From Calditrichota bacterium (GTDB lineage Bacteria > Calditrichota > Calditrichia > RBG-13-44-9 > J042): a stretch of 64,000 bases of DNA. The DNA lies in contig JAADJD010000005.1 of the NCBI GenBank assembly GCA_013150955.1, forward strand, positions 31,096 through 95,095, read 5' to 3'. Under the pieces are notes generated by a model, which saw nothing but the letters and a program-made list of their open reading frames with translations, did not search any database and was not told the origin of the DNA. Made by a program: the position numbers and the translations under genes. Every line of letters starts with the position of its first letter. Position 1 is the stretch's first letter. Positions 1-64,000 of this stretch are shown in pieces.

Positions 1-71
1 ATCCAGTGAAATTGAAACGGGTGGTCATATTAAATCGAAATCAAATCATTGAATAGACGTGAGGTGAGGGT

Positions 72-398
72 ATGGTACACAGAATGATATTCATGATCCT
101 TGCGCTGGCAGCGGTTATACTGGCGCAACAAAATGCACCGCCTCAACAGGGGGCACAGGGAAATCAACCCGGTGTGATACAATTGGGGCCAGTTCAGATC
201 GAAGCGCGCATCGAATTGCCCCAGGTGCAAATTCTGGATAAGCGGATTGAACCGGAGTTCGAAGAAGTGCGTGCCGAGAAAAGTTTTGCCCTGGAACTGA
301 GAAGTGAGGTGGAGGCCATACGGTTTGTCCCCGTTACCAGCGGCAAGGTCGAGCCAATCAAAAATATCAATGCGTTATTAAACAAGAAACGATTTTAA
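72..398 (+). CDS. Small hypothetical secreted protein (N-terminal signal peptide) upstream of exbB
   Basis: ORF with SD-like GAGGTGAGGG before ATG; hydrophobic N-terminus MIFMILALAAVILA; no recognisable domain. Confidence 0.4.
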   Translation: MVHRMIFMILALAAVILAQQNAPPQQGAQGNQPGVIQLGPVQIEARIELPQVQILDKRIEPEFEEVRAEKSFALELRSEVEAIRFVPVTSGKVEPIKNINALLNKKRF

Positions 399-457
399 CC
401 GAAAATAGAGCAATAAATTTCAAGTAAACACTTTTAACATAGTAAGGAGGTTTTAGC

Positions 458-1123
458 ATGACAACCACATTCTGGAGAGAATTCTTTGGGCAGTTTAAAC
501 CCGGTGTGGAAGGTGCCGCGTTTATGTGGTTAATCCTGGCCATGTTTGTGATAGCGGTAGCCATTGCGATTGAACGGATTTATTATGTGATGGTGCGTTC
601 CAATATTAACGCCGATAAATTTATGATGGAAATCCGAAAACTGGTGACCAGTGGAAACATTAAACGGGCAATTGAATTGTGTGAGCAGGGGAAGCAAAAG
701 GCCCTGCCTTATGTGGTGCTGGCGGGTCTGAGGCGGGTTGCCGAAAGTGATAGCCTGGATTTCCGCTCCATTCAAAATGCGGTTGATGAAGGAACCCTGG
801 AAGTCATTCCGAAGTTACAGAAACGTACGAATTATTTGTCCATGCTGGCCAATGTGGCTACACTCACGGGGCTGATGGGAACGATCTACGGTCTGATCAT
901 TTCGTTTAATGCCGTGGGTAATCCGGAAATCCCCGAAAAAGATAAATCGGCCATGTTAGCCAAGGGTATTGCAACGGCAATGAATACCACCATTTTTGGT
1001 CTGGGGGTGGCCATTCCCACGCTGATCGTGTACAATATCATTCAGAATAAAACGGCCCAGATCATTGACGAAATGGATGAGCATCTGGTGAAGTTGATCA
1101 ACTTAATCACGGGTAATCGATAA
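458..1123 (+). CDS. exbB: MotA/TolQ/ExbB proton-channel protein
   Basis: AAGGAGG SD before ATG; 3 TM helices; conserved TolQ/ExbB C-terminal region (TLTGLMGTIYGLI, IATAMNTTIFGL). Confidence 0.85.
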   Translation: MTTTFWREFFGQFKPGVEGAAFMWLILAMFVIAVAIAIERIYYVMVRSNINADKFMMEIRKLVTSGNIKRAIELCEQGKQKALPYVVLAGLRRVAESDSLDFRSIQNAVDEGTLEVIPKLQKRTNYLSMLANVATLTGLMGTIYGLIISFNAVGNPEIPEKDKSAMLAKGIATAMNTTIFGLGVAIPTLIVYNIIQNKTAQIIDEMDEHLVKLINLITGNR

Positions 1124-1140
1124 AAACGTAGGGTGAAAAT

Positions 1141-1689
1141 ATGGCTTATAAGCCTTCAATGCGGCGTCACTTAAAGATCCAGGAAATTCCCCTGGATATC
1201 CGTCCCGTCATGAATTTGATGGTGGTATTAATTCCCCTATTGCTCTCCAGTGCCGTCTTTACCAAATTGGCAATTCAGGAATTAAATTTACCGCCTGCCA
1301 AAGGGGGCACGGGAACAGGGACGGAAAAGCCCACAGAAGAGGAAAAGCGACTGGAATTAAAGGTTTTGATATCCAAACGCGGATTCTACATTGGATCCCG
1401 TGCCGGGTATTTAACCGGGGAGGCCAACACCGAAGCGGATCCAGCGGTTCCGCTTAACCCGGATGGGAGCTACGATTTCAAAACGTTGCAGCAAAAACTC
1501 ATCGAGATTAAGGAAAAAATCGCCGGCATGGGATTTACCGACGAGAAAATGGTCATCATATCGGCGGAAGCAGACATCGCCTATAAGCACATCGTAAAGG
1601 CAATCGATTACATATCCACTTACACCGATGAGGAAGGTCGGGAGCAGGAATTATTCCCGGCAATCGCCATTGGTCAGATATTAATGTAG
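1141..1689 (+). CDS. exbD: ExbD/TolR biopolymer transport protein
   Basis: Single N-terminal TM (MNLMVVLIPLLL) typical of ExbD/TolR; immediately follows exbB. Confidence 0.75.
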   Translation: MAYKPSMRRHLKIQEIPLDIRPVMNLMVVLIPLLLSSAVFTKLAIQELNLPPAKGGTGTGTEKPTEEEKRLELKVLISKRGFYIGSRAGYLTGEANTEADPAVPLNPDGSYDFKTLQQKLIEIKEKIAGMGFTDEKMVIISAEADIAYKHIVKAIDYISTYTDEEGREQELFPAIAIGQILM

Positions 1690-1698
1690 GGGGTCACT

Positions 1699-2184
1699 AT
1701 GGCATTTATTCCATCCAGAAGAAAAAAACACGACACTTTCCGTAGGGAAGAACTGAACTTGACATCCATGATGGACATGATGACCATCATCCTCCTTTTC
1801 CTTCTGAAGACCTATTCCACCACCGGACTGATTGTAACGCCATCAAAAGACCTGACCCTCCCGTACTCCATGAGCGATGAGGCACCCAAAAAGGATTTGA
1901 GTGTCTCCATTACCCGTCAAAATATTCTGGTTGCGGATCAGGTGCTGATGTCAGTGGATGAAGTCAATCCCAATTCGCCTATCATAGAGCCGCTGTATCA
2001 GGTGTTAAAGAAATATGCAGACGAAGCCAAGGAAAACGAGATTAAATATGCCATTCCATTCAATCACGAGGTGATTATTCAGGGGGACCAGGAAACGCCA
2101 TTTGACTTACTGGTAAAGGTGTTGTATACTTGTGGACAGACGGAATTTTATAAATTAAGGCTTTTAACTTATCAAGAAAAATAA
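1699..2184 (+). CDS. exbD: ExbD/TolR biopolymer transport protein (second copy)
   Basis: LNLTSMMDMMTIILLFLL TM motif characteristic of ExbD; tandem with first exbD. Confidence 0.7.
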   Translation: MAFIPSRRKKHDTFRREELNLTSMMDMMTIILLFLLKTYSTTGLIVTPSKDLTLPYSMSDEAPKKDLSVSITRQNILVADQVLMSVDEVNPNSPIIEPLYQVLKKYADEAKENEIKYAIPFNHEVIIQGDQETPFDLLVKVLYTCGQTEFYKLRLLTYQEK

Positions 2185-2204
2185 ACCAGGAGCCTCGGTG
2201 TAAT

Positions 2205-3266
2205 ATGGAAACAAGGAGAGGAGTTCGAAGCGGGGCTGGTTTTCAACTGGCCGGCTTCCCGAAGGAATTTGAAAGAAATATATGGGAAGAGCTGGATAAA
2301 CGGTTCTGGTCAATTTTACTGATAACCTGGGTCGTGTCATTCGGATTGGCGTTTTATTTATCCAATAAAGAATGGCATATCAGCGAAGAAGAAATTGCCA
2401 AGTTGAAAGAAAAAGTGATCCGAACGGTTTATTCGGATATTATCATAACTGAGGAGCCGGCGGTGGAAGAGACGGGGATCGAAGGTCCCGGTATGGCGGA
2501 AGAGCAGAAGGCCGAGGAAAAGGAGATTAGTGAAGAGGGCAAAAAGATTGTTGAGGAATCGGTTGCGGAGCGGGTGCAGCGACGTCGGCGTGCCAGGAAA
2601 TCGCGGGCGCAGCGGACGCGTCAGATGGAGCAGGCGGTGGCTTCTACGGGTATTCTGGCCGTGGCCACAGCAGCCGGTGGCGGTGGTGGCGGTGACGTCG
2701 GGTTTGCCGATGTGTTGAAAGACGTAGGGGGTGCAGGTGGTGTGGCTGATATTGGAAAGGTGGTTGAAGGAACTTCCGGATTGGTGGCTGCCACCAGCAG
2801 CAAGGAACGGACCCGGGTGGCCAAAGGCGGTGGCTATCGGGGTGCGGGTGAAGGTGTGGGAATTGACGATTTGATTGAAGGTGAAGGCGTATCCCGTTCG
2901 GCCTCTTTCCGACGGCGCGGGGAGATCAAACTGGCCGCCAGTGATCTGGGACTGTCCGGAGCAGCCACAGGAGCGGCTTCCCGTGATCCCGAAAGCCTGA
3001 TGCTGGTAATCAATCAAAATAAGGGATCCGTCGAATACTGTATTCAAAAGAGTTTGAAGGTTAATCCCAGCTTAAAAGGCCGCATCGATCTGGAGCTGGA
3101 GATTGATCCCAATGGCCGGGTGGTAAAAGTGCGGGTGATCAAGTCCACCATTCCAGATAAAAAATTGGAACGGTGTATCCTGCGTACGGTAAAACGCTGG
3201 CGAGGCTTTGGGAAGATTGATCCCACTTACGGAAACTTGCGATTGCGATTGCCGTTCATCATTTAA
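2205..3266 (+). CDS. tonB: TonB-family energy transducer
   Basis: N-terminal TM, long Gly/Ala/Glu-rich linker, C-terminal TonB_C-like domain; operon position after exbBD. Confidence 0.7.
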   Translation: METRRGVRSGAGFQLAGFPKEFERNIWEELDKRFWSILLITWVVSFGLAFYLSNKEWHISEEEIAKLKEKVIRTVYSDIIITEEPAVEETGIEGPGMAEEQKAEEKEISEEGKKIVEESVAERVQRRRRARKSRAQRTRQMEQAVASTGILAVATAAGGGGGGDVGFADVLKDVGGAGGVADIGKVVEGTSGLVAATSSKERTRVAKGGGYRGAGEGVGIDDLIEGEGVSRSASFRRRGEIKLAASDLGLSGAATGAASRDPESLMLVINQNKGSVEYCIQKSLKVNPSLKGRIDLELEIDPNGRVVKVRVIKSTIPDKKLERCILRTVKRWRGFGKIDPTYGNLRLRLPFII

Positions 3267-3300
3267 TCAGTGCAAAAAACAATTAATACGACGTTTATAA

Positions 3301-3328
3301 AAAACCTGCCTTGTGCAGGTTTTTTTAT
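3301..3328 (+). terminator. Rho-independent terminator after tonB
   Basis: AACCTGC-CTTGT-GCAGGTT stem-loop followed by TTTTTTT. Confidence 0.8.
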
Positions 3329-3335
3329 TCCCCAA

Positions 3336-3555
3336 TTTGCATTCGCCTAAGAATCGCACGAGTGAATACGAACAAAAATAATCCCAAAAAATGCGTTAAA
3401 CCACGCATCACGCGAATGAATTCGAAAAAAATCAACAAAATCGCGAATATATCCGTGAAAACATTTTCATCCAGATAGAATCAGGTGCATTCTATTATTT
3501 TCATTGGTGTCCATTCGTGTAATTCGTAGGCGAATGCTTAATCTGGGTTCAAATA
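3336..3555. repeat. Copy of dispersed MITE-like palindromic element (family also at 14.3, 17.2, 22.6, 26.6, 30.1, 43.6-45.7, 56.7, 58.9-59.4, 62.1 kb)
   Basis: Shares ACGAAT-rich core, TGGATGAAAATGT box and AAACCCAGATTATGC-like termini with other copies. Confidence 0.7.
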
Positions 3556-3989
3556 TTCGAAGAAGTGGACGGTCGCAAACGGGTGAAATAAAATTCCGTA
3601 AACGTTTTTCGAATTTGATCCCGGATACGGCGAAAGGTGGACAGAATCTCCCCGGAAGTTCCCGTGGCCCGGGCCGGATCTTCAAAGCCGAAATGAAGGC
3701 GTTGTCCCACCTGTCCCGGAAACACCGGACACGTCTCCCGGGCATCATCACACACAGTGATCACGTAGTCGAAGTTCATACTCAGGAATTCAGACACCGA
3801 TTTTGGTCGTGCTGTAGAAAGGTCGATACCAATCTCCCGCATGACCTGGATGGCAAGCGGATGAACCTGTTCTGCTGGCCGGGTACCGGCGGAGTACACT
3901 TCCAGTTGAGGATCCAGGGATTTTAAGATCCCTTCCGCCATCTGACTACGACAGGAGTTACCCGTGCACAGGATCAATATTCGGTACAT
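3549..3989 (-). CDS. Low-molecular-weight phosphotyrosine phosphatase / ArsC-type arsenate reductase family protein
   Basis: N-terminal CTGNSCRS P-loop motif of the LMW-PTP/ArsC family. Confidence 0.7.
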   Translation of the reverse strand: MYRILILCTGNSCRSQMAEGILKSLDPQLEVYSAGTRPAEQVHPLAIQVMREIGIDLSTARPKSVSEFLSMNFDYVITVCDDARETCPVFPGQVGQRLHFGFEDPARATGTSGEILSTFRRIRDQIRKTFTEFYFTRLRPSTSSNI

Positions 3990-4355
3990 AAATATTCCAT
4001 TATTAAGTTAGATAAGAAGTTAAAGTCCACCACCTGTTTGAGCAAACGATAATCATCGTTTTTGTGTTCGGTGTGGGATCCTTCATCCATTTCCCACCAG
4101 TTTTTTGTACCATCGCCTGGTGATAGCCTTATGTTACGGATTGATCTTGAATAAAAAATATCTAAGTGACCAATTAAATTTAGTCGCGATCTGTGTTTGG
4201 GGATTGGGGTGGAATAACGAGTCGAGGATCAGGAAGAAATCCGGACTTCCTGAAAATTGGATTTTCAAACAATTTTTTAAACCTTGTGAAATTTTTGATA
4301 TTCCGTTAAATTAAAGTTTATGATTTTAATGTAAAACAAAGGGGATGATGTCGGC

Positions 4356-6122
4356 GTGAAGCTCAAGCGTACGCACACCTGTGGTGAATTAAATTTATCC
4401 CATACCGGACAAAAAGTGGTGTTAAATGGCTGGGTCGATAACTGGCGAGATCACGGTGGCATTATTTTTATTGATTTGCGGGATCGGTATGGAAAGACCC
4501 AGGTGGTGTTTTACCCGGAGAATGCAGATATTTATGCCACCGCCAAAAAATTGCGTTCGGAGTACGTCATTGCAGTAAAAGGGGAGGTCCAGGCGCGCCC
4601 TCCGGAAGCGGTAAATCCCAACCTTTCCACCGGGGAAATTGAAGTCCGGGTGGAAGCGCTGGAACTGTTGAATGTCAGTCAGGTGCCACCGTTTGAAATT
4701 AAGGATTATGTGGATGCTTCGGAAGATCTGCGCTTGCGCTATCGTTATCTGGACTTACGCCGTCCCAAATTGCAACGGAACATTTTATTGCGACATCGAT
4801 TGGCACAATTTACCCGACAGTTTTTCGATCAGGAAGGATTCGTTGAGATTGAAACCCCTTTTCTAACCAAAAGTACACCGGAAGGGGCCCGGGATTTTCT
4901 GGTGCCATCTCGATTGCATCGTGGGAAGTTTTACGCATTGCCCCAATCCCCGCAAACTTACAAACAAATCCTGATGGTTTCTGGGTTCGATAAATATTTC
5001 CAGATAGTCAAGTGCTTCCGCGATGAGGATCTTCGAAAAGATCGACAACCGGAATTCACCCAGATTGACATCGAGATGTCGTTTGTGGATGAGGATGATG
5101 TGATGGGCGTGGTAGAGCGCTACATCCAGCAACTGTTCAAACAGCTTTTTGATGAGGACATTCCCATCCCTTTTCCGCGAATTCCATATCACGAAGCCAT
5201 GGAACGATTTGGCAGCGATAAACCCGATTTGCGGTTTGGATTGGAATTGAATGAAGTCACTCCCCTATTTTCGAACACGGCGTTTAATGTTTTCGCTTCG
5301 GTGGTGAAGGCAAAGGGGTATATTGGTGCGCTGGTTGTTCCCCAGGCCAGTTCGTATAGCCGGAAGCAGATTGAGCAACTGGGGAAATACATCGAAAGTC
5401 TGGGAGGGAAGGGTCTGGCGCATGTGAAATTTATGAATGGGCAACTGGAAGGGGGCATAAGTAAGTTTTTATCCGCAGATGAACACCAGGCGCTCAAAAC
5501 TCAGCTATCCCTGAAAGACGATGCATTAATTTTAATGGTTGCCGATACGCATCGTGAATTTGCTCAGACGCTGCTGGGGAGTTTGCGGTTGCGTCTGGCA
5601 GAAGAGCTGGATCTGATTGACAAAAGTGTGAAAAAATTTCACTGGGTGGTGGATTTCCCGTTGCTGGAATACGATGAGGAGGAACAGCGATACGTAGCCC
5701 GACACCATCCGTTTACCTCACCTAAGTTAGAAGATATTAACAAGTTAGAAAGCCAACCCGAAGAAGTGCGGGCCCGAGCATACGACTTGATCTTTAATGG
5801 CAATGAAATTGCAGGGGGAAGTATTCGTATTCATACGCGTGAGATGCAGGAGAAGATGTTTCGTCTATTAAAGATTGAACCGGATGAGGCAGAACGTAAA
5901 TTTGGATTTCTGATGGAAGCGTTCCAGTATGGGGCGCCTCCGCACGGGGGAATTGCCTTTGGATTCGACCGGCTGGTCATGCTGATTGCGGATACGCCGT
6001 CCATTCGGGATGTGATTGCGTTTCCCAAAACGGCCAGTGCGGTGGGGTTAATGGAAAATACCCCATCCGAAGTGGATCCGCAGCAACTCAAAGAATTGGG
6101 GATTTCCATTGAAAATAAATAA
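4356..6122 (+). CDS. aspS: Aspartyl-tRNA synthetase
   Basis: GTG start; class II aaRS motifs (FRDEDLRKDRQPEFTQID, GGSIRIH, GLDRLVML); 588 aa. Confidence 0.95.
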   Translation: MKLKRTHTCGELNLSHTGQKVVLNGWVDNWRDHGGIIFIDLRDRYGKTQVVFYPENADIYATAKKLRSEYVIAVKGEVQARPPEAVNPNLSTGEIEVRVEALELLNVSQVPPFEIKDYVDASEDLRLRYRYLDLRRPKLQRNILLRHRLAQFTRQFFDQEGFVEIETPFLTKSTPEGARDFLVPSRLHRGKFYALPQSPQTYKQILMVSGFDKYFQIVKCFRDEDLRKDRQPEFTQIDIEMSFVDEDDVMGVVERYIQQLFKQLFDEDIPIPFPRIPYHEAMERFGSDKPDLRFGLELNEVTPLFSNTAFNVFASVVKAKGYIGALVVPQASSYSRKQIEQLGKYIESLGGKGLAHVKFMNGQLEGGISKFLSADEHQALKTQLSLKDDALILMVADTHREFAQTLLGSLRLRLAEELDLIDKSVKKFHWVVDFPLLEYDEEEQRYVARHHPFTSPKLEDINKLESQPEEVRARAYDLIFNGNEIAGGSIRIHTREMQEKMFRLLKIEPDEAERKFGFLMEAFQYGAPPHGGIAFGFDRLVMLIADTPSIRDVIAFPKTASAVGLMENTPSEVDPQQLKELGISIENK

Positions 6123-6209
6123 TTTTGCTTTTCCAATTGTCTCTTGACAAAAAAATTAATCTTTAGTATCTTAACTTAACTAAATCAAGAAATTAAGAGG
6201 AGGCTTGTT

Positions 6210-6491
6210 ATGAAAAACTCGAAAAAAGTGGTAGCGCTTCTACTTTCGGCAAGTATGGCGTTGTCCTTACTGTTGAGTACCGGTTGTGCCCGTCATCCCA
6301 ATGAGGAACAGATTCGTGTTCTGGAAGAAACCCGTGCTGCCGCTCTCGCCGCTGAAAAACAACTGGAAGAAAAGCGTCAGGAACGCATGAAGCTTGAAAA
6401 ACAGCTGGAAGAAAAAAAGCAAATGCTGGAAAAAGCCAAGAAAGAACGTGATGAAGTGAAGAAACGCATTGAAGCCACGAAAAGTGAATAA
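6210..6491 (+). CDS. Small coiled-coil lipoprotein
   Basis: GAGGAGG SD; signal peptide plus lipobox LSTGC; Lys/Glu-rich heptad coiled coil. Confidence 0.5.
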   Translation: MKNSKKVVALLLSASMALSLLLSTGCARHPNEEQIRVLEETRAAALAAEKQLEEKRQERMKLEKQLEEKKQMLEKAKKERDEVKKRIEATKSE

Positions 6492-6513
6492 TTAAGGTGA
6501 GAGGAGGCAAAAA

Positions 6514-7362
6514 ATGAAAAATAAAGTTGCTTTAATTGCAATACTGGTCCTTTCCGTATTTGCATTTAACCTGTTTGCCCAACAGTACAGCTATGATTAT
6601 AAGACCATGAGCATGGATGAGTATAAGGCGGAATTGGCCAAATGGCAGCAGCGGGAAGCGGATGCCAAGGCAGCAATCGCTGAGGAAGAGGCCAAAATTG
6701 CGAAATTGAAAGAAGAGATTGCGGCCGTGGAAAAGGAAATCGATGCAGTTTATAACGAAATTTACGCGTTACTGGAAACCGACGAAGCCGGTTATAAGGC
6801 TTTCCTGGAACAGCTCAAATCCTTCGAAAATGATCTGCAGGCCTTTACGGCGCTGTCCCCCGAAGAAATTTATGAAAAACGTTCCGAGCTGGATGCGTTT
6901 AAAGCTCGCCTGGAAGAGCTGAAAAAAGATAAACGTAGTCTGGGTGTGGAAGCAAATGAAACCCTGAGCCGGATTGAAAACCTTATTGCCCAGGCGGAAA
7001 AGAAGGCTCAGCCGGCAGCGGCCGGACGCTACGAGGTTCAGCGTGGGGATTATCTGTGGAAAATCGCCAAACGTCCCGATGTGTACGGCGATCCGTATGC
7101 ATGGATCCGAATTTACACGGCCAATAAGGATCAAATTAAAAATCCGGATTTAATTTATCCCCGTCAGGTATTCCGGATTCCCAAAGTGGCCGGCCCCAAT
7201 GAATACTGGGTGGAGCGAGGGGATTACCTGAGCAAGATTGCTGGACTGGCCAATGTCTATGGAAATCCCTTTAATTGGCAGAAAATTTACGAAGCCAACC
7301 GCGATGTGATCTCGGATCCGAATCTGATTTATCCGTACATGATTCTGGTGATTCCCCGTTAA
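6514..7362 (+). CDS. Secreted coiled-coil protein with two C-terminal LysM peptidoglycan-binding domains
   Basis: Signal peptide; two repeats of Y.V.RGDYL.KIA....YG.P..W..IY.AN...I.(N/D)P(D/N)LIYP. Confidence 0.7.
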   Translation: MKNKVALIAILVLSVFAFNLFAQQYSYDYKTMSMDEYKAELAKWQQREADAKAAIAEEEAKIAKLKEEIAAVEKEIDAVYNEIYALLETDEAGYKAFLEQLKSFENDLQAFTALSPEEIYEKRSELDAFKARLEELKKDKRSLGVEANETLSRIENLIAQAEKKAQPAAAGRYEVQRGDYLWKIAKRPDVYGDPYAWIRIYTANKDQIKNPDLIYPRQVFRIPKVAGPNEYWVERGDYLSKIAGLANVYGNPFNWQKIYEANRDVISDPNLIYPYMILVIPR

Positions 7363-7392
7363 TTAAATCGAAGCATGAAGCGGCATAAAAAT

Positions 7393-7430
7393 AAAAGGCT
7401 CTTGGGTTCTACCAAGAGCCTTTTTAATTT
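7393..7430 (+). terminator. Rho-independent terminator after LysM gene
   Basis: AAGGCTCTTGG-GTTCTA-CCAAGAGCCTT hairpin followed by T-run. Confidence 0.8.
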
Positions 7431-7470
7431 TTATTCGCACCTAAATTTATAGGAGGACATCGAGGAGAAG

Positions 7471-8445
7471 TTGGAAAAGGTATTCAAGCTGGAAAAAGTC
7501 GATCCCCTGATATTGTTAGGATATCAGGATCAAAATTTAAAGATTATAGAGAGGCATTTTCCGGTTCAAATCATTGCGCGTGGGAATCAAATCAAATTAA
7601 TCGGACCGGATGCGGAAGTGGAGCAGGTCGAAAATGTGTTGTCCGAACTGGTATTTCTGGCCAATCGCAATAAAACGGTCACCCCAGAAGATGTCGAGAC
7701 CGTGGTGCACGTTGTTAAAGCCCATACCCCGGTGATTGAAGGCACCGTAGAAGCGGAAAAAACGGTAAGCCGATCGCGGGAACTGGATGAGGTTATCTTG
7801 TTTACCAAAAGGGGCTTTGTTAAACCCCGCACACCGGGACAGCGGCGCATTGTGGAGGCCATTCGCGACTACGACATCGTGGTGGTGATTGGTCCTGCAG
7901 GCACCGGAAAAACGTACCTGGCCGTGGCTCTGGCCGTGGCCGCGTTGAAAAATAAGGAAGTCAACAAAATTGTGCTGGCCCGTCCCGCCGTGGAAGCCGG
8001 AGAAAGTCTGGGATACCTGCCCGGTGATTTTCGGGAGAAGATTGATCCGTACCTGCGGCCACTATATGATGCCCTGGAAGAAATGTTACCCCGCGAATTG
8101 ATCCGAAAATACATGGAGCAGGGGGTAATCGAGGTCATTCCGCTGGCCTATATGCGGGGACGAACCTTGAACAATGCCTTTGTGATTTTAGATGAGGCCC
8201 AGAATGCCACCTCTCTTCAAATGAAAATGTTTTTGACCCGATTGGGCATCAATTCCCGTGCCATCATTAATGGCGATATTACCCAAATCGATTTACCGGA
8301 TAAAAACAACTCTGGCTTGCTGGAAATTCAGGAAGTATTGAAGGATGTGGAAGGCATTGCTTTTATTTATCTGGACCGACAGGATGTGGTTCGCCACCGG
8401 CTGGTGCGCGATATCATCCATGCTTATGATGCATATAAAAAATGA
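7471..8445 (+). CDS. phoH: PhoH-like ATPase
   Basis: Walker A GPAGTGKT; PhoH family signature; TTG start predicted. Confidence 0.85.
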   Translation: MEKVFKLEKVDPLILLGYQDQNLKIIERHFPVQIIARGNQIKLIGPDAEVEQVENVLSELVFLANRNKTVTPEDVETVVHVVKAHTPVIEGTVEAEKTVSRSRELDEVILFTKRGFVKPRTPGQRRIVEAIRDYDIVVVIGPAGTGKTYLAVALAVAALKNKEVNKIVLARPAVEAGESLGYLPGDFREKIDPYLRPLYDALEEMLPRELIRKYMEQGVIEVIPLAYMRGRTLNNAFVILDEAQNATSLQMKMFLTRLGINSRAIINGDITQIDLPDKNNSGLLEIQEVLKDVEGIAFIYLDRQDVVRHRLVRDIIHAYDAYKK

Positions 8446-8456
8446 AGGAGAACCTT

Positions 8457-9641
8457 ATGGGCAACTCGCGAGAAGTCGTTATCGTATCTGCCGTTCGAAC
8501 ACCTATTGGAAGCTTTAATGGAGCGCTGGCATCGTTAACGGCTCCCCAGCTCGGTAGTCTGGTAATTAAGGAAGCGCTGAAGCGGGCGGGATTGAAAAAC
8601 GAGGATGTCGATGCGGTAATTATGGGAAACGTATTGACAGCGGGTGTTGGACAGGCGCCTGCCAGACAGGCCGCTATTTTTGCCGGTTTGCCGACCAGCG
8701 TGGATTGTATGACCATTAACAAAGTGTGTGGTTCCGGACTCAAAGCCGTGATGCTGGCCCGAAACGAAATTGCACTGAATGAAGCCGATGTGGTGGTGGC
8801 CGGCGGCATGGAGAGCATGAGCAACGCTCCTTATTTATTATCAAAAGCGCGTTTTGGGTATCGGATGGGACATGGGCAGTTGATCGACAGCATGATAAAC
8901 GATGGATTGTGGGACGTTTACAATAACTTTCACATGGGCAATGCGGCCGAACTCTGTGCCCGTGAATGTCAGGTCCCCCGTGAGGCCCAGGATGAATTCG
9001 CCGTTCTGAGTTACAGGCGGGCTTTAGAAGCGCAGGAGAAAGGGTATTTCAAAGAAGAAATCGTTCCGGTGACGGTCAAAGAAAAGAAAGGGGAACGGAT
9101 TGTGGAACAGGACGAGGAACCGGGAAAAGTGAAGTTCGAGAAAATTCCCAATCTCCGCCCTGCATTTGAGGAGCAGGGTACCATTACCGCAGCCAATGCA
9201 TCGAAGATTAATGATGGGGCTGCGGCAGTGGTTGTGATGTCTGCCGAGGCGGCAGAGAGACACGGAATCCAGCCAATGGCCCGAATCGTTGCGCAGGCAA
9301 CTGCATCAAAAGATCCGGAATGGTTTACCACCGCACCGGCGGATGCCATTGAAAAGGTACTGAAGAAGGCCAATTTAACCAAGGACGACATTGACCTTTA
9401 TGAGATTAATGAAGCGTTTGCGGTGGTCACGCTGGCGGTGAATAAAATTCTGGGTCTGGATGTCAATAAGGTGAACATTGCGGGAGGTGCGGTGGCATTG
9501 GGACATCCCATTGGTGCCAGTGGGGCACGCATTTTGACAACCTTGCTTTATAATTTAAAGCGCACTGGCGGAAAACGGGGACTGGCTTCACTGTGTATCG
9601 GTGGTGGCGAGGCTGTGGCTGTGATTGTTGAAATGTTATAG
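8457..9641 (+). CDS. Acetyl-CoA C-acetyltransferase (thiolase II)
   Basis: Thiolase motifs (VIVSAVRTPIG, NKVCGSGLKAV, C-terminal GGGEAVA); ATG at 8457 preferred over 8442 because of AAGGAG SD. Confidence 0.9.
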   Translation: MGNSREVVIVSAVRTPIGSFNGALASLTAPQLGSLVIKEALKRAGLKNEDVDAVIMGNVLTAGVGQAPARQAAIFAGLPTSVDCMTINKVCGSGLKAVMLARNEIALNEADVVVAGGMESMSNAPYLLSKARFGYRMGHGQLIDSMINDGLWDVYNNFHMGNAAELCARECQVPREAQDEFAVLSYRRALEAQEKGYFKEEIVPVTVKEKKGERIVEQDEEPGKVKFEKIPNLRPAFEEQGTITAANASKINDGAAAVVVMSAEAAERHGIQPMARIVAQATASKDPEWFTTAPADAIEKVLKKANLTKDDIDLYEINEAFAVVTLAVNKILGLDVNKVNIAGGAVALGHPIGASGARILTTLLYNLKRTGGKRGLASLCIGGGEAVAVIVEML

Positions 9642-9682
9642 GAAGTTTACCGCTGAATATACCTGGAAAAAAACCACACTTT

Positions 9683-9722
9683 GCCGGGATGTTCCCACGG
9701 GGAACATCCCGGCAATTTTTTG
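9683..9722 (+). terminator. Rho-independent terminator after thiolase
   Basis: 13-bp stem GCCGGGATGTTCC...GGAACATCCCGGC followed by TTTTTT. Confidence 0.85.
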
Positions 9723-9904
9723 TGGGGGATGTGGGGACGGGAAGGTTGGTGTCATTGATGGTATTAATCAAAAGTTTACATAAGTCAACAAAAAATGAAG
9801 AGTTACAGCACCAGAAAAATGGGTGAAATTGACGGAGCGCACTTTTTAAAAATTTTTCTCGATGTATTTTTCACAAATTGCAGTTGGAAAATGGAGTATG
9901 GTCC

Positions 9905-10384
9905 ATGATTTCGAGACGACACGCGCGACGCATCGCTCTCCAGATTTTGTTCGCCAATGAATTTTTGAAAGAAGATGTTCAAACCGTCTCTCGGCGGGTA
10001 CTGGAGAGTCTGGAAGAAAAGCCCAGTAATTTTACCATGGAACTGGTAGAAAAGACTGCCCGCAACAAGGATGAGCTCGACCGCCTGATTGAAGAGCACC
10101 TGAAGAACTGGGATCTGAGCCGAATTGCGGTGCTGGATCGAGTGCTGATTCGAATGGCACTGGCCGAAATGCTGTATTTCCCGGATATTCCTGTAGAGGT
10201 GACCATAAATGAAGCGTTGGAAATTGGAAAAGATTTTTGTAATTTAAAGAGTCGGCGGTTTATTAATGGAATTCTGGATTCGATTTATAAGGATCTTCGA
10301 AAACGCAATGTGCTCATCAAAAAATTAGAGGCCGACGCCAAGCACCGATCCGGTAGCGAGGTGAAAAAAGGAAACCTGATGTGA
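9905..10384 (+). CDS. nusB: Transcription antitermination factor NusB
   Basis: RRHARRIALQILF N-terminus and NusB fold signature; start at 9905 inferred (longest ORF starts 9878). Confidence 0.8.
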   Translation: MISRRHARRIALQILFANEFLKEDVQTVSRRVLESLEEKPSNFTMELVEKTARNKDELDRLIEEHLKNWDLSRIAVLDRVLIRMALAEMLYFPDIPVEVTINEALEIGKDFCNLKSRRFINGILDSIYKDLRKRNVLIKKLEADAKHRSGSEVKKGNLM

Positions 10385-11100
10385 AAATCGCGGTCATTTC
10401 CGATATCCATGCCAATCTGGAAGCCCTGACCACCGTTTTATCCTATTTACAGCAACAACATATTCAGCGAATATTTTGCCTGGGGGATGTTGTGGGTTAT
10501 GGCCCCCGTCCCAATGAATGTGTGGAACAGATCCGCCAGACTTGCGAAGTCTGTTTAATGGGGAACCACGACCATGCCGTGGTGGGACTAACCGATATTA
10601 CCTATTTTAATCAATATGCCCAGGAAAGTGTGCTCTGGACGCGAAAACAACTGACAAAGTCCAATTTTCAATTTCTCAAGCAACTCAAATTTTATCACGA
10701 AGAGAATGACATTCTTTTCGTGCATAGCACCCCTTTAAATCCGGAAGAATGGGATTACATTTTCTCGGAGCGGGAAGCGCGTTATCACCTGGATCGCGTG
10801 CCGCATCGCCTGGTATTTATTGGCCATTCCCATTTACCCATGGTGTTTTCATATCAGGATGGAAAACGGTATCAGGATCGTATGGTGCTGGATTTGAAGG
10901 CGGATCGTTACATTGTGAACGTGGGCAGTGTTGGGCAACCACGGGATGGCGATCCGCGCGCATGTTTTGTGCTTTACGATTTAGACCATCAGGTTCTGGA
11001 GTACATCCGCCTGGAGTACGATGTGCAAAAAACCTATCAGGAAATTATTGATCGCAATTTGCCCACCTTTTTGGCCATCCGGTTGTTGTCTGGATTCTAA
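10381..11100 (+). CDS. Metallophosphoesterase (calcineurin-like, YfcE-type)
   Basis: DIHAN...GDVVGYGP...GNHD metal-binding motifs; GTG start overlapping nusB stop. Confidence 0.7.
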   Translation: MKIAVISDIHANLEALTTVLSYLQQQHIQRIFCLGDVVGYGPRPNECVEQIRQTCEVCLMGNHDHAVVGLTDITYFNQYAQESVLWTRKQLTKSNFQFLKQLKFYHEENDILFVHSTPLNPEEWDYIFSEREARYHLDRVPHRLVFIGHSHLPMVFSYQDGKRYQDRMVLDLKADRYIVNVGSVGQPRDGDPRACFVLYDLDHQVLEYIRLEYDVQKTYQEIIDRNLPTFLAIRLLSGF

Positions 11101-11229
11101 CCTCAACCTTTCTATTTAAATCTTTGCAAAATATGGCCAGAATTGATATTTTTAAGGCTGAACTTTTTGTTTCTAAAAAAGTAATATGAAAGAAATTTAA
11201 ATCCATTTTTAATTCGAGGTGATTGACCG

Positions 11230-14200
11230 ATGTTGAGTCAGGTGATCAGCAAAATTGTTGGTACCAAGAACGAACGTGAAATTAAGAAGCTCATTCCCAT
11301 CGTTCAGCAGATCAATCAATACTATGAAGAATTTCAGAAGTTAAGCGACGAAGAGTTGCAGCGTAAGACGGAGGAATTCAAAGAACGGTTGAAGGCCGGG
11401 GAAACGCTGGACGATATCTTGCCCGAGGCTTACGCGGTGGTTAAGGATGCCTGCCGACGAATGGTGGGCAAAAAATGGATGGTAACTGGCCAGGAAATTG
11501 AGTGGGACATGATCCCATTCGATGTGCAGTTGATGGGTGCCATCGTGTTGCATCAGGGTAAGATTGCGGAAATGGCCACGGGCGAAGGAAAAACGCTGGT
11601 GGCCACCATGCCGCTTTATCTCAACGCCCTGGAAGGAAAGGGTGCCCATCTGGTAACGGTAAATGACTACCTGGCCCAGCGCGATGCGGAGTGGATGGGA
11701 GAAATCTTTAAATTTTTAGGGCTTTCGGTGGGGGTCATTCTAAGTCAGATGGATTCCAAACAGCGAAGAGAAGCCTACAGCGCAGATATTACCTATGGCA
11801 CCAACAACGAGTTTGGTTTCGACTACTTGCGCGATAACATGGCTGTGAGTCCTGATGATATCGTACAGGTCAAAGGCCATAATTACGCCATCATCGATGA
11901 AGTGGACAGCGTGCTGATTGACGAAGCCCGTACGCCGCTGATTATTTCCGGCCCGGTGGAACATTCCACCCATGCTTATCACGAAGTAAAACCCATGGTG
12001 GAGCGGCTGGTTCGGTTGCAAACGCGATATGTGAACTCCATGATCGCGGAAGCGGAAAAGCTTCTGGAAGAAGGGAAGGAATACGAAGCCGGGGTGAAAC
12101 TGTTAATTGCCCAGCGGGGTGCCCCCAAGAATCGCCGCTTACAGAAGTTATATCAGCAGCCGGGAATCAAAAAGCTGGTGTTTGACATTGAAAGCGCTTT
12201 CATGCGGGATAAGAAGCTTCATGAAATCGATGAAGAGCTGTATTACACCATCGATGAAAAGCGCAACATCGTTGATTTAACGGATAAGGGACGCAATGAA
12301 CTGTCTCCATCCAATCCCGAAGAGTTTATCCTTCCGGATTTGGCCGAAGAATTTAGCCGCATTGAAGGGGACGAATCCCTTTCCCCAATGGAAAAAATGG
12401 AGCAGAAGAACAAAATCCAGCTGGAATATGCCCGCAAGAATGAGAAAATCCACAACATCACCCAATTGTTGAAAGCCTATTCGCTGTTTGAGAGGGATGT
12501 GGATTACGTAGTCTCCGATGGCAAGGTGTTGATTGTGGACGAGTTCACCGGCCGGATCATGTACGGGCGCCGTTACAGCGATGGATTGCATCAGGCGTTA
12601 GAGGCCAAGGAAAATGTGAAGATTGAACGGGAAACCCAGACGCTGGCCACAATTACCCTGCAAAATTATTTCCGATTATACAAAAAACTGGCAGGGATGA
12701 CCGGAACTGCAGAAACGGAAGCCCAGGAATTCTGGGATATTTACAAACTGGATGTGGTGGTGATTCCCACCAACAAACCGGTGCGGCGAATCGATTACGA
12801 GGATGTGATTTACCGTACGAAGCGGGAGAAATTTAATGCGGTGATTGAAGAAATTGAACGGCTGCACAAACTGGGTCGGCCGGTACTGGTGGGTACCATT
12901 TCGGTGGAGACCTCGGAAACATTGAGCCGTATGTTAAAGCGGCGGGGAATCCCTCATCACGTGCTGAACGCCAAACATCATAAGCAGGAGGCGGAGATCA
13001 TTGCCAAGGCCGGCCAACTGGGTGCCGTCACCATCGCCACCAACATGGCCGGGCGGGGTACGGACATCAAACTGGGCAAAGGCGTCATTGAATGCAATCG
13101 GGAGTGTTTTAAGGATGACGACGAAAAGATGACCGGCCTGGTCATTCGCCACAAGAATTTTAAAAATTGTAAACTGGATACGCCCTGTGGATTGCACATC
13201 ATTGGTACAGAACGACACGAAGCCCGACGCATCGATCGCCAGTTGCGGGGCCGTGCGGGACGCCAGGGGGATCCCGGTGCCAGCCGATTTTTCCTCAGTC
13301 TGGAAGACGACCTCATGCGATTGTTTGGTTCCGATCGGATGATCAAGGTGATGGATCGTCTGGGAGCGAAAGAGGGCGAGGCCATCACCCATCCCATGGT
13401 CACCCGGGCCATCGAAAAGGCGCAGAAGCGCGTCGAGATGCAGAACTATAGCATTCGCAAGCACCTGCTGGAATACGATGATGTAATGAACAAGCAGCGG
13501 GAAGTCATCTATGCCCGACGACGGAAGGCATTGATGGGTGAGAATACCCGCGAAGATCTGGAACAGATCATGGAAGAATTCCTGGATGCGCAGTTTGAAA
13601 ATTACATTGAGGGTCGAAAGCATCCGGAGGACTGGGACATCGACGCGTTGAGCGATGTGGTCTTCCGGACGTTGCTGGTGGATTTAAAGTCGCTGGGTGA
13701 CCGGATCTACACCATGACGCCTGATGAAATTCGGGAGTACATCAAGGAAGAAGCATTTAAGATTTACGATTACAAGGAACAAAAAGTCGGACGGAAGATT
13801 GTTCAGGATTTTGAGAAATACATTATTTTGCGGGTGATTGATGACAACTGGAAAGATCACCTGCACCAGATGGATTTGTTAAAAGAAGGGATTGGCCTCC
13901 GGGCGTATGGCCAGAAAGATCCGCTGGTGGAATACAAGCAGGAAGCCTACCACATGTTCCTGGATCTGATCGACACCATCAACCAGAAAACGCTGGAATT
14001 GCTGTGGCGAACGGAATTTGTTGAGGCACCGCCGGCCTACAAGGGAGCACCACCGCGCATCATGCTGGTACACAACGATGCAACCAACATGGGGTTGTTG
14101 TCTCAGAAAGAAACTGCCACCGAGAAAGCAGCCAGAGAGCGCAGCAGCAAACCACGCCCGGTAAAAGTAGAGACCAAAGTGGGACGAAATGATCCCTGTC

Positions 14201-14250
14201 CCTGCGGCAGCGGTAAAAAATACAAGAAATGTCACGGACGGGGACTCTGA
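11230..14250 (+). CDS. secA: Preprotein translocase ATPase SecA
   Basis: 1006 aa; DEAD-like motor motifs; C-terminal Zn-finger [14 protein letters not shown]. Confidence 0.95.
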
Positions 14251-14320
14251 AATTTAATCCATTATTTTGTGGTAATTCAGGCAGCAGCGGGCATGTCCCG
14301 TTGCCGCATTTTTATCCCGG

Positions 14321-14565
14321 GTGATGCATTAAACCCAGACAATGCGATAAACCTCGAATCACGTGAATGAAGTCAGAAAATATCTGCAAAATCACTAATA
14401 AACCCTGGAACACATTTTCATCCAGACATCATCAAACGGATTTTATTATTTTTATTCGTGTTAATTCGTGTCATTCGTAGACTACTGCATAATCTGGGAT
14501 TATTTTTATTTGTGTTCATTCGTGTTATTCGTGGTTTGATGCATAATCCGAGATATTACGAAAAA
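14321..14565. repeat. Dispersed MITE-like palindromic element (full copy with terminal inverted repeats)
   Basis: TGCATTAAACCCAGA...TGCATAATCTGGGATTA termini; internal ACGAAT-rich inverted halves. Confidence 0.75.
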
Positions 14566-14713
14566 TCCATTATCTCGTAAGTTATTCAAAAAATCGACCC
14601 TCCCACTGAAAATATATTAACAAATTTTAATGTTCACCCGATAAATATTTTACATATGTGGTTTATTACGGTCTCTTAAAACTTTACTAAAAACAACAGG
14701 GAGGTGTAGATAT

Positions 14714-16975
14714 ATGAAAAGGATTTTGGTGGTTTTAATAACCCTGGTTTTTGGGGTCACGGGCGTCTTCGCCCAGAATTATTTCGGTGCGCCACCTGGC
14801 ATTAGCTTACCAGCACAGGCATTCACAAAGGATCCGATTTTCCAGCAATTGCAGATCACGGAAAGCGATTCGTCAACGGAGCTATCGGTTGTGACCTTTA
14901 CTTCGTTTGACCTGGTGGTGTTCAGCTATTTCGACAGTTCCTATTTTTATGTTTACAATCATAAAGGGGTAGTCATCGACAGCGTGTTTCTGAATCGCGA
15001 TGAAACCCATACGTTTGTTACGGGTGAGGGACTCTACCTGGTGCGGGGAAATCACCGGTTTTCATTATTGGTTGGAGATCCCGTAACCAATTACGTTCAG
15101 GGATATTTTGCTGTTGATGCCTATGGTCGCCCGCTTTCCACTCACATAAATACCTATTTCCCGCGAATCTACACCGGTGAAGAGCGGTTGATCATTTTTG
15201 CATATGAAGACAGCACCATCTTTCGGGTAGTGACTGCAGATTCCTTTGAGCGAGCAAAGGGTCTTTTAAATCGCGGTGAACATCATGAAATAGACCCCGT
15301 TGACCTTCAAAATCAATTTGTGTTCATTCGGTCGAATAAACCGGTTTCCGTGCTAACGTATGCAGATCAGGGATATCACGTTCCGGCGGCCAATGGAACG
15401 TTCAAAGGAAAATTGTTTTATGGATATTCCGCGTTTTTGTCTGGCTGGACAAATAGCATTATTGTCATCGCCTATTCCGATTCTACGCGCATAGTTGTCC
15501 GCAATAGCATCACGTTTGATACTTTAGCTGTGGATACGTTAAATACAGGCGAGTTGTTTAAGTATTATGTTACGGCACCACTTTACTGGGAAGTGCAGGC
15601 TTCCCGGCCGGTTACGGTGATGAATGCTCCCTATGCTTATTACAATGGAGCTTACTACCATATGGTGCGCCATATCGATTCCACGGGAACCGGTGTGGGG
15701 AATCTCTTTTTCTGTCCGGTGATGGCTGGAGCACGGTTGGCCATATTTTCGCATGAGAATGATAATGTGGTAACCGTTGTGAATGAATTCAACAAGGATA
15801 CCCTGGGAGTATATGAGTTGAATCGAGGAGGGGTGGCGATTGCGTGGCCCCCTTATGCGTTGCTCAGGGTCACGGGCACCAAAAAATTGTCGGCAATTTC
15901 CTGGCTGGGGGACATGAATGGGACGTTTGGTGCGGATTTTGCCCCGCTTTATTTTTATACTGGAAAGGAATTACCGGATATTGCCGTGTATGATGATCGC
16001 CTGCAATTTCAGGCGGTCGATTCGGTGATGAGTCCGGGTAACACCGTGGAATTAAAAGCCTGGGTGTACAATGTGGGATTGGAAGTGGCCGAAAACATCC
16101 AGGTTCAGTTTTTTGATGGCCCGCCTGAAATTGACAAACCCCTGACGTCACCGATCACGATTCCCGTTCTGAAGCCGGGCGATTCGGTGCTGGTTCAGGC
16201 CCAGGGCGTGATACCGGAGCGTCCAGAATATCACTGGATTTATGTACAAACTGAACTGGTTGCCGGGGACGAGCGGTCGTATTCCAACAACGTGGCCCGT
16301 CATCCGTTAATTCCCAATAACGATCTAAATGGTACGCTGGCTGTTCGCTGGTCCGCGCCCCCCATCATTCGTTTTGAGAATGGGCAACCGGATATTCAGC
16401 AGTTCGAACTGGAGGTGGAAATCACCAACAATAGTTATCTCGATATTAGTCCCATTTCGTTGAAATTGGTACTCCCTTCTGGGTGGACAAATGTGGATTC
16501 GCTACCGGATTTGGTGACCTTTGGGCTTTTGAGTGGCGAGACGACAAAATATCGCTGGAAAATTCAGGTGGATTCATTACCCGAATCGAATCATGCCTAC
16601 TACTTTTCGCTGGATCTGGATGGATACTACTGGGAATCGAAAACGGTGAATGGGATTGTTCACGTTGGTCAGGTGACCTCGGTGCCAGATGGGGATTTTT
16701 CCAACACAATTACCCGTTTTGAATTGCTGCCCGCCTATCCCAATCCGTTTAATCCGGAAACGGTGATCCCGATTCGCGTGCCGGAACGGGAGCGTGTTGT
16801 GCTGGAGGTGTATAACATTCTGGGACAGCGCGTGGCCACCTTGTTAAATCGGGAGTTGCCGCGGGGAGAATATCGATTTCGGTTTCGGGCCGATCAATTG
16901 GGTAGTGGAATTTATTTCATCCATATGCGGGCAGGCTCCTTCCGCGATATCCGCAAAATCATTTTAATGAAGTAA
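14714..16975 (+). CDS. Large secreted protein with C-terminal type IX secretion (Por) sorting domain
   Basis: Signal peptide; C-terminal ~80 aa (LLPAYPNPFNPETVIPI...GSGIYFIHMRAG) matches T9SS CTD pattern. Confidence 0.75.
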   Translation: MKRILVVLITLVFGVTGVFAQNYFGAPPGISLPAQAFTKDPIFQQLQITESDSSTELSVVTFTSFDLVVFSYFDSSYFYVYNHKGVVIDSVFLNRDETHTFVTGEGLYLVRGNHRFSLLVGDPVTNYVQGYFAVDAYGRPLSTHINTYFPRIYTGEERLIIFAYEDSTIFRVVTADSFERAKGLLNRGEHHEIDPVDLQNQFVFIRSNKPVSVLTYADQGYHVPAANGTFKGKLFYGYSAFLSGWTNSIIVIAYSDSTRIVVRNSITFDTLAVDTLNTGELFKYYVTAPLYWEVQASRPVTVMNAPYAYYNGAYYHMVRHIDSTGTGVGNLFFCPVMAGARLAIFSHENDNVVTVVNEFNKDTLGVYELNRGGVAIAWPPYALLRVTGTKKLSAISWLGDMNGTFGADFAPLYFYTGKELPDIAVYDDRLQFQAVDSVMSPGNTVELKAWVYNVGLEVAENIQVQFFDGPPEIDKPLTSPITIPVLKPGDSVLVQAQGVIPERPEYHWIYVQTELVAGDERSYSNNVARHPLIPNNDLNGTLAVRWSAPPIIRFENGQPDIQQFELEVEITNNSYLDISPISLKLVLPSGWTNVDSLPDLVTFGLLSGETTKYRWKIQVDSLPESNHAYYFSLDLDGYYWESKTVNGIVHVGQVTSVPDGDFSNTITRFELLPAYPNPFNPETVIPIRVPERERVVLEVYNILGQRVATLLNRELPRGEYRFRFRADQLGSGIYFIHMRAGSFRDIRKIILMK

Positions 16976-16989
16976 TTCCTGTTTGGGTC

Positions 16990-17560
16990 GACTTCCCCAT
17001 GAAAAACAATCAGGGTAGCCGCAGGCTTTCAGCCTGCGGTTGCCAGGTTGTAGCCCGACTCTCCAGAGTCGGTAGCGTCCTCCACCCGCCTTGCCGGGGG
17101 AGCACGCTTGTTTGGTTACCGATGTGTTTGGTTCCATTGATCATGGCCACGGTAACCGCAGGCTTTTAGCCTGCGGTGATTTGTTAATCCCGGATTATGC
17201 AATAGCCTACGAATGACGCGAATTAAAACGAATAAAAATAATAAAATTCGTTTGATGATATCTGGAAAAAAATATGTTCCAGGGTTTAATTCTTGCTTTA
17301 ATGTAAAGCTAATTTACCTTACAACCCGCGGGCATAAAACCCGCGACTACCATTGCCTGCTGCTTACGGAAAAAACCATCCAATGCATGTCTACAACAAC
17401 TGCCAACTGCATACTGCATACTGCCAACTGAAATATGGGCATAAAGCCCACAACTACCATTTCCAATTGCCTATTGCCCACTGCCTACTGCCAACTGGAC
17501 ACTGGTAAAGGGTCAGCTGTCCACTGCCAACTGGGTATTGAAAGAAAGGCCGCAGGTGTT
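16990..17560. repeat. Left arm of ~600-bp inverted repeat flanking the 17.6-22.2 kb gene block
   Basis: Reverse complement recurs at ~22235-22935; contains CCGCAGGCT-loop-AGCCTGCGG hairpins, an embedded MITE copy and CTGCCAACTG-type short repeats. Confidence 0.75.
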
Positions 17561-17562
17561 GT

Positions 17563-18708
17563 TTATAAAATGGCCAATGATTTTTCGGGAATGAGTTGAT
17601 TGGTCTGAAATTCCTCGTGGAGCCGCTGGACCACCATGTGCAAATTTTTTCCCGAATGCACCCAGCCACGCTGTCGCATGTAGCTTGGGCCAGAATCGAT
17701 CACATCGAAAACCTTCAACAAATAGGGTTCCACCCCCAGTTCGGCGGCCAAGGGTTGAAGTTCACGAACCAGGCGAATCAGATCCTTTTTTAAGGAGACA
17801 ACCTGATTCTTTTCCACGTCGATGATCTTGGCCTGTAGCCCGTAACGAGTGGCTCGCCACTTGTTTTCGTACAATTTCCAGCGTTCGTATTCGATGGGAT
17901 GGGGATCGGCTTCGAATTGCTGCTCGAATTTTTTAAACAGGGTGTAAATCAGGGCCGATGCGGCCAGCGTTTCGGTCAGTGTGGGCATGGCATCGCAAAT
18001 TCGCACCTCGATGGTACCAAAGCCGGGATGTGGTCGAATATCCCACCAGATATCCCGGAAGGAGTCAATCGAACGGGTGTCCAGCAGATTTTGAACGAAC
18101 TCCCGATACCGCTGCCAGTCTGGAAAATAGTAGGGGATCCCCGCATTGGGCAGCTCCTCAAAGATTTTGATTCGCGAAGAGGCCAGACCGGTGTCGTACA
18201 TCATCCAGTAAGGCGAACTGGCCGAAATCGCGATTAGATGGGGCAGGTAGGGCAGCAGGGCGTTGGTAATGTACAGGCTTTTGTCCGCATCGTCCACCCC
18301 GATGTGGACGTGTATGCCAAAAATCAGAAATTGTCGGACAGGCCATTGAATTCGTTGAAGCAAATTGAGGTATCGGGGATTACTGGTGATTTTCTGTTTG
18401 CGCCAGCTGCTGAACGGATGGGTACCGGACAGGTTGATGAAGACCCCGTGGTGACGGGCCACTTCCTGTAATTGATGAAGCTTTTCCCGGATGTCTTCTT
18501 CCAGCTCTTCAAAGGAATGGCAAATGCGGGTGTTGATTTCCACGGTGCATTCAAACAGTTCCGGTTTGAAATATTCTTCGGGGAGTTCTTTTAAAATTTG
18601 CGGTGCGCGGGAAACCAGATCCCCGGTATTCGGATCAATCAGCTGGACTTCGATTTCCAGACCGATGGTGTTGCGGCTCGATGCATTGAAATCAATCATT
18701 TGCTTCAC
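17563..18708 (-). CDS. Glutamate-cysteine ligase family 2 (YbdK-type carboxylate-amine ligase)
   Basis: GCS2 family N-terminus (TIGLEIEVQLIDPNTGDL) and length 381 aa. Confidence 0.8.
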   Translation of the reverse strand: MKQMIDFNASSRNTIGLEIEVQLIDPNTGDLVSRAPQILKELPEEYFKPELFECTVEINTRICHSFEELEEDIREKLHQLQEVARHHGVFINLSGTHPFSSWRKQKITSNPRYLNLLQRIQWPVRQFLIFGIHVHIGVDDADKSLYITNALLPYLPHLIAISASSPYWMMYDTGLASSRIKIFEELPNAGIPYYFPDWQRYREFVQNLLDTRSIDSFRDIWWDIRPHPGFGTIEVRICDAMPTLTETLAASALIYTLFKKFEQQFEADPHPIEYERWKLYENKWRATRYGLQAKIIDVEKNQVVSLKKDLIRLVRELQPLAAELGVEPYLLKVFDVIDSGPSYMRQRGWVHSGKNLHMVVQRLHEEFQTNQLIPEKSLAIL

Positions 18709-18782
18709 AGTTTAATAAAAATCAAATTAAACATAATAATAATTAAAAATAGTGAATAAGGCAAGTTGAATCCGGCCGTTTC

Positions 18783-19811
18783 TCAATATTTTTTGAGCTC
18801 GTCGTTCACCATGTTCAGCATGATTGATTTTGCGCGATTGGGCAGGAAAGCGCTTTTGAATCCGTCGATGATGATCGATTTGATGTCCTCCAGGGTAAAA
18901 TCCAGATGCTTTGCGGCCAGATACAACTCTTTCGTCACGGTGGTATCGGAGATTAGTCGATTATCTGTATTGATGCAGACACGCAATCCGTAATCATAAT
19001 AAAAACGAAGCGGGTGAGTTTCCAGAGAACTGGCGGCTCCGGTTTGGACGTTGCTGGTCAAACAAATTTCCAGCGGGATGCGGTGATCGTTGACGTAATT
19101 CAGCAGGTCGCCGTCTTCGTACAGGCGGGTGCCATGGCCAATCCGATGAGCCCCGCAATAGTGTATGGCCTGGTGAATACTTTCCGGGCCAAATGCTTCG
19201 CCTGCATGCGCCGTGGTATTGATGTTATTTTTACGGATTAGAAAGAAGGCTTCTTTATGGTGTTTGGCCGGATAGTTTTCTTCCTGTCCCGCCAGATCGA
19301 AAGCCACCACGCCCCGGTTCTTGTAAGCTACCGCCAGCTCGGCCAGCAGCAAGGAGGTTTCGGGATTGATATTGCGCATACCGCAGATAATCACCCCGGT
19401 TTTGATGTTGAATTTCTTTTCGGCAGCCTGCAATCCTTCAATTACCGCATCCACAATTGTGGTCAACTTAAGTCCCTTTTTTGTGTGAAGAATGGGCGAA
19501 TAGCGTACTTCCATATACCAGACGTTTTCTGCAGCCGCATCTTCGGCCAGTTCATACGCCACCCGATATAGCGCTTCCGGTTCCTGCAACACCGACAGAG
19601 TGATTTCAAAACCGCGCAGGTATTCCGCAAGATTTTTACAATTTTTCCCACTCATCACGATTTTGGCCAATTTTTTGGGATCTGTGGAAGGCAATTCCAC
19701 GTTCTGCTTCCTGGCCAGATCAATCAGGGTGTCGATACGCAACGAGCCATCCAGATGCACGTGCAGATCCGTTTTGGGCAACTTTTCCAGAATTTCGTAT
19801 GGAATTTCCAT
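18783..19811 (-). CDS. add: Adenosine deaminase
   Basis: LPKTDLHVHLDGSLR and SLNTDDP-like metal-binding motifs. Confidence 0.85.
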   Translation of the reverse strand: MEIPYEILEKLPKTDLHVHLDGSLRIDTLIDLARKQNVELPSTDPKKLAKIVMSGKNCKNLAEYLRGFEITLSVLQEPEALYRVAYELAEDAAAENVWYMEVRYSPILHTKKGLKLTTIVDAVIEGLQAAEKKFNIKTGVIICGMRNINPETSLLLAELAVAYKNRGVVAFDLAGQEENYPAKHHKEAFFLIRKNNINTTAHAGEAFGPESIHQAIHYCGAHRIGHGTRLYEDGDLLNYVNDHRIPLEICLTSNVQTGAASSLETHPLRFYYDYGLRVCINTDNRLISDTTVTKELYLAAKHLDFTLEDIKSIIIDGFKSAFLPNRAKSIMLNMVNDELKKY

Positions 19812-19859
19812 GGGCCGTTATCCTTTCGTGTTCGCTTTTAACGAATAACCCGCAAGCAG

Positions 19860-20756
19860 TTACTTAAGTTCCAGCTTCGGTTTTTCGGTGGTATCGGGTA
19901 AAGCGATTTTTTTCGCCGCCCGTGAGGTATCGGCTGTGAGTTTTGTTCCCAGGGTGTCCGGTGTTTGTTTGCTGGTATCCGCCGGGAGTGGGGCAGGCAG
20001 GAGGGTATCCGCCTGAGCGGGAGTGATCAGGGTATCCATGGGAGCCGGGGCAGCTTCGGGAACGGCCTGCAGGGTGTCCGCCGCGACCGGGGCGCCTGCG
20101 GCCTGATACTGAGCCCGCAGCTCCAGCCGTTGCCGCAAGTCTTCGATGGCCTGCTCGGCCCGGAGACGCCACTCCGTGTTCGGGTAATTGTTAATGGTTT
20201 TCTCATAAGCTTCGATGGCGTGCTGGTAATCCTTCAGTCGTTCGTACAGTGTGCCAATCTTAAATTGTGCGTACCCTTTTGCCTCTTTGTCATCACTGTT
20301 AGGGTAGTCGATGGCTTTCTGATAGTACTCAATGGCCCGTTCAAAGTCCTGAGCGCTTTCCCCGGTTAATTGCTGGGAAATGCCCGCCGAGTTTTCGTAA
20401 AATTCCGCAATGGCATTGTAGATCTGGGGAATTCTCGAGGGAATGATGTTTTCCCGTAGCAGGTTGTACAGTAGATCGAATTGCTTTTCGTATTGTTCGA
20501 AGGCGCCATAGCATTTGCTTAAGCCAATCACGGCATCGATGTATTCCCGGCTGGTGGGATAATTCTGGTAGATTAAACTGTAAGCAATGAACGCATTTTC
20601 ATAATCGCCTGCTTCATAGAATTGATTCCCGTACTGCAATAAATCGGCGGCGGTGGCACCTTCCTGTTGAAATCCTTCCTGAGTGGTTTTTTTGGTGCAG
20701 AAAAGCAGAAAACTGATCAGGACAAGCAAGAAAACGGGTATTTTAAACAGGCGCAT
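19860..20756 (-). CDS. TPR-repeat lipoprotein with Ala/Pro/Thr-rich C-terminal tail
   Basis: Start re-assigned to MRLFKIPVFLLVLISFLLFC (GGAGG SD, lipobox); multiple TPR-like YYxxA repeats. Confidence 0.65.
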   Translation of the reverse strand: MRLFKIPVFLLVLISFLLFCTKKTTQEGFQQEGATAADLLQYGNQFYEAGDYENAFIAYSLIYQNYPTSREYIDAVIGLSKCYGAFEQYEKQFDLLYNLLRENIIPSRIPQIYNAIAEFYENSAGISQQLTGESAQDFERAIEYYQKAIDYPNSDDKEAKGYAQFKIGTLYERLKDYQHAIEAYEKTINNYPNTEWRLRAEQAIEDLRQRLELRAQYQAAGAPVAADTLQAVPEAAPAPMDTLITPAQADTLLPAPLPADTSKQTPDTLGTKLTADTSRAAKKIALPDTTEKPKLELK

Positions 20757-20784
20757 TCTAACCTCCTTAAATATGGGCTCATAT

Positions 20785-22092
20785 TTACGAAATTCTTTTG
20801 AGGAGTGCGGTGCATTCATTCCAGGCTCGATCTACGATTTCATCTTTATTATATGCCAGGGGAAGGCCATCCTTTACCACCCAATTTCCGTCGACAATAA
20901 CGTGAACCACGTTTTGGGTTTGTGCTGAATAGACAATTTGAGAATAAATATTATCGGCCGGTACCACCTGAACTTTATTGAGATCCAGGATGGTCAGATC
21001 GGCCAGTTTGCCAACCTCGATGCTACCGATTTTGTCCGCCATTCCCAGCGTGCGCGCCCCATTGATGGTGACCATGTCAAAAACATCCTGAGCGGTGATG
21101 GAGGTTACGCCAAAACGCGGTTTGTGGATCAGTGCCGCCAGTCGCATGTCAATAAAAATGTCCAGATTATTGTTACAGGGGGCACCGTCGGATCCAAGCG
21201 ATACGTTAATTCCCTTGTGTAACATTCGGGGAATCGGAGCGAATCCGGAACCCAATTTCAGATTTGCAGAAGGGCAGTGCAGCACGTTGATCTGGTACTC
21301 CCTGAGATACTCCATTTCCCGCTCCGAGACCCAGATGCAATGGGCCAGACACAGTCGGGAGGAAGCCAGTCCCTTTTCCACGAAAAATTCCACATTATCG
21401 TAGCCGGTCTGTTTTTTTACCAGAGCCACTTCTTTTTGATTTTCGGATGCGTGGGAGTGGATGAGCAGTTTGTGGCTTTCCGACAGGGCTTTAATGCCTT
21501 CCCATAAAGCGTCGCTGCAGGAGGGGACGAATCGGGGCGCCAGGGCGTACTGGATGCGTCCATTGGCTGCACCGTGCCAGCGCTGGATCAGTTCTTCGGT
21601 GGATTTCAGTGCGTCGTCTGTGCTTTCTTTGTAGGGCTGATCTCCATAATCCATCATCACCTTGCCACTGAATCCTCGAATACCGCTGCGCACCATCTCC
21701 TCGAAAACCACGTCCATGTGCCGCCCATTGCCCATGTCCAGAATGCTGGTTACCCCGCTGCGCAGCATTTCGTATAATCCCAGCTGGGCGGAGACACGCA
21801 GAGAGGCCTCCGTGTGGGCCATTTCCATGGGCCAGATGTGAAGGCTGAGCCAGTCCAGTAGTTCCAGGTCATCTGCCAGATTGCGGAACAGTGTCTGGCA
21901 CAGGTGGACGTGGGTCTGGATGAGTCCCGGAATCACCGTCAATCCACTTAAATCCAGTTCTTCCACGCCGGGATTTTCCAGTTGTCTGCCCAAGGATTCA
22001 ATGCGGTTATCTTTTATAAGGATGTCTCCCTCAAAGATATCGCGGTTGGGGTTCTGGGTTACAATCGTGGCATTCTTCAGCAGTATATTCAT
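20785..22092 (-). CDS. Amidohydrolase (MTA/SAH deaminase, chlorohydrolase, guanine deaminase family)
   Basis: HVHLCQTLFR metal-binding motif and overall TRZ/ATZ/MtaD-like architecture, 435 aa. Confidence 0.8.
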   Translation of the reverse strand: MNILLKNATIVTQNPNRDIFEGDILIKDNRIESLGRQLENPGVEELDLSGLTVIPGLIQTHVHLCQTLFRNLADDLELLDWLSLHIWPMEMAHTEASLRVSAQLGLYEMLRSGVTSILDMGNGRHMDVVFEEMVRSGIRGFSGKVMMDYGDQPYKESTDDALKSTEELIQRWHGAANGRIQYALAPRFVPSCSDALWEGIKALSESHKLLIHSHASENQKEVALVKKQTGYDNVEFFVEKGLASSRLCLAHCIWVSEREMEYLREYQINVLHCPSANLKLGSGFAPIPRMLHKGINVSLGSDGAPCNNNLDIFIDMRLAALIHKPRFGVTSITAQDVFDMVTINGARTLGMADKIGSIEVGKLADLTILDLNKVQVVPADNIYSQIVYSAQTQNVVHVIVDGNWVVKDGLPLAYNKDEIVDRAWNECTALLKRIS

Positions 22093-22234
22093 TCACCAAC
22101 CTTTTTCGCTACAGTTCCGTCTTTCAAAACTTTGCAAATTTAGTTTTATCAAGGAATTGAAGCAAGCAAAATTCCTGGCGGCCGTCGGATTTTCCAATTT
22201 TCTGGAATTCCTGAATATCGGCATTGGGCAGTCG

Positions 22235-22935
22235 GCAATTAACAGTAGTCAGTGGGCAGTTTGCAGTATGCAGTTGGCAGTTGTTGTAGCCACGCATTGG
22301 ATGGTTTTTTCCATATGCAGCAGATAATGGTAGTCGTTGGCTTTGTATCGGTATCCAGTTAGCAGTAAGCAGTAGGCGATTGGCAATGGTAGTCGCGGGC
22401 TTTATGCCCATATCTCAGTTGGCAGTTTGCAGTATGCAGTTGGCAGTTGTCGTAGCCATGCATTGGATGGTTTTTTTCCGTAAGCAGCAGGCAATGTTTG
22501 TCGTGGGCTTTGCACAAGTATCCACTTAGCAGTGGGCAATTGGAAATGGTAGTCGCGGGCTTTATGCCCGCGGGGTGTAAGGTAAATTAGCTTTACATTA
22601 GAGCAAGAATAAACCCTGGAACATATTTTTTTCCAGATATCATCAAATGGATTTTGTTATTTTTATTCGTTTTAATTCGTGTAATTCGTAGGCTATTGCA
22701 TAATCCGGGATTAACAAATCACTGCAGGCTAAAAGCCTGCGGCTACCGTGGCTATAATCAATGGTACGATACACACCGTTAACCAAACAAGCGTCCTCCC
22801 CCCGGCAAGGCGGGTGGAGGACGCTACCGACTCTGGAGAGTCGGGCTACAACCTGGCATCCGCAGGCTAAATGCCTGCGGCTACCGTGGGTTGTGGTAAT
22901 CAAACAAGCATGCCTCTGCAGGGCGGGTACGTCAC
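22235..22935. repeat. Right arm of inverted repeat (reverse complement of 16990-17560), with internal ~170-bp tandem duplication
   Basis: Matches the left arm in reverse complement; segment TCAGTTGGCAGTTTGCAGTATGCAG...GATGGTTTTTTTCCG occurs twice. Confidence 0.75.
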
Positions 22936-23210
22936 GGATGCCGGGAATTGAGAATTATTAACGGAACCCATCATCCCCGTAATCAGGAAATGCATTTTAC
23001 CTTTGCAAGAAATTTCACGATTGCCTATATTGCCAGGCGATTCCAGTACCGATAATTACGGGTGTTGGGGACATTGATGAACCGTTGGGCCATCCGATTG
23101 AAAGAATGGGTAATAAACGCTTCCAATTTGCCGAATACTAATCGCAGTGGATACCACAGGGAATCCTGTCGCCGTCAAAAGGGTATAAAGATAACATTGA
23201 CTTAAAGTAG

Positions 23211-24224
<1,014 letters not shown>

Positions 24225-24227
24225 ATC

Positions 24228-24260
24228 TAAATCCCCCGGCAACCGTCGGGGGATTTTTCT
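24228..24260 (+). terminator. Rho-independent terminator after gap
   Basis: AATCCCCCG-loop-CGGGGGATT hairpin followed by TTTTTCTTTC. Confidence 0.75.
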
Positions 24261-24408
24261 TTCGCCTGGACTCGGGTGCATCCTCTAAAGGAATTGGTTT
24301 TCTGCCTGATTCAGACCGGAGTGAGGCACCCGTGTTGGCGTTCAGACGTCTGTTCAAGGTGTTTCCGGAAGGATGTAAAATTCTGGTTGAAGATCGGAGG
24401 GACTGAAG

Positions 24409-25605
24409 ATGGCCAAATTAACCATTGATGATCTGGAGTTAAAAGGAAAGACTGTGCTGGTTCGGGTGGATTTTAATGTACCTCTGGACGATCAATTCCG
24501 CGTAACGGATGACTTCCGTATTCGTTCGGCGCTGCCCACCATTCAAAAAATCATCCGGGAAGGAGGTCGCGCTGTGCTCTGTTCCCATCTGGGGCGTCCC
24601 AAAGGGCAGCGAAACGAGAAGTATTCTCTGAAACCTGTGGCCGATCGTTTGGCAGAGTTGCTGGGACAGAATGTTCATTTTGCACCCGATTGCATTGGCC
24701 CCGAGGTGGATCGCCTGAAACAGCAACTCAAAGATGGAGAGGTATTGCTGCTGGAGAATCTGCGGTTTCATCCGGGGGAAGAAGCCAACGATCCCGAATT
24801 TGCCCGCCAGCTGGCCAGCTATTGTGATGTATATGTGAATGATGCCTTTGGGACGGCGCATCGGGCGCATGCCTCGACTGTGGGGGTGACCCGCTATTTT
24901 GATTGCTGTGCCGCCGGATACCTGATGCAAAAGGAACTGGAATATCTGGGAAAGGCGCTGGAAAATCCAGAGCGGCCATTCGTTACCATCCTGGGTGGGG
25001 CGAAAATTTCCGGCAAAATCGATGTCATCCTCAATCTGCTGGATAAAACCGATGTGCTGCTCATCGGTGGAGGCATGATTTTCACCTTTTTTAAGGCTCA
25101 GGGATTGGAAATCGGAAAATCCATTCTGGAGGAAGATCGCCTGGAGATGGCACGGGATATTCTGGATCGCGCTTCCCGCAGTCGTACCCGTTTGGAATTG
25201 CCGGTGGATGTCGTGGTGGCGGACAGGGTGGAAGCGGGGGCTTCCACCACGGTGGTGGACGTCAACGCCATGCCTTCGGATGGCATTGGTGTGGACATCG
25301 GGCCACGAACCATTGAGAAATATAAAGAATTTCTGGCAACCGCCCGCACGGTGGTCTGGAATGGCCCCATGGGCGTTTTCGAAATCCCGGATTTTGCCAG
25401 AGGTACCGAAGCCATTGCCCGCTACCTGGCGGAGATTACCGAGAAAGGGGCGATTACCATCGTGGGAGGCGGTGATTCCGCCGCTGCGGTGAAGCAGTTT
25501 GGCCTGTCGGATAAACTCTCACACGTGTCCACTGGCGGCGGGGCATCGCTGGAGTTCCTGGAAGGGAAAACCCTGCCTGGTGTGGCAGCCTTAACGGATA
25601 AATAA
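24409..25605 (+). CDS. pgk: Phosphoglycerate kinase
   Basis: RVDFNVP motif and PGK C-terminal [12 protein letters not shown]. Confidence 0.95.
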
Positions 25606-25782
25606 TTCCGTCGCCGTTTGTTTCCAGCAAAAACGTTCCGGTGGCGATTGGCGGCCGGAACGTGGGAAGGATTGGTGGGGTGAAGTTGCACTGTGAGCAC
25701 CATCATGCGTGGAGAAGGGACTTCTTTTTATTTTTGAAACTTGGGATGACTTGCGTTTCACGGATAAAAAAGAGGGGTGATC

Positions 25783-26550
25783 ATGAGAAAGAAAATGATT
25801 GCGGGTAACTGGAAAATGCATAAAACCAACGCCGAGGCGGTACGTCTGGTAACGCAGCTCAGGCGGATGCTGGAAAAGAAACCCGCCCGGAAAACCGAGG
25901 TGGTGGTCTGTCCGCCATTTACCGCGCTGGTTCCCGTTGCGGAACTGTTAAAAGGCAGTAAAATCCAGCTGGGTGCCCAGAACATTTTCTGGGAAGAAGA
26001 AGGAGCCTTTACCGGCGAGGTTTCCGCCCGAATGGTAAAAAGTGCCGGGGCAAAATACGTGATCATTGGACATTCGGAACGTCGCCGGTATTTCAAGGAA
26101 GATGAAAACATCATCAACAAAAAAATTCGACTGGCACTAAAGAACAAGCTTCGGGTGATTCATTGTGTGGGAGAAACCCTGGAAGAACGGGAACACAACC
26201 TGACCCAGGACATCATCATCAATCAACTGGAATGGGGCCTGAAGGGATTTACAGCCGATGATTTCAAGAGGATTGTCATTGCCTACGAGCCGGTCTGGGC
26301 CATTGGCACCGGTAAAACGGCCACTCCGGAGCAGGCGCAGGAAGTGCATGCCTTTATCCGCGAGATTTTGAATACGTTGTATGGTAGCCAGGTGGGTACG
26401 CGCATCACCATTCTTTACGGGGGAAGTGTGAAGCCGGAAAATGCGGCGGGATTATTGTCACAGCCGGATGTGGATGGTGCGCTGGTTGGTGGCGCCTGTT
26501 TGAATGCCAGAAGCTTTTTTCAGATCATTCAGGCCAGTGAGGGGGCCTGA
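25783..26550 (+). CDS. tpiA: Triosephosphate isomerase
   Basis: AGNWKMH and YEPVWAIGTGK signature motifs. Confidence 0.95.
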   Translation: MRKKMIAGNWKMHKTNAEAVRLVTQLRRMLEKKPARKTEVVVCPPFTALVPVAELLKGSKIQLGAQNIFWEEEGAFTGEVSARMVKSAGAKYVIIGHSERRRYFKEDENIINKKIRLALKNKLRVIHCVGETLEEREHNLTQDIIINQLEWGLKGFTADDFKRIVIAYEPVWAIGTGKTATPEQAQEVHAFIREILNTLYGSQVGTRITILYGGSVKPENAAGLLSQPDVDGALVGGACLNARSFFQIIQASEGA

Positions 26551-26560
26551 GCAATTGCAA

Positions 26561-26790
26561 ACTTAAACCCGGATTTTACATTCGCCTGCGAATTACAAGA
26601 ATTCACACGAACCAAAAGAATGAAATGCATTTGATGCAATCAGGATGAAAATGGGGTCCAGGGTTTGGTAGGTGGTTTGTTAATCCCAAATTATGCTTTG
26701 AACCTCAATTGACGCGAATGAACACAAATAAACCCAGATTATGCATAAGACCACGAATTGCACGAATTCACACAAATAAAATTAACCTGT
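26561..26790. repeat. Dispersed MITE-like element (two partial units)
   Basis: AAACCCGGATTTTACATTCGCCTGCGAATTACA... and ...AAACCCAGATTATGCATAAGACCACGAATTGCACGAAT. Confidence 0.65.
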
Positions 26791-27094
26791 TGTTCTAATT
26801 GGACAACCCAAACCGTTAAAACGGTTCTGTAAATTATTGTTACTTTAGGAGTTGTCCACCCAGATAAATCTGGGTGTTAATGAATGATAATTTCGATTAA
26901 CTCCTGGCTACTCCTGGCTTTAGCCAGGAGAAATAGATGAAGTAACCGATTGATTCGTGAATTCATGCATCATTTGAGTTCAAGGAAACCATCCGCTTCT
27001 TTGGTCGCTTTTCAAAAAATTCTCAACGATTTTCCCCTCAAATTTTTCTGCCAGAAAAATATTTTGTATTTTTAAACATGCCGATTAAATTTCA

Positions 27095-27110
27095 GGATCG
27101 AAATTGGCAT
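27095..27110 (+). promoter_or_regulatory. Candidate sigma-54 (-24/-12) promoter upstream of sensor kinase
   Basis: TGGCAT-N5-GTGCA has correct GG/GC spacing relative to the TGGCAC-N5-TTGCA consensus; lies about 40 bp upstream of the kinase start. Confidence 0.55.
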
Positions 27111-27148
27111 AATTTGTGCAAATCTATAAAAGAAAAACGAGGGGCCTG

Positions 27149-28669
27149 ATGGACTTTCGCCGATTGGGATTGAAATACCGTTTCATCGTTATCACCATTG
27201 CCGTGGTGGTACTGGTAACCCTGGCGGGTAGCCTGACCCTCCACGGGATATATCGCGCGGGTGGCAATGTGTACCGCCCGGAATATTTGATGGCAGTGGC
27301 CGCTTTTTATATCTTCATTGGGATCATCGGGGTGTTGCTGGTTTCCAAATACATGATCCAGCCGGTCGTGCATCTCACCCAGAAGGTGTACGAGGTGCGC
27401 AATGGGAACCTGGACATCGAGTTTTCCAACCATCAGAATCACGTGTGGATGGATGAAATGGATCAATTGTACGAGGGATTTGCCCACATGGTGCGCCATC
27501 TGCGGCAGACCATCGAAGAGTTGACCAAGGCAAAGGAACGGGCCGAAACCGTTTCCCGCGAACTTTACAAAAGTAAAAAACGCCTGGAGGCGGTATTTAA
27601 CAGCCTGTCTGACGGCATCATGATTATTGACAAGAACTTTCGGATTGTGACGGCCAATCCGGTTATCCTGAAACTGATGGGCCGCACGGAGGAAGAAATC
27701 AAAGGAAAACACTGTTTTGAGATGTGCAACGGTAGCCTGCGGCGTTGCCAGTTCTGTCGGGCGACGGATACGTTCCGCTTTGGCGAGCACGAGATTACCT
27801 ATTGCACCAAACCCGATCCATCGGGGAAGGGCGACCGCATTCTGGAAGTCCACGATTTTCCCATGTTCGATGAAAATGGCGAGATTGTGCAAATCATTGA
27901 GTATGTCAAGGATGTAACCGATGCCATGCAAATGCAGGCCAAGCTGGAAAGTTCGCGGCGGCTGGCGGAGATTGGGGAAATGGCCGCCAAAGTGGCGCAT
28001 GAGGTGCGCAATCCACTGAACGCCATCAAAGGCGCGACCCATTATTTGCGGGGGGAGATTCAGGAGGAATCGGTGGCTATGTATCTGGATTTGATCGAGG
28101 AACAGGTGGATCGAGTAAATCGGGTGGCCACGGATTTACTGGGATTGGCGCGTCCCCTGGAACCGGTTTTTCATCCGGGCAATCTGGAGAAAGTGATTCG
28201 ACAGGCCTTGTGGGATACCCAGCAGGCACTGGACGATAAGCAGATTCGGGTGAAAACGCATATCCATCCCAATATCCCCGAAATTCCCCTGGATGAAAAT
28301 CAGATTGAGCAGGCGCTGGTAAATTTAATTTTAAATGCGGTGGATGCCATGGAAGAAGGGGGGCAGTTGACCATCGAACTGAAGTCCCTTTGTGGAGGAA
28401 ACGGCATGCGGGGGGAACATTTGCAGCTGGTGATTGCCGATACCGGTTGTGGCATCCCCGCCGAAACGCGTGAACAGATTTTCCAGCCGTTTTTTACCAC
28501 CAAAATAAAGGGAACCGGTCTGGGACTTACCATTGTGAAGAAAATTGTGGAACACCATCAGGGACAAATTGAAATTGAAAGCGAGGAAAATCAGGGAACC
28601 CGGGTGATCATTCGGTTGCCGTTAAACATCCGTCACCATGAAGCCAAAATTTACAATTTTAGTAGTTGA
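27149..28669 (+). CDS. Sensor histidine kinase (2 TM, HAMP, PAS, HisKA, HATPase_c)
   Basis: H-box [11 protein letters not shown]; N, G1 and G2 boxes (DTGCGIP, GTGLGL); PAS-like region with Cys-rich motif; alternative start at 27116. Confidence 0.8.
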
Positions 28670-30038
28670 TGACGAAGAGCCCATCCTTCGGGTCATGGAA
28701 GCCAATCTGGTGCGGGAGGGTTACGAGGTAAAAACCGCCCGCGACGCGACCACAGCACTTCAGATCCTGCAACAGGATCAGGTGAGCACGGTGATTGTAG
28801 ACTACCTGATGCCGGGGATGAATGGCATTGAAATGATTCAGCGCATGAAGGAGATGCAGCTGGATGTGCCCGTCATTGTGGTCACCGCGTACGGTACGAT
28901 TGAACAGGCCGTACAGGCCATGAAGCTGGGGGCATTTAATTATCTGACCAAGCCCATCAATTACGATGAGTTGATTTCCATTGTTAAAAAGGCAGTGGAG
29001 CAGCATGCGCTGGCGCTGGAGGTGCAGCGGTTGCGACAGGAGATTACCTCGCAGTACGGATTCGATCAGATTGTGGGGCAAAATCAAAAGATGCAGGAGA
29101 TCTTCTCGCTGGTGCGGGATGTGGCAGAAACCGATGCCACGGTGCTGATCCGCGGTGAAACCGGTACCGGAAAAGAGCTCATTGCCCGGGCACTGCATTT
29201 CAATAGTCCACGGAAAAATAAACCTTTCGTGCGGGTGAATTGTCCCGCCATTGCAGAAACCTTGCTGGAGAGCGAGCTATTTGGCCACGAAAAAGGCGCG
29301 TTCACCGGGGCGATCAAGACGCGCATCGGACGCTTTGAGCAGGCCGATGGTGGCACCATATTTCTGGATGAAGTGGGCGATTTGCCCCTTCGCATCCAGT
29401 CGAAATTGTTGCGGGTGCTGCAGGAAAAGGAGTTTGAACGGGTTGGGGGCAATAAAACCATCAAGGTGGATGTGCGCATCATTTCCGCCACCAATAAGGA
29501 TCTGGAGGCAGAAGTGCAGGCCGGAAATTTTCGCCAGGATTTGTTTTACCGGCTGAATGTGGTGCCCATTGTGGTGCCGCCATTACGTGAGCGACCGGAT
29601 GACATCCCCCTGCTGGCCATGCATTTTTTGAAAAAATATGCCCGCCGATTCAACAAACCGGTTCATGAGATTTCTCCAGAAGGCATGGCGCTGCTGGTGG
29701 AACAGCCCTGGCCGGGAAATGTACGCCAGCTGGAAAATGTGATTGAACGGGCCATTATTCTGGAGAAAAGTGAACAACTACAACGGGATACCCTGCTCCG
29801 CTGCCTGGAATATAAACCCACCAATCTCTATTCCTTTCCCATCAATGCCCGTAAGCCCTTGAAAGAATTAAAAGAACAGCTGATTGAAAATTTCGAGAAG
29901 GAATACATCATCACCCTGTTGAAAGAGTTCAAGGGAAATATCAGCGCGGCTGCACGGGCATCGGGGATTCACTACAAAAATTTTTACGAGAAAATGCGCA
30001 AGTACAATATCCGCCGGGGGGATTATCAGGAGGAATGA
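28638..30038 (+). CDS. Sigma-54-dependent response regulator (NtrC family: REC, AAA+ activator, HTH)
   Basis: Receiver domain (VVDDEE...DYLMPGMNG); Walker A GETGTGKE; GAFTGA motif; C-terminal Fis-type HTH; overlaps kinase end. Confidence 0.9.
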   Translation: MKPKFTILVVDDEEPILRVMEANLVREGYEVKTARDATTALQILQQDQVSTVIVDYLMPGMNGIEMIQRMKEMQLDVPVIVVTAYGTIEQAVQAMKLGAFNYLTKPINYDELISIVKKAVEQHALALEVQRLRQEITSQYGFDQIVGQNQKMQEIFSLVRDVAETDATVLIRGETGTGKELIARALHFNSPRKNKPFVRVNCPAIAETLLESELFGHEKGAFTGAIKTRIGRFEQADGGTIFLDEVGDLPLRIQSKLLRVLQEKEFERVGGNKTIKVDVRIISATNKDLEAEVQAGNFRQDLFYRLNVVPIVVPPLRERPDDIPLLAMHFLKKYARRFNKPVHEISPEGMALLVEQPWPGNVRQLENVIERAIILEKSEQLQRDTLLRCLEYKPTNLYSFPINARKPLKELKEQLIENFEKEYIITLLKEFKGNISAAARASGIHYKNFYEKMRKYNIRRGDYQEE

Positions 30039-30120
30039 CCCCGGTCGATTTGCCCATCGGTCGAACAATGAATCTTTATCCACCAATCAGAAACTCCCTT
30101 CGCAGGGCATGCTGAGGTGT

Positions 30121-30320
30121 TTGCAATTATGCCAGATTATGCATTAGCCTACGAATTACACGAATTAACACCAATAAAAATAATAAAATGCACTGGATTC
30201 TATCTGGATGAAAATGTTTTCCATGAAAATGTTTTCCCGGATATATTCGCTATTTTATTGATTTTTTTCGAATTCATTCGCGTGATTCGTGGTTTAACGC
30301 TCTATTTGGGATTATGCCCA
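30121..30320. repeat. Dispersed MITE-like palindromic element
   Basis: CCAGATTATGCATTAGCCTACGAATTACACGAATTAACAC...TTCGCGTGATTCGTGGTTTAACGC...TTTGGGATTATGC. Confidence 0.75.
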
Positions 30321-30533
30321 CCTGCAAAGACGATGATTCTTTCCGTTCCAATTGAAGGATTTGAGCGACATTATGGTATTTAGGTTATAACGCCGGTGCC
30401 ATAATTATGGTAAAAATACCATAACTGTTGGATCGATGGAAACCCGCCTGAATGATCCGTTTTACTTGCAAATTCTATAAAATTTCAGGGGAATCCGTTT
30501 ATAGAGTGAAATATTTCACGAATGTGAAAATTC

Positions 30534-30549
30534 TGGAACGCCGTTTGCA
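30534..30549 (+). promoter_or_regulatory. Candidate sigma-54 promoter for the sulfur-oxidation (sHdr) cluster
   Basis: TGGAAC-GCCGT-TTGCA matches GG-N10-GC spacing and the TTGCA -12 element; about 25 bp upstream of ATG at 30574. Confidence 0.6.
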
Positions 30550-30573
30550 CATCACCGGGGCCAGGAGGAAAGG

Positions 30574-30807
30574 ATGAATCTGGTCGTCAGTAAAAAACTG
30601 GATTGTCGCTGGATGTACACCCCTCTGGCGGTGGTGCATCTGTATTTTGCTTTTCGGGAAATGCGTTCGGGAGAAATCATTGAATTGCTCATCAACAACG
30701 AGGAGAGTCATGCGGACGTGCAGAGCTGGAGCCGCATGACCGGAAATCCCATTCTGCAGGTGCGCGACAAACAGGAGCACCTGAGCCTATTTGTTCAAAA
30801 AAAATAA
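30574..30807 (+). CDS. TusA-like small protein lacking the canonical Cys-Pro-X-Pro motif
   Basis: Strong SD AGGAGGAAAGG; TusA-like length and C-terminal pattern (SWSRMTGNPIL) but LDCRWMYTP replaces the CPxP motif. Confidence 0.5.
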   Translation: MNLVVSKKLDCRWMYTPLAVVHLYFAFREMRSGEIIELLINNEESHADVQSWSRMTGNPILQVRDKQEHLSLFVQKK

Positions 30808-30818
30808 TGGAGGAAGCA

Positions 30819-31058
30819 ATGGCAGATATCCCAATTGCGGAAACCCTGGATTGTAGCGGCCTGCTGTGTCCCATGCCGGTCGTCAAAACCAACAAGGCCA
30901 TAAAAAATCTGAAAGTGGGGGAAGTACTGGAAATGATCGCCACCGATCCCGGATCCATTCCCGATATGGAGGCATGGGCCAAGCAAACCGGTCATGAGCT
31001 TCTGGAGGCAAAAGAAGAAGGGGGCAAGTACCGCTTTTTGATTAAGAAGACCCACTGA
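30819..31058 (+). CDS. tusA: Sulfur carrier protein TusA
   Basis: LDCSGLLCPMPVVKT motif; start at 30819 preferred because of GGAGGA SD. Confidence 0.8.
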   Translation: MADIPIAETLDCSGLLCPMPVVKTNKAIKNLKVGEVLEMIATDPGSIPDMEAWAKQTGHELLEAKEEGGKYRFLIKKTH

Positions 31059-31170
31059 TCGGGAAGGATGTGCCTCGGCAGGCAGGCCGTTTTCTGGAGA
31101 ACGCAGGTTTACAAAAAGGGAAAGTTGACGGTTCAAAAGTAACAAACCAATCAATTGAGAGGGGGCCAAA

Positions 31171-31683
31171 ATGTCGGAGAAAAACGGACGTCGTCGTTTA
31201 GCGATAATTGCCAGCAAGGGGACGCTGGACTGGGCATACCCGCCCTTTATTCTGGCCACAGCTGCAGGGGCCATGAACTGGGAGGTGGCCATTTTCTTTA
31301 CGTTTTACGGGTTGCCCCTGCTGAAGAAGAAGCTGGATGCTTCGGTCAGTCCACTGGGGAATCCCGCCATGCCCATGAAGATGCCCTTTGGGCCGCTGGA
31401 AAAAATTGATTTGCCGATTCCCAATCTGATCATGAGCAATGTGCCTGGATTCCAGCAGATGGCCACTGCATTGATGAAGAAAACCTTCAAGAAAAAAGGG
31501 GTGGCCAGCATTGAGGAATTGCGCGATATGGCCGTGGAAATGGACGTGCGGCTCATTGGCTGTCAGATGACCATGGACGTCTTTGGGTTCAAAAAGGAAG
31601 ATTTTATTGACGAGGCCGAAATTGGTGGAGCGGCCACATTTCTGGAATTTGCCGCCGACGCCAATGTTACCCTGTTTATTTGA
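31171..31683 (+). CDS. dsrE: DsrE/DsrF-family sulfurtransferase (DsrE3-like)
   Basis: DsrE fold pattern with conserved Cys in IGCQMTMD; located in the sHdr cluster. Confidence 0.7.
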   Translation: MSEKNGRRRLAIIASKGTLDWAYPPFILATAAGAMNWEVAIFFTFYGLPLLKKKLDASVSPLGNPAMPMKMPFGPLEKIDLPIPNLIMSNVPGFQQMATALMKKTFKKKGVASIEELRDMAVEMDVRLIGCQMTMDVFGFKKEDFIDEAEIGGAATFLEFAADANVTLFI

Positions 31684-31705
31684 AACAAAGCACAATGGTC
31701 AATAA

Positions 31706-32815
31706 ATGAAAGGGGCGTTTGTGGACAGGAAAAAACCATTGCGTTTAATCGATGCCGGAACCATTCCGTATCTGGAATCTCAGACTATTTATCACGCCGT
31801 GGCCCATGCCATGACCCCGGAAACGCCGGACACTGCCATCCTGGTCAGTCCCCAAACTCCGTACGTTTGCGTGGGATTCCATCAGGAGGTAGATCGTGAA
31901 GTGGATCTGGAATATTGTCAGGCGCATCAGATTCCGGTTACCCGTCGTGAGGTAGGCGGTGGGGCGGTGCTTCTGGATGCCAATCAAATTTTTACTCAAT
32001 GGGTGTTTCAGCCCGATCATGTTCCCCTGAAAGTGGTGGATCGGTTTCGGTTGCATGCGGAACCCATCATGGCCACTTATCGGGATTTTGGGGTGGAAGC
32101 CAATTTCCGGCCCATTAATGACATTCACGTAAGCGGGAAAAAGATTGGGGGCATGGGGGCAGCAGCCATTGGCAATGCAGAGGTCGTGGTCAGCTCGCTG
32201 ATGCTGGATTTCGATACCCGGACCATGGCCCGGGTGTTGAAAGTACCCAACGAGAAGTTCCGGGATAAGGTCTTTCAGGGACTGGAAAACTACATGACCA
32301 CCCTGAAAAAAGAGCTGGGGCAGATGCCGGATCGGGACGAAGTGAAACAACACTACGTCCGGCATCTGGAAGAGGTTTTGCAGCGGCCGGTCGAGTGGGG
32401 TGAGTTGACTCCTGGCGAAAAGGAGGTCATGGCCCAGTTAAATGCCCGCTTTGCCACCCGGGAATGGTTGTACCAGAAAGGTGGGCTGGTTCGAGGCGCC
32501 GTGAAGATCCACAGCGGTGTATGGGTGGGGGAAACGGCTTACAAGGCACCCGGTGGCCTGATTCGCATCACGCTCCGCATCCGGGAAAATACCATCGATG
32601 ACCTGGCCATTTCCGGGGACTTCACGTTTTATCCGCAACATCAGCTGGCGGCCTTCGAGGCCTTTTTGAAGGGCCATTCTCTGGAACCCGCCACCCTGCG
32701 GCGTACCATCGAGGCATTCTACCAGGAAACGGGCGTGCAAACACCGGGCATCGAAGTTGACCACTGGCTGACGGTTTTTGGTCAGCTGGCGGATGCGGTG
32801 GCAAAACACAGTTGA
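31706..32815 (+). CDS. lplA: Lipoate-protein ligase A-like (LplA/LipB/BirA family) for LbpA maturation
   Basis: GKKIGGMGAAAIG matches the lipoyl-AMP-binding Lys motif region of LplA; 369 aa; possible alternative GTG start at 31724. Confidence 0.75.
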   Translation: MKGAFVDRKKPLRLIDAGTIPYLESQTIYHAVAHAMTPETPDTAILVSPQTPYVCVGFHQEVDREVDLEYCQAHQIPVTRREVGGGAVLLDANQIFTQWVFQPDHVPLKVVDRFRLHAEPIMATYRDFGVEANFRPINDIHVSGKKIGGMGAAAIGNAEVVVSSLMLDFDTRTMARVLKVPNEKFRDKVFQGLENYMTTLKKELGQMPDRDEVKQHYVRHLEEVLQRPVEWGELTPGEKEVMAQLNARFATREWLYQKGGLVRGAVKIHSGVWVGETAYKAPGGLIRITLRIRENTIDDLAISGDFTFYPQHQLAAFEAFLKGHSLEPATLRRTIEAFYQETGVQTPGIEVDHWLTVFGQLADAVAKHS

Positions 32816-33074
32816 GTCCGTGAATGCATGGGAGAACAAAATACTGGGACTCCGAGAACTCAGCGAGATGTACCTGCAGGAAGCCGGAAAGTGGGTGTTG
32901 CTGGAAATTCTGGAAACCGATGCGCGCGGTCAGGCCAGTCGGGTCCGGGTGGTGAAATTGAGTCCCCGTAAGGATGATTTGCTGGACTACATGATGGAAC
33001 ACGACGAAGACTGGGATTGGCACAAACAATTCGTTATCGTCCACGCCGATCCCAAACTCTGTACGTTGCTGTAA
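32778..33074 (+). CDS. Small hypothetical protein; start uncertain
   Basis: ORF only; overlaps lplA end; no clear SD; retained because such small ORFs are conserved in sHdr loci. Confidence 0.3.
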   Translation: MVSWRMRWQNTVESVNAWENKILGLRELSEMYLQEAGKWVLLEILETDARGQASRVRVVKLSPRKDDLLDYMMEHDEDWDWHKQFVIVHADPKLCTLL

Positions 33075-33153
33075 AACAAAGCACCAGGGCAATCGGCCAA
33101 TTCATTAGATGGCAGATGAGGACAATCGATTGGAATTAAAATAAGCGAGGGAA

Positions 33154-33540
33154 ATGGATATGGAAGATCTGGAAGGCAAAAAGATTCTGGTAATTCAAAC
33201 CCACGGAGTGGATACGCCCACGCGGACGTATTCGCCGGTGTATTATGCCATTGCCGCGGCAGCCATGGAGATGGATGTGATGATCTGGTTTACCATGAAC
33301 GGTACCAATCAGTTGCGGAAAGGCGAGGCGGAAAAAATCGAATTGAAACCCGGCAGCGGGGTAACCCTGAAGACCTTGCTGGATCAGGCCCTGGACGCCG
33401 GGGTGAAATTATCCGTGTGCCAGCAAAGCATGGATCTGTGGGACATGAAGCCCGAAGACCTGATCGATGGGGTAAAGATCCTGGGAGCCACCAGCATCAT
33501 CGATCTGGCCCTGGAGGCCGATCACGTGATGTATTTCTAA
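33154..33540 (+). CDS. DsrE/DsrF-family protein (second copy, DsrE2-like)
   Basis: 128 aa; DsrE-like fold pattern with Cys in SVCQQSMD. Confidence 0.65.
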   Translation: MDMEDLEGKKILVIQTHGVDTPTRTYSPVYYAIAAAAMEMDVMIWFTMNGTNQLRKGEAEKIELKPGSGVTLKTLLDQALDAGVKLSVCQQSMDLWDMKPEDLIDGVKILGATSIIDLALEADHVMYF

Positions 33541-33685
33541 ATCAAAAAATTGGCACATTTGAGATTCAAATGAAGATGGGAAAACCGGGGAAATTAGAAA
33601 AGATTTCTTTGAGCTGGCCGGGAAGCCATAGCCGGGAATGTAAGCGATTGAGCACAATTTGAAAATTAAGTGAAGGAGTGCTGCT

Positions 33686-34144
33686 ATGTCAGACGTTGGG
33701 GAAGTTCGTGGATGCAGGATACCGAAGGACCTGTACTATTCGGTGGACGACCATACCTGGGTTCGCCTGAATGAGGATGGCACCGTCACCGTGGGTATGA
33801 CCGATGTGGCCCAGAATCTGGCCGGGCCGGTGCTGCATGCCAAGGTGAAGAAGGTGGGGTTGACCCGTGCCCGGGGAAAACCCATCGGCACCGTGGAAAG
33901 TGCCAAGTGGGTGGGGCCTATCAAAACACCGGTATCTGGAGAAATTGTGGAGGTGAACGAGAAATTGGCGGAAGACCCTCAATTGCTGAATCGCGATCCC
34001 TATGGTGAAGGCTGGGTGGTCAAAATGAAACCCACCAACTGGGACGAGGAGGTGAAGGACCTGGTCACCGGAGAAGAAGCGGTGGAAAAGTATCGGGAAA
34101 AGGTTGAACGGGAAGATATTAAAGCGTGTGACCATATCGAATAG
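33686..34144 (+). CDS. lbpA: Lipoate-binding protein LbpA (GcvH-like)
   Basis: GcvH-like with lipoyl-lysine motif VESAKW; GAAGGAG SD. Confidence 0.8.
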   Translation: MSDVGEVRGCRIPKDLYYSVDDHTWVRLNEDGTVTVGMTDVAQNLAGPVLHAKVKKVGLTRARGKPIGTVESAKWVGPIKTPVSGEIVEVNEKLAEDPQLLNRDPYGEGWVVKMKPTNWDEEVKDLVTGEEAVEKYREKVEREDIKACDHIE

Positions 34145-34312
34145 CGACGGTGAATGTTGCTGGATGCGGGTTGTGTGTACAACGTGACGGGGACGGGCAG
34201 AAAAAGGGTTGAGGACATGACATGCGTCAGGGCAAAGGGAATCCGCACCTGTTGACAGGGCAGGATTCTTTGCCCAAATCCATTGCAACGATGTAGCGTA
34301 AGGAGAGGGCTC

Positions 34313-35041
34313 ATGAATTTTGACATCAATTCAACGCCACTGGATTTAACCGGGGAAAAATACAGGGATGTTCCTTACGAGGAAAAGGAACGCTTGTTTA
34401 ACGAGATCAAAGCCGATGTCCGTTTTCACGATGTGCTGTATGGGTGTTATGAATGCGGGGTGTGTGTGGCGGCCTGTCCATCCGCCCGGTTCTACGACTT
34501 CAGTCCACGGGTCATTGCCCAGGCTGTGGCGCGGGAGGATGTGGAGCTGGTCTACACCCTGATGAACGATAGCATCTGGGACTGTTCGCAATGCTTTTCC
34601 TGCGATCGCTGTCCGCGGGGGAATTCGCCTGGTGGACTGATTACCCTGATGCGCGAGGTGGCGGTCAAAAACGGTCTGGAAACCGCCAAGGAAGCGCTGG
34701 AAGGCTACGGTCGCATTATTTACAAGATTATGTCCACGGGAACTCAGGTATCGCCCGATATGCTCCAGCCCAATGCCTTTCCGGACTGGGGACACCATGT
34801 GAATGAAATTGCGGAAAATCTGGATCTCTGGCGTCGTGCCCTGCCACCGGAAACCCTGCACACCGTGGAAACCGGCTGGAGTGTGAGCGAAAAAACCATC
34901 ATCGAACTTTACCTGATCTGGCACATGACCGGCGTAATGGACATGATCAAAGAAATCGATGAAGGCCTGTTCATGATTTTACAGGACGTAATGGAAGAAC
35001 GCCTGGAGGATGCCGGTTACGATGTTTTGTTCGATGAATAA
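34313..35041 (+). CDS. hdrC: Heterodisulfide reductase-like subunit C (sHdrC1), two 4Fe-4S clusters
   Basis: CYECGVCVAACP and CSQCFSCDRCP ferredoxin motifs; start at 34313 (AAGGAGA SD) rather than 34283. Confidence 0.85.
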   Translation: MNFDINSTPLDLTGEKYRDVPYEEKERLFNEIKADVRFHDVLYGCYECGVCVAACPSARFYDFSPRVIAQAVAREDVELVYTLMNDSIWDCSQCFSCDRCPRGNSPGGLITLMREVAVKNGLETAKEALEGYGRIIYKIMSTGTQVSPDMLQPNAFPDWGHHVNEIAENLDLWRRALPPETLHTVETGWSVSEKTIIELYLIWHMTGVMDMIKEIDEGLFMILQDVMEERLEDAGYDVLFDE

Positions 35042-35089
35042 AGGCGGTTGGACGCCAATCCACAGTCGAACTAAGTAAGGAGAACCATT

Positions 35090-36295
35090 ATGGGACAGCA
35101 AGTTATCCCGGTGGAAGAACTGATTAAATCCAAGAAAAAACCCGGTTTTAAATACACCCCCGAGGAAGCCCCCACGGAGGATTATCGAGACATCCTGTTT
35201 CAGCTGGAAAAAGAAGGCGAGCTGGAGGTCATTCGGGTTCCCGAGCCGTACGTGGAGGTAACCACCAAGTATGGTCGCAAAAAGAAAATTCCCCTGGAGC
35301 ATACCTGGCATCATAAGAGTTGCGGTCAGTGTGGGCACATTCCGGGATATTCCACATCGATTTTCTGGTTGAACCGCCAGTTTGGATTCGACTATGTGGA
35401 TCCCAGCGACCAGACCTCCTGTACAGCCTGGAACTACTACGCTTCGGCGACATCGAATGCGGAAGCCCAGGCGGCCGTGGCGGTTCGCAATTTTGCTGCA
35501 GCAGCGGAAACCGGCCGCTTCCCTCTGATCCACTGTGGTACCAGCTTCGGGCACTATAAAGAAGTGCGCCACGAACTGCTTCACCATCATGATCTGCGCC
35601 GCAAGGTGCGTGAGATTATGGAACGTCTGGGCAAAAAACTGGTCTTCCCGGAAGAAATTGTACATTACAGTGAGTGGGTTTATGCCATTCGCGATAAAAT
35701 TGCCGAGCGCCAGGTGATCGACATGAAACACATCGTGGCCTCGGTTCATCCCGCCTGTCATTATCACAAACTGGTGGAAGAGGATGCCATTTACGATCCC
35801 GAAATTTACGGGGCTCAGCGAACGGCCGTCGTGACCGGCACGCTAAAAGCCCTGGGAATCCAGATCGGGGAATATTCCAGCTGGTACGATTGCTGCGGAT
35901 TCGGATTCCGCCATATTCTGGTGTCGCGGGACTTTTCTCGTTCCTTTGCAGTGCAGCGGAAAATCGAAGTCATGAAGGAAGAAGCCAACCCCGATGTTGT
36001 CGTTACCCACGACACGGGATGCGTCACCACCCTGGATCAAAGCCAGTTTGCCGGAAAGGCACATGGCAAGAAGGTGGGCATCCCGGTCATGTCCGATTCC
36101 CAGATTGCTGCGCTGGCCATGGGGGCGCATCCCTACAAAGTGTTGCAGCTACACTGGCACAACACCGAAAACCGGCCGTTCCTGGAAAAACTGGGCATTG
36201 ACCCCGATGAAAAGTGGCGGGAATTCGAGGAAGCCCTGGAAAAATTGAAACGTGGTGAAAAACAATACTTAACCTGGGAGGATGCAGATGCCTAA
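35090..36295 (+). CDS. hdrB: Heterodisulfide reductase-like subunit B (sHdrB1), CCG domains
   Basis: Two Cys-rich CCG-type domains (CTAWNYY..., SWYDCCGFGF). Confidence 0.85.
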   Translation: MGQQVIPVEELIKSKKKPGFKYTPEEAPTEDYRDILFQLEKEGELEVIRVPEPYVEVTTKYGRKKKIPLEHTWHHKSCGQCGHIPGYSTSIFWLNRQFGFDYVDPSDQTSCTAWNYYASATSNAEAQAAVAVRNFAAAAETGRFPLIHCGTSFGHYKEVRHELLHHHDLRRKVREIMERLGKKLVFPEEIVHYSEWVYAIRDKIAERQVIDMKHIVASVHPACHYHKLVEEDAIYDPEIYGAQRTAVVTGTLKALGIQIGEYSSWYDCCGFGFRHILVSRDFSRSFAVQRKIEVMKEEANPDVVVTHDTGCVTTLDQSQFAGKAHGKKVGIPVMSDSQIAALAMGAHPYKVLQLHWHNTENRPFLEKLGIDPDEKWREFEEALEKLKRGEKQYLTWEDADA

Positions 36296-37352
36296 TCAAG
36301 ACATTCTCGTGATTGGAGGAGGCCCCGCAGGTCTGGAGGCCGCTCGTTCGATTGGAGACCTGGGATACAAAGCCATTTTAATCGAAAAACGGGATCGTCT
36401 GGGAGGTACACCGGACGAAGCCAGTTATGCCGCCTTAACCCCGGACCTTCGCAGTGCTGAGGAAGCCATGAACGCCATGATCCAGGCGGTGGAGAATAAT
36501 CCCAATGTAGACGTTCGACTGGGTACAACGGTGGTGGCTGCGGAGGGCAGTGTGGGAGACTTTAAAGTGACCATTCAAAATGGAAAGGGAAAAGAAACCC
36601 TGAACGTGGGAGCGGTGATCATTGCCACCGGCTTTCAACATTTCGATCCCGGTCGGGAAACCCAAAAATACGGGTACTATGAATATGAAGACGTCATTAC
36701 GCTGGTGGATTGCGAAAAGATGCTTAAAGCCCACCGTTTTGTGCGCCCTTCTGATGGGAAAAAGCCGGAGCGAGTATGCTTCATTCAGTGCGTGGGTTCC
36801 CGCGATCGCCGCATCGGGAATGAGTACTGTTCAAAAGTGTGTTGTGGAATCGCTTCCAAGGAGGCCATTGAAATTCGCCAGCTGGTGCCCGATTGCAAGG
36901 TGTTCATTTTTTACATCGACATGCGTATGTACGCATACTGGGAACCCGATCTGTACTGGAAGGCGCAGGAAGAACACAAGGTGAACTACGTTAAAGGCAT
37001 TGCCACGGAAATCGTCAAAAAAGGGGACAAATTGCTGGTGAAGGGAGAAGACACAACCCTGCGGCGTCCGTTTGAGATTCCCATGGACATTGTGATTCTC
37101 TCTGTGGGAATGGAGCCCAGTCAGGGAACCCGCGAAATGGCAAAGATCTTCGGGCTGAAGCAGAATAAATATCAGTTCATCGAGGCAGTCGGTGCCCCCA
37201 TGGACACGGTGAGCACGTCGGTGCCCGGTGTGTTTGCAGCTGGTGCCTGTACGGGGCCTGCGGATTTAGAGGATTCCATCTCCGCTGCCGGTCTGGCGGC
37301 CATGCGCGCCATTAAGGCCGTGCGGGAAAACGGTACCAAAAAAGCCAGCTAA
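36288..37352 (+). CDS. hdrA: Heterodisulfide reductase-like subunit A (sHdrA): FAD plus 4Fe-4S flavoprotein
   Basis: VIGGGPAGLEAA dinucleotide fold; Cys cluster CFIQCVGSRD...EYCSKVCCG. Confidence 0.85.
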   Translation: MPNQDILVIGGGPAGLEAARSIGDLGYKAILIEKRDRLGGTPDEASYAALTPDLRSAEEAMNAMIQAVENNPNVDVRLGTTVVAAEGSVGDFKVTIQNGKGKETLNVGAVIIATGFQHFDPGRETQKYGYYEYEDVITLVDCEKMLKAHRFVRPSDGKKPERVCFIQCVGSRDRRIGNEYCSKVCCGIASKEAIEIRQLVPDCKVFIFYIDMRMYAYWEPDLYWKAQEEHKVNYVKGIATEIVKKGDKLLVKGEDTTLRRPFEIPMDIVILSVGMEPSQGTREMAKIFGLKQNKYQFIEAVGAPMDTVSTSVPGVFAAGACTGPADLEDSISAAGLAAMRAIKAVRENGTKKAS

Positions 37353-37363
37353 AAGGAAAGCCA

Positions 37364-38110
37364 ATGGCGCTGTTCATCGACAAACAATCTACCAAGGAAT
37401 TTATGCTGGAGACGCTTTCCCGGATTACCCTGGAAGAACTGGAGCAAATCCAGGCAGACCTGCATTTGAAGAGTCAATGCGTGCAGGAAATGGTTCGGCA
37501 GGCATCGGGAGGGCGTTTTTCCGATGGCACCTTGCGGCAGCTGTTGCGGTGCGTATTTGCAACCCGGCGGCGCGCCAATAAAATTGCGGACCGGTACCCG
37601 GCGGACTATTTTGCCAGACACATCCAGAGCTTGCTGGATCCAGGCAAACCGGTGGAATGGCGTTTTCAGGAATTCTTTCACGCCTTCCCGGACATTGAGG
37701 CCAGCCAGCGCTATGATCTGGCCAGCGAGATCCTCTTTTTTTCCCATCCCGATCAATACTGGATGTGGACCCGCTGGATGTGGGATCCCCGCACCCGAAC
37801 CGGTTCGCTGCCCCTGGTGCTAATGGAACAGGTTTCCCTGGAAGGCAACTCCGAGGGAGAAATTTACCGGAAGGTGGGAGAAGCCGTCCGTCACCTTCAG
37901 GAAATCGGGCGGACGCGCGAAATCCCTTCCTTTCTGCAAACCGCGTATGGGGTGTACACCTATCTGGCCTGTGTTTATGTGATTTACAGTTACACCGTGC
38001 TGCGAATGCGCATGACACAGGAGTTCAACAAGGTGATGCCGAAATTACCCGAATTTATTCGAAGGCTGCTTGGCATTTATAGATTGGAGGAATTGAAACA
38101 TGCCAGTTGA
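37364..38110 (+). CDS. Conserved hypothetical protein of sHdr loci ('hyp' between hdrA and hdrC2)
   Basis: Position and size (248 aa) match the hdrC1B1A-hyp-hdrC2B2 arrangement; no cofactor motifs. Confidence 0.65.
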   Translation: MALFIDKQSTKEFMLETLSRITLEELEQIQADLHLKSQCVQEMVRQASGGRFSDGTLRQLLRCVFATRRRANKIADRYPADYFARHIQSLLDPGKPVEWRFQEFFHAFPDIEASQRYDLASEILFFSHPDQYWMWTRWMWDPRTRTGSLPLVLMEQVSLEGNSEGEIYRKVGEAVRHLQEIGRTREIPSFLQTAYGVYTYLACVYVIYSYTVLRMRMTQEFNKVMPKLPEFIRRLLGIYRLEELKHAS

Positions 38111-39362
38111 TCCCAAACAAATTCGCGCCAAAGACAAAGTGGTTGTCGATGGCATTGAGCTGACCAGCGAATGGAACCGCATGTTCGATCAGCGTCCGGT
38201 TTTTGATTATGACGTGGATGTTCTGGATAAAATCGCCAGCATTCCCGGAGCCGAGTCCATTGCCTGGTGTTATCAGTGTGCCCAGTGTGTGCCTGTGTGT
38301 CCGGTAAATGAGGTCGGGGATTACGGCCCGCGGAAGATTTACCGGCGATTGCAATTTGGAATCGATCTGCTTACGGATGATGAATTGTGGAAGTGCACCA
38401 CCTGCATGAATTGTTTGCGGGTATGCCCGAAGGATGTGAATATGATTGACATCATGCCGGCCGTCCGCGAAGAGGCCGTGATGGAAGGCCACGTGCCGGC
38501 CGAACTGCAAGAAGTGTTCGAAAACACGTTTGAATATGGCAATCCCCTGGGTGAATCGCCCCGCAAGCGGGCGGATTGGGTGAAGGACGCCGGCGTGCCG
38601 GTGCCAATCATGAAGGAGAAAAAAGAGGCGGATATTTTGTGGTTCGTGGAGTGTTACCCATCCTATCATCCCCGTGGGAAAGAAACCAGTGTAGCACTGG
38701 CCAAAGTATTGAATGCGCTGGGAGTCGATTTTGCCATTCTGGGGGTTGAGGAAAAGTGCAGCTGCGACTCGCAGCGACTGGCAGGCGAGCGGGGATTGTT
38801 CGAAGAATTTGCCGAAGAAAACATCAAAACTTTCAGCAAATACAAATTTAACAGGATTCTGGTGACCGATCCGCATGCGCTAAATGCCTTTAAAACGGAA
38901 TACCCCAAACTGGGCGGAGAATACGATGTGGTGCATTACACCACCTTTCTGGCACCAATGATGGATCGGCTGGAATTGAAGAACCGGTTGAATTATAAAG
39001 TGACCTTTCATGATCCCTGCTACCTGGGACGCCATCACGGGGAATTTGATGCACCGCGGCAGATCATTAATAGCCTGCCGGGAGTGGAGCTGGTGGAGAT
39101 GTGGCGTTGCCGGCAGAATAGCTTCTGCTGCGGAGGCGGGGGCGGTGGCATGTGGCTGGATGGCTTCATGGCCGATCACGTCAAGGAACGGCTTTCGGAA
39201 AATCGGGTTCGCGAAGCTGTGGAGACCGGTGCCGAGGTGCTGGTGGTGTGCTGTCCCTACGAAATTTCCCGGTTCGAAGATGCGGTCAAATCTACCGGCA
39301 ATGAGGGCAAACTGATCGTCAAGGATATCATTGAACTGGTGGTGGAGGCGATGGGCGTGTAG
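38100..39362 (+). CDS. Fused sHdrC2-sHdrB2 (N-terminal 2x[4Fe-4S], C-terminal CCG domains)
   Basis: CYQCAQCVPVCP and CTTCMNCLRVCP followed by CCG motifs (CSCDSQ, CYLGRHHG, CRQNSFCCGGGGG). Confidence 0.85.
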   Translation: MPVDPKQIRAKDKVVVDGIELTSEWNRMFDQRPVFDYDVDVLDKIASIPGAESIAWCYQCAQCVPVCPVNEVGDYGPRKIYRRLQFGIDLLTDDELWKCTTCMNCLRVCPKDVNMIDIMPAVREEAVMEGHVPAELQEVFENTFEYGNPLGESPRKRADWVKDAGVPVPIMKEKKEADILWFVECYPSYHPRGKETSVALAKVLNALGVDFAILGVEEKCSCDSQRLAGERGLFEEFAEENIKTFSKYKFNRILVTDPHALNAFKTEYPKLGGEYDVVHYTTFLAPMMDRLELKNRLNYKVTFHDPCYLGRHHGEFDAPRQIINSLPGVELVEMWRCRQNSFCCGGGGGGMWLDGFMADHVKERLSENRVREAVETGAEVLVVCCPYEISRFEDAVKSTGNEGKLIVKDIIELVVEAMGV

Positions 39363-39553
39363 CCGCCGGGGGTATCCGGAACCCGTGGTGAAGGACAACG
39401 AAGAAAGATCTCACGGTGCCGGAAACACGGGGGCAGGAAGACGGGGATCCCGCGGTTTCTGGCGATACGACGGGCGATTGGGTTGATCGGTAAGAAGATG
39501 AAAAATTAAAAATAAATCACAGCGTGAACGTTTAAGCGGCAAGGAGGTGTGGT

Positions 39554-40318
39554 ATGAACATCATTGTGCCACTTCGGCAGGTACCGGATCTGGTAGAAGA
39601 CCTGGAGATCGATGCTTCCGGGAAGGATCTGGATCGTGAATGGTTAAAATACAAAATCAATGAATTCGATGACCATGCGCTGGAAGAAGCATTGCTTTTG
39701 AAGGAAGACGTGGGCGGAACGGTTACCGCAATGGCTCTGGATGGGGATGATGTGGACAAGCTGTTATTTACGGCGGCTGCTAAAGGGGCGGATAAACTGA
39801 TTAAGGTGACCGGCGATTTTCCCCAACCGCTTTCCAGCCATGCCATTGCCAGAGCCCTGGCCAGTGCCATTCAGGGAATGGATTATCAGCTCATCCTCAT
39901 CGGCGTGCAGGCCGTGGATGAGCTGGACGGCCAGGTGGGGGTGTTGCTGGCCCATTATCTGGGTGTTCCCCACGTATCGGTGGTGACCGGGGTTCAGGTA
40001 ACCAATGGAAAGGCGGTGGTGCATAAGGAATATGCCGGTGGTGTGATGGGCGAGTTTGAGGTCACCTTACCGGCGGTGCTGGGGATTCAGGCGGCACGCC
40101 AGACCCCGCGATATGCACCGGTCAGCCGGGTGCGCATGGCCATGCGGAAATCGACCATTGAGGAGGTGAGCGCCAGCGATACCGCAGCGGGTGGGACGCC
40201 GGAAATTCGGAAACTATTCAAACCCGAAAAAGGTGCCGGCGCGCAGATGCTGGACGGTTCACCCGAAGAAGTGGCCGAAAAAATTGTGAGCATATTAAAA
40301 GAGAAGGGGATTGTGTAA
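39554..40318 (+). CDS. etfB: Electron transfer flavoprotein beta subunit
   Basis: EtfB family N-terminus (MNIIVPLRQVPD) and length; AAGGAGG SD. Confidence 0.9.
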   Translation: MNIIVPLRQVPDLVEDLEIDASGKDLDREWLKYKINEFDDHALEEALLLKEDVGGTVTAMALDGDDVDKLLFTAAAKGADKLIKVTGDFPQPLSSHAIARALASAIQGMDYQLILIGVQAVDELDGQVGVLLAHYLGVPHVSVVTGVQVTNGKAVVHKEYAGGVMGEFEVTLPAVLGIQAARQTPRYAPVSRVRMAMRKSTIEEVSASDTAAGGTPEIRKLFKPEKGAGAQMLDGSPEEVAEKIVSILKEKGIV

Positions 40319-41280
40319 TGAGCGACGTTCTGGTTTTTGCCGAACATTTACAGGGAAATTTTACGGATTCCACGTTTGAGTTGTTGGGAAAAGGCCGGGA
40401 ACTGGCCGCTGCCACCGGTGACCATCTGGTCGCCGCGCTGTTGGGTAACGGGGTCGATGACATGGTTCATCAGCTGGGTGCGGCTGATAAGGTGGTGGCA
40501 GTGGAGCACGATCAACTGGCGGAATTCAATCCCGAAGCCCATACCCTGGCTCTGAAAGCCGTGGTGCAGGCCGTAAATCCCGCCATCATTTTAATCCCTT
40601 ATACCTCCATGGGAATGGATCTGGCCTCTGCCCTGTCTGCCGATCTGGACATCCCGCTGGCATCTTATGTTGCGGATGTTCGGGTGGAGGATGGAAAACT
40701 GGTTACCGTGAGCCAGATGTATGGCGGTAAAGTGAATGTGGAATCGGAAATTGCGGGAAATCAGAAGATCGTGTCCGTACTGGCAGGCGCTTTCCCCGCC
40801 GATGCCGGTAAAAAAGAGGGCAGTCCGGCCGTGGAAAAACTGGATCCCCCTGCCGAGCTGAGCAATTTGCGGGTATCGTTTAAACAGCTGATTGAACCGG
40901 AGGGCGGGGATGTGGACATCACCCAGCAGGACGTGCTGGTGAGCATTGGACGTGGGATTCAGAGCGAGGAAAACATTCCCATGGTCGAGGAACTGGCACA
41001 AAAGCTGGGTGGTGCCGTGTCAGCCTCTCGTCCCATTATTGACAATAAATGGCTACCCAAGAGTCGCCAGGTGGGCAAATCCGGCCTGAAGGTGAAACCC
41101 AAATTATACCTGGCCCTGGGAATTTCGGGAGCACCGGAGCATATCGAAGGAATGAAGGATGCAGAGTTGATCATCGCCATCAATTCCGATCCCAACGCCC
41201 CCATTTTTGAATACGCCCATTACGGGGTGGTGGGCGACCTGTTCGATATTGTGCCGGTGCTGAAGGAGAAACTGGGGTAG
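40318..41280 (+). CDS. etfA: Electron transfer flavoprotein alpha subunit
   Basis: EtfA FAD-binding C-terminal domain (LYLALGISGAPEHIEGM); start overlaps etfB stop. Confidence 0.9.
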   Translation: MSDVLVFAEHLQGNFTDSTFELLGKGRELAAATGDHLVAALLGNGVDDMVHQLGAADKVVAVEHDQLAEFNPEAHTLALKAVVQAVNPAIILIPYTSMGMDLASALSADLDIPLASYVADVRVEDGKLVTVSQMYGGKVNVESEIAGNQKIVSVLAGAFPADAGKKEGSPAVEKLDPPAELSNLRVSFKQLIEPEGGDVDITQQDVLVSIGRGIQSEENIPMVEELAQKLGGAVSASRPIIDNKWLPKSRQVGKSGLKVKPKLYLALGISGAPEHIEGMKDAELIIAINSDPNAPIFEYAHYGVVGDLFDIVPVLKEKLG

Positions 41281-41514
41281 GCAAAAACCATCCTCCCCAC
41301 CATCGCAACCCGAATCCGGGGTGTCCGTCCATGGTGTCGGGATGGCGGGTTACCATCCGGTATCCCGACCTTTCCCGGCAGAACAGGAGGGGAACCCATT
41401 CGGGGCAACAGGCTGGCAAGAAACGTTGTCCTGCCAGCAGGGAAATCATAAGCCATGCTGAGGAATGGTCATCCACAATACCATTGACGGGTCATTTAAA
41501 TTGGAGGAGCGCCC

Positions 41515-43599
41515 ATGCCTGAGTTGATACCCACCCGCGAAATCTTTCGACATTTCCCCACGTGGGCTCAGTTGCTGTTTTATGCCATTGCTTTTGGCGG
41601 CACGCTGATCTTTTTCTACGGTGTGTATTCCCGCATTCAGAAATATCGTCAGGGTCGCCCGGAAAACCGATTCGACAATTTGCCCGGACGATTTGTCCAG
41701 GCCCTGACCACCGTTTTGCGAAATAAAACTATTTATCGGGGGGATCCCTTTGCCGGATTTGCCCACAGTCTCATCCTGTGGGGCTTCATTGTCCTGTTCA
41801 TTGGAACGGTGATTGTGTTCATCGATCACGACATCCTGCGGCTGCTGGGGTACCGCTTGCTTCAGGGAACGTTCTATCTGTGGTTTTCTCTGATTCTGGA
41901 TATTTTTGGGGTATTATTTCTGGTTGGATTGGTGCTCATGTGGTTTCGTCGCACCCTGGTCATGCCTTTTAAGCTGGACTACAGCCGGGTGGATCGCAAA
42001 GAAGAAGAATACGATCGCCGGGGGTATGCCACCGATGATGCGGTTTTTCTGGGCCTGCTGTTTTTTATCGGAGTTAGTGGTTTCCTGATAGAAGGTTTCC
42101 GCATTTATGCCGATCAACCGGAGTGGGCCAGATGGTCTCCGGTGGGCTGGTTGACGGCGGAATTTCTCAGTTTTATGCGCCTGAGTCCGGCCACCATCAA
42201 TTTCTGGCATGCCACCACCTGGTGGACGCACGCAGTGGCAGTGATGATTTTTCTGGCCTACATTCCGTTTTCCAAAGCCATGCACATGTTCACCGATTTT
42301 GCCAATCTAATGTTTCGGGATGAAAACGTGCCCCGGCGGTTGCCCGGTATCACCGAGGCGCAAATGAAAGAAGGCATGGGCTACAAAAAAATTACCGATT
42401 TTACCTGGAAGGAATTGCTGGACCTGGATGCCTGCACCAAGTGTGGGCGTTGCCACGAAGCCTGCCCGGCCCGAAGTGCAGGACAACCCCTTTCCCCGCG
42501 GGATTTGATCCTGGATCTGCGCACCTTTGCCGATGCGACCTTCGGCACCAGCGAATGGTTTACTCAGAAGGTTAACGGGTGGGATACCCGCACCGCCGTC
42601 GTCGCCGGAGATGTGATTAAAGCCGAAACCCTGTGGTCCTGTACCACCTGCATGGCCTGTGTGGAGAGTTGTCCCGTGGGCATCGAACATCTGCTTCACA
42701 TCGTGCAGATGCGCCGCACGCTGGTGGACGAAGGTAACATGGATGATTCCCTGCAGGAAGCCCTGATGAACATCGGCGATTATGGTAATTCCTTCGGGCA
42801 ACCTGAACGCGCCCGCGGTAAATGGACTCAGGGACTGGATTTTAAAATTAAGGATGCCCGCAAAGAGGAAGTGGAATATTTGTGGTTCGTTGGAGATTAT
42901 GCCTCATTCGATCCCCGTATTCAGGAAAATTCCAGAACCGTGGCCCGTATTTTCAATAAATTGGGCATCGATTTTGGCATCCTGTATGACGGGGAGAAAA
43001 ACGCGGGCAATGATGTGCGTCGGGTGGGAGAAGAAGGGTTGTATGAAATGCTGGTGGAAGACAATATGGCCGTTTTGCAAAAAGCCAGATTTAAAAAGAT
43101 TGTGACCACCGATCCGCATTCCTACAACACCCTGAAGAATGAATATCCCGAATTTGGGCTGGAAGCGCCCGTTTTTCACTACACGCAGGTGCTGGCCCAG
43201 TTGATTGACGAGGGAAAATTGCGGTTTAATAAGAAGTTGAATTACAAAGTCACCTACCACGATCCCTGCTACCTGGGACGCTATAATCGGGAAACCGAAG
43301 CACCGCGGAAGATTTTGCAGGCATTGGGGGTGGAATTTAAGGAAATGCCCCGTTGTGGTACCAATACCTTCTGTTGTGGGGCCGGGGGTGGTCGCATCTG
43401 GATGGATGATTCCAATATCCAGGAACGCCCCAGCGAGCAACGGATTAGAGAAGCCCTGGCGCTGGGAGAGCTGGATTATTTCGTTGTAGCCTGTCCCAAG
43501 GATTATGCCATGTATTCCGATGCGGTGAAGACCTCGGGAAATGAGGGGAAGATTGAGGTAAAGGACATTATTCAACTGGTGGAGGAAGCGTTGAGTTAA
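41515..43599 (+). CDS. Membrane-bound Fe-S oxidoreductase (N-terminal ~5-TM His-containing cytochrome-b-like anchor fused to HdrD/GlpC-like 2x[4Fe-4S] and CCG domains); candidate Etf:menaquinone oxidoreductase
   Basis: Hydrophobic N-terminal 280 aa with conserved His; CTKCGRCHEACP and CTTCMACVESCP; CCG motifs CYLGRYNRE and CGTNTFCCGAGGG. Confidence 0.85.
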   Translation: MPELIPTREIFRHFPTWAQLLFYAIAFGGTLIFFYGVYSRIQKYRQGRPENRFDNLPGRFVQALTTVLRNKTIYRGDPFAGFAHSLILWGFIVLFIGTVIVFIDHDILRLLGYRLLQGTFYLWFSLILDIFGVLFLVGLVLMWFRRTLVMPFKLDYSRVDRKEEEYDRRGYATDDAVFLGLLFFIGVSGFLIEGFRIYADQPEWARWSPVGWLTAEFLSFMRLSPATINFWHATTWWTHAVAVMIFLAYIPFSKAMHMFTDFANLMFRDENVPRRLPGITEAQMKEGMGYKKITDFTWKELLDLDACTKCGRCHEACPARSAGQPLSPRDLILDLRTFADATFGTSEWFTQKVNGWDTRTAVVAGDVIKAETLWSCTTCMACVESCPVGIEHLLHIVQMRRTLVDEGNMDDSLQEALMNIGDYGNSFGQPERARGKWTQGLDFKIKDARKEEVEYLWFVGDYASFDPRIQENSRTVARIFNKLGIDFGILYDGEKNAGNDVRRVGEEGLYEMLVEDNMAVLQKARFKKIVTTDPHSYNTLKNEYPEFGLEAPVFHYTQVLAQLIDEGKLRFNKKLNYKVTYHDPCYLGRYNRETEAPRKILQALGVEFKEMPRCGTNTFCCGAGGGRIWMDDSNIQERPSEQRIREALALGELDYFVVACPKDYAMYSDAVKTSGNEGKIEVKDIIQLVEEALS

Positions 43600-45995
43600 A
43601 CCCGGATTGTGCATGAGAACCCCAAATGACACGAATGAACACAAATAAACCCAGATTATGCAGTAGACCACGAATTACACGAATTAACACAAATAAAACC
43701 AATAAAATGTATTAGATTATGTATGGATGAAAATGTGGTCTAGGGTTTATTCACGATTTTGTAGATATTTTTTGGTTTCATTCGTGTGATTCGCGGTTTA
43801 GTGCATGATTTGGGATAATAAACAGGCGGATCACCACCCCACAAAATCCCCCCAAATCCGCAATCCGCAATCCCAAATCCGAAATCCGACATCCGCAATC
43901 CGAAATCCAGCATCGTTTCCGGTTGCCCTACAGGCAACGTGGGCAGTTAGGGTGGTGACGTATGGACCCCCACGCGCTGCGTGGGGCTACCCTCTTTTTG
44001 CCCTTCGGGCAAATGGTCTCCAGAGAAAATCCCGCAAAATCATTTCACCCGGATGACACCCACTACCATGAACCCGAACCACCACCACGCAAAATCCCCC
44101 CAAATCCGACATCCGACATCCGCAATCCGAAATCCACCATCCTTTCCGCCCCGAAGGGGCAGCATATGGTAACCCGGGGCACCGCCCCGGGAGTCAGAGA
44201 AGCTTACCAGGAAGAACCCCTGCGCCCTTTAAGGGCACAATAAACCCAGATTATGCGATAGCCTACGAATTACACGAATTAACACAAATAAAACCAATAA
44301 AATGCATTGGATTGTGTATGATTGGATTGTGTATGGATGAAAATGTGGTCCAGGGTTTCTTCGCAATTTTGTAGATATTTTTGGTTTTATTCGTGTGATT
44401 CGCGGTTTAATGCATGATTTGGGATAATAAACAGGCGAACCACCACCCCACAAAATCCCCCCAAATCCACAATCCGAAATCCGCAATCCGAAATCCGAAA
44501 TTTTCCGGTTGCCCTACAGGCAACGTGGGGAGTTAGGGTGGTGCCGTGTGGTCCCCACGCGCTGCGTGGGGCTACCCTCTTTTTGCCCTTCGGGCAAATG
44601 GCCTCCCACGGAAAATCCCGCAAATTCATTTCACCCGGATGACGTCCACTACCCTGAACCCAAACCATCACCACGCAAACTCACCCATCACCCCCCAAAT
44701 CCGCAATCCGCAATCCGAAATTCGAAATCCGCAATCCGAAATCCACCATCCTTTCCGCCCCGAAGGGGCAGCATATGGTAACCCGGGGCACCGCCCCGGG
44801 ATCAGAGAAGCTCACCAGAAGAACCCCTGCGCCCTGTAAGGGCACAATAAACCCAGATTATGCGATAGCCTACGAATTACACGAATTAACACAAATAAAA
44901 CCAATAAAATGCATTGGAAATAAAATGCATTGGATTGTGTATGGATGAAAATGTGGTCCAGGGTTTCTTCGCAATTTTGTAGATATTTTTTGGTTTTATT
45001 CGTGTGATTCGCGGTTTAATGCATGATTTGGGATAATAAACAGGCGGATCACCACCCCACAAAATCCCCCCAAATCCCAAATCCGAAATCCGACATCGGC
45101 AATCCGAAATCCAGCATCATTTCCGGTTGCCCTGCAGGCAACGTGAGGGGGTAAGGGTGGCGCCATGTGGTCCCCACGCGCTGCGTGGGGCTACCCTCTT
45201 TTTGCCCTTCGGGCAAATGGCCTCCACGGAAAATCACGCAAATTCATTTCACACGGATGACACCCACCACCGTGAACCCGAACCACCACCCCGCAAAATC
45301 CCCCCAAATCCGAAATCCGCAATCCGAAATTCGAAATCCGCAATCCGAAATCCACCATCCGCAATCCGATATCCACCACCTTTCCGCCCCGAAGGGGCAG
45401 CATATGGTAACCCGGGGCACCGCCCCGGGAGTCAGAGAAGCTCACCAGAAGAATCCATGCGCCCTGTAAGGGCACAATAAACCCAGATTATGCGATAGCC
45501 TACGAATTACACGAATTAACACAAATAAAACCAATAAAATGCATTGGACAATAAAATGCATTGGATTGTGTATGGATGAAAATGTGGTCCAGGGTTTCTT
45601 CGCAATTTTGTAGATATTTTTGGGTTTCATTCGTGTGATTCGCGGTTTATTGCATTGTTTGGGATAAAAAACAGGTGGGCAACCACCCCACAAAATCCCC
45701 CCAAATCCGCAATCCGCCATCCGAAATCCGAAATCCGAAATCCAGCATCGTTTCCGGTTGCCCTACAGGCAACGTGGGGAGTTAGGGTGGCGCCATGGGG
45801 TCCCCACGCGCTGCGTGGGGCTACCCTCTTTTTGCCCTTCGGGCAAATGGCCTCCACGGAAAATCCCGCAAATTCATTTCACCCGGACGACGCCCACTAC
45901 CGTGAACCCAAACCATCAACACGCAAACTCACCCCTCACCCCCCAAATCCGCAATCCGCAATCCGACATCCGAAATCCGAAATCCGCAATCCCCA
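43600..45995. repeat. About 3.9 tandem copies of an ~600-bp composite repeat (MITE-like element, heptamer (N)AATCCG runs, hairpin-rich GC segment)
   Basis: Unit starts (AAACCCAGATTATGC) at ~43647, 44242, 44848, 45478; periods 595, 606, 630 bp; near-identical internal sequence. Confidence 0.9.
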
Positions 45996-45997
45996 AC

Positions 45998-47470
45998 CTA
46001 ATCCCCCTCCGCCAATCTTTCTTCCGCAATCTTCTGGAACACCTTTCGGTTGGGCTTAATCATGTATTCGGTCTTTTCGGGCCAGGGGAAAAAGTGGTCT
46101 GGAATTTTAAATCCAGGCAAAAACGCCCGGAGCAGTTGACGCATCCGGTCCGCATCCAATTCGGGGGCGTCCTCGTTCATTTCCAGAAAGGCAACCGGGC
46201 GCTGCCCGTATTCAGCATGCGGCACCGGCACCACCAGCGCCTGTTTGACACCTGGCAACCGCAGCAACATGGCTTCTATTTCTTCCGGCTGAATATTTTC
46301 CCCTCCCGAAATGAACATGTTATCCTTACGTCCCACCACCTTTAAATATCCATCAATCGTCCAGCGGCCAATATCCCCGGTGTGGAACCAGCCCAACTCG
46401 TCCACCGGACGATCCAGTTGCCCCTCTTTCCAGTATCCTTTAAACAGGGTCGGGCCTTTTACCAGAATTTCGCCATCGGCAGCGATGTGCACTTCCCGGT
46501 ATGGCAGTGGCTTTCCCGCAGTTAACAATTGCTGCAGGGTATCCCCCGGACGCGTGGTGGTTATCTGCGAACCCATCTCCGTGGACCCATAGGTGGTAAA
46601 CAGCGGGGGCCGAAGATCCAGAGCCTGCTGGATGAGGTGCGGCGGTATGGGACCGCCACCTGTCAATATGCATTTAAGCGACGAACGATAGCCCGGCCCG
46701 GGAATCTCCTGCAGAAAACGTTGCAACTGGGTGGCCACCACGGAAAGGTGAGTAATTTGATGGCGCTCGATGATTTCCGGGGTAATGGCGCGGTTTTCCG
46801 GGATGACAATGGCTCCACCCCCCAGCAAGGCCCGAAAAATAATAGCCAATCCCCCTACATGAAACAACGGCAGGCTGAGCAGCCAGCGATCACCCACTTT
46901 GAAGGGGATGTTCTGATTGGCTCCGCGAGCATTGTAATAATGGTTCGCCCAGGTGTGACAGGCCGCTCGCGGTTCACCGGTGGTGCCGGAGGTGAAAATA
47001 AGCGTCAGTTCTGGATCCGGATGATGCCACGCGCCCTCCACAATCGGTTGTTTTCGAGAAGCAAATAACGATTCCAGCTCCATCAGGGGAATTGTCCAGT
47101 CTGGTGGCAGTGCCGATGCCAGTTCGGCTTCAACGATCAGCGCGTGGGCCTGCACGGTGGCCAGATGCATGCGCAAGTTTTCGATGGGGAGCTTTGGATT
47201 CAATGGCGCGGTTAGAATCTCCCGATACCAGCAGGCCATCAGCAGAACCACCAGCTCCCAGCGATTGCGGCACCAGATGGCCAGACGTTTACCCGGGCCA
47301 AGATCCATTTCCTGTAACCGATCGGCAATTTCCCGGATCATCCGTTCGTATTCCGCAAAGGAGATGATCCGGTCAGGCGTTACCAGCGCCGGGGCCTCAG
47401 GCATCTGGCGTGCCCGTTGTTGTAACATGGGAACCATCCCTGATAGATGCAATTTCAACGCCCCCTTCAT
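45998..47470 (-). CDS. menE: O-succinylbenzoate-CoA ligase
   Basis: AMP-binding motif IFTSGTTGEPR; men operon context. Confidence 0.8.
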   Translation of the reverse strand: MKGALKLHLSGMVPMLQQRARQMPEAPALVTPDRIISFAEYERMIREIADRLQEMDLGPGKRLAIWCRNRWELVVLLMACWYREILTAPLNPKLPIENLRMHLATVQAHALIVEAELASALPPDWTIPLMELESLFASRKQPIVEGAWHHPDPELTLIFTSGTTGEPRAACHTWANHYYNARGANQNIPFKVGDRWLLSLPLFHVGGLAIIFRALLGGGAIVIPENRAITPEIIERHQITHLSVVATQLQRFLQEIPGPGYRSSLKCILTGGGPIPPHLIQQALDLRPPLFTTYGSTEMGSQITTTRPGDTLQQLLTAGKPLPYREVHIAADGEILVKGPTLFKGYWKEGQLDRPVDELGWFHTGDIGRWTIDGYLKVVGRKDNMFISGGENIQPEEIEAMLLRLPGVKQALVVPVPHAEYGQRPVAFLEMNEDAPELDADRMRQLLRAFLPGFKIPDHFFPWPEKTEYMIKPNRKVFQKIAEERLAEGD

Positions 47471-48615
47471 ATACCGCTCCTGATTAATGTGAGCATATTT
47501 CGATTAACCTGGTATTGATGGTCGATTACCTCCGTTAAGAAAAACGCGCCGCCCCTGGGCCTGAGAGAGGTTTCCAGAATGTCCTGCTTAAAATACAAAA
47601 AGGTGCTCAGCCCCTGCGGGGACAAATCGTCGATCCAGGCACTGGCCAGTTGTACCAGCGTGGCCAGGGTATACCCGGTGTAAAAAGAGCAGCTCAGGAT
47701 AGGGCGAATGCCCCGTTGTTGTACCCGTTTGATGAGCTGGTAGGTGGTGCTGAGTTCCCCAAAAAACTCCGGTTTAAAAACGATCGCCTGCACACCGGGC
47801 AACAGCATTTTTTCCACATCCCGGGCCTCCCCGATGGATTCATCCAGGGCCACCGGGATACCAGTTGCCTCGTAAAATTGGGGGACCATCCGGGGATCTC
47901 TCAGGGGTTCTTCGATGTACTCGATGTTCAACGGGGCCACGGCTTTTCCGAAGGCAATGGCCGCCTCCAGCTCCCAGCGGCGATTGGCATCCAGCCGCAG
48001 CTGAATCTGATCCCCCAGCGCCGATCGAATGTCCTCCAGCAGGCGAATTTCCTGTCGGAACGGTTTTCGGCCAACCTTGATTTTAATTGCCGGATATCCT
48101 TCTTCCCGGAACGTCATGCAGCGAAAAACCGCCTGTTCATTCAGATCGTTCAACAGGGCGTTTGTCGGTATCCGCAGGTGGGGTTTTCCGTTCCAGATGT
48201 GCGACAGCGGTGTGTCGTGTTGCTGGCACAACAGGTGGAGAAATGCCTGATCCAGTGCAAATCGAATGAGAGGCGAAACGGGCACTTTCCATTTCCAGTG
48301 AATGGGAAACATATCGCTGGTGCGCTGGAAAAGGTTGATATCCCCGCTGTGGATCATCTGCAGCGTCAGCAAAAGCTCCAGGCGAATCTGATAGCCAATC
48401 TGGGGATGAAAGCCAGGCAGATAGGAGACTTCTCCCAGCCCCCGTCGACCCTCGGCATCCTCCAGTTCAATAAAAAATCCATGACGAACTCGCATCCGTT
48501 TAACCGAATATTGCAATTGCCGCAGCAAAGGCAGTCGATACGCATATAGCCGCACGTGTTGAATGGTGGAGCGAGCGATAAACGCCTGTGATCGTGTTGA
48601 ATGGGACGATGGCAT
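47467..48615 (-). CDS. menC: o-succinylbenzoate synthase (enolase superfamily)
   Basis: MR/MLE-family metal-binding region (IKIKVGRK..., DANRRW, IEYIEEPL); operon context. Confidence 0.7.
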   Translation of the reverse strand: MPSSHSTRSQAFIARSTIQHVRLYAYRLPLLRQLQYSVKRMRVRHGFFIELEDAEGRRGLGEVSYLPGFHPQIGYQIRLELLLTLQMIHSGDINLFQRTSDMFPIHWKWKVPVSPLIRFALDQAFLHLLCQQHDTPLSHIWNGKPHLRIPTNALLNDLNEQAVFRCMTFREEGYPAIKIKVGRKPFRQEIRLLEDIRSALGDQIQLRLDANRRWELEAAIAFGKAVAPLNIEYIEEPLRDPRMVPQFYEATGIPVALDESIGEARDVEKMLLPGVQAIVFKPEFFGELSTTYQLIKRVQQRGIRPILSCSFYTGYTLATLVQLASAWIDDLSPQGLSTFLYFKQDILETSLRPRGGAFFLTEVIDHQYQVNRNMLTLIRSGI

Positions 48616-48906
48616 CCGTTACCACCCTTTTCCTATTCTTTGAATGGACTGAGGGCTACCGGGCACCGGGAAGATCCTGATTCCCATTCTCAGAAATCAC
48701 CGCAACCAGTGATTCGCTTCTTTTAAACGGCGGTTATCCGGGTAAAATGCCTGTTCCCGGAACCCTGCCTGAGCGGGTTGTTTCCCGGTGACTCGATTGA
48801 TTGGGCACCTCCTGGATTGGCATAAGGGCCAATCCACACATTGTATGTCAATCCGTTCCGTTTTTATGCCAGGTGAACCGTCTTGAAGGTGAAAAAGATT
48901 TTTTCA

Positions 48907-49818
48907 TCATCCCGGCAGAATCCATCCAATGGAAAACAGGAGACTGTATATGAATACCATTTTTCCAGTGCGTGCAAGGGTTTGATTGAGCACTGCGGGA
49001 TCATTGAAGTTAAAAACGGTCTTGATTTCACCAATTGCCGGGATGAGGATGAGAATAGCCAGGATACTGAAGTAATGGGTGTGCAGGGTCATGGACAGAT
49101 ACACGGGCAGGAAAGCCGCAACCAGGATGCAGAACACATATTCCCACTGGGCAAAATGTTTGCCGAAGCGAACCGCCAGGGTTTTCTTACCCACTTCTCG
49201 ATCGGTGTCGATGTCGCGCAGATTGTTCACCGTGAGCAGGGCGGTGGAGAGGAGTCCGGGCGCCAGGCCTGCAATGGCCACCTCCGGGGTTAGCGTTAGC
49301 GCCTGCACGTAATACGTCCCCCCGACAGCCACCGGGCCAAAGAAAATGAGCACGAAAATATCCCCCAGCCCGTTGTAGCCCAGTGGGTACGGGCCACCGG
49401 TGTACAGAATACCGAACAGTATGGAAAGTAGCCCGATGATCAGGATGGGAATGCCCCCGCGCCAGATGAGATAGGTGCCAATGACAAAGGCCAGGAAAAA
49501 GGTGAATACAAAGGCGCGTTTCATGGTGGTCGGGGCGATCAGTCCAGCCTGAGTCACCCGCAATGGGCCCAGCCGTCCCTGTTGATCCGCCCCTTTCAGA
49601 TAATCGTAATAATCATTGGCCAGGTTGGTGCCAATCTGAATAAGAACGGCACCCACCAGTGCGGCCAGTGCGGCCAGCCAGTGGAATTTCCCGTCGGCAT
49701 AGGCCATTGCGGTTCCCATCAATACCGGGGCAACGGATGCCCACAGCGTTTTGGGACGTGCCGCCAGCCACCAGACTTTCCAGCGGGGTAACGCCGTTTG
49801 TGTATTCACCATTTCCAT
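48907..49818 (-). CDS. menA: 1,4-dihydroxy-2-naphthoate polyprenyltransferase (UbiA family)
   Basis: Polytopic membrane protein with UbiA-family Asp-rich motif NDYYD. Confidence 0.85.
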   Translation of the reverse strand: MEMVNTQTALPRWKVWWLAARPKTLWASVAPVLMGTAMAYADGKFHWLAALAALVGAVLIQIGTNLANDYYDYLKGADQQGRLGPLRVTQAGLIAPTTMKRAFVFTFFLAFVIGTYLIWRGGIPILIIGLLSILFGILYTGGPYPLGYNGLGDIFVLIFFGPVAVGGTYYVQALTLTPEVAIAGLAPGLLSTALLTVNNLRDIDTDREVGKKTLAVRFGKHFAQWEYVFCILVAAFLPVYLSMTLHTHYFSILAILILIPAIGEIKTVFNFNDPAVLNQTLARTGKMVFIYSLLFSIGWILPG

Positions 49819-49935
49819 CGGTCTTCCTGGATCGATTCAAACATACCTCCCGGGGGCTTTCACCACCCGGGAGGATAATTTATCATTCAAAAAGGAATTA
49901 CCCAACAGGTAGCGGTAGATTTTTTCTTTATCGCA

Positions 49936-50757
49936 TCAGGGACGCCGGGGGAACCGGGAAAAATCGGGTTTGCGCTTTTCCAGAAAAGCATTCCGGCCTT
50001 CCTGTCCTTCTTCCGTCTGATAAAAGAGCATGGTGGCACATCCTGCCAGTTCCTGCAATCCCGCCTGCCCATCGCAATCGGCATTCAGCGCCGCCTTCAA
50101 GCAGCGAATGGCGGTAGGGGAGTTGGCCAAAATTTCTTTGGCCCATTTGATGGTTTCTTCTTCCAGCTTTTCCAGAGGCACCACGGTATTTACCAGTCCC
50201 ATTTCCAGCGCTTCCTGAGCGGTATACTGGCGGCACAGGAACCAGATTTCCCGCGCCTTTTTCTGGCCCACCACGCGTGCCAGGTAGCTGGCACCGTACC
50301 CTCCATCGAAGGAGCCGACCCGCGGGCCGGTCTGGCCAAAAATGGCATTGTCAGCAGCGATGGTCAGATCGCACAGCAGGTGCAGGACATGTCCCCCGCC
50401 AATGGCATACCCGGCAACCATGGCGATAACCGGTTTCGGGCAGGTGCGAATTTGCCGCTGAAAATCCAGCACATTTAACCGGTGAATGCCTTTCTCATCC
50501 ACATAACCGGCATCGCCGCGGACTTTTTGATCCCCACCGGAACAAAAGGCCTTGGTGCCTTTCCCGGTCAGAATGATCACCCCAATTTGCTCATCATCGC
50601 GGGCATCGGCCAGCGCCTGGGACATTTCCATTACCGTCAGTGGACGAAACGCATTGCGCACTTCCGGGCGATTGATGGTGATCTTGGCGATTCCCTCTGC
50701 CTTGTGATACTCGATGTCGGTAAATTTTCCGGCTTCTACCCAATTCACAGTACTCAT
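49936..50757 (-). CDS. menB: 1,4-dihydroxy-2-naphthoyl-CoA synthase
   Basis: Crotonase fold; MenB-specific N-terminus ([12 protein letters not shown]) and C-terminal [18 protein letters not shown]. Confidence 0.9.
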
Positions 50758-50797
50758 GTGTTCCTCCTATGATTGCTTATGTGTTTGTTGTATGATT

Positions 50798-51643
50798 TTA
50801 TTCGAGGGGGTGGTGTAAAAAGTCCAGGATTGCCTGTACAAAGGCGTCGGGATTTTCTCGGTGTATGTTGTGTCCACATCCAGCAATGACCTTTACGCTG
50901 CATTTAGGTGCCATCCTGACCATTTCCTCCGAAATGGCTCTAAATTTAGGGTCTTTTTCGCCGGTCAACAATAATAAAGGTTTTTTCAATGTGGGGAGGT
51001 GTTCCCACAGGGAAGGCTGCACCCCGGTGCCCATGCCCCGTAACACGTGAGCCAGCCATTCCGGACGGTTGTTCAGGCGCTGGCGGAAAAGGGCATCGAA
51101 TGATGGATGGTGTTTCAGCGTGCGGAAGAGGGGCTGGTTGTACCATTTTTCCAGAAAGCGAGGGAAGGGTTCCCGTTCCAGCTGGCGGGCCCAGTGCTCA
51201 TCCCACTGGCGGCGCTGGTGCCGTTCCGATGCGGTTCGCAGCCCCGGGGAGGCCGATTCCAGGACGATGGCCCGAAACAGATCGGGATAATGCACGGCCA
51301 GGTACAGTGCCAGACGCCCGCCCAGGGAGTATCCGATCAACACCACCGGGCTTTCAGAAGCGGTGCCAATCCATTGAGCCAGGGCCGCTGCCACACGGGG
51401 CATGGTAAAACAACGAGCATGGCCCGCTGGTGTGACCTCGGTTTTCCCGTGACCGGGTAAATCCACCGCCAGCGTGCGGTACCTTTCGGGAAGGCGTTTG
51501 ATCACATCTTCCCAGTCCAGATGACTTCCCAGAAAGCCATGAAAGAAGACCAGTGTGGGGTGGTGCGATCGTCCCTTTTCTCGAATGAAGAATCGATATC
51601 CACAGGGCGGTTGTTCGATAAGGGTGACGGATTCGGTTGCCAT
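50798..51643 (-). CDS. menH: SHCHC synthase (alpha/beta hydrolase)
   Basis: LVFFHGFLGS and GYSLGG nucleophile elbow; operon context. Confidence 0.75.
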   Translation of the reverse strand: MATESVTLIEQPPCGYRFFIREKGRSHHPTLVFFHGFLGSHLDWEDVIKRLPERYRTLAVDLPGHGKTEVTPAGHARCFTMPRVAAALAQWIGTASESPVVLIGYSLGGRLALYLAVHYPDLFRAIVLESASPGLRTASERHQRRQWDEHWARQLEREPFPRFLEKWYNQPLFRTLKHHPSFDALFRQRLNNRPEWLAHVLRGMGTGVQPSLWEHLPTLKKPLLLLTGEKDPKFRAISEEMVRMAPKCSVKVIAGCGHNIHRENPDAFVQAILDFLHHPLE

Positions 51644-51658
51644 GCTTATTCCGTGTTT

Positions 51659-53413
51659 TTACCGCTCCTTTTCCAGCTGTTCGATGAATTGCCGGACGCG
51701 TTCCTGCAGCTGGCGGTAATCGGTGTGTTGGGTCTCCACCTCGATGATGCAGGAATTCTTGCTTTGCAGCGCATCGGTGTATGCCTGTTCAAATGCGGCC
51801 GGGGTGGTGGGCTTTTGATAGTCCAATCCAAAGAATTCGGCCAGTTTTTGAAAGGTTAATTCATGGGGCGTCAGGAAAAAGCGTTCGAACACATCCGGGA
51901 ACTGTGCAATGGGCAGGAATTGAAAGATCCCCCCACCGTGATTGTTGATAACGACCAAGATGATCGGATGGGGGAGGCGAACCAGCAGGGCTAACGCGTT
52001 CATGTCGTGGATCAGCGCCAGATCTCCCAGAAGGAGCGTAACCGGCCGACGGGCTCCAGCGGCGTATCCCGTGGCGGTGGCGATCAGGCCATCGATGCCA
52101 CTGGCGCCGCGGTTCCCCTCTACGGGCAGGCACTTTCCTGCCGGTGGGGCGAACATGTCCAGGTCGCGGATGGGCATGCTGTTTCCCACGAACAGGGCGT
52201 GTTCCGGGGGAATTCGTTCGGCAATCACACGGGCTACTGCCACTTCGCTCAGGGTGTCGGTCGCAAGGGATTTTTGCAGAAATTGATCAATGGTCTGCGA
52301 ATGGTTTTTCAGCCAATCCAGTATTGGGGACGGCCGTACCGGGATTTCCGTCTGAAACAGCCGGTCAACAAAGAGCTCGATGGAGGCCTGTAGCCGCAGG
52401 GTGATTCGATGGGCAGGATCCTGCCGTTCCGGCCCGGCTGCAACGTGAATGTATTGCTGTGGCGGATATGCCTCCAGCCACTGCAGGAAACGCCTGGAGG
52501 TCACCGGTCGACCAATATGAAGAATGGTGTCGATCCTCAGCTTCCGTTGCAGCGGTCGGGAATGAAGCAGCTGGTCAAAATAAAAGATGATGGGCCATTG
52601 ATTGCCAGCCAGTCGGTAACCGGATCGGATGTCTGCAAAAACCGGCCAGTTCAGGCGCGTGATGAGTTTGCTCAGGGCAGGATTGGGATTGGGATGTCCC
52701 GTCCAGCCCAGCACCACCAGTCCCCGTCGCGCCCGAAGCAAAGCCGTTTTCACCTGCCGAATGTCGTCATCCGACGGCACCGGAGGCGCGGGGCGATAAC
52801 GCGTGTACGGTTGCTCTCCGGTTTCCCACTGCAGAAGGGGACGCAAGTACCGCGCCGGAATTTTCTGAGGTGTGGGAGCCAGAGGTTCCCGAAACATGCA
52901 GTTCAGGTGAACGGGGCCCGGGTGGTGTCCCACCGCACGGTACCAGAGCTGATCCACCGTGGTCAGGACCACCGTTGGAGGAATGTGCAAATCCGGAGCC
53001 GGCAGGTCGAATGACCAGCGAACGTAATGGGAATACAGTCCGGGCTGTAAAATGGTTTGATTGGCCCCGGTTTCCCGAAGCTCCGGAGGACGATCCGCGG
53101 TAAGGACGATGAGGGGAATTCCCTCCTGTGAGGCTTCGATAATGGCCGGCAGGTAGTTGGCCGTTGCGGTGCCGGAGGTGCAAATCAAGGCCGCTGGTTT
53201 GCCGGTCGCCCGCGCGTATCCCAGCGCGTGAAAAGCCGCTCCTCGTTCGTCGTAGGCAATAAGGTGACGTACCCGTGCATTTCGGGCCACTGCCACCGTC
53301 AAAGGAGTGGAACGGGAGCCCGGAGAGATGATGAAATAGTCCACACCCAGACGCCGGAGTTCTTCAACAATCAGACTGCCCCAAATGGTGTTAATGTTTG
53401 CCCGATCAATCAC
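51659..53413 (-). CDS. menD: SEPHCHC synthase (ThDP-dependent)
   Basis: 584 aa; ThDP enzyme motifs (GSRSTPL, GDLALIHDMN..NN.GGGIF). Confidence 0.9.
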   Translation of the reverse strand: MIDRANINTIWGSLIVEELRRLGVDYFIISPGSRSTPLTVAVARNARVRHLIAYDERGAAFHALGYARATGKPAALICTSGTATANYLPAIIEASQEGIPLIVLTADRPPELRETGANQTILQPGLYSHYVRWSFDLPAPDLHIPPTVVLTTVDQLWYRAVGHHPGPVHLNCMFREPLAPTPQKIPARYLRPLLQWETGEQPYTRYRPAPPVPSDDDIRQVKTALLRARRGLVVLGWTGHPNPNPALSKLITRLNWPVFADIRSGYRLAGNQWPIIFYFDQLLHSRPLQRKLRIDTILHIGRPVTSRRFLQWLEAYPPQQYIHVAAGPERQDPAHRITLRLQASIELFVDRLFQTEIPVRPSPILDWLKNHSQTIDQFLQKSLATDTLSEVAVARVIAERIPPEHALFVGNSMPIRDLDMFAPPAGKCLPVEGNRGASGIDGLIATATGYAAGARRPVTLLLGDLALIHDMNALALLVRLPHPIILVVINNHGGGIFQFLPIAQFPDVFERFFLTPHELTFQKLAEFFGLDYQKPTTPAAFEQAYTDALQSKNSCIIEVETQHTDYRQLQERVRQFIEQLEKER

Positions 53414-53636
53414 CTCGGCTCCTTTTTCGGTTCCCCGCGAAGGGTTAAAAATAGAGCATGACGGGAAAAATCAAAAGGGTTTTTCCAAAACGGATAGTTT
53501 GCCTGCGCGATCTCTGGTAGTAAGAATACCGGACAATTCTGCCCGTCTCCTGACCGATTCATCCTGTTGGTGGGTGTCTACCTTGGGGAAAATCATTTGC
53601 GGGATACTTCCCGGGGGAAAGAACACCGGGCCGCGG

Positions 53637-55055
53637 TTACTGTTTCCCGTTCATCCGCTGGACGATGGTCAGGAAATTGCTGATCTTGTTTTCGATTTCC
53701 TCCCATTCGTTCTCTGCGGTGGAGCCCTCAACGATTCCCGCCCCGGAGTACAGGTGCAGCCGGTGATCTTCGATGAGGCCCGTCCGGATGGCCACCGCAA
53801 ATTCCGCTTCGTTCTGGCTGATCCATCCCACGGGTGCGGCGTACCAGCCGCGCTGGAAGGGCTCCAGATTTTCAATTTCCATTTCTGAGTTCAGGGTGGG
53901 ATATCCTCCCACAGCGGGTGTGGGATGCAACCGGGAAATGATCTGGGCATCGGATACGTCGGGACGCAATTGACCGCGCAGTTTTTTGCACAGGTGTTGC
54001 ACCCGGGTAAGTTTTAAGATGGAGATTTCGGGATCTACCTCATACCTTTCGCAGACGCTGGACAGCACCTCCTTAATGCTTTGTACCACGTAGTCGTGTT
54101 CCCGTAAGTCTTTGGAGGAGTTGAGGAGGGTTTCGGCCAGTTGGCGGTCTTCGGCTTCGGTGGTGCCCCGGGGACGGGTTCCGGCGACTGCTTCGGTTTC
54201 GATGATGCGTCCCACCCGGCGGTAGAGCCGTTCCGGTGAAGCACCCAGGAAGGCCGATCCCGATACCGGTTGCAGGCAGAAGTGGTACGTTTCCGGCGAG
54301 GCCTGCGACAGGCGTTTGAGGATTTCCAGCGGGTGCAGATCCTCTTCGAACTCGAAAGTCGAGCGTCTGGCGAGCACAATCTTCTCAAAGCTGCCGGAAC
54401 GAATCTTCTGCAGGGCCCGGGCAATCATTCGATTCCACCCCTCGTAACCGGGAGCATCCAGCCGGCGCCGGTAGCGGGGGACGGTGAAATCGATGTCGCT
54501 GTCGTTCCACACCACCGTTTCCAGAAAATCCAGCAGCTTTTCGATTTGTAGCGGCAGCGGCTCGCCGGGATGCAATTTTAGATTTAATGCCAGAAAATAT
54601 TGATCGTTTTCCCGGAAAACCTCCAGCTGCGGCAGTACAAACCAGTAGGCGCCAAAATCTGCCCAGAAAGGATCTTCGTTCAGGCGGGGGCTGAATTGAA
54701 ATCCTCCCACATAGCGCATGCGGGGAAATTCCGCATCAAAGTGAGATTGAATTTGACGAAAAATGTGGGTGAAGCCTTCTCGAATGCGCCCCTGAATCAC
54801 ATCGGCCTGGCCAATGCCGGCCAGCTCAAATTGACCATCGCGATTACCCCAGTAGATGCAGGTGGACTGCCGTTGGTGCATGAGCCAGTTCAGCGGCTGC
54901 AGCGGTTCCAGCGGTAGCGTCACGCGATGAATGATGGGGCGGGTGATGTGTGTGGTTTGTCGCGAAAGTTGTTCCAGAAAGGTTTGAACCCGATGCTGCA
55001 GGACTTCCGTTGCCAGTGGCAGACGAATCCGAGACTCCTGTTTAGTTCCTATCAT
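53637..55055 (-). CDS. menF: Isochorismate synthase
   Basis: Chorismate-binding domain C-terminal motifs (PTPAVGG, WYAAPVGW). Confidence 0.85.
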   Translation of the reverse strand: MIGTKQESRIRLPLATEVLQHRVQTFLEQLSRQTTHITRPIIHRVTLPLEPLQPLNWLMHQRQSTCIYWGNRDGQFELAGIGQADVIQGRIREGFTHIFRQIQSHFDAEFPRMRYVGGFQFSPRLNEDPFWADFGAYWFVLPQLEVFRENDQYFLALNLKLHPGEPLPLQIEKLLDFLETVVWNDSDIDFTVPRYRRRLDAPGYEGWNRMIARALQKIRSGSFEKIVLARRSTFEFEEDLHPLEILKRLSQASPETYHFCLQPVSGSAFLGASPERLYRRVGRIIETEAVAGTRPRGTTEAEDRQLAETLLNSSKDLREHDYVVQSIKEVLSSVCERYEVDPEISILKLTRVQHLCKKLRGQLRPDVSDAQIISRLHPTPAVGGYPTLNSEMEIENLEPFQRGWYAAPVGWISQNEAEFAVAIRTGLIEDHRLHLYSGAGIVEGSTAENEWEEIENKISNFLTIVQRMNGKQ

Positions 55056-55685
55056 GCCCTTTACCGTTTGTTTTCTCCCGTGCCGTTATGTATGCTTCCT
55101 CATCCATCAAACCGGAATAATGTGGATGCTCTCGTTTCACGCCTCCTGACTCAAAATCGGTGCTGCCGTAATTAAAAGATTGAAATATTAATGAACGCTT
55201 TAATTCCCCTCGTATTTTCGGGAAGTCCAACCGCTCCATCGAACGCTTCTGTCCTTTCTTTTTTGAATAAATCGGTGAGGAATCCCACCGTTGATCCCTC
55301 CCCATACGGTTTTATCCGGCAATCTCTTACCCGGTGCATCCGTTGGAGGAGCGGGACGTTCATTTTATTTCTCATCATGACCAATTTTTCAGTGTCCCGA
55401 ATATGGTTTTGCGACGAATCCTGCTTTTCCTTCATCCATGTGAGTTGCCGGCTGTCTTTACCCGGCATCATCTGTCCGTTCCACCCAATCGAATCCACGT
55501 AAGGTAGACGCATCTTTGAATGTGTCCTTACATTCAGTTGATTTCATTCACCTGTGATGCCTGAAATGCCCGCATTTTCACCGTCGTTAAAACATCCCAC
55601 GCACATTCTGATCCGCCAGTGTGACTGAATTGGAAAATTTGAATATCCATTCGTACAGGTTCTTTTCAGATTGCAACATTTGCGA

Positions 55686-56477
55686 TCACATCAACTTGTC
55701 GCCATAGTAAATGGTGGCCACACCAAAGGTTAAGGATTTGTAGCCAACGCGACTGAATCCCGCCTCGGTCATCAATTGCGCAAACGACTCTCCGTAGGGA
55801 AAGGATTCGACCGTTTTGTTTAAATATTGATAAGCGTAGTGATCTCCAGAAATCCATCCCCCGATTCGCGGCAAAATATTCCGAAAATAAAACAGATATG
55901 CGTTCCGGACGATGGGTGATCGGGGCAGGGAGAATTCCAGTACCAGCGCACGCCCTCCAGGCTTCAAGACCCGGTACATTTCCCTCAGGCTCTGGGGGAC
56001 ATTTTCCACGTTCCGGATCCCAAACGCAATGGTCACCACGTGAAATTGATTGTCCGGAAACGGAATCCGGGTCGCATCTCCCACCTTCAATTCCACCACC
56101 TGATCCAGTTGATGTTCACGGATTTTTTGCTGGCCGATCTCCAGCATCCGTTCAGCAAGATCGATACCCACGGCCCGGAAAACCCGTGCACTTTTTTGAA
56201 ACAGATAAATGATGACGTCGGCCGTTCCGGTGGCCAGATCCAGCACCTCCAGGCATTCCCCCTCCGGAAGAAAGCGGGCCAGTTTTTTCCGCCAGACCAC
56301 ATCCTGACCAAAGGAAAGCAAGCGGTTGAGTAGATCGTAGCGCTGGGCAATGCGGTCGAACATGCGCCACAATTCGTTCCGGGGGACTTCCGGTGTGGGG
56401 GAGGGTGAATATACCGATTGATCTAATTTTTCCATGGTTGCCATCTGTTGATCACCACCGTATGGCTTCGTCACCAA
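55686..56477 (-). CDS. ubiE: Demethylmenaquinone / ubiquinone C-methyltransferase
   Basis: SAM-binding LDLATGTAD and UbiE family C-terminal region. Confidence 0.85.
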   Translation of the reverse strand: MVTKPYGGDQQMATMEKLDQSVYSPSPTPEVPRNELWRMFDRIAQRYDLLNRLLSFGQDVVWRKKLARFLPEGECLEVLDLATGTADVIIYLFQKSARVFRAVGIDLAERMLEIGQQKIREHQLDQVVELKVGDATRIPFPDNQFHVVTIAFGIRNVENVPQSLREMYRVLKPGGRALVLEFSLPRSPIVRNAYLFYFRNILPRIGGWISGDHYAYQYLNKTVESFPYGESFAQLMTEAGFSRVGYKSLTFGVATIYYGDKLM

Positions 56478-56704
56478 AATGCCCGGTTGTCAAACATCCC
56501 GTGCAATGTTCCGTTCCTTCACAAAGGACAAAATTTATGGAATTTAAAGCAATTCATCAAATGAATTATTTTTAAATCCGGGAACCTGAAAAAATAGGGC
56601 GTTGTAAATAAAAATTTATTTGATTGGGAAAATGATTTTCCTTACAAAAGGGGCGAATGGGAATCGGTTACCCGCTGATGCCCAACTTGCTGAATTCAAG
56701 TTGT

Positions 56705-57048
56705 ATTAACCCGGATTATGCCTTCGCCTACGAATGACACGGATGAACACCAATAGAAATAATAAACCCAAATAATGCATTAAACCGCGAATCACACGAA
56801 TGAAGCCAGAAAATTTTTGCAAAATCGCGAATAAACCCTGGAACACATTTTCATCCAGATATCATCCAGTGGATTTTATTGTCTATATTCGTTTTAATTC
56901 GTGTCATTCGTAGGCTATTACCTAAACCGGGATAAAATGCACTGGATTCCATCGGAATGAAAATGTTTTCCCGGAAATATTCGCTATTTTGTTGATTCTT
57001 TTCGAATGCATTCGCGTGATTCGTGGGTTAACGCTTTATTTGGGATTA
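56705..57048. repeat. Cluster of dispersed MITE-like elements
   Basis: TTAACCCGGATTATGCCTTCGCCTACGAATGACACG..., TGGATGAAAATGT box, TTCGCGTGATTCGTGGGTTAACGC. Confidence 0.7.
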
Positions 57049-57489
57049 AGAATTTCTCCAGAAGACAATGCTGCTGGTAAGTAGCGCCACTGCCAGACTG
57101 TAATCCAGTGCCGAGACGCCCATCAGGAAATGAAGATCGCCTTCTGCCATGCGGGAAAGCGAGACACCCAGGGTAATCATGGCCGCCAGTTCAAAATAGA
57201 AGCGAGTGCGGTATGCCTGCCAGAAGCGTGGCCGCGACAGTTGATCGATGCGGGCCAGATTTTTACGGCAAACCGGCATAAATAAAAAGCGCGATTTAAT
57301 CAGCCCGACCAGTATCCCAATTCCGATGGCAAGGGCCGGCACCTTCCAGTGGGGCTGGATGGCGTACGCCTGAAAAAGCAAATCGGTGGCCTTCAGAAGT
57401 AGCACAATGCCACCAATGTACCAGACCACCGCAGCCAGAATTTTTAATGTATTTTTAGAGACCATCATGACGTTCTTCCCATTTTTCAT
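57046..57489 (-). CDS. Hypothetical polytopic membrane protein
   Basis: ORF with 4 predicted TM segments; no recognised motif. Confidence 0.45.
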   Translation of the reverse strand: MKNGKNVMMVSKNTLKILAAVVWYIGGIVLLLKATDLLFQAYAIQPHWKVPALAIGIGILVGLIKSRFLFMPVCRKNLARIDQLSRPRFWQAYRTRFYFELAAMITLGVSLSRMAEGDLHFLMGVSALDYSLAVALLTSSIVFWRNS

Positions 57490-57661
57490 TCCGTCAGAGC
57501 AAATCGAGTCCCATCTAAAAGAGGCAAAATATGATAAAAAAGCCTTCCGCAGACAACTGAATTCTCACTTCTGTGGATGATTCGGAAGGGCTCAATTTTC
57601 TGCGGAAACCATCGATCCTGTTAAATGAAGCAAAAACAGGGATTCCGTTTAAGAAGCAACG

Positions 57662-58861
57662 ATGGTCAAAGAGAGCGAAACCTATCGGCTGGGCACGGCA
57701 TTGTTCGGGTATTTTATTATTGTTACCCTGATTATGACGCTACTTCCGTTCCGATTTCACCTGCCCACCCGGATCGAAATTCTTTTCCACACCAATGTGC
57801 GGGATTTTCTGCTGAATGTGTTCCTGTTTGTGCCCCTTGGATTTTTGTATCAGTTGAGCCGCCCCAAAAACGCTCCCCTGCGAACGGGAGATGTGTTGCT
57901 GTTTGGTCTGGCACTCAGTGCCGCCATCGAGATGGCCCAGCTGTTTTTAGCCGGCCGGTACACCAGCGTGATTGATGTGGTTACCAACGGTGCTGGAGCC
58001 TGGCTGGGGGCATGGGTGTATCGATTTCTCCGGCAGCATCTTCGGCAGCAGGCAGTGGGATTGATGGCCCTGGAGTTGCCGCTGGTGAGCCTGGTCTATT
58101 TGCTTATCCCGCTGCAATGGTTAAGTGGCATGGCCACCGGCAGGGAATTGAATCGCCTGTGGTTGCTCCTGCTGAACGGTTTTATTGGTGCCAGAGTGTT
58201 CGTTGCCATTTATCAGAATCGCCTGAAAGACCTACCTTCCGTAACGCCGGTTGCCGTTACCCTGGCCGCGGTGGTCTGGTTCATTACCGCCAACCTGCCG
58301 GCCCTGCTGAACTTCCCTCTGCGAATCCTGATATTTGCAACGGCCATCGGGGTAATGGTCTACGGACAGGTGCGTCAACCGGTTCGCATCCATCCTGAGG
58401 ATCGCCGCTTCGAAATCCCGACCCTGCGGAAAATCATCCCTCTGTTTGCCCTGTACCTGGTGTTGCTGGTATACTGGCCACCGGTCATTCAAAAATTTCA
58501 ATGGGACTGGATGATACCTGCCGGCCTGTTCAGCGATGATCCACCCATGCCAGTGGTGCTGGGATTTATTGAGTATCTGGCCGCCTGCACATTGATGGGA
58601 TACATGGTAGCGGAATGGCGGGGGCGTTTACACCGGGGAACGGGATGGGCATTCATCCGCCAGTATGTGTTTATTGGACTGGTGGTACTGGCTCTGGAAA
58701 TCCTGCGCGGCCTGCATCCCCAGCATGCGGCCAGTGTGTTGCGCTTTTTCCTGGCTGCTGCGGCCGGAATCTACGGTTCCATTATCTACCGCCTGCAGGT
58801 AAATACCATTCGAAAAATCCTGTCCACGCGGTCTTTTTCTCCTTCCGCAAATTTGCATTAA
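57662..58861 (+). CDS. VanZ-like family membrane protein with extended C-terminal TM domain
   Basis: VanZ-like N-terminal region (LLNVFLFVPLGF...AIEMAQLFLAGRYTSVIDVVTNGAGAWLGAW). Confidence 0.6.
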   Translation: MVKESETYRLGTALFGYFIIVTLIMTLLPFRFHLPTRIEILFHTNVRDFLLNVFLFVPLGFLYQLSRPKNAPLRTGDVLLFGLALSAAIEMAQLFLAGRYTSVIDVVTNGAGAWLGAWVYRFLRQHLRQQAVGLMALELPLVSLVYLLIPLQWLSGMATGRELNRLWLLLLNGFIGARVFVAIYQNRLKDLPSVTPVAVTLAAVVWFITANLPALLNFPLRILIFATAIGVMVYGQVRQPVRIHPEDRRFEIPTLRKIIPLFALYLVLLVYWPPVIQKFQWDWMIPAGLFSDDPPMPVVLGFIEYLAACTLMGYMVAEWRGRLHRGTGWAFIRQYVFIGLVVLALEILRGLHPQHAASVLRFFLAAAAGIYGSIIYRLQVNTIRKILSTRSFSPSANLH

Positions 58862-59420
58862 ACCCGGATTATGCAGTAGCCTGCGAATGACACGAATTCG
58901 CGCGAACAAAAATAATTCACCCCAAATTATGCGATAGCCTACGAATTACACGAATTAACACCAAAAAAAATAATAAAATACACTTGATTCTATCTGGATG
59001 AAAATGTTCTCTTGGATATATTCGCTATTTTGTTGATTTTATTCGAATTCATTCGCATGATTCGTGGTTTAACGCTTTATTTGAGTTCAATTTTATCGGC
59101 ATGAAAATAGGTTCCGGAGTTTATCCCAGATTATGTATTAAACCACGAATTGCACGAATGAACACAAATAAAATTAATAAAATAAATTGGGTAGTATCTG
59201 GATGAAAAATGGTTTTCGTGATTTATTCGCTATTTTGTGGATGTGTTTTGGTTTCATTCGTGTGATTCGCGGTTAAATGCATTTTTGGGATTTATTGTTT
59301 TTGGTTCCATTCGCCTGATTCGCGGTTTAAAGCGTTATTTGGGATTATTCGCGATTGGGTTGATATTTTTGGGATGGATTCACGCGATTTGTGGTTTCGT
59401 GCGTAATTTGGGTTAAAGGT
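58860..59420. repeat. Array of at least 3 dispersed MITE-like elements
   Basis: Repeated AAACCCGGATTATGC / ACGAATTACACGAAT / TGGATGAAAATG / TTCGTGTGATTCGCGGTT blocks. Confidence 0.75.
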
Positions 59421-59488
59421 TACCCTTTTCCGATCGAACATGGTTCATGTCCTCAAATAAACAAGAAGGTCAGGGATAATTACCGATC

Positions 59489-60358
59489 ATGAATTCCTAT
59501 AAATGGATCATGCGGATTTTGTACGGGGTGACCCTTTTATTGTACCTTTATTTTCTGGTGGATGGTTGGGCCTTTTACACAACCCCGTATGCGGAACGGC
59601 CATTTCACGAACAGTACCGCTATCTCAGGCCAGCGGGATTTCAGGGACATGGGTTTGGCATTGTTGGCAGCGCTATGATGATTTTTATGCTGTTGTATTC
59701 GGCACGGAAACGCTGGCGGTTTATGCGCCACTGGGGCCTGTTACGCCACTGGCTGGATGTGCACATTTATTTTGGTATCTTCGGGCCCCTGTTTGTCATT
59801 CTACACTCGGCATTTAAGGTGCAGGGATTGATCGCCGTAAGCTTCTGGTCGATGATTCTGGTGATGTGCAGCGGTATTCTGGGACGCTACCTGTATTTGA
59901 AAATTCCCAGAGACGTTACCGGGGAGGAACTCAGCCTGAGACAATTGCAGGAACAGGAAAAGGAACTGGTACAGGCACTGGCAGAACGCTACCGGCTGGA
60001 TACGTCCGTTCAGGAGCGGATTCAGGCACTGGCCGATATGCGCCGGCTGGAGAGTCTGCCACTGCTCATTTTGTTGTTTACCCTTTTCTTTCAGGATATC
60101 GTGCGTCCATTCCGCATGCGCCGGTTTCGCCAAATGCTGCGCCGACAATCGGGGTTGTCCGCAAAAGAGGCAAAGACCATGTCGCAATTAGTGCAACAAA
60201 AAATTACCCTGCATCAAAAGGTGGTATTGATCAATAAAATACATCGCCTGTTTCATTACTGGCATGTTTTTCATAAGCCCTTTGCGATTATCATGTATTT
60301 GATTATGTTCGTTCATGTGGGCATATCGGTCTGGCTGGGTTACACCTGGATTTTTTAA
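59489..60358 (+). CDS. Putative di-heme cytochrome b membrane protein (DUF4405-like)
   Basis: 5 predicted TM helices; paired His 14 residues apart within TM helices (HIYFGIFGPLFVILH and HKPFAIIMYLIMFVH) as in b-type heme ligation. Confidence 0.55.
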   Translation: MNSYKWIMRILYGVTLLLYLYFLVDGWAFYTTPYAERPFHEQYRYLRPAGFQGHGFGIVGSAMMIFMLLYSARKRWRFMRHWGLLRHWLDVHIYFGIFGPLFVILHSAFKVQGLIAVSFWSMILVMCSGILGRYLYLKIPRDVTGEELSLRQLQEQEKELVQALAERYRLDTSVQERIQALADMRRLESLPLLILLFTLFFQDIVRPFRMRRFRQMLRRQSGLSAKEAKTMSQLVQQKITLHQKVVLINKIHRLFHYWHVFHKPFAIIMYLIMFVHVGISVWLGYTWIF

Positions 60359-60368
60359 GGTCAGGGTC

Positions 60369-62090
60369 ATGATGAACTCCATTTGGTACTTCTGGATTGG
60401 CCTTGTGGGAATGTTGCTATACGGTAGTGTTCCCGCATGGGGACAGCTATCTCCAGGAAAACTCAGCCGGGTGCATCAGCAACTGGAAGGACTCAGGAAT
60501 TGTACCCGCTGCCACGAAGTTGGTAAAAAGCTCAGTCCCCAAAAATGCCTGGATTGCCATCGATTGCTCCGCCAGCGGATTGAAGCTGGAAAAGGCCTGC
60601 ACGCCCATCCCGAATATCGCTCGTGTGAACGATGCCACGTGGATCACCAGGGATTGGATTTTCCCCTGATTCACTGGAAGGACGGGATGGAACGATTGGA
60701 TCATACGTTAACGGGGTTTCCGCTGGAGGGCAAACATGCCCGCCTGAAATGTCGGGAATGCCACCAACCCAAATACATTCAGAATCCTGAAATATTTGAA
60801 CAGGCGGGGAAAGATTTACGCCGAACGTTTCTGGGACTGACAGCCGACTGTTCCCAATGTCACACCGATGTCCATCGGGGAGAGCTGGGGAACGATTGTT
60901 CCCGCTGCCACGATCCACGCGCCTGGTCGCCGGCACCGGGATTCGACCATCAGCAGACGCGCTTTCCACTAACGGGAAAGCATCAGCAGGTGGACTGTGC
61001 CCGCTGTCATCCCACAGAGGAAGCCGAGCCATCTTTGACATCCGGGAAATATCGGAAATTTGTGGGATTGGCATTTGCCAGTTGTGGCGATTGCCATCGG
61101 GATGTGCACCGGGGGAAGCTGGGCAGCCAGTGCGCATCCTGCCATTCCACCCGTGGGTGGAATCAGGTTGCCCTGGCCCGGTTTGATCACGACCAAACGG
61201 GATTTCCGTTAAAAGGCAAACACCGTGAGTTGTCCTGCCAGCAGTGCCATCCGCCGGGGAAATCGTTTGCGGGATTGCCCCATCAATTTTGCGCGGACTG
61301 TCATGACAATCCCCACCGCGGGGAGATGTCGCCAACCCGGTTGCGCTGGGACTGTTCCCGCTGCCATACGGAATCGTCCTTTCAAACCAGCCAGTTCAGC
61401 GTAGAGGATCATCAGGCTACCCGTTTCCCCCTGGAAGGGGCCCATCTGGCCGTTCCCTGCCGGGTCTGTCACTCGCTGGTGGAACGGGAGAATCGCCGGC
61501 AAACGGTGCAATTCCGGTTTGAACCGCTGGATTGCCAGGGCTGTCACTCCCATCCGCATGGACAAACCATTCCCGCCCGTTTCCAGGGGAAGGATTGTAA
61601 GGCCTGTCACGGTGTGGTGGACTGGCACGTGACGACATTTGACCATGCGAAAACCAATTTTCCACTGGAGGGACGGCATCAATCGGTTCCCTGTGGTGCC
61701 TGTCATCGGAGCCTCATGTCAGAAGATGGGCGCGGACACGTCCCGCTGGCGGGGATTTCGTCACGGTGCCAGGATTGCCATCCCGATGTGCATCAACGCC
61801 AGTTTGCCGAGCGCGCGATTAACGAGAAGGAAGGTGCCTTGCAGACCGATTGTCGTCGCTGCCACACACCGGAAGACTGGACGGCGCGCCTGTTCGATCA
61901 CAATCGGGATTCGCGATTTCCTCTGGAAGGTGCGCACCTGCGGGTGGCGTGTCAGGCCTGTCATCCTCAGGAGCGGGAAGGTAACGTGATTTTCACGCGC
62001 TATCGACCAATGGACGTGGCCTGCCGTGCCTGTCACGGATCATCACTAAACAAAGAAGCGCAGGAATCAACCGGGAAGGGAAGTTCATGA
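60369..62090 (+). CDS. Multiheme c-type cytochrome, 20 CxxCH motifs (doubled-CXXCH repeat architecture)
   Basis: Signal peptide MMNSIWYFWIGLVGMLLYGSVPAWG; 20 CxxCH; recurring FPL(E/T)G(K/A)H...C..CH modules. Confidence 0.85.
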   Translation: MMNSIWYFWIGLVGMLLYGSVPAWGQLSPGKLSRVHQQLEGLRNCTRCHEVGKKLSPQKCLDCHRLLRQRIEAGKGLHAHPEYRSCERCHVDHQGLDFPLIHWKDGMERLDHTLTGFPLEGKHARLKCRECHQPKYIQNPEIFEQAGKDLRRTFLGLTADCSQCHTDVHRGELGNDCSRCHDPRAWSPAPGFDHQQTRFPLTGKHQQVDCARCHPTEEAEPSLTSGKYRKFVGLAFASCGDCHRDVHRGKLGSQCASCHSTRGWNQVALARFDHDQTGFPLKGKHRELSCQQCHPPGKSFAGLPHQFCADCHDNPHRGEMSPTRLRWDCSRCHTESSFQTSQFSVEDHQATRFPLEGAHLAVPCRVCHSLVERENRRQTVQFRFEPLDCQGCHSHPHGQTIPARFQGKDCKACHGVVDWHVTTFDHAKTNFPLEGRHQSVPCGACHRSLMSEDGRGHVPLAGISSRCQDCHPDVHQRQFAERAINEKEGALQTDCRRCHTPEDWTARLFDHNRDSRFPLEGAHLRVACQACHPQEREGNVIFTRYRPMDVACRACHGSSLNKEAQESTGKGSS

Positions 62091-62148
62091 TCCAAAAACG
62101 AGGTTGCCCGGATTTTGTTTCCGTTGGTGACGAAAGCATCGATCATTT

Positions 62149-62325
62149 TAACCCAGATTATGCAATAGCCTACGAATTACACGAATTAAAACGAATAAAA
62201 ATAATAAAATCCATTTGATGATATCTGGATGAAAATGTGTTTTGTGTTTTATTCACGATTTTGCAGATATTTTTTGGTTTCATTCGTGTGATTCGCGGTT
62301 TAATGCATTATTTGGGTTTAAATAA
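62149..62325. repeat. Dispersed MITE-like palindromic element
   Basis: TTAACCCAGATTATGCAATAGCCTACGAATTACACGAATTAAAACGAATAAAAATAATAAAAT...TTCGTGTGATTCGCGGTTTAATGCA. Confidence 0.75.
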
Positions 62326-62480
62326 GATCTGAATTTTTTGAGGAAAATATGTGGGTGAGCAAAACTCCATGATAGCAAACAGGAAATTTTTCTGAAGGGA
62401 TTCTTATTGAGGAAAATTACCGGATTAAACCGTCGTTCAGTTAAACGGTTTCGGAGCGTATTCACAAAAAGGGACAGGAC

Positions 62481-63287
62481 ATGCAATATCGCATGGCGAA
62501 CGGGAAATGGATGGTGTTGCTGGGTATCCTTGTCGGATTCATAACCGGCCTGGCGCAGGATCATCCGCACCAGGTGTTGAAGCGCGACTGTGGTAGCTGC
62601 CATACGCCGCAAGGCTGGAAGACCATCGTGTTTGATCATCAGCAGACAGCCTTTCCGTTGAGCGGACGTCATACCCAGGTGGCCTGTGTGGATTGCCACC
62701 GGGTGACCAATTTCAGTCAGGTCAATCGCGAATGTTCTCGATGTCATCTGGATGTGCACCAGGGGGGATTGGGTCAGGATTGCGAGCGGTGCCATTCCGC
62801 TGTGGGCTGGCAGATTTTTGACGCCATGGAAGTGCACCAGAACACCAATTTCCCGCTGCTGGGAGCCCACGAAAAACTGGATTGCAAAAGCTGCCATCGT
62901 CGGGAGGTGCTGTCGGAGTATCGTCTGCTTTCTTCCGAATGTCAGGATTGCCATTTAACCGATTTCCGTCAGGCGGTCAATCCGGTACACACTGAGCTGG
63001 GGTTTGGTTTGAATTGCGAAAATTGCCACGTGTTATTCTCCTGGCGACCCGCTTCCTTTCGGGAACACGATGCGTATTTTCCCATATTTTCCGGTTCCCA
63101 CGCGGGGGAATGGAGCCAGTGTGCCACCTGCCACATTCAGGAAGGGGATTACAAAGTCTTCAGTTGCCTGACCTGTCACGAGCATTCTCAGAGCCGCACC
63201 GATAGCGAACACGATGAGGTCAGCGGGTATGTGTACGACAGTCAGGCCTGCTATGCGTGTCATCCCACAGGGGAAGGGGAGGATTGA
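62481..63287 (+). CDS. Decaheme c-type cytochrome (10 CxxCH), same doubled-CXXCH family
   Basis: Signal/TM anchor MVLLGILVGFITGLA; 10 CxxCH motifs. Confidence 0.8.
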   Translation: MQYRMANGKWMVLLGILVGFITGLAQDHPHQVLKRDCGSCHTPQGWKTIVFDHQQTAFPLSGRHTQVACVDCHRVTNFSQVNRECSRCHLDVHQGGLGQDCERCHSAVGWQIFDAMEVHQNTNFPLLGAHEKLDCKSCHRREVLSEYRLLSSECQDCHLTDFRQAVNPVHTELGFGLNCENCHVLFSWRPASFREHDAYFPIFSGSHAGEWSQCATCHIQEGDYKVFSCLTCHEHSQSRTDSEHDEVSGYVYDSQACYACHPTGEGED

Positions 63288-64000
63288 TGATGAAGGGGAT
63301 TTTGTATGGATGGATGATCCTGTTTTTGTGGGTGACCCTACATGCCCGGTCTGCGGATACGATGCGAGTGCAGTACCAGACGCCGAATCTGGTGTATGTC
63401 AATCAGGGACGGGCACAGGGGTTGGCCTTGGGCGATACCTTACGGGTGATCCGAAATGGCCAGACCATTGCTCGCCTGGTGGTTCAGTATGTGTCATCCC
63501 GTTCGGCGGCCTGTCGGGTTGTGCAGGCGGATGCAGCGATTCGGGTGGGAGATCAAGTGGAACGGGTGGAGCCCGCCACGGCGATTGCGGAGTCCCCCAC
63601 GGAGGAATCGCCCCGGATGACGGATACGTCATTCGTCCGCCCGACGCCTCCAGAGCGCGTTCATCCCGAATCCGCCGTCCGTGAACAGAAAGCCGCCATC
63701 CGCGGTCATCTGGCCATTCAATTTTTTGGGGTGGACGATTTTTCCAGCAACAATCGCGATTATGGAGTACCCAACCTCTCTCTTCGGCTGCGGGCACAAA
63801 ATCTCTGGCGACGGGGAATGCACATCCACATTCGATTACGATCCCGCTATTACCAGCGGAATCAGCTGATACCGGGTGTGGTTCCACAGCAGGAATGGCG
63901 CAATCGTTTGTATGAAATGGCATTCATCTATGAACCATCCGGTGCTCGCCTGCATTATCGATTTGGCCGCTTGCTTACGGAGGTAATAAACGGAGTGGGG
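63288..64000 (+). CDS. Partial (3'-truncated by window) secreted protein, possible outer-membrane partner of the cytochromes
   Basis: ATG immediately after cytochrome stop; signal peptide MMKGILYGWMILFLWVTLHA; alternating hydrophobic pattern near window end; open to end of window. Confidence 0.45.

Follow-up and report, generated by a model that had tools for sequence, protein, structure and literature searches.

REPs are GC-rich palindromes of 20–40 bp with a stem of 5–13 bp, a loop of 2–20 nt and an unpaired GTAG (PMC3733652). Their preferred sites are gaps between convergent or co-directional ORFs, near 3' ends (near both where the ORFs converge). In BIMEs they alternate in orientation at regular spacings and with conserved linkers, and in clusters their dimers, with partners usually 20–100 bp apart, are reiterated in tandem together with flanking DNA (PMC3733652). 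Clustered GTAG-type REPs and BIMEs are found in E. coli, Pseudomonas and Thermomicrobium roseum (Di Nocera et al. 2013, PMC3733652; Ton-Hoang et al. 2012, PMC3333891), and the intergenic regions of Neisseria are a mosaic of interleaved REP-type, Correia and other repeats (PMC3733652). Bacterial MITEs have been described in general terms (PMC3184786), direct repeats of the heptamer TAACTGA occur in Beggiatoaceae, Cyanobacteria and Bacteroidetes (MacGregor 2015, PMC4679880), and the Acido-Lenti-1 RNA motif is known from Acidobacteria or Lentisphaerae (Weinberg et al. 2010, PMC2864571). The locus described here, from a metagenome-assembled genome (MAG) of the Calditrichota (FCB group), brings repeats resembling these together between two convergent operons. 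We know of no description of REP-like elements from this little-studied FCB-group lineage.

The array occupies positions 43597–45997 (no strand assigned) of the 64,000-nucleotide stretch of DNA that we analysed, hereafter the window. It consists of 3.8 tandem units and takes up all of the 2.4 kb that separates two convergent stop codons, from that of an Fe-S oxidoreductase to that of menE. On the plus strand, EtfB and EtfA are followed by the Fer4 and CCG-domain oxidoreductase (694 aa; 41515–43599), the last gene of the Etf cluster, whose TAA stop overlaps the first repeat. On the minus strand lie menE and menC; menE encodes an o-succinylbenzoate-CoA ligase of 490 aa (45998–47470), and its TAG stop at 45998 adjoins the last heptamer run. 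These flanks are as the first-pass annotation had given them. By Pfam, the orthologous Etf cluster of a sister species contains GCV_H, Fer4/CCG and Pyr_redox_2 genes, and DsrE-family genes are found within the window; the sHdr label attached to the Etf-linked cluster is consistent with this gene content.

Self-alignment bears out the original claim of about four head-to-tail units of ~600 bp between the convergent operons. Direct-repeat families with start-to-start spacings of 595, 607 and 630 bp cover 43644–45997, and together with a MAFFT alignment they define four units on the plus strand: unit 1 (43644–44238, 595 bp), unit 2 (44239–44845, 607 bp), unit 3 (44846–45475, 630 bp) and unit 4 (45476–45997). 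The last of these is cut off within its second heptamer run and lacks one hairpin module (M, below) and the last hairpin. A partial extra copy of the MITE 5' arm, a 48-nt tandem duplication on the plus strand (43597–43643; direct-repeat family D7), precedes unit 1. The mean column identity of the four aligned units (starts 43644, 44239, 44846 and 45476) is 86%, and pairs of units are 0.90–0.94 identical when gaps are excluded, which makes the units similar but not "near-identical", as they had been called. They differ by 6–10% substitutions and many indels; exact between-unit repeats measure 72–91 bp, and the longest exact common stretch is 91 bp. The content of a unit is one ~165-bp MITE, two MAATCCG heptamer runs and two homologous inverted double-hairpin modules, here termed P and M, in agreement with the anatomy proposed earlier, in which each unit joins a MITE-like element and a pair of heptamer runs to GC segments rich in hairpins. 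Conservation is highest in the hairpin modules: 2 of 51 columns vary in P, compared to 17–33% in the spacers and heptamer runs. The kinship of the units is mosaic, with units 1 and 3 and units 2 and 4 pairing in the spacer and units 2, 3 and 4 grouping together in the MITE, which would fit repeated unequal recombination. The mosaic units, together with slippage-type indels that affect both the heptamer runs and the centre of the MITE, also speak for the earlier suggestion of an amplification hotspot. In other intergenic gaps of the contig, too, these repeat classes are locally duplicated in tandem.

Module P lies on the plus strand in all four units (43968–44013, 44553–44598, 45172–45217 and 45802–45847). 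In unit 1 it is composed of an 8-bp hairpin (CCCCACGC-GCT-GCGTGGGG), CTAC, a 10-nt linker and a small hairpin (TTTGCCC-TTC-GGGCAAA). Module M lies on the minus strand in units 1 to 3 (44147–44191, 44756–44800 and 45385–45429) and is the inverted homologue of P, with CCCGGGGC-GGT-GCCCCGGG, TTAC, a linker and GCCCC-TTC-GGGGC. Read on their own strands, P and M can be aligned over their full length, and three pair changes between their 8-bp stems are compensatory. Two more hairpins, both without assigned strand, complete the unit. H1 (GTTGCC-CTACA-GGCAAC) follows TTTCCG at 43922–43938, 44508–44524, 45126–45142 and 45757–45773, and H6 (GCGCCCT-GTA-AGGGCAC) stands at the unit end, at 44827–44847, with equivalents at ~44219–44238 and ~45457–45477. 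The GC-rich short hairpins reported earlier are therefore real, with perfect stems of 6–8 bp.

The array resembles BIMEs in its palindromes, its arrangement and its location. Both P (44553–44571) and M (44782–44800) contain a GC-rich palindrome with a perfect 8-bp stem and a 3-nt loop, and both carry an unpaired tag that agrees in part with the GTAG of REPs. In P the stem is followed at once on its 3' side by CTAC, which reads GTAG on the minus strand, and in M the tag is GTAA, not GTAG. The related but non-identical copies alternate in orientation along the array, P on the plus and M on the minus strand, at spacings of 206 and 370 bp, and form a heterodimer with inward tags (tail-to-tail). 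The array is extragenic, lies between convergent ORFs, reaches both stop codons, and repeats the dimer together with flanking DNA in tandem. It differs from BIMEs in its period (~600 bp vs tens to ~150 bp), in the distance between dimer partners (~206 bp vs the 20–100 bp usual for REPs), in its one GTAA tag, in the second small hairpin that follows each REP-like hairpin, and in the MITE and two microsatellite runs that the repeated block also holds. The packing of several unrelated repeat families into one intergenic region is shared with the Neisseria mosaics, which, unlike the array, are not described as regular long-period tandem arrays (PMC3733652).

Within the window, GTAG or GTAA tags accompany 6 of 16 distinct intergenic hairpin types and none of 29 genic ones (Fisher p = 0.001), and GTAG-tagged hairpins with other stems occur at 17.0–17.3 kb and 22.5–22.9 kb. 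Several observations weigh against a REP/BIME assignment. P and M are confined to the array within these 64 kb, and a high copy number throughout the genome is a defining property of REPs. REPs have a cognate RAYT (Y1 transposase) gene, and no Y1_Tnp or other transposase domain was found among 10 small ORFs tested in the window. The GTAA tag of M and the ~206-bp spacing of the dimer also count against the assignment. Species-representative genomes and metagenome contigs contain no match to a 23-mer of module P, and viral contigs contain none to M.

A search with Rfam covariance models had been proposed earlier for the hairpin-rich segment. The three M modules match Acido-Lenti-1 (RF01687) over its full length at 34.4 bits (E = 4.4e-4 over the window), below the gathering score of 37 bits; no family reaches its gathering score anywhere in the window, and permissive scans gave otherwise chance miRNA-type matches. 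Module P does not match the Acido-Lenti-1 model. The sub-threshold score of M and the lack of a family match for P are further points against a REP/BIME account. By the model and the seed alignment, M has the two hairpins and the linker of the motif, with UUA in place of CUA. It shares the 8-bp hairpin, (C/U)UA, a ~10-nt linker with UAUGC, and a 5-bp hairpin with a UUCG-type loop, and it differs in the loop of the first hairpin (3 nt in M, 6 nt in Acido-Lenti-1) and in its host, a Calditrichota MAG as opposed to Acidobacteria or Lentisphaerae. M and P are related to the Acido-Lenti-1 motif, or at least behave like it, but we do not file the array as a member of the family. The seed alignment itself contains tandem head-to-tail runs in one genome, at spacings of 74, 110, 115, 192 and 200 bp, which implies that the family behaves as a clustered repeat.

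The second component is an AT-rich palindromic MITE, present at 43644–43820 (termini CCCAGATTATGC...GCATGATTTGGG), 44239–44428, 44846–45037 and 45476–45669 in units 1 to 4, with no strand assigned. The copies in units 2, 3 and 4 carry internal duplications of 15 bp (44306–44335), 16 bp (44903–44934) and 17 bp (45532–45565), respectively, and the copy in unit 3 folds into one long hairpin (z = −4.1). The element is non-coding and, at ~165 bp, shorter than 300 bp, with terminal inverted repeats given by TAAACCCAGATTATGC and the reverse complement of GCATTATTTGGGTTTA. Its palindromic AT-rich part is dispersed, with 18 motif matches in the window where none is expected; BLAST finds ~10 further copies in the window, and nine other intergenic gaps are occupied. 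Perfect AT-rich target duplications of 4–5 bp, read from the alignment, flank five of the eight copies inspected: TTTAT at 56767 and 59125, TTTAA at 62150, TTCA at 58921 and ATTAT at 30132. Correia, ERIC and RUP elements are named bacterial MITEs, and the array element shares with them terminal inverted repeats and 4–5-bp AT-rich target duplications. Its length, absence of coding capacity, many intergenic copies and long-hairpin fold are likewise those of bacterial MITEs. Unlike Correia, ERIC and RUP, it has no sequence kinship to a named family, in a comparison confined to Rfam, and unlike bacterial MITEs generally, the array copy is carried passively within a tandem duplication. The core 22-mer of the MITE has no match in viral contigs. 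The MITE of the array inserted once: its flanks are the same in all units, and the stand-alone copies elsewhere have 4–5-bp target duplications of their own.

The third component is the heptamer microsatellite. TRF finds eight runs, two per unit, with the consensus AAATCCG and lengths of 4.9–9.9 repeats, all on the plus strand and each preceded by the same C-rich leader. The first run of each unit lies at 43854–43908 (7.9 copies of MAATCCG, leader CACCACCCCACAAAATCCCCCC), 44463–44501, 45072–45112 and 45703–45743, and the second at 44102–44142, 44697–44751, 45306–45374 (the longest, 9.9 repeats) and 45946–45996, where it ends at the menE stop codon. All 41 matches to the heptamer pattern in the window fall within the array; 0.05 are expected from shuffles. 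The runs are imperfect, with many ACATCCG, CCATCCG and AAATTCG variants, and they hold most of the indels that separate the units, as expected from a microsatellite of variable length.

The array was compared with related loci. Seven assemblies of a sister species have the same convergent genes separated by a gap of 397 bp that is 99.5–100% identical among them. No homology is detectable between this gap and the array, and in 469 kb of related loci nothing matches the array unit except one heptamer-like stretch. The exact flanking proteins are on record in no other strain, the sole 100% match being the source MAG. In the sampled sequences the array is thus lineage-specific, absent from the nearest sampled species. 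A lack of conservation in related strains had been named beforehand as grounds for rejecting the array; there is such a lack in so far as the nearest sampled species has no array, and it counts against a conserved function and not against the reality of the array.

We think it fairly probable that three classes of extragenic repeat here make up a non-coding mosaic peculiar to this lineage, in which a ~600-bp block was amplified about four times, the copy number being that of one MAG contig. A ~600-bp block would have been duplicated and then reshuffled as its repeated parts exchanged sequence by unequal crossing-over or gene conversion, and replication slippage may have altered heptamer numbers and created the small duplications in the MITE centre. 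With duplication, reshuffling and slippage combined, the locus would behave like a BIME-type REP cluster with a captured MITE and microsatellite. The likeliest consequence would be that both convergent operons have stable hairpins stacked in their 3' untranslated regions, which could give protection from 3' exonucleases, partial termination or insulation. Against the account as a whole, there is no canonical terminator directly after either flanking stop codon, and the terminator-like sites present are weak. The array sequence is probably near-neutral, because the sister species manages without it. The count of four units comes from one metagenome-assembled contig, in which exact repeats of up to 91 bp might mislead a small-k assembly about how many units there are or in what order, and strain variants joined into an assembly chimera might account for part of the mosaic pattern. 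The array had also been called unusual; its long period and mixed content are indeed uncommon, and the claim is otherwise overstated. Its components are ordinary kinds of bacterial repeat, and the locus amounts to a curiosity, not to a novel type of system.

It is unlikely that the units are an array of ncRNA genes or one long regulatory RNA, whether as sRNAs of the Acido-Lenti-1 type or as a sponge. CsrB and RsmZ are such sponges, which titrate an RNA-binding protein, and CsrA recognizes the consensus A(N)GGA. By analogy, a minus-strand transcript would present ~55 CGGAUUK heptamers, each with one GGA, interleaved with hairpins; the heptamers fit that consensus poorly. The match of the three M modules to a family that Rfam classes as sRNA would favour RNA genes, as would the eight heptamer runs in a single orientation. 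Yet the matches lie below the gathering score, the Acido-Lenti-1 seeds themselves resemble clustered repeats, and the array is missing from the sister species. The hairpin modules exceed the rest of the unit in conservation and show compensatory changes between P and M, but the palindromes fold equally well on both strands, so this conservation does not point to RNA. The excess of the heptamer over permuted controls and its recurrence by start codons in many taxa (below) hint at a recognized sequence. A scan for sigma-70-type promoters found no promoter-like site within the array, in a lineage that may use another type. Folding of the 438-nt non-MITE part was no better than that of shuffled sequences on the two strands (z = −0.98 and −1.12), which rules out a globally folded RNA in the GC-rich part. 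Of the "structured RNA array" suggested earlier, the local hairpins remain; a global fold and an Rfam family at gathering score do not.

It seems to us improbable that the array is an artefact in which the metagenome assembler expanded or shuffled a single composite unit, or units that differ in number or order from those seen. One MAG contig is the source and no second assembly of the organism is on record, exact repeats of 72–91 bp occur between units, and the mosaic kinship could reflect mixed strain variants. Assembler loops would yield identical copies, unlike the array units with their 6–10% substitutions and indels, and the longest exact stretch (91 bp) falls short of the 150 bp of a standard read. 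Synteny with the sister species on the two flanks shows that the contig is no chimeric join, and the same repeat classes are locally duplicated in other gaps of the contig.

The heptamer recurs well beyond this locus. In many phyla the same run turns up, often a short way before a start codon, in the arms of hairpins, or in frame within genes, essential ones included; MAATCCG has no stop codon in any frame and so can also lie in frame within genes. In Bordetella hinzii the same tract stands 12 nt upstream of the start of a fimbrial gene, and an upstream ATG reads through it. In viral contigs, 63 loci carry the heptamer, as against 4, 18 and 0 for composition-matched permutations, which partly rules out that any heptamer is equally common. 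Heptamer runs are not generally accompanied by GTAG hairpins (2 of 26 nearby hairpins tagged; proximity 18% vs 11% in controls). Twenty heptamer-bearing loci gave no Rfam match at gathering score, and a search of the literature for the heptamer, as a string of nucleotides or of amino acids, returned nothing relevant. Cyanobacterial STRR sequences are heptamer repeats. MAATCCG runs share with these and with the TAACTGA repeats the tandem 7-nt units in 2 to tens of copies, the mostly intergenic location, often just upstream of starts, and the occurrence in distant phyla with no evident transfer mechanism. They differ in sequence, in also forming inverted pairs that make hairpins, and, in the window, in lying downstream of genes. 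We regard it as a long shot that (MAATCCG)n is a cross-phylum module bound by a widespread nucleic-acid-binding factor, or a slipped-strand switch, and that the array would be a large regulatory or sponge locus acting as RNA or DNA rather than neutral junk.

Very doubtful is an array acting at the DNA level, in which the heptamer runs would be slipped-strand switches or protein sites that shape the nucleoid or insulate the convergent operons. The tract in B. hinzii has the classic layout of phase variation and run lengths vary between the units of the array, but the runs in the window lie downstream of both genes and upstream of no start codon, their imperfection leads to less slippage, and no binding protein is known. 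We dismiss as wholly implausible that the units are genes for a repetitive protein or several small proteins, even though a plus-strand ORF of 93–195 aa recurs at the same place in every unit: stops make up ~1.3% of codons on the C-rich strand, so that long open frames are expected, the frame at fixed landmarks varies between units (2/0/1/1 and 1/2/1), the starts vary too (ATG, GTG, GTG and TTG), and the ten ORFs have no Pfam match, all in line with the earlier view that they are artefacts.

For annotation, the 2.4-kb region is repeat DNA, and ORFs called across the array should be dropped. The preferred reading, an amplified mosaic of extragenic repeats, makes the locus a clear example of how three kinds of repeat, a REP-type hairpin dimer, a MITE and a microsatellite, can fuse into a single unit that is then amplified to a long-period array. 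The recurrence of the heptamer across phyla is the most useful by-product of the analysis and, if systematic, would be worth its own study. Rfam lists the Acido-Lenti-1 family as an sRNA; our results also suggest that it is better seen as a clustered REP-like repeat.

The tandem repeat array is real, and the first-pass annotation described it well. Its 5′ edge is the TAA stop codon of a gene for a 694-aa oxidoreductase with Fer4 and CCG domains, downstream of EtfB and EtfA, and its 3′ edge is the TAG stop codon of menE, with menC next, on the minus strand. Direct-repeat families tile window positions 43644–45997; the coordinates first assigned to the array are right. The four units (U1–U4) start at 43644, 44239, 44846, and 45476, successive starts being 595, 607, and 630 bp apart; because the last unit is cut short, the array holds ~3.8 copies. 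An alignment of the four units gives a mean column identity of 86%, and identity between unit pairs is 0.90–0.94 with gaps excluded, so the term “near-identical” used at first for the units was too strong. At the protein level menE matches NCBI NOX36218.1, from a Calditrichota bacterium MAG, with 100% identity, and no second strain of the source organism is on record.

The anatomy first proposed for the unit, with a MITE-like palindrome, two 7-nt runs and a hairpin-rich GC part, was also correct. On the plus strand each unit starts with ~190 bp of palindromic AT-rich DNA. There follow a C-rich leader CACCACCCCACAAAATCCCCCC with a heptamer run (tandem MAATCCG), the sequence TTTCCG with a 6-bp hairpin, H1, and module P, which consists of an 8-bp hairpin CCCCACGC-GCT-GCGTGGGG with CTAC directly after it, a short linker, and a small hairpin TTTGCCC-TTC-GGGCAAA. 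After an 85-nt spacer the leader and heptamer run recur as a 76-nt direct repeat, followed by TTTCCG and module M, which reads on the minus strand as CCCGGGGC-GGT-GCCCCGGG, TTAC, a linker, and GCCCC-TTC-GGGGC. Hairpin H6 closes the unit. Tandem Repeats Finder identifies eight heptamer runs, two per unit, with the consensus AAATCCG, and a three-heptamer pattern has 41 matches, all within the array, compared to 0.05 expected from shuffles. P and M can be aligned end to end in opposite orientations, and their long stems differ at three pairs with pairing kept in each. This full-length alignment and the pairing-preserving changes indicate that P and M are homologous, structure-constrained modules in an inverted pair. 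The 438-nt non-MITE part as a whole folds no better than dinucleotide shuffles (z = –0.98 and –1.12 for the two strands). Each module forms two hairpins on either strand; since the modules are palindromic, the fold is silent on which strand is relevant and on whether RNA or DNA is the functional form.

In sequence terms, the GC-rich hairpins of the array are REP-like and related to the Rfam family Acido-Lenti-1 (RF01687). GTAG-type REPs are defined by a GTAG tag beside the palindrome stem (PMC3733652). In a scan for perfect GC-rich hairpins, GTAG or GTAA immediately precedes the stem on its 5′ side (on the opposite strand, CTAC or TTAC follows it) in 6 of the 16 different hairpin types from intergenic DNA and in none of 29 genic hairpins (Fisher p = 0.001). 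REPs with tags that face each other form a “tail-to-tail dimer” (PMC3733652); the tags of P and M likewise face inward in each unit of the array, although the spacer between P and M, ~206 bp, is unusually long. The only matches to Acido-Lenti-1 in the window are the three M modules. Against the full-length model M scores 34.4 bits (E = 4.4e-4), and because this is below the curated gathering score of 37 we do not file it as a member, although by sequence its architecture is the same. In the published seed alignment of Acido-Lenti-1 many members from single genomes lie head-to-tail with spacings of 74, 110, 115, 192, and 200 bp, and CUA(C) follows the first hairpin (RF01687 seed alignment; PMC2864571, supplementary file 183). 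These head-to-tail runs make the “sRNA” family itself look like a clustered extragenic repeat, and Acido-Lenti-1 may thus be REP-like rather than an sRNA gene. One contig set among its seeds, NZ_ABCK01, we take to be Lentisphaera araneosa. A terminator-type hairpin at ~3.3 kb in the window (3299–3325) also matches STnc370 weakly (39.5 bits, gathering score 54).

The facts support a description of the array as a BIME-like cluster of REPs into which a MITE and a microsatellite were captured before the whole was amplified as a block. Tandem reiteration of REP dimers with their flanking DNA is documented, as is the location of REPs between convergent ORFs, near both stop codons (PMC3733652). By analogy, the likeliest effect would be that the two operons each carry a stack of stable hairpins in their 3′ untranslated regions. 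A consensus scan of the array finds no sigma-70-type promoter, and its terminator-like sites are weak and on the minus strand only, each unit having one at the edge of its MITE. Canonical terminator-type hairpins flanked by A/T runs occur elsewhere in the window (3299–3325, 7393–7424, and 9681–9715), implying that the organism does use intrinsic terminators; neither gene flanking the array is followed by one of this type.

We consider the array close to neutral, because the sister species does without it. The nearest relatives are MAGs from hydrothermal deposits (Fe–S protein 84% and menE 69% identical), in which the convergent gene pair is kept around a 397-bp gap that is 99.5–100% identical in seven assemblies. 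Neither an array nor a MITE lies in this gap, and its sequence has no detectable similarity to the unit. A 23-mer that does not vary among the four units is unmatched in species-representative genomes and in metagenome contigs. The empty sister gap and the unmatched 23-mer imply that the array is specific to this lineage. In a more distant relative (L019; Fe–S protein 74% identical) the DNA downstream of the orthologous Fe–S gene, positions 1200–2480, carries heptamer runs of AACCCGA (7.9 units), AAATCCA/AAACCCG (10.6), and CAAGTTC (4.9) and three copies of a small GC-rich hairpin, ATTCCCGC-GGAG-GCGGGAAT, lying around a small minus-strand ORF. Its content differs from that of the array, yet it looks similar, and the wider clade may tend to have intergenic DNA rich in heptamer runs and hairpins.

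By its sequence features the AT-rich part of the unit is a MITE. Only the first ~190 bp of a unit recur elsewhere in the window by BLAST, with copies in nine other intergenic gaps (3378–3549, 14334–14558, 17185–17255, 22643–22713, 26564–26781, 30126–30315, 56705–57046, 58859–59416, and 62148–62316). When stand-alone copies are aligned, the element proves to be ~165 bp long, to have the termini CCCAGATTATGC...GCATTATTTGGG, and to fold into a single long hairpin (z = –4.1), and perfect 4–5-bp AT-rich duplications flank five of eight copies on both sides. Ten small ORFs of the window yielded no transposase. The family is dense and fills almost every larger intergenic gap, sometimes with two to three adjacent or partly duplicated copies. 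In the array the MITE flanks are common to all units, which implies a single insertion followed by passive copying with its neighbors. The MITE center is a slippage-prone spot: units 2, 3, and 4 have differing perfect 15–17-bp tandem duplications there (44306–44335, 44903–44934, and 45532–45565), and unit 1 has none.

The four units appear to have arisen by repeated unequal crossing-over or gene conversion together with replication slippage, rather than by a single recent duplication. The relationships among units change from segment to segment, with U1 near U3 and U2 near U4 in the spacer and U2, U3, and U4 alike in the MITE; the heptamer runs vary from 4.9 to 9.9 units. This segment-wise kinship, the range of run lengths, and the MITE-center duplications all fit recombination and slippage. 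Variation is lowest in the hairpin modules (2 of 51 columns in P, compared to 17–33% in spacers and heptamer runs). A second composite repeat, in two inverted copies that are 83% identical (17011–17502 and 22351–22888, the latter within 22249–22889), combines a GGCAGTT/CAACTGC heptamer run with half a MITE and several GC-rich hairpins that carry GTAG tags, with an extra internal tandem duplication in the 22-kb copy; a tendency to combine and duplicate repeats is thus present elsewhere in the window. An assembly artefact with expanded or reshuffled units is unlikely. Unit number and order rest on one assembly, and strain mixing could give part of the mosaic; however, assembler loops would yield identical copies and these units differ, by 6–10% plus indels, with a longest exact stretch between two units of 91 bp, so that ordinary 150-bp reads can place the units, and the flanks on both sides are syntenic with relatives. 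A protein-coding array is rejected, bearing out the earlier view of its ORFs as artefacts: ten ORFs across it have no Pfam match, the 93–195-aa ORF at the equivalent place in every unit changes frame (2/0/1/1 at hairpin H3, 1/2/1 at module M), and open frames are expected on the C-rich strand, where stops make up only ~1.3% of codons.

Beyond the window the heptamer run is widespread. A four-heptamer 26-nt pattern occurs in at least 120 metagenome contigs with GC contents of 0.35–0.72 (loci including L033–L112) and at 63 viral-contig loci (L153–L215), compared to 4, 18, and 0 for three composition-matched permutations, so the run is not lineage-specific. The usual run has four to five units, sharp edges, and unconserved flanks. 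Inverted pairs give long hairpins in about one third of loci, as in L035, where one lies between gcvH and the gene after it. Read in the MAATCCG sense, 19% of 106 runs are followed within 40 nt by the start codon of a long ORF, compared to 7% of random positions. Outside the window, GTAG hairpins do not as a rule accompany heptamer runs (2 of 26 nearby hairpins are tagged), which points to local co-amplification as the source of their pairing within it.

All six frames of the heptamer are free of stop codons, and it occurs in frame inside genes. In L034 (2292–2389) an inverted pair within a DnaE-like ORF (KSEIRNPKSEI...SDFGFRISDF) adds ~26 residues to a loop relative to the Thermus DNA polymerase III alpha structure (2hpi_A). 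In L107 (1324–2568) four runs, each encoding QSAIRNPQS, lie in cobalamin-synthesis ORFs (CbiE-like and neighbors), and the CbiE-like run aligns to structure 2bb3_A with length unchanged. Translated runs in short ORFs come from Acidobacteriota, Desulfobulbaceae, Verrucomicrobiaceae, Phycisphaerae, Chloroflexota, Bacteroidota, and Bordetella hinzii. In B. hinzii CP021397 (L238, 3128–3215) a ten-unit AAATCCG/CAATCCG tract ends 12 nt before the GTG of a fimbrial subunit gene within a type II secretion cluster, and an upstream ATG frame runs through it. The layout looks like that of a classic slipped-strand phase-variation switch; the tract has equal length in the two assemblies compared. In Chitinophaga niastensis the run forms one arm of a hairpin that ends 10 nt before a start codon. 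Many short ORFs over heptamer runs (among proteins P0126–P0226) are named “major type 1 subunit fimbrin (pilin)” by JGI, probably by annotation transfer from fimbrial genes with a run in the called N-terminus, as in B. hinzii.

The array is thus made of elements of known types, but their combination and the period of the array are unusual. A literature search with heptamer-run strings found no publication, and the closest parallel in the literature is a heptamer repeat, TAACTGA, that occurs in Beggiatoaceae, Cyanobacteria, and Bacteroidetes (PMC4679880). The cross-phylum heptamer, largely outside the finding of the array itself, is the lead most worth following.

What the first reader, a model, noticed from the sequence alone, without database searches (positions are those of the whole stretch)
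59489..64000. Candidate transmembrane/extracellular electron-transfer module: di-heme cytochrome b, 20-heme and 10-heme c-type cytochromes, secreted partner
Four co-oriented, tightly spaced genes make up the module. The first is a 5-TM protein with two His pairs spaced 14 residues apart within helices, the pattern of bis-His heme-b ligation. The second and third are secreted 20-heme and 10-heme cytochromes. The fourth is an immediately adjacent signal-peptide protein whose visible part has beta-strand-like alternating hydrophobicity. This resembles porin-cytochrome or Cbc-type quinol-to-periplasm or extracellular electron conduits. Because the organism also makes menaquinone and oxidises sulfur via sHdr, the module could deliver electrons to an extracellular or periplasmic acceptor, or take up electrons. 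The last gene is truncated by the window.
Basis: partly seen in the sequence, partly recalled or inferred. Interest (0 to 1): 0.7.

Follow-up and report, generated by a model that had tools for sequence, protein, structure and literature searches.

The report
Two-membrane electron conduit gene cluster
The window ends inside a gene cluster, conserved across several poorly studied bacterial phyla, that looks built to carry electrons from the cell interior through both membranes to the outside, and its inner-membrane entry point appears to differ from the quinol-fed ones known so far.

Summary
On the + strand lie a 289-aa membrane protein with four invariant, helix-embedded histidines (H92/H106, H262/H276), a 20-heme cytochrome, a 10-heme cytochrome and the first 237 aa of a secreted protein. 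The only correction is a 390-nt gap between the two cytochrome genes.

Relatives complete the picture. The truncated gene encodes a ~540-aa outer-membrane protein. It has a small N-terminal beta domain and a linker, then a confidently modelled 22-strand barrel ending in ...GYRF.

The same gene order recurs in Calditrichota, Zixibacteria, Ignavibacteria, KSB1 and Thermoanaerobaculia, including cultured Caldithrix abyssi. That gene should lie just beyond the window end.

My best reading is a porin-cytochrome-type conduit across the cell envelope. Its inner-membrane entry would resemble NADPH oxidase (NOX): NAD(P)H, flavin, Fe-S, heme b pair. That differs from a Cbc/CymA/ImcH-type quinol oxidase.

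None of the proteins reaches the threshold of any named family (MtrB, MtrA/DmsE, CbcL, ImcH, DUF4405). All function is inferred from sequence and gene order. I rate it a new variant of a known kind, with moderately high interest.

The parts
58887..58984 (+). Promoter-like sites in the 627-nt gap upstream of g1. This is a possible operon start and is weak evidence.
   Evidence: The consensus scan found three sigma-70-like sites here. They are consensus matches only, and 10 sites were found against 5.5 expected in the scanned region.
59489..60358 (+). g1: inner-membrane protein of 289 aa and a candidate di-heme b cytochrome. It has 5 predicted TM helices plus a ~120-aa basic cytosolic helical insert (residues 138-255). 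The candidate heme ligands are H92/H106 on TM3 and H262/H276 on TM5.
   Evidence: ORF. His positions and hydropathy. Invariant H92, H106, H256, H259, H262 and H276 in 28 homologues. AF2 model with pLDDT 78.7. Sub-threshold Pfam hits in family members: DUF4405 in 26/28, Ferric_reduct in 19/28, Ni_hydr_CYTB in 7/28. No Pfam or NCBIfam hit at threshold.
60315..62090 (+). g2: secreted 20-heme c-type cytochrome. The likely true start is the MM at 60369, with signal cleavage before QLSPGKL. It is the proposed partner of g1 and a periplasm-spanning heme wire.
   Evidence: 20 CxxCH, 40 Cys all in motifs, 46 His. Pfam Cytochrome_C7, c3_2 and CIII. A multiheme cytochrome gene follows g1 in 73/75 loci, and it carries exactly 20 hemes in 62/69 complete orthologues.
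62091..62480 (.). A 390-nt AT-rich intergenic gap. Relatives carry 0-2 extra giant multiheme cytochrome genes at this position.
   Evidence: No ORF or heme motif in any + frame. Relatives.
62481..63287 (+). g3: secreted decaheme c-type cytochrome of 268 aa, the proposed insert of the outer-membrane barrel.
   Evidence: 10 CxxCH, 20 Cys all in motifs, 22 His. Pfam. A g3-like module lies directly upstream of g4 in related loci, either as its own gene or as the C-terminal part of a giant cytochrome. It is 51% identical to the C. abyssi gene next to the barrel gene.
63287..64000 (+). g4, truncated with 237 aa visible. The visible part holds the signal peptide, a small periplasmic beta domain, a Pro/Glu-rich linker and about the first five strands of an outer-membrane barrel that has 22 strands in the modelled homologue.

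Best explanation
The window holds the first four genes of a conserved five-component module that spans the whole cell envelope and moves electrons.

Proposed path, from inside to outside:
1. g5 is a membrane-anchored protein with a ferredoxin-like 2x[Fe-S] domain fused to a thioredoxin-reductase-type FAD/NAD(P)H domain. It is seen in relatives and predicted just past the window end. It oxidises NAD(P)H in the cytoplasm.
2. g5 passes electrons to the inner heme of g1. g1 would bind two b hemes between TM3 and TM5 (H92 with H262 on the cytoplasmic side, H106 with H276 on the periplasmic side) and carry electrons across the inner membrane, as NOX/ferric-reductase-type proteins do.
3. The 20-heme g2, always encoded next to g1, takes the electrons across the periplasm.
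4. The decaheme g3, always encoded next to g4, sits in the 22-strand outer-membrane barrel and delivers electrons to the cell surface. The acceptor there would be insoluble or too large to enter the cell (metal oxides, humics, a partner cell).

Shown here: the gene content, heme-motif counts, conserved His, barrel fold of the g4 family, domain content of g5, and strict conservation of gene order.

Inferred: heme b binding by g1, the contacts g5-g1, g1-g2 and g3-g4, the direction of flow, and the acceptor.
For: - Heme counts, with every Cys in a CxxCH motif and enough extra His for bis-His ligation.
- Four invariant His with 14-residue spacing on two helices. The basic loops at 72-88 and 138-255 place them at matching membrane depths.
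- Sub-threshold but consistent Pfam hits of family members to DUF4405, Ferric_reduct and Ni_hydr_CYTB. A DUF4405 protein has been shown to bind heme b (PMC11334425).
- Gene order: a multiheme cytochrome follows g1 in 73/75 loci, and g5 is present in 51/52 loci that have g4. The one exception is a contig end.
- When g5 lies upstream instead, it abuts or overlaps g1 by 4 nt.
- Independent gene calls in Caldithrix abyssi show g1, a 20-heme gene, a 22-heme gene, a g3-like gene (9 CxxCH, 20 Cys), the barrel gene and the Fer4+Pyr_redox gene as one co-oriented block, followed by genes on the opposite strand.
- g5 domains: Fer4 dicluster plus Pyr_redox_3/2. The closest solved structures are YpdA/Bdr, thioredoxin reductases and TrxR-type ferredoxin-NADP reductases.
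- g5 has no conserved Cys outside the Fe-S motifs, and its FAD (GxGPAG) and NAD(P)H (GGGDSA) motifs are conserved.
- Direction (inference from bioenergetics): electrons leaving the cytoplasm move with the membrane potential and downhill from NAD(P)H. The reverse would be uphill on both counts.
Against: - g5 is not visible in the window, there is no g5 homologue elsewhere in the window, and the contig could not be extended.
- The g1 model is only moderate (pTM 0.63) and I could not inspect its coordinates, so the His-His geometry is unverified.
- Neither cytochrome in the window has a lipoprotein signal, so no surface-anchored lipoprotein cytochrome is evident.
- The organism has menaquinone genes, so a quinol route is possible.
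- C. abyssi is not known to reduce Fe(III); this has not been tested (PMC6137239).
- An NAD(P)H-fed outward path would conserve no energy by itself.
Confidence: 0.5

Rival explanations
1. Quinol-fed conduit. g1 is a menaquinol dehydrogenase of the di-heme b type, analogous to the b domain of CbcL. It feeds the 20-heme cytochrome, and the rest works as a porin-cytochrome conduit. g5 is then an accessory, a regulatory redox link, or an alternative input.
For: Menaquinone biosynthesis genes lie just upstream. All characterised Gram-negative conduits start from quinol oxidases (PMC6295460; general knowledge). 7 of 28 g1 family members give weak Ni_hydr_CYTB hits. The H262-x13-H276 helix aligns, not significantly, with an H-x13-H helix of E. 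coli cytochrome b561 YodB.
Against: This reading does not explain the near-obligate presence of g5 or its translational coupling to g1. No quinol-site motif or family membership could be shown. The large conserved basic cytosolic insert in g1 suggests a cytoplasmic protein partner.
Confidence: 0.25
2. Inward electron uptake. The same hardware runs in reverse, taking electrons from Fe(II), a reduced mineral, a cathode or a partner cell, and delivering them through g1 to the Fe-S flavoprotein to reduce NAD(P)+ or another cytoplasmic acceptor.
For: Mtr-type conduits are reversible, and MtoAB/PioAB homologues work in oxidation (PMC3903129; general knowledge). Hmc/Tmc complexes of sulfate reducers do carry electrons from periplasmic multiheme cytochromes through a b-type subunit to a cytoplasmic Fe-S protein (general knowledge).
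Against: Reducing NAD(P)+ (about -320 mV) from typical extracellular donors is uphill. Moving electrons inward also works against the membrane potential. No energy-coupling subunit is present in the cluster. This is inference only.
Confidence: 0.1
3. Not a conduit across the outer membrane. The cytochromes form a periplasmic electron store or a reductase for a soluble substrate, and g4 is a substrate or uptake channel, or an export/anchor protein for the large cytochromes.
Against: A decaheme module lies directly upstream of the barrel gene in relatives, often overlapping it, either free-standing or as the C-terminus of a giant cytochrome. That pattern matches the MtrA/MtrB logic. A 22-strand barrel with no encoded plug domain has room for an insert (inference).
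Confidence: 0.12

Closest known systems
MtrCAB / MtoAB / PioAB porin-cytochrome complexes (Shewanella, Sideroxydans, Rhodopseudomonas)
   Same: A decaheme cytochrome gene lies directly next to a large outer-membrane barrel gene, and both products are secreted. The logic of a heme wire threaded through a barrel fits.
Geobacter Pcc (OmaB/OmbB/OmcB) and Ext clusters; 'pcc-like' clusters reported in Ignavibacteria and Caldithrix
   Same: The cluster combines a porin-like protein with multiheme cytochromes. Fortney et al. 2018 already flagged a pcc-like system and a porin homologue in a Caldithrix MAG and in C. abyssi LF13 (PMC6137239). Shi et al. 2014 listed a Pcc cluster in Ignavibacterium album (PMC4245776).
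   Different: Heme numbers differ: 20 + 10 here, against 8 + 12 in Geobacter and 14 in IALB_1838. Those reports do not describe the linked His-rich membrane protein or the Fe-S flavoprotein. I could not test whether g4 is homologous to OmbB, or whether it is the gene those papers meant.
Inner-membrane quinol oxidases of extracellular electron transfer: CymA, ImcH, CbcL, CbcBA
   Same: They hold the same position in the pathway, as the inner-membrane entry that feeds periplasmic multiheme cytochromes. CbcL also uses a di-heme b domain.
   Different: g1 has no c-type heme motif and does not reach the threshold of Ni_hydr_CYTB or NapC/NirT models. It is paired with a cytoplasmic NAD(P)H-type flavoprotein, which none of these has.
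Ferric-reductase-domain superfamily (NOX, FRE, STEAP, MsrQ) and DUF4405 cytochromes
   Same: There are two pairs of His, spaced 13-14 residues apart, on the third and fifth TM helices. The TM2-3 and TM4-5 loops are cytosolic. A flavin/NAD(P)H module sits on the cytoplasmic side and electrons are delivered to the outer face. Family members give weak hits to DUF4405 and Ferric_reduct, and the top Foldseek hit, though not significant, is STEAP1.
   Different: g1 has 5 rather than 6 predicted TM helices, and a ~120-aa helical insert in the TM4-5 loop. The dehydrogenase is a separate membrane-anchored protein of the thioredoxin-reductase fold with two Fe-S clusters, not the ferredoxin-reductase-type FAD/NADPH domain fused in NOX. 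The acceptor is a multiheme cytochrome rather than O2, Fe3+ or MsrP. No significant sequence or fold match was obtained.
Hmc / Tmc / Qmo transmembrane redox complexes of sulfate reducers
   Same: They share the architecture: a periplasmic multiheme cytochrome c, an integral b-type cytochrome and a cytoplasmic Fe-S (flavo)protein, all encoded together.
   Different: There is no NrfD/NrfC-type or CCG-domain subunit. HmcA model scores are far below cutoff (23.9 and 17.8 bits against 400). An outer-membrane barrel is part of this cluster. The flavoprotein here is TrxR/FNR-like, not HdrA-like.
Flavin-based extracellular electron transfer of Listeria and other Gram-positives (Ndh2, EetA/EetB, PplA)
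   Same: A dedicated NAD(P)H-oxidising entry enzyme is encoded with the export path, and the likely role is as a sink for excess reducing power.
   Different: That system uses a dedicated quinone (DMK) and flavinylated proteins, with no hemes and no outer membrane. Here no ApbE or FMN-binding genes are seen in the cluster.

Membership tests
Outer-membrane beta-barrel protein (general class) | N-terminal signal peptide, an even number of antiparallel strands closing a barrel, and a C-terminal aromatic beta-signal | tested here: met
MtrB/PioB family porins | Match to the MtrB_PioB profile; 26-strand barrel | tested here: not met
MtrA/DmsE decaheme cytochromes (TIGR03508) | Score above the curated cutoff of 192 bits | tested here: not met
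   g3 gives no hit. g2 scores 47.4 bits over its residues 415-575 only.
Geobacter Pcc porin (OmbB/OmbC) family | Sequence homology to OmbB | not testable with these tools
PMC6137239 reports a Pcc-porin homologue in C. abyssi but gives only an IMG gene id.
DUF4405 (PF14358) heme-b proteins | Pfam gathering score of 26.7 bits; four central His in a six-TM bundle | tested here: inconclusive
   The window g1 scores 10.9 bits, E = 0.68. 26 of 28 family members give sub-threshold hits, the best at E = 6.9e-7. Four invariant His are present, but only 5 TM helices are predicted.
Ferric reductase domain (PF01794) / NOX-MsrQ-STEAP | Profile match; His pairs on TM3 and TM5 of a six-TM core | tested here: inconclusive
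CbcL-type (HydC/FdnI-like b domain fused to a multiheme c domain) | A Ni_hydr_CYTB-type b domain plus c-type heme motifs in one protein | tested here: not met
   g1 has no CxxCH. Ni_hydr_CYTB appears only sub-threshold, in 7 of 28 members.
NapC/NirT/NrfH family quinol dehydrogenases (CymA, ImcH-like) | A membrane-anchored tetra- or multi-heme c protein matching NapC/NrfH profiles | tested here: not met
   g1 has no c-heme motif. g2 and g3 hit NrfH only at E = 0.022 and 0.015, far below the 134-bit cutoff.
Multiheme cytochromes c of the c3/c7 type | Repeated CxxCH with bis-His ligation; Pfam Cytochrome_C7, c3_2 or CIII above threshold | tested here: met
   g2: Cytochrome_C7 at 83.9 bits (cutoff 24.8). 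g3: 47.7 bits. There are 20 and 10 CxxCH motifs, with 26 and 12 additional His.
TrxR-type ferredoxin-NAD(P)+ reductase / YpdA-like flavoproteins (g5, seen in relatives only) | A two-dinucleotide-fold FAD/NAD(P)H enzyme; TrxR proper also needs a CxxC, and YpdA equivalogs score at least 340 bits | tested here: inconclusive
   Pyr_redox_3 scores 179 bits, above threshold. YpdA scores 186 bits, below its cutoff. There is no conserved Cys outside the Fe-S motifs, so it is not a disulfide reductase. The gene is not inside the window.

The most novel reading that the evidence does not exclude
This module is the first example in double-membraned bacteria of an extracellular electron-transfer route that bypasses the quinone pool. 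It would be a split, NOX-like NAD(P)H dehydrogenase: a membrane-anchored Fe-S flavoprotein plus a new family of di-heme b proteins, wired directly to a periplasm-spanning 20-heme cytochrome and a new porin-cytochrome pair. It is widespread in Calditrichota, Zixibacteria, Ignavibacteria, KSB1 and some Acidobacteriota. It would serve as a non-energy-conserving electron sink for fermentative or organotrophic growth on minerals, humics or partner cells.
Probability: 0.35. Interest if true: 0.85.

Novelty: new variant of a known kind. Interest (0 to 1): 0.66.

Why it matters
Every characterised conduit in Gram-negative bacteria starts at a quinol oxidase. An entry fed by NAD(P)H would change how electron budgets and energy yields are modelled for mineral-respiring and fermenting sediment bacteria.

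It would also give a function to three protein families that currently carry no annotation:
- The g1 family has about 3,900 cluster representatives at 50% identity.
- The g4 barrel family has at least 146 clusters at 90% identity, in a search that scored only the top 8,000 candidates.
- The third is the anchored Fe-S flavoprotein, g5.

These families occur in phyla that are abundant in sediments, aquifers and hydrothermal systems but have few cultured members.

The complete module is present in the cultured strain Caldithrix abyssi DSM 13497, whose barrel gene is Calab_3331. The hypothesis is therefore directly testable. Even if the input turns out to be quinol, the cluster is a compact minimal version (30 hemes) of a conduit whose relatives carry up to about 90 hemes.

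Tried and rejected
1. Extending the contig. Exact-protein look-ups for g1, g3 and P0001 found nothing on record. The metagenome scan with g3 found only relatives at 49% identity or less. The genome scan returned relatives at 55% or less, not the source MAG.
2. Searching the large protein database with the 237-aa window fragment of g4 gave no hits, although homologues exist. A profile built from relatives' genes worked.
4. A sequence profile of g1 against the PDB gave only spurious interferon-gamma matches to the loop.
5. hhalign of the g1 family against E. coli MsrQ and YodB was not significant.
6. Looking for g1-g5 gene fusions. The 809-aa ORF in L065 is an over-extended ORF in a high-GC genome. 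P0363 and P0373 look like frameshifted or chimeric predictions, not true fusions.
7. I considered and rejected g5 as a thiol reductase supporting cytochrome maturation. It has no conserved Cys outside its Fe-S motifs, and g1 has no conserved Cys.
8. Recent horizontal acquisition is not indicated. GC is 0.48-0.55 here, within the window's range of 0.45-0.58.
9. Literature searches found no description of this five-gene module. They found only general 'pcc-like' mentions for Caldithrix and Ignavibacteria.

Full report
**What is in the window**

Four ORFs lie on the + strand between 59489 and the window end.
- g1 (59489-60358, 289 aa) has no heme c motif.
- g2 (60315-62090, 591 aa) has exactly 20 CxxCH motifs. 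All 40 of its cysteines are in those motifs, and it has 46 histidines.
- g3 (62481-63287, 268 aa) has exactly 10 CxxCH motifs, 20 cysteines and 22 histidines.
- g4 begins at 63287 with a signal-like segment and runs off the window after 237 residues.

g2 probably starts at the Met-Met at 60369, just before its hydrophobic signal segment and the conserved mature start QLSPG. The g3 stop and the g4 start overlap by one base.

Base composition is unremarkable for the window.

**The membrane protein g1**

g1 has no hit in Pfam or NCBIfam. Even so, it belongs to a large family:
- more than 1,200 clusters at 90% identity;
- about 3,900 cluster representatives at 50% identity with E <= 0.001;
- 351 hits among the genomes that represent one species each.

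An identical protein is annotated only as hypothetical, in a Calditrichaeota MAG (GXO78_01710, NOX36229.1).

In an alignment of 28 members at 47-55% identity, H92, H106, H256, H259, H262 and H276 are invariant. H92/H106 lie in the third hydrophobic segment and H262/H276 in the last, each pair 14 residues apart. The loops at 72-88 and 138-255 are strongly basic (6 and 22 Lys+Arg). By the positive-inside rule this puts H92 and H262 near the cytoplasmic face and H106 and H276 near the periplasmic face. That arrangement would hold two stacked b hemes across the membrane. The pairing is my inference, because I could not read the model's coordinates.

The AlphaFold model is moderate (pLDDT 78.7, pTM 0.63). 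It shows five long membrane helices plus a helical insert of about 120 residues.

No significant relative was found by any route:
- a PDB sequence profile gave nothing real;
- Foldseek's best hit was STEAP1 at E = 0.98;
- hhalign to E. coli MsrQ and YodB was not significant.

What does exist is a consistent set of sub-threshold Pfam hits when each family member is scanned alone: DUF4405 in 26 of 28 (best E = 6.9e-7), Ferric_reduct in 19 of 28 and Ni_hydr_CYTB in 7 of 28. To my knowledge all three are two-heme membrane cytochrome families. A DUF4405 protein has been purified and shown to bind heme b (PMC11334425).

I conclude that g1 is very probably a di-heme b protein of a family of its own, distantly related to the ferric-reductase/DUF4405 group.

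**The truncated gene g4**

Searching with the window fragment alone found nothing, so I took full-length genes from related loci and searched with their profile. The family members are about 530-560 aa long, carry no Pfam domain, and are annotated as hypothetical.

An AlphaFold model of the closest full-length homologue (P0135) is confident, at pLDDT 88.5. In order it shows:
- a signal helix;
- a small beta domain (residues 25-93);
- a disordered linker (97-126);
- 22 beta strands from residue 133 to the C-terminus.

The window fragment aligns to the N-terminal domain, the linker and about the first five strands. Membership of the MtrB/PioB family is not supported.

**Gene neighbourhood**

In 80 related loci from Calditrichota, Zixibacteria, Ignavibacteria, KSB1 and Thermoanaerobaculia, the gene order is strikingly constant.
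- A multiheme cytochrome gene follows g1 in 73 of 75 loci with room for it. It has exactly 20 heme motifs in 62 of 69 complete cases.
- Next come zero to two further cytochrome genes, with up to 73 heme motifs in one ORF.
- A g3-like ten-heme module lies directly before g4, either as a separate gene, as in the window, or as the C-terminal end of a giant cytochrome.
- Total hemes between g1 and g4 range from 23 to 90. The window's 30 is near the minimum.
- The 390-nt gap in the window sits exactly where relatives carry their extra cytochrome genes.

In 51 of 52 loci that contain g4, a gene of about 435-450 aa is present. In 50 of them it follows g4; in one (L071) it lies immediately upstream of g1. 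The single exception is a contig that ends 2 nt after g4.

Three further loci whose contigs stop before g4 also carry it immediately upstream of g1. In these four loci it abuts g1 or overlaps its start (by 4 nt in L073 and L074).

Its product has several recognisable parts.
- It has a conserved N-terminal membrane helix followed by a basic stretch.
- It has a two-cluster ferredoxin domain and an FAD/NAD(P)H domain of the thioredoxin-reductase fold.
- The closest solved structures are YpdA/Bdr, thioredoxin reductases and TrxR-type ferredoxin-NADP reductases.
- It has no conserved cysteine outside the Fe-S motifs, so it is not a disulfide reductase.
- The second cluster motif reads CxxHxxCxxxCP, with the His conserved in at least 90% of 48 sequences.

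No homologue lies inside the window. By synteny it should begin roughly 1 kb past the window end. I could not confirm this because the contig could not be extended.

Independent gene calls in a Caldithrix abyssi assembly show the whole block with gaps of at most 16 nt. The order is g1 (294 aa), a 20-heme gene, a 22-heme gene, the g3-like gene (9 CxxCH, 20 Cys), the barrel gene and the Fer4/Pyr_redox gene. Genes on the opposite strand follow the block. The barrel protein is Calab_3331 in the type strain DSM 13497.

**How it most likely works**

The anatomy suggests two sub-complexes. The inner-membrane one is g5, g1 and g2. The outer-membrane one is g3 and g4.

I propose that NAD(P)H is oxidised by the flavoprotein. 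Electrons then pass through its two Fe-S clusters to the b hemes of g1 and across the inner membrane, along the 20-heme chain through the periplasm, and through the decaheme held in the 22-strand barrel to the cell surface.

This resembles NADPH oxidase and ferric reductases at the inner membrane, and MtrAB at the outer membrane.

The outward direction is favoured on energetic grounds. Electrons leaving the cytoplasm move with the membrane potential and downhill from NAD(P)H. Uptake would have to climb both. This is inference.

It remains possible because the organism makes menaquinone. It leaves the near-obligate flavoprotein partner unexplained.

Two further rivals are listed with their tests: an uptake function, and a purely periplasmic function with g4 as an ordinary channel.

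**Comparison with what is known**

The module works like a porin-cytochrome conduit but is not a member of the named families.
- Scans listed no MtrB/PioB-type family for g4.
- The DmsE/MtrA model scores 47 bits against a cutoff of 192, for g2 only.
- HmcA and NrfH scores are negligible.
- g1 lacks the c-heme domain that defines CbcL, ImcH or CymA.

Earlier genome surveys noted 'pcc-like' systems in Ignavibacteria and in a Caldithrix MAG, and a Pcc-porin homologue in C. abyssi (PMC4245776; PMC7399161; PMC6137239). The idea that these phyla carry porin-cytochrome genes is therefore not new. I could not check whether those reports refer to this barrel.

In the papers I could search, I found no description of the conserved link to the His-rich membrane protein and the anchored Fe-S flavoprotein. 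The C. abyssi genome paper does not discuss the cluster.

**Verdict**

The thing is a new variant of a known kind: a widespread, unannotated conduit module across the cell envelope, with a probably novel inner-membrane entry.

All functional statements rest on sequence, predicted structure and gene order. Nothing here shows heme b binding, protein contacts, direction of flow or the acceptor. A cultured carrier exists, so the key experiments are feasible.

Noticed in passing
L044:16667-17968 (g5 homologue) and 47 other related loci; not in the window: The second Fe-S motif of the flavoprotein reads C-x-G-H-G-x-C-x3-C-P, with the His conserved in at least 90% of 48 sequences in place of the usual second Cys. 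This suggests a Cys3His-ligated or 3Fe cluster. Such clusters often sit at electron exit points, for example the distal cluster of [NiFe] hydrogenases (my knowledge). The C. abyssi protein has exactly 7 Cys in total.
   Followed up: partly
window 62091-62480: The 390-nt AT-rich gap between the two cytochrome genes lies exactly where relatives carry one or two extra cytochrome genes. The window's 30-heme version may be a reduced form, or the gap may hold an internal promoter. One weak promoter-like site lies at 62176-62205.
   Followed up: partly
L076:11551-17034, L064:12474-17651, L033:12565-16845 and others: Relatives encode single ORFs with 58, 70 and 73 CxxCH motifs (1,426-1,827 aa) between the 20-heme gene and the barrel gene. 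Their C-terminal ~250 aa match g3. The ORF boundaries come from my simple ORF caller and were not curated.
   Followed up: partly
window 63287-63600 (g4 N-terminal domain): The small beta domain ahead of the barrel gives a sub-threshold match to FlgT_C (E = 1.8e-4, 22.4 bits against a cutoff of 27). It carries a conserved S-A-S/A-C motif (SAAC in the window). The Cys is not universal: the C. abyssi protein has no Cys at all. Its role is unknown; it could be a plug, a dock for a cytochrome, or a cell-wall contact.
   Followed up: no
window 60047-60112 (g1 residues 187-208): A hydrophobic segment with an invariant Asp (D203) lies inside the otherwise basic cytosolic insert. It scores as a possible sixth membrane helix by hydropathy, but the positive-inside rule argues against that. 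It may be an interfacial or re-entrant helix.
   Followed up: partly
window 57662-58861 (+) and 57046-57489 (-): A 399-aa multi-pass membrane protein with an N-terminal VanZ-like domain (59.5 bits) lies just upstream of the module, and a 147-aa membrane protein with no family match lies on the other strand. Neither is conserved next to g1 in the 80 related loci: tblastn with the VanZ-like protein found nothing.
   Followed up: partly
P0363 and P0373 (database proteins found with the g1 profile): Two predicted proteins join a g1 N-terminal half to cytochrome-like or Pyr_redox-like sequence through apparently out-of-frame or deleted stretches. They look like frameshifted or chimeric metagenome predictions, not natural fusions.
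   Followed up: partly
window 63287-63997 used as a database query: The word-indexed protein search returned no hit for the 237-aa g4 fragment, although tblastn against related loci gave E values down to 1e-42. The source MAG's own g4 was also not among the 120 listed hits of the later profile search (best identity to the window fragment about 37%). An empty result from that tool should not be read as absence of homologues.
   Followed up: yes
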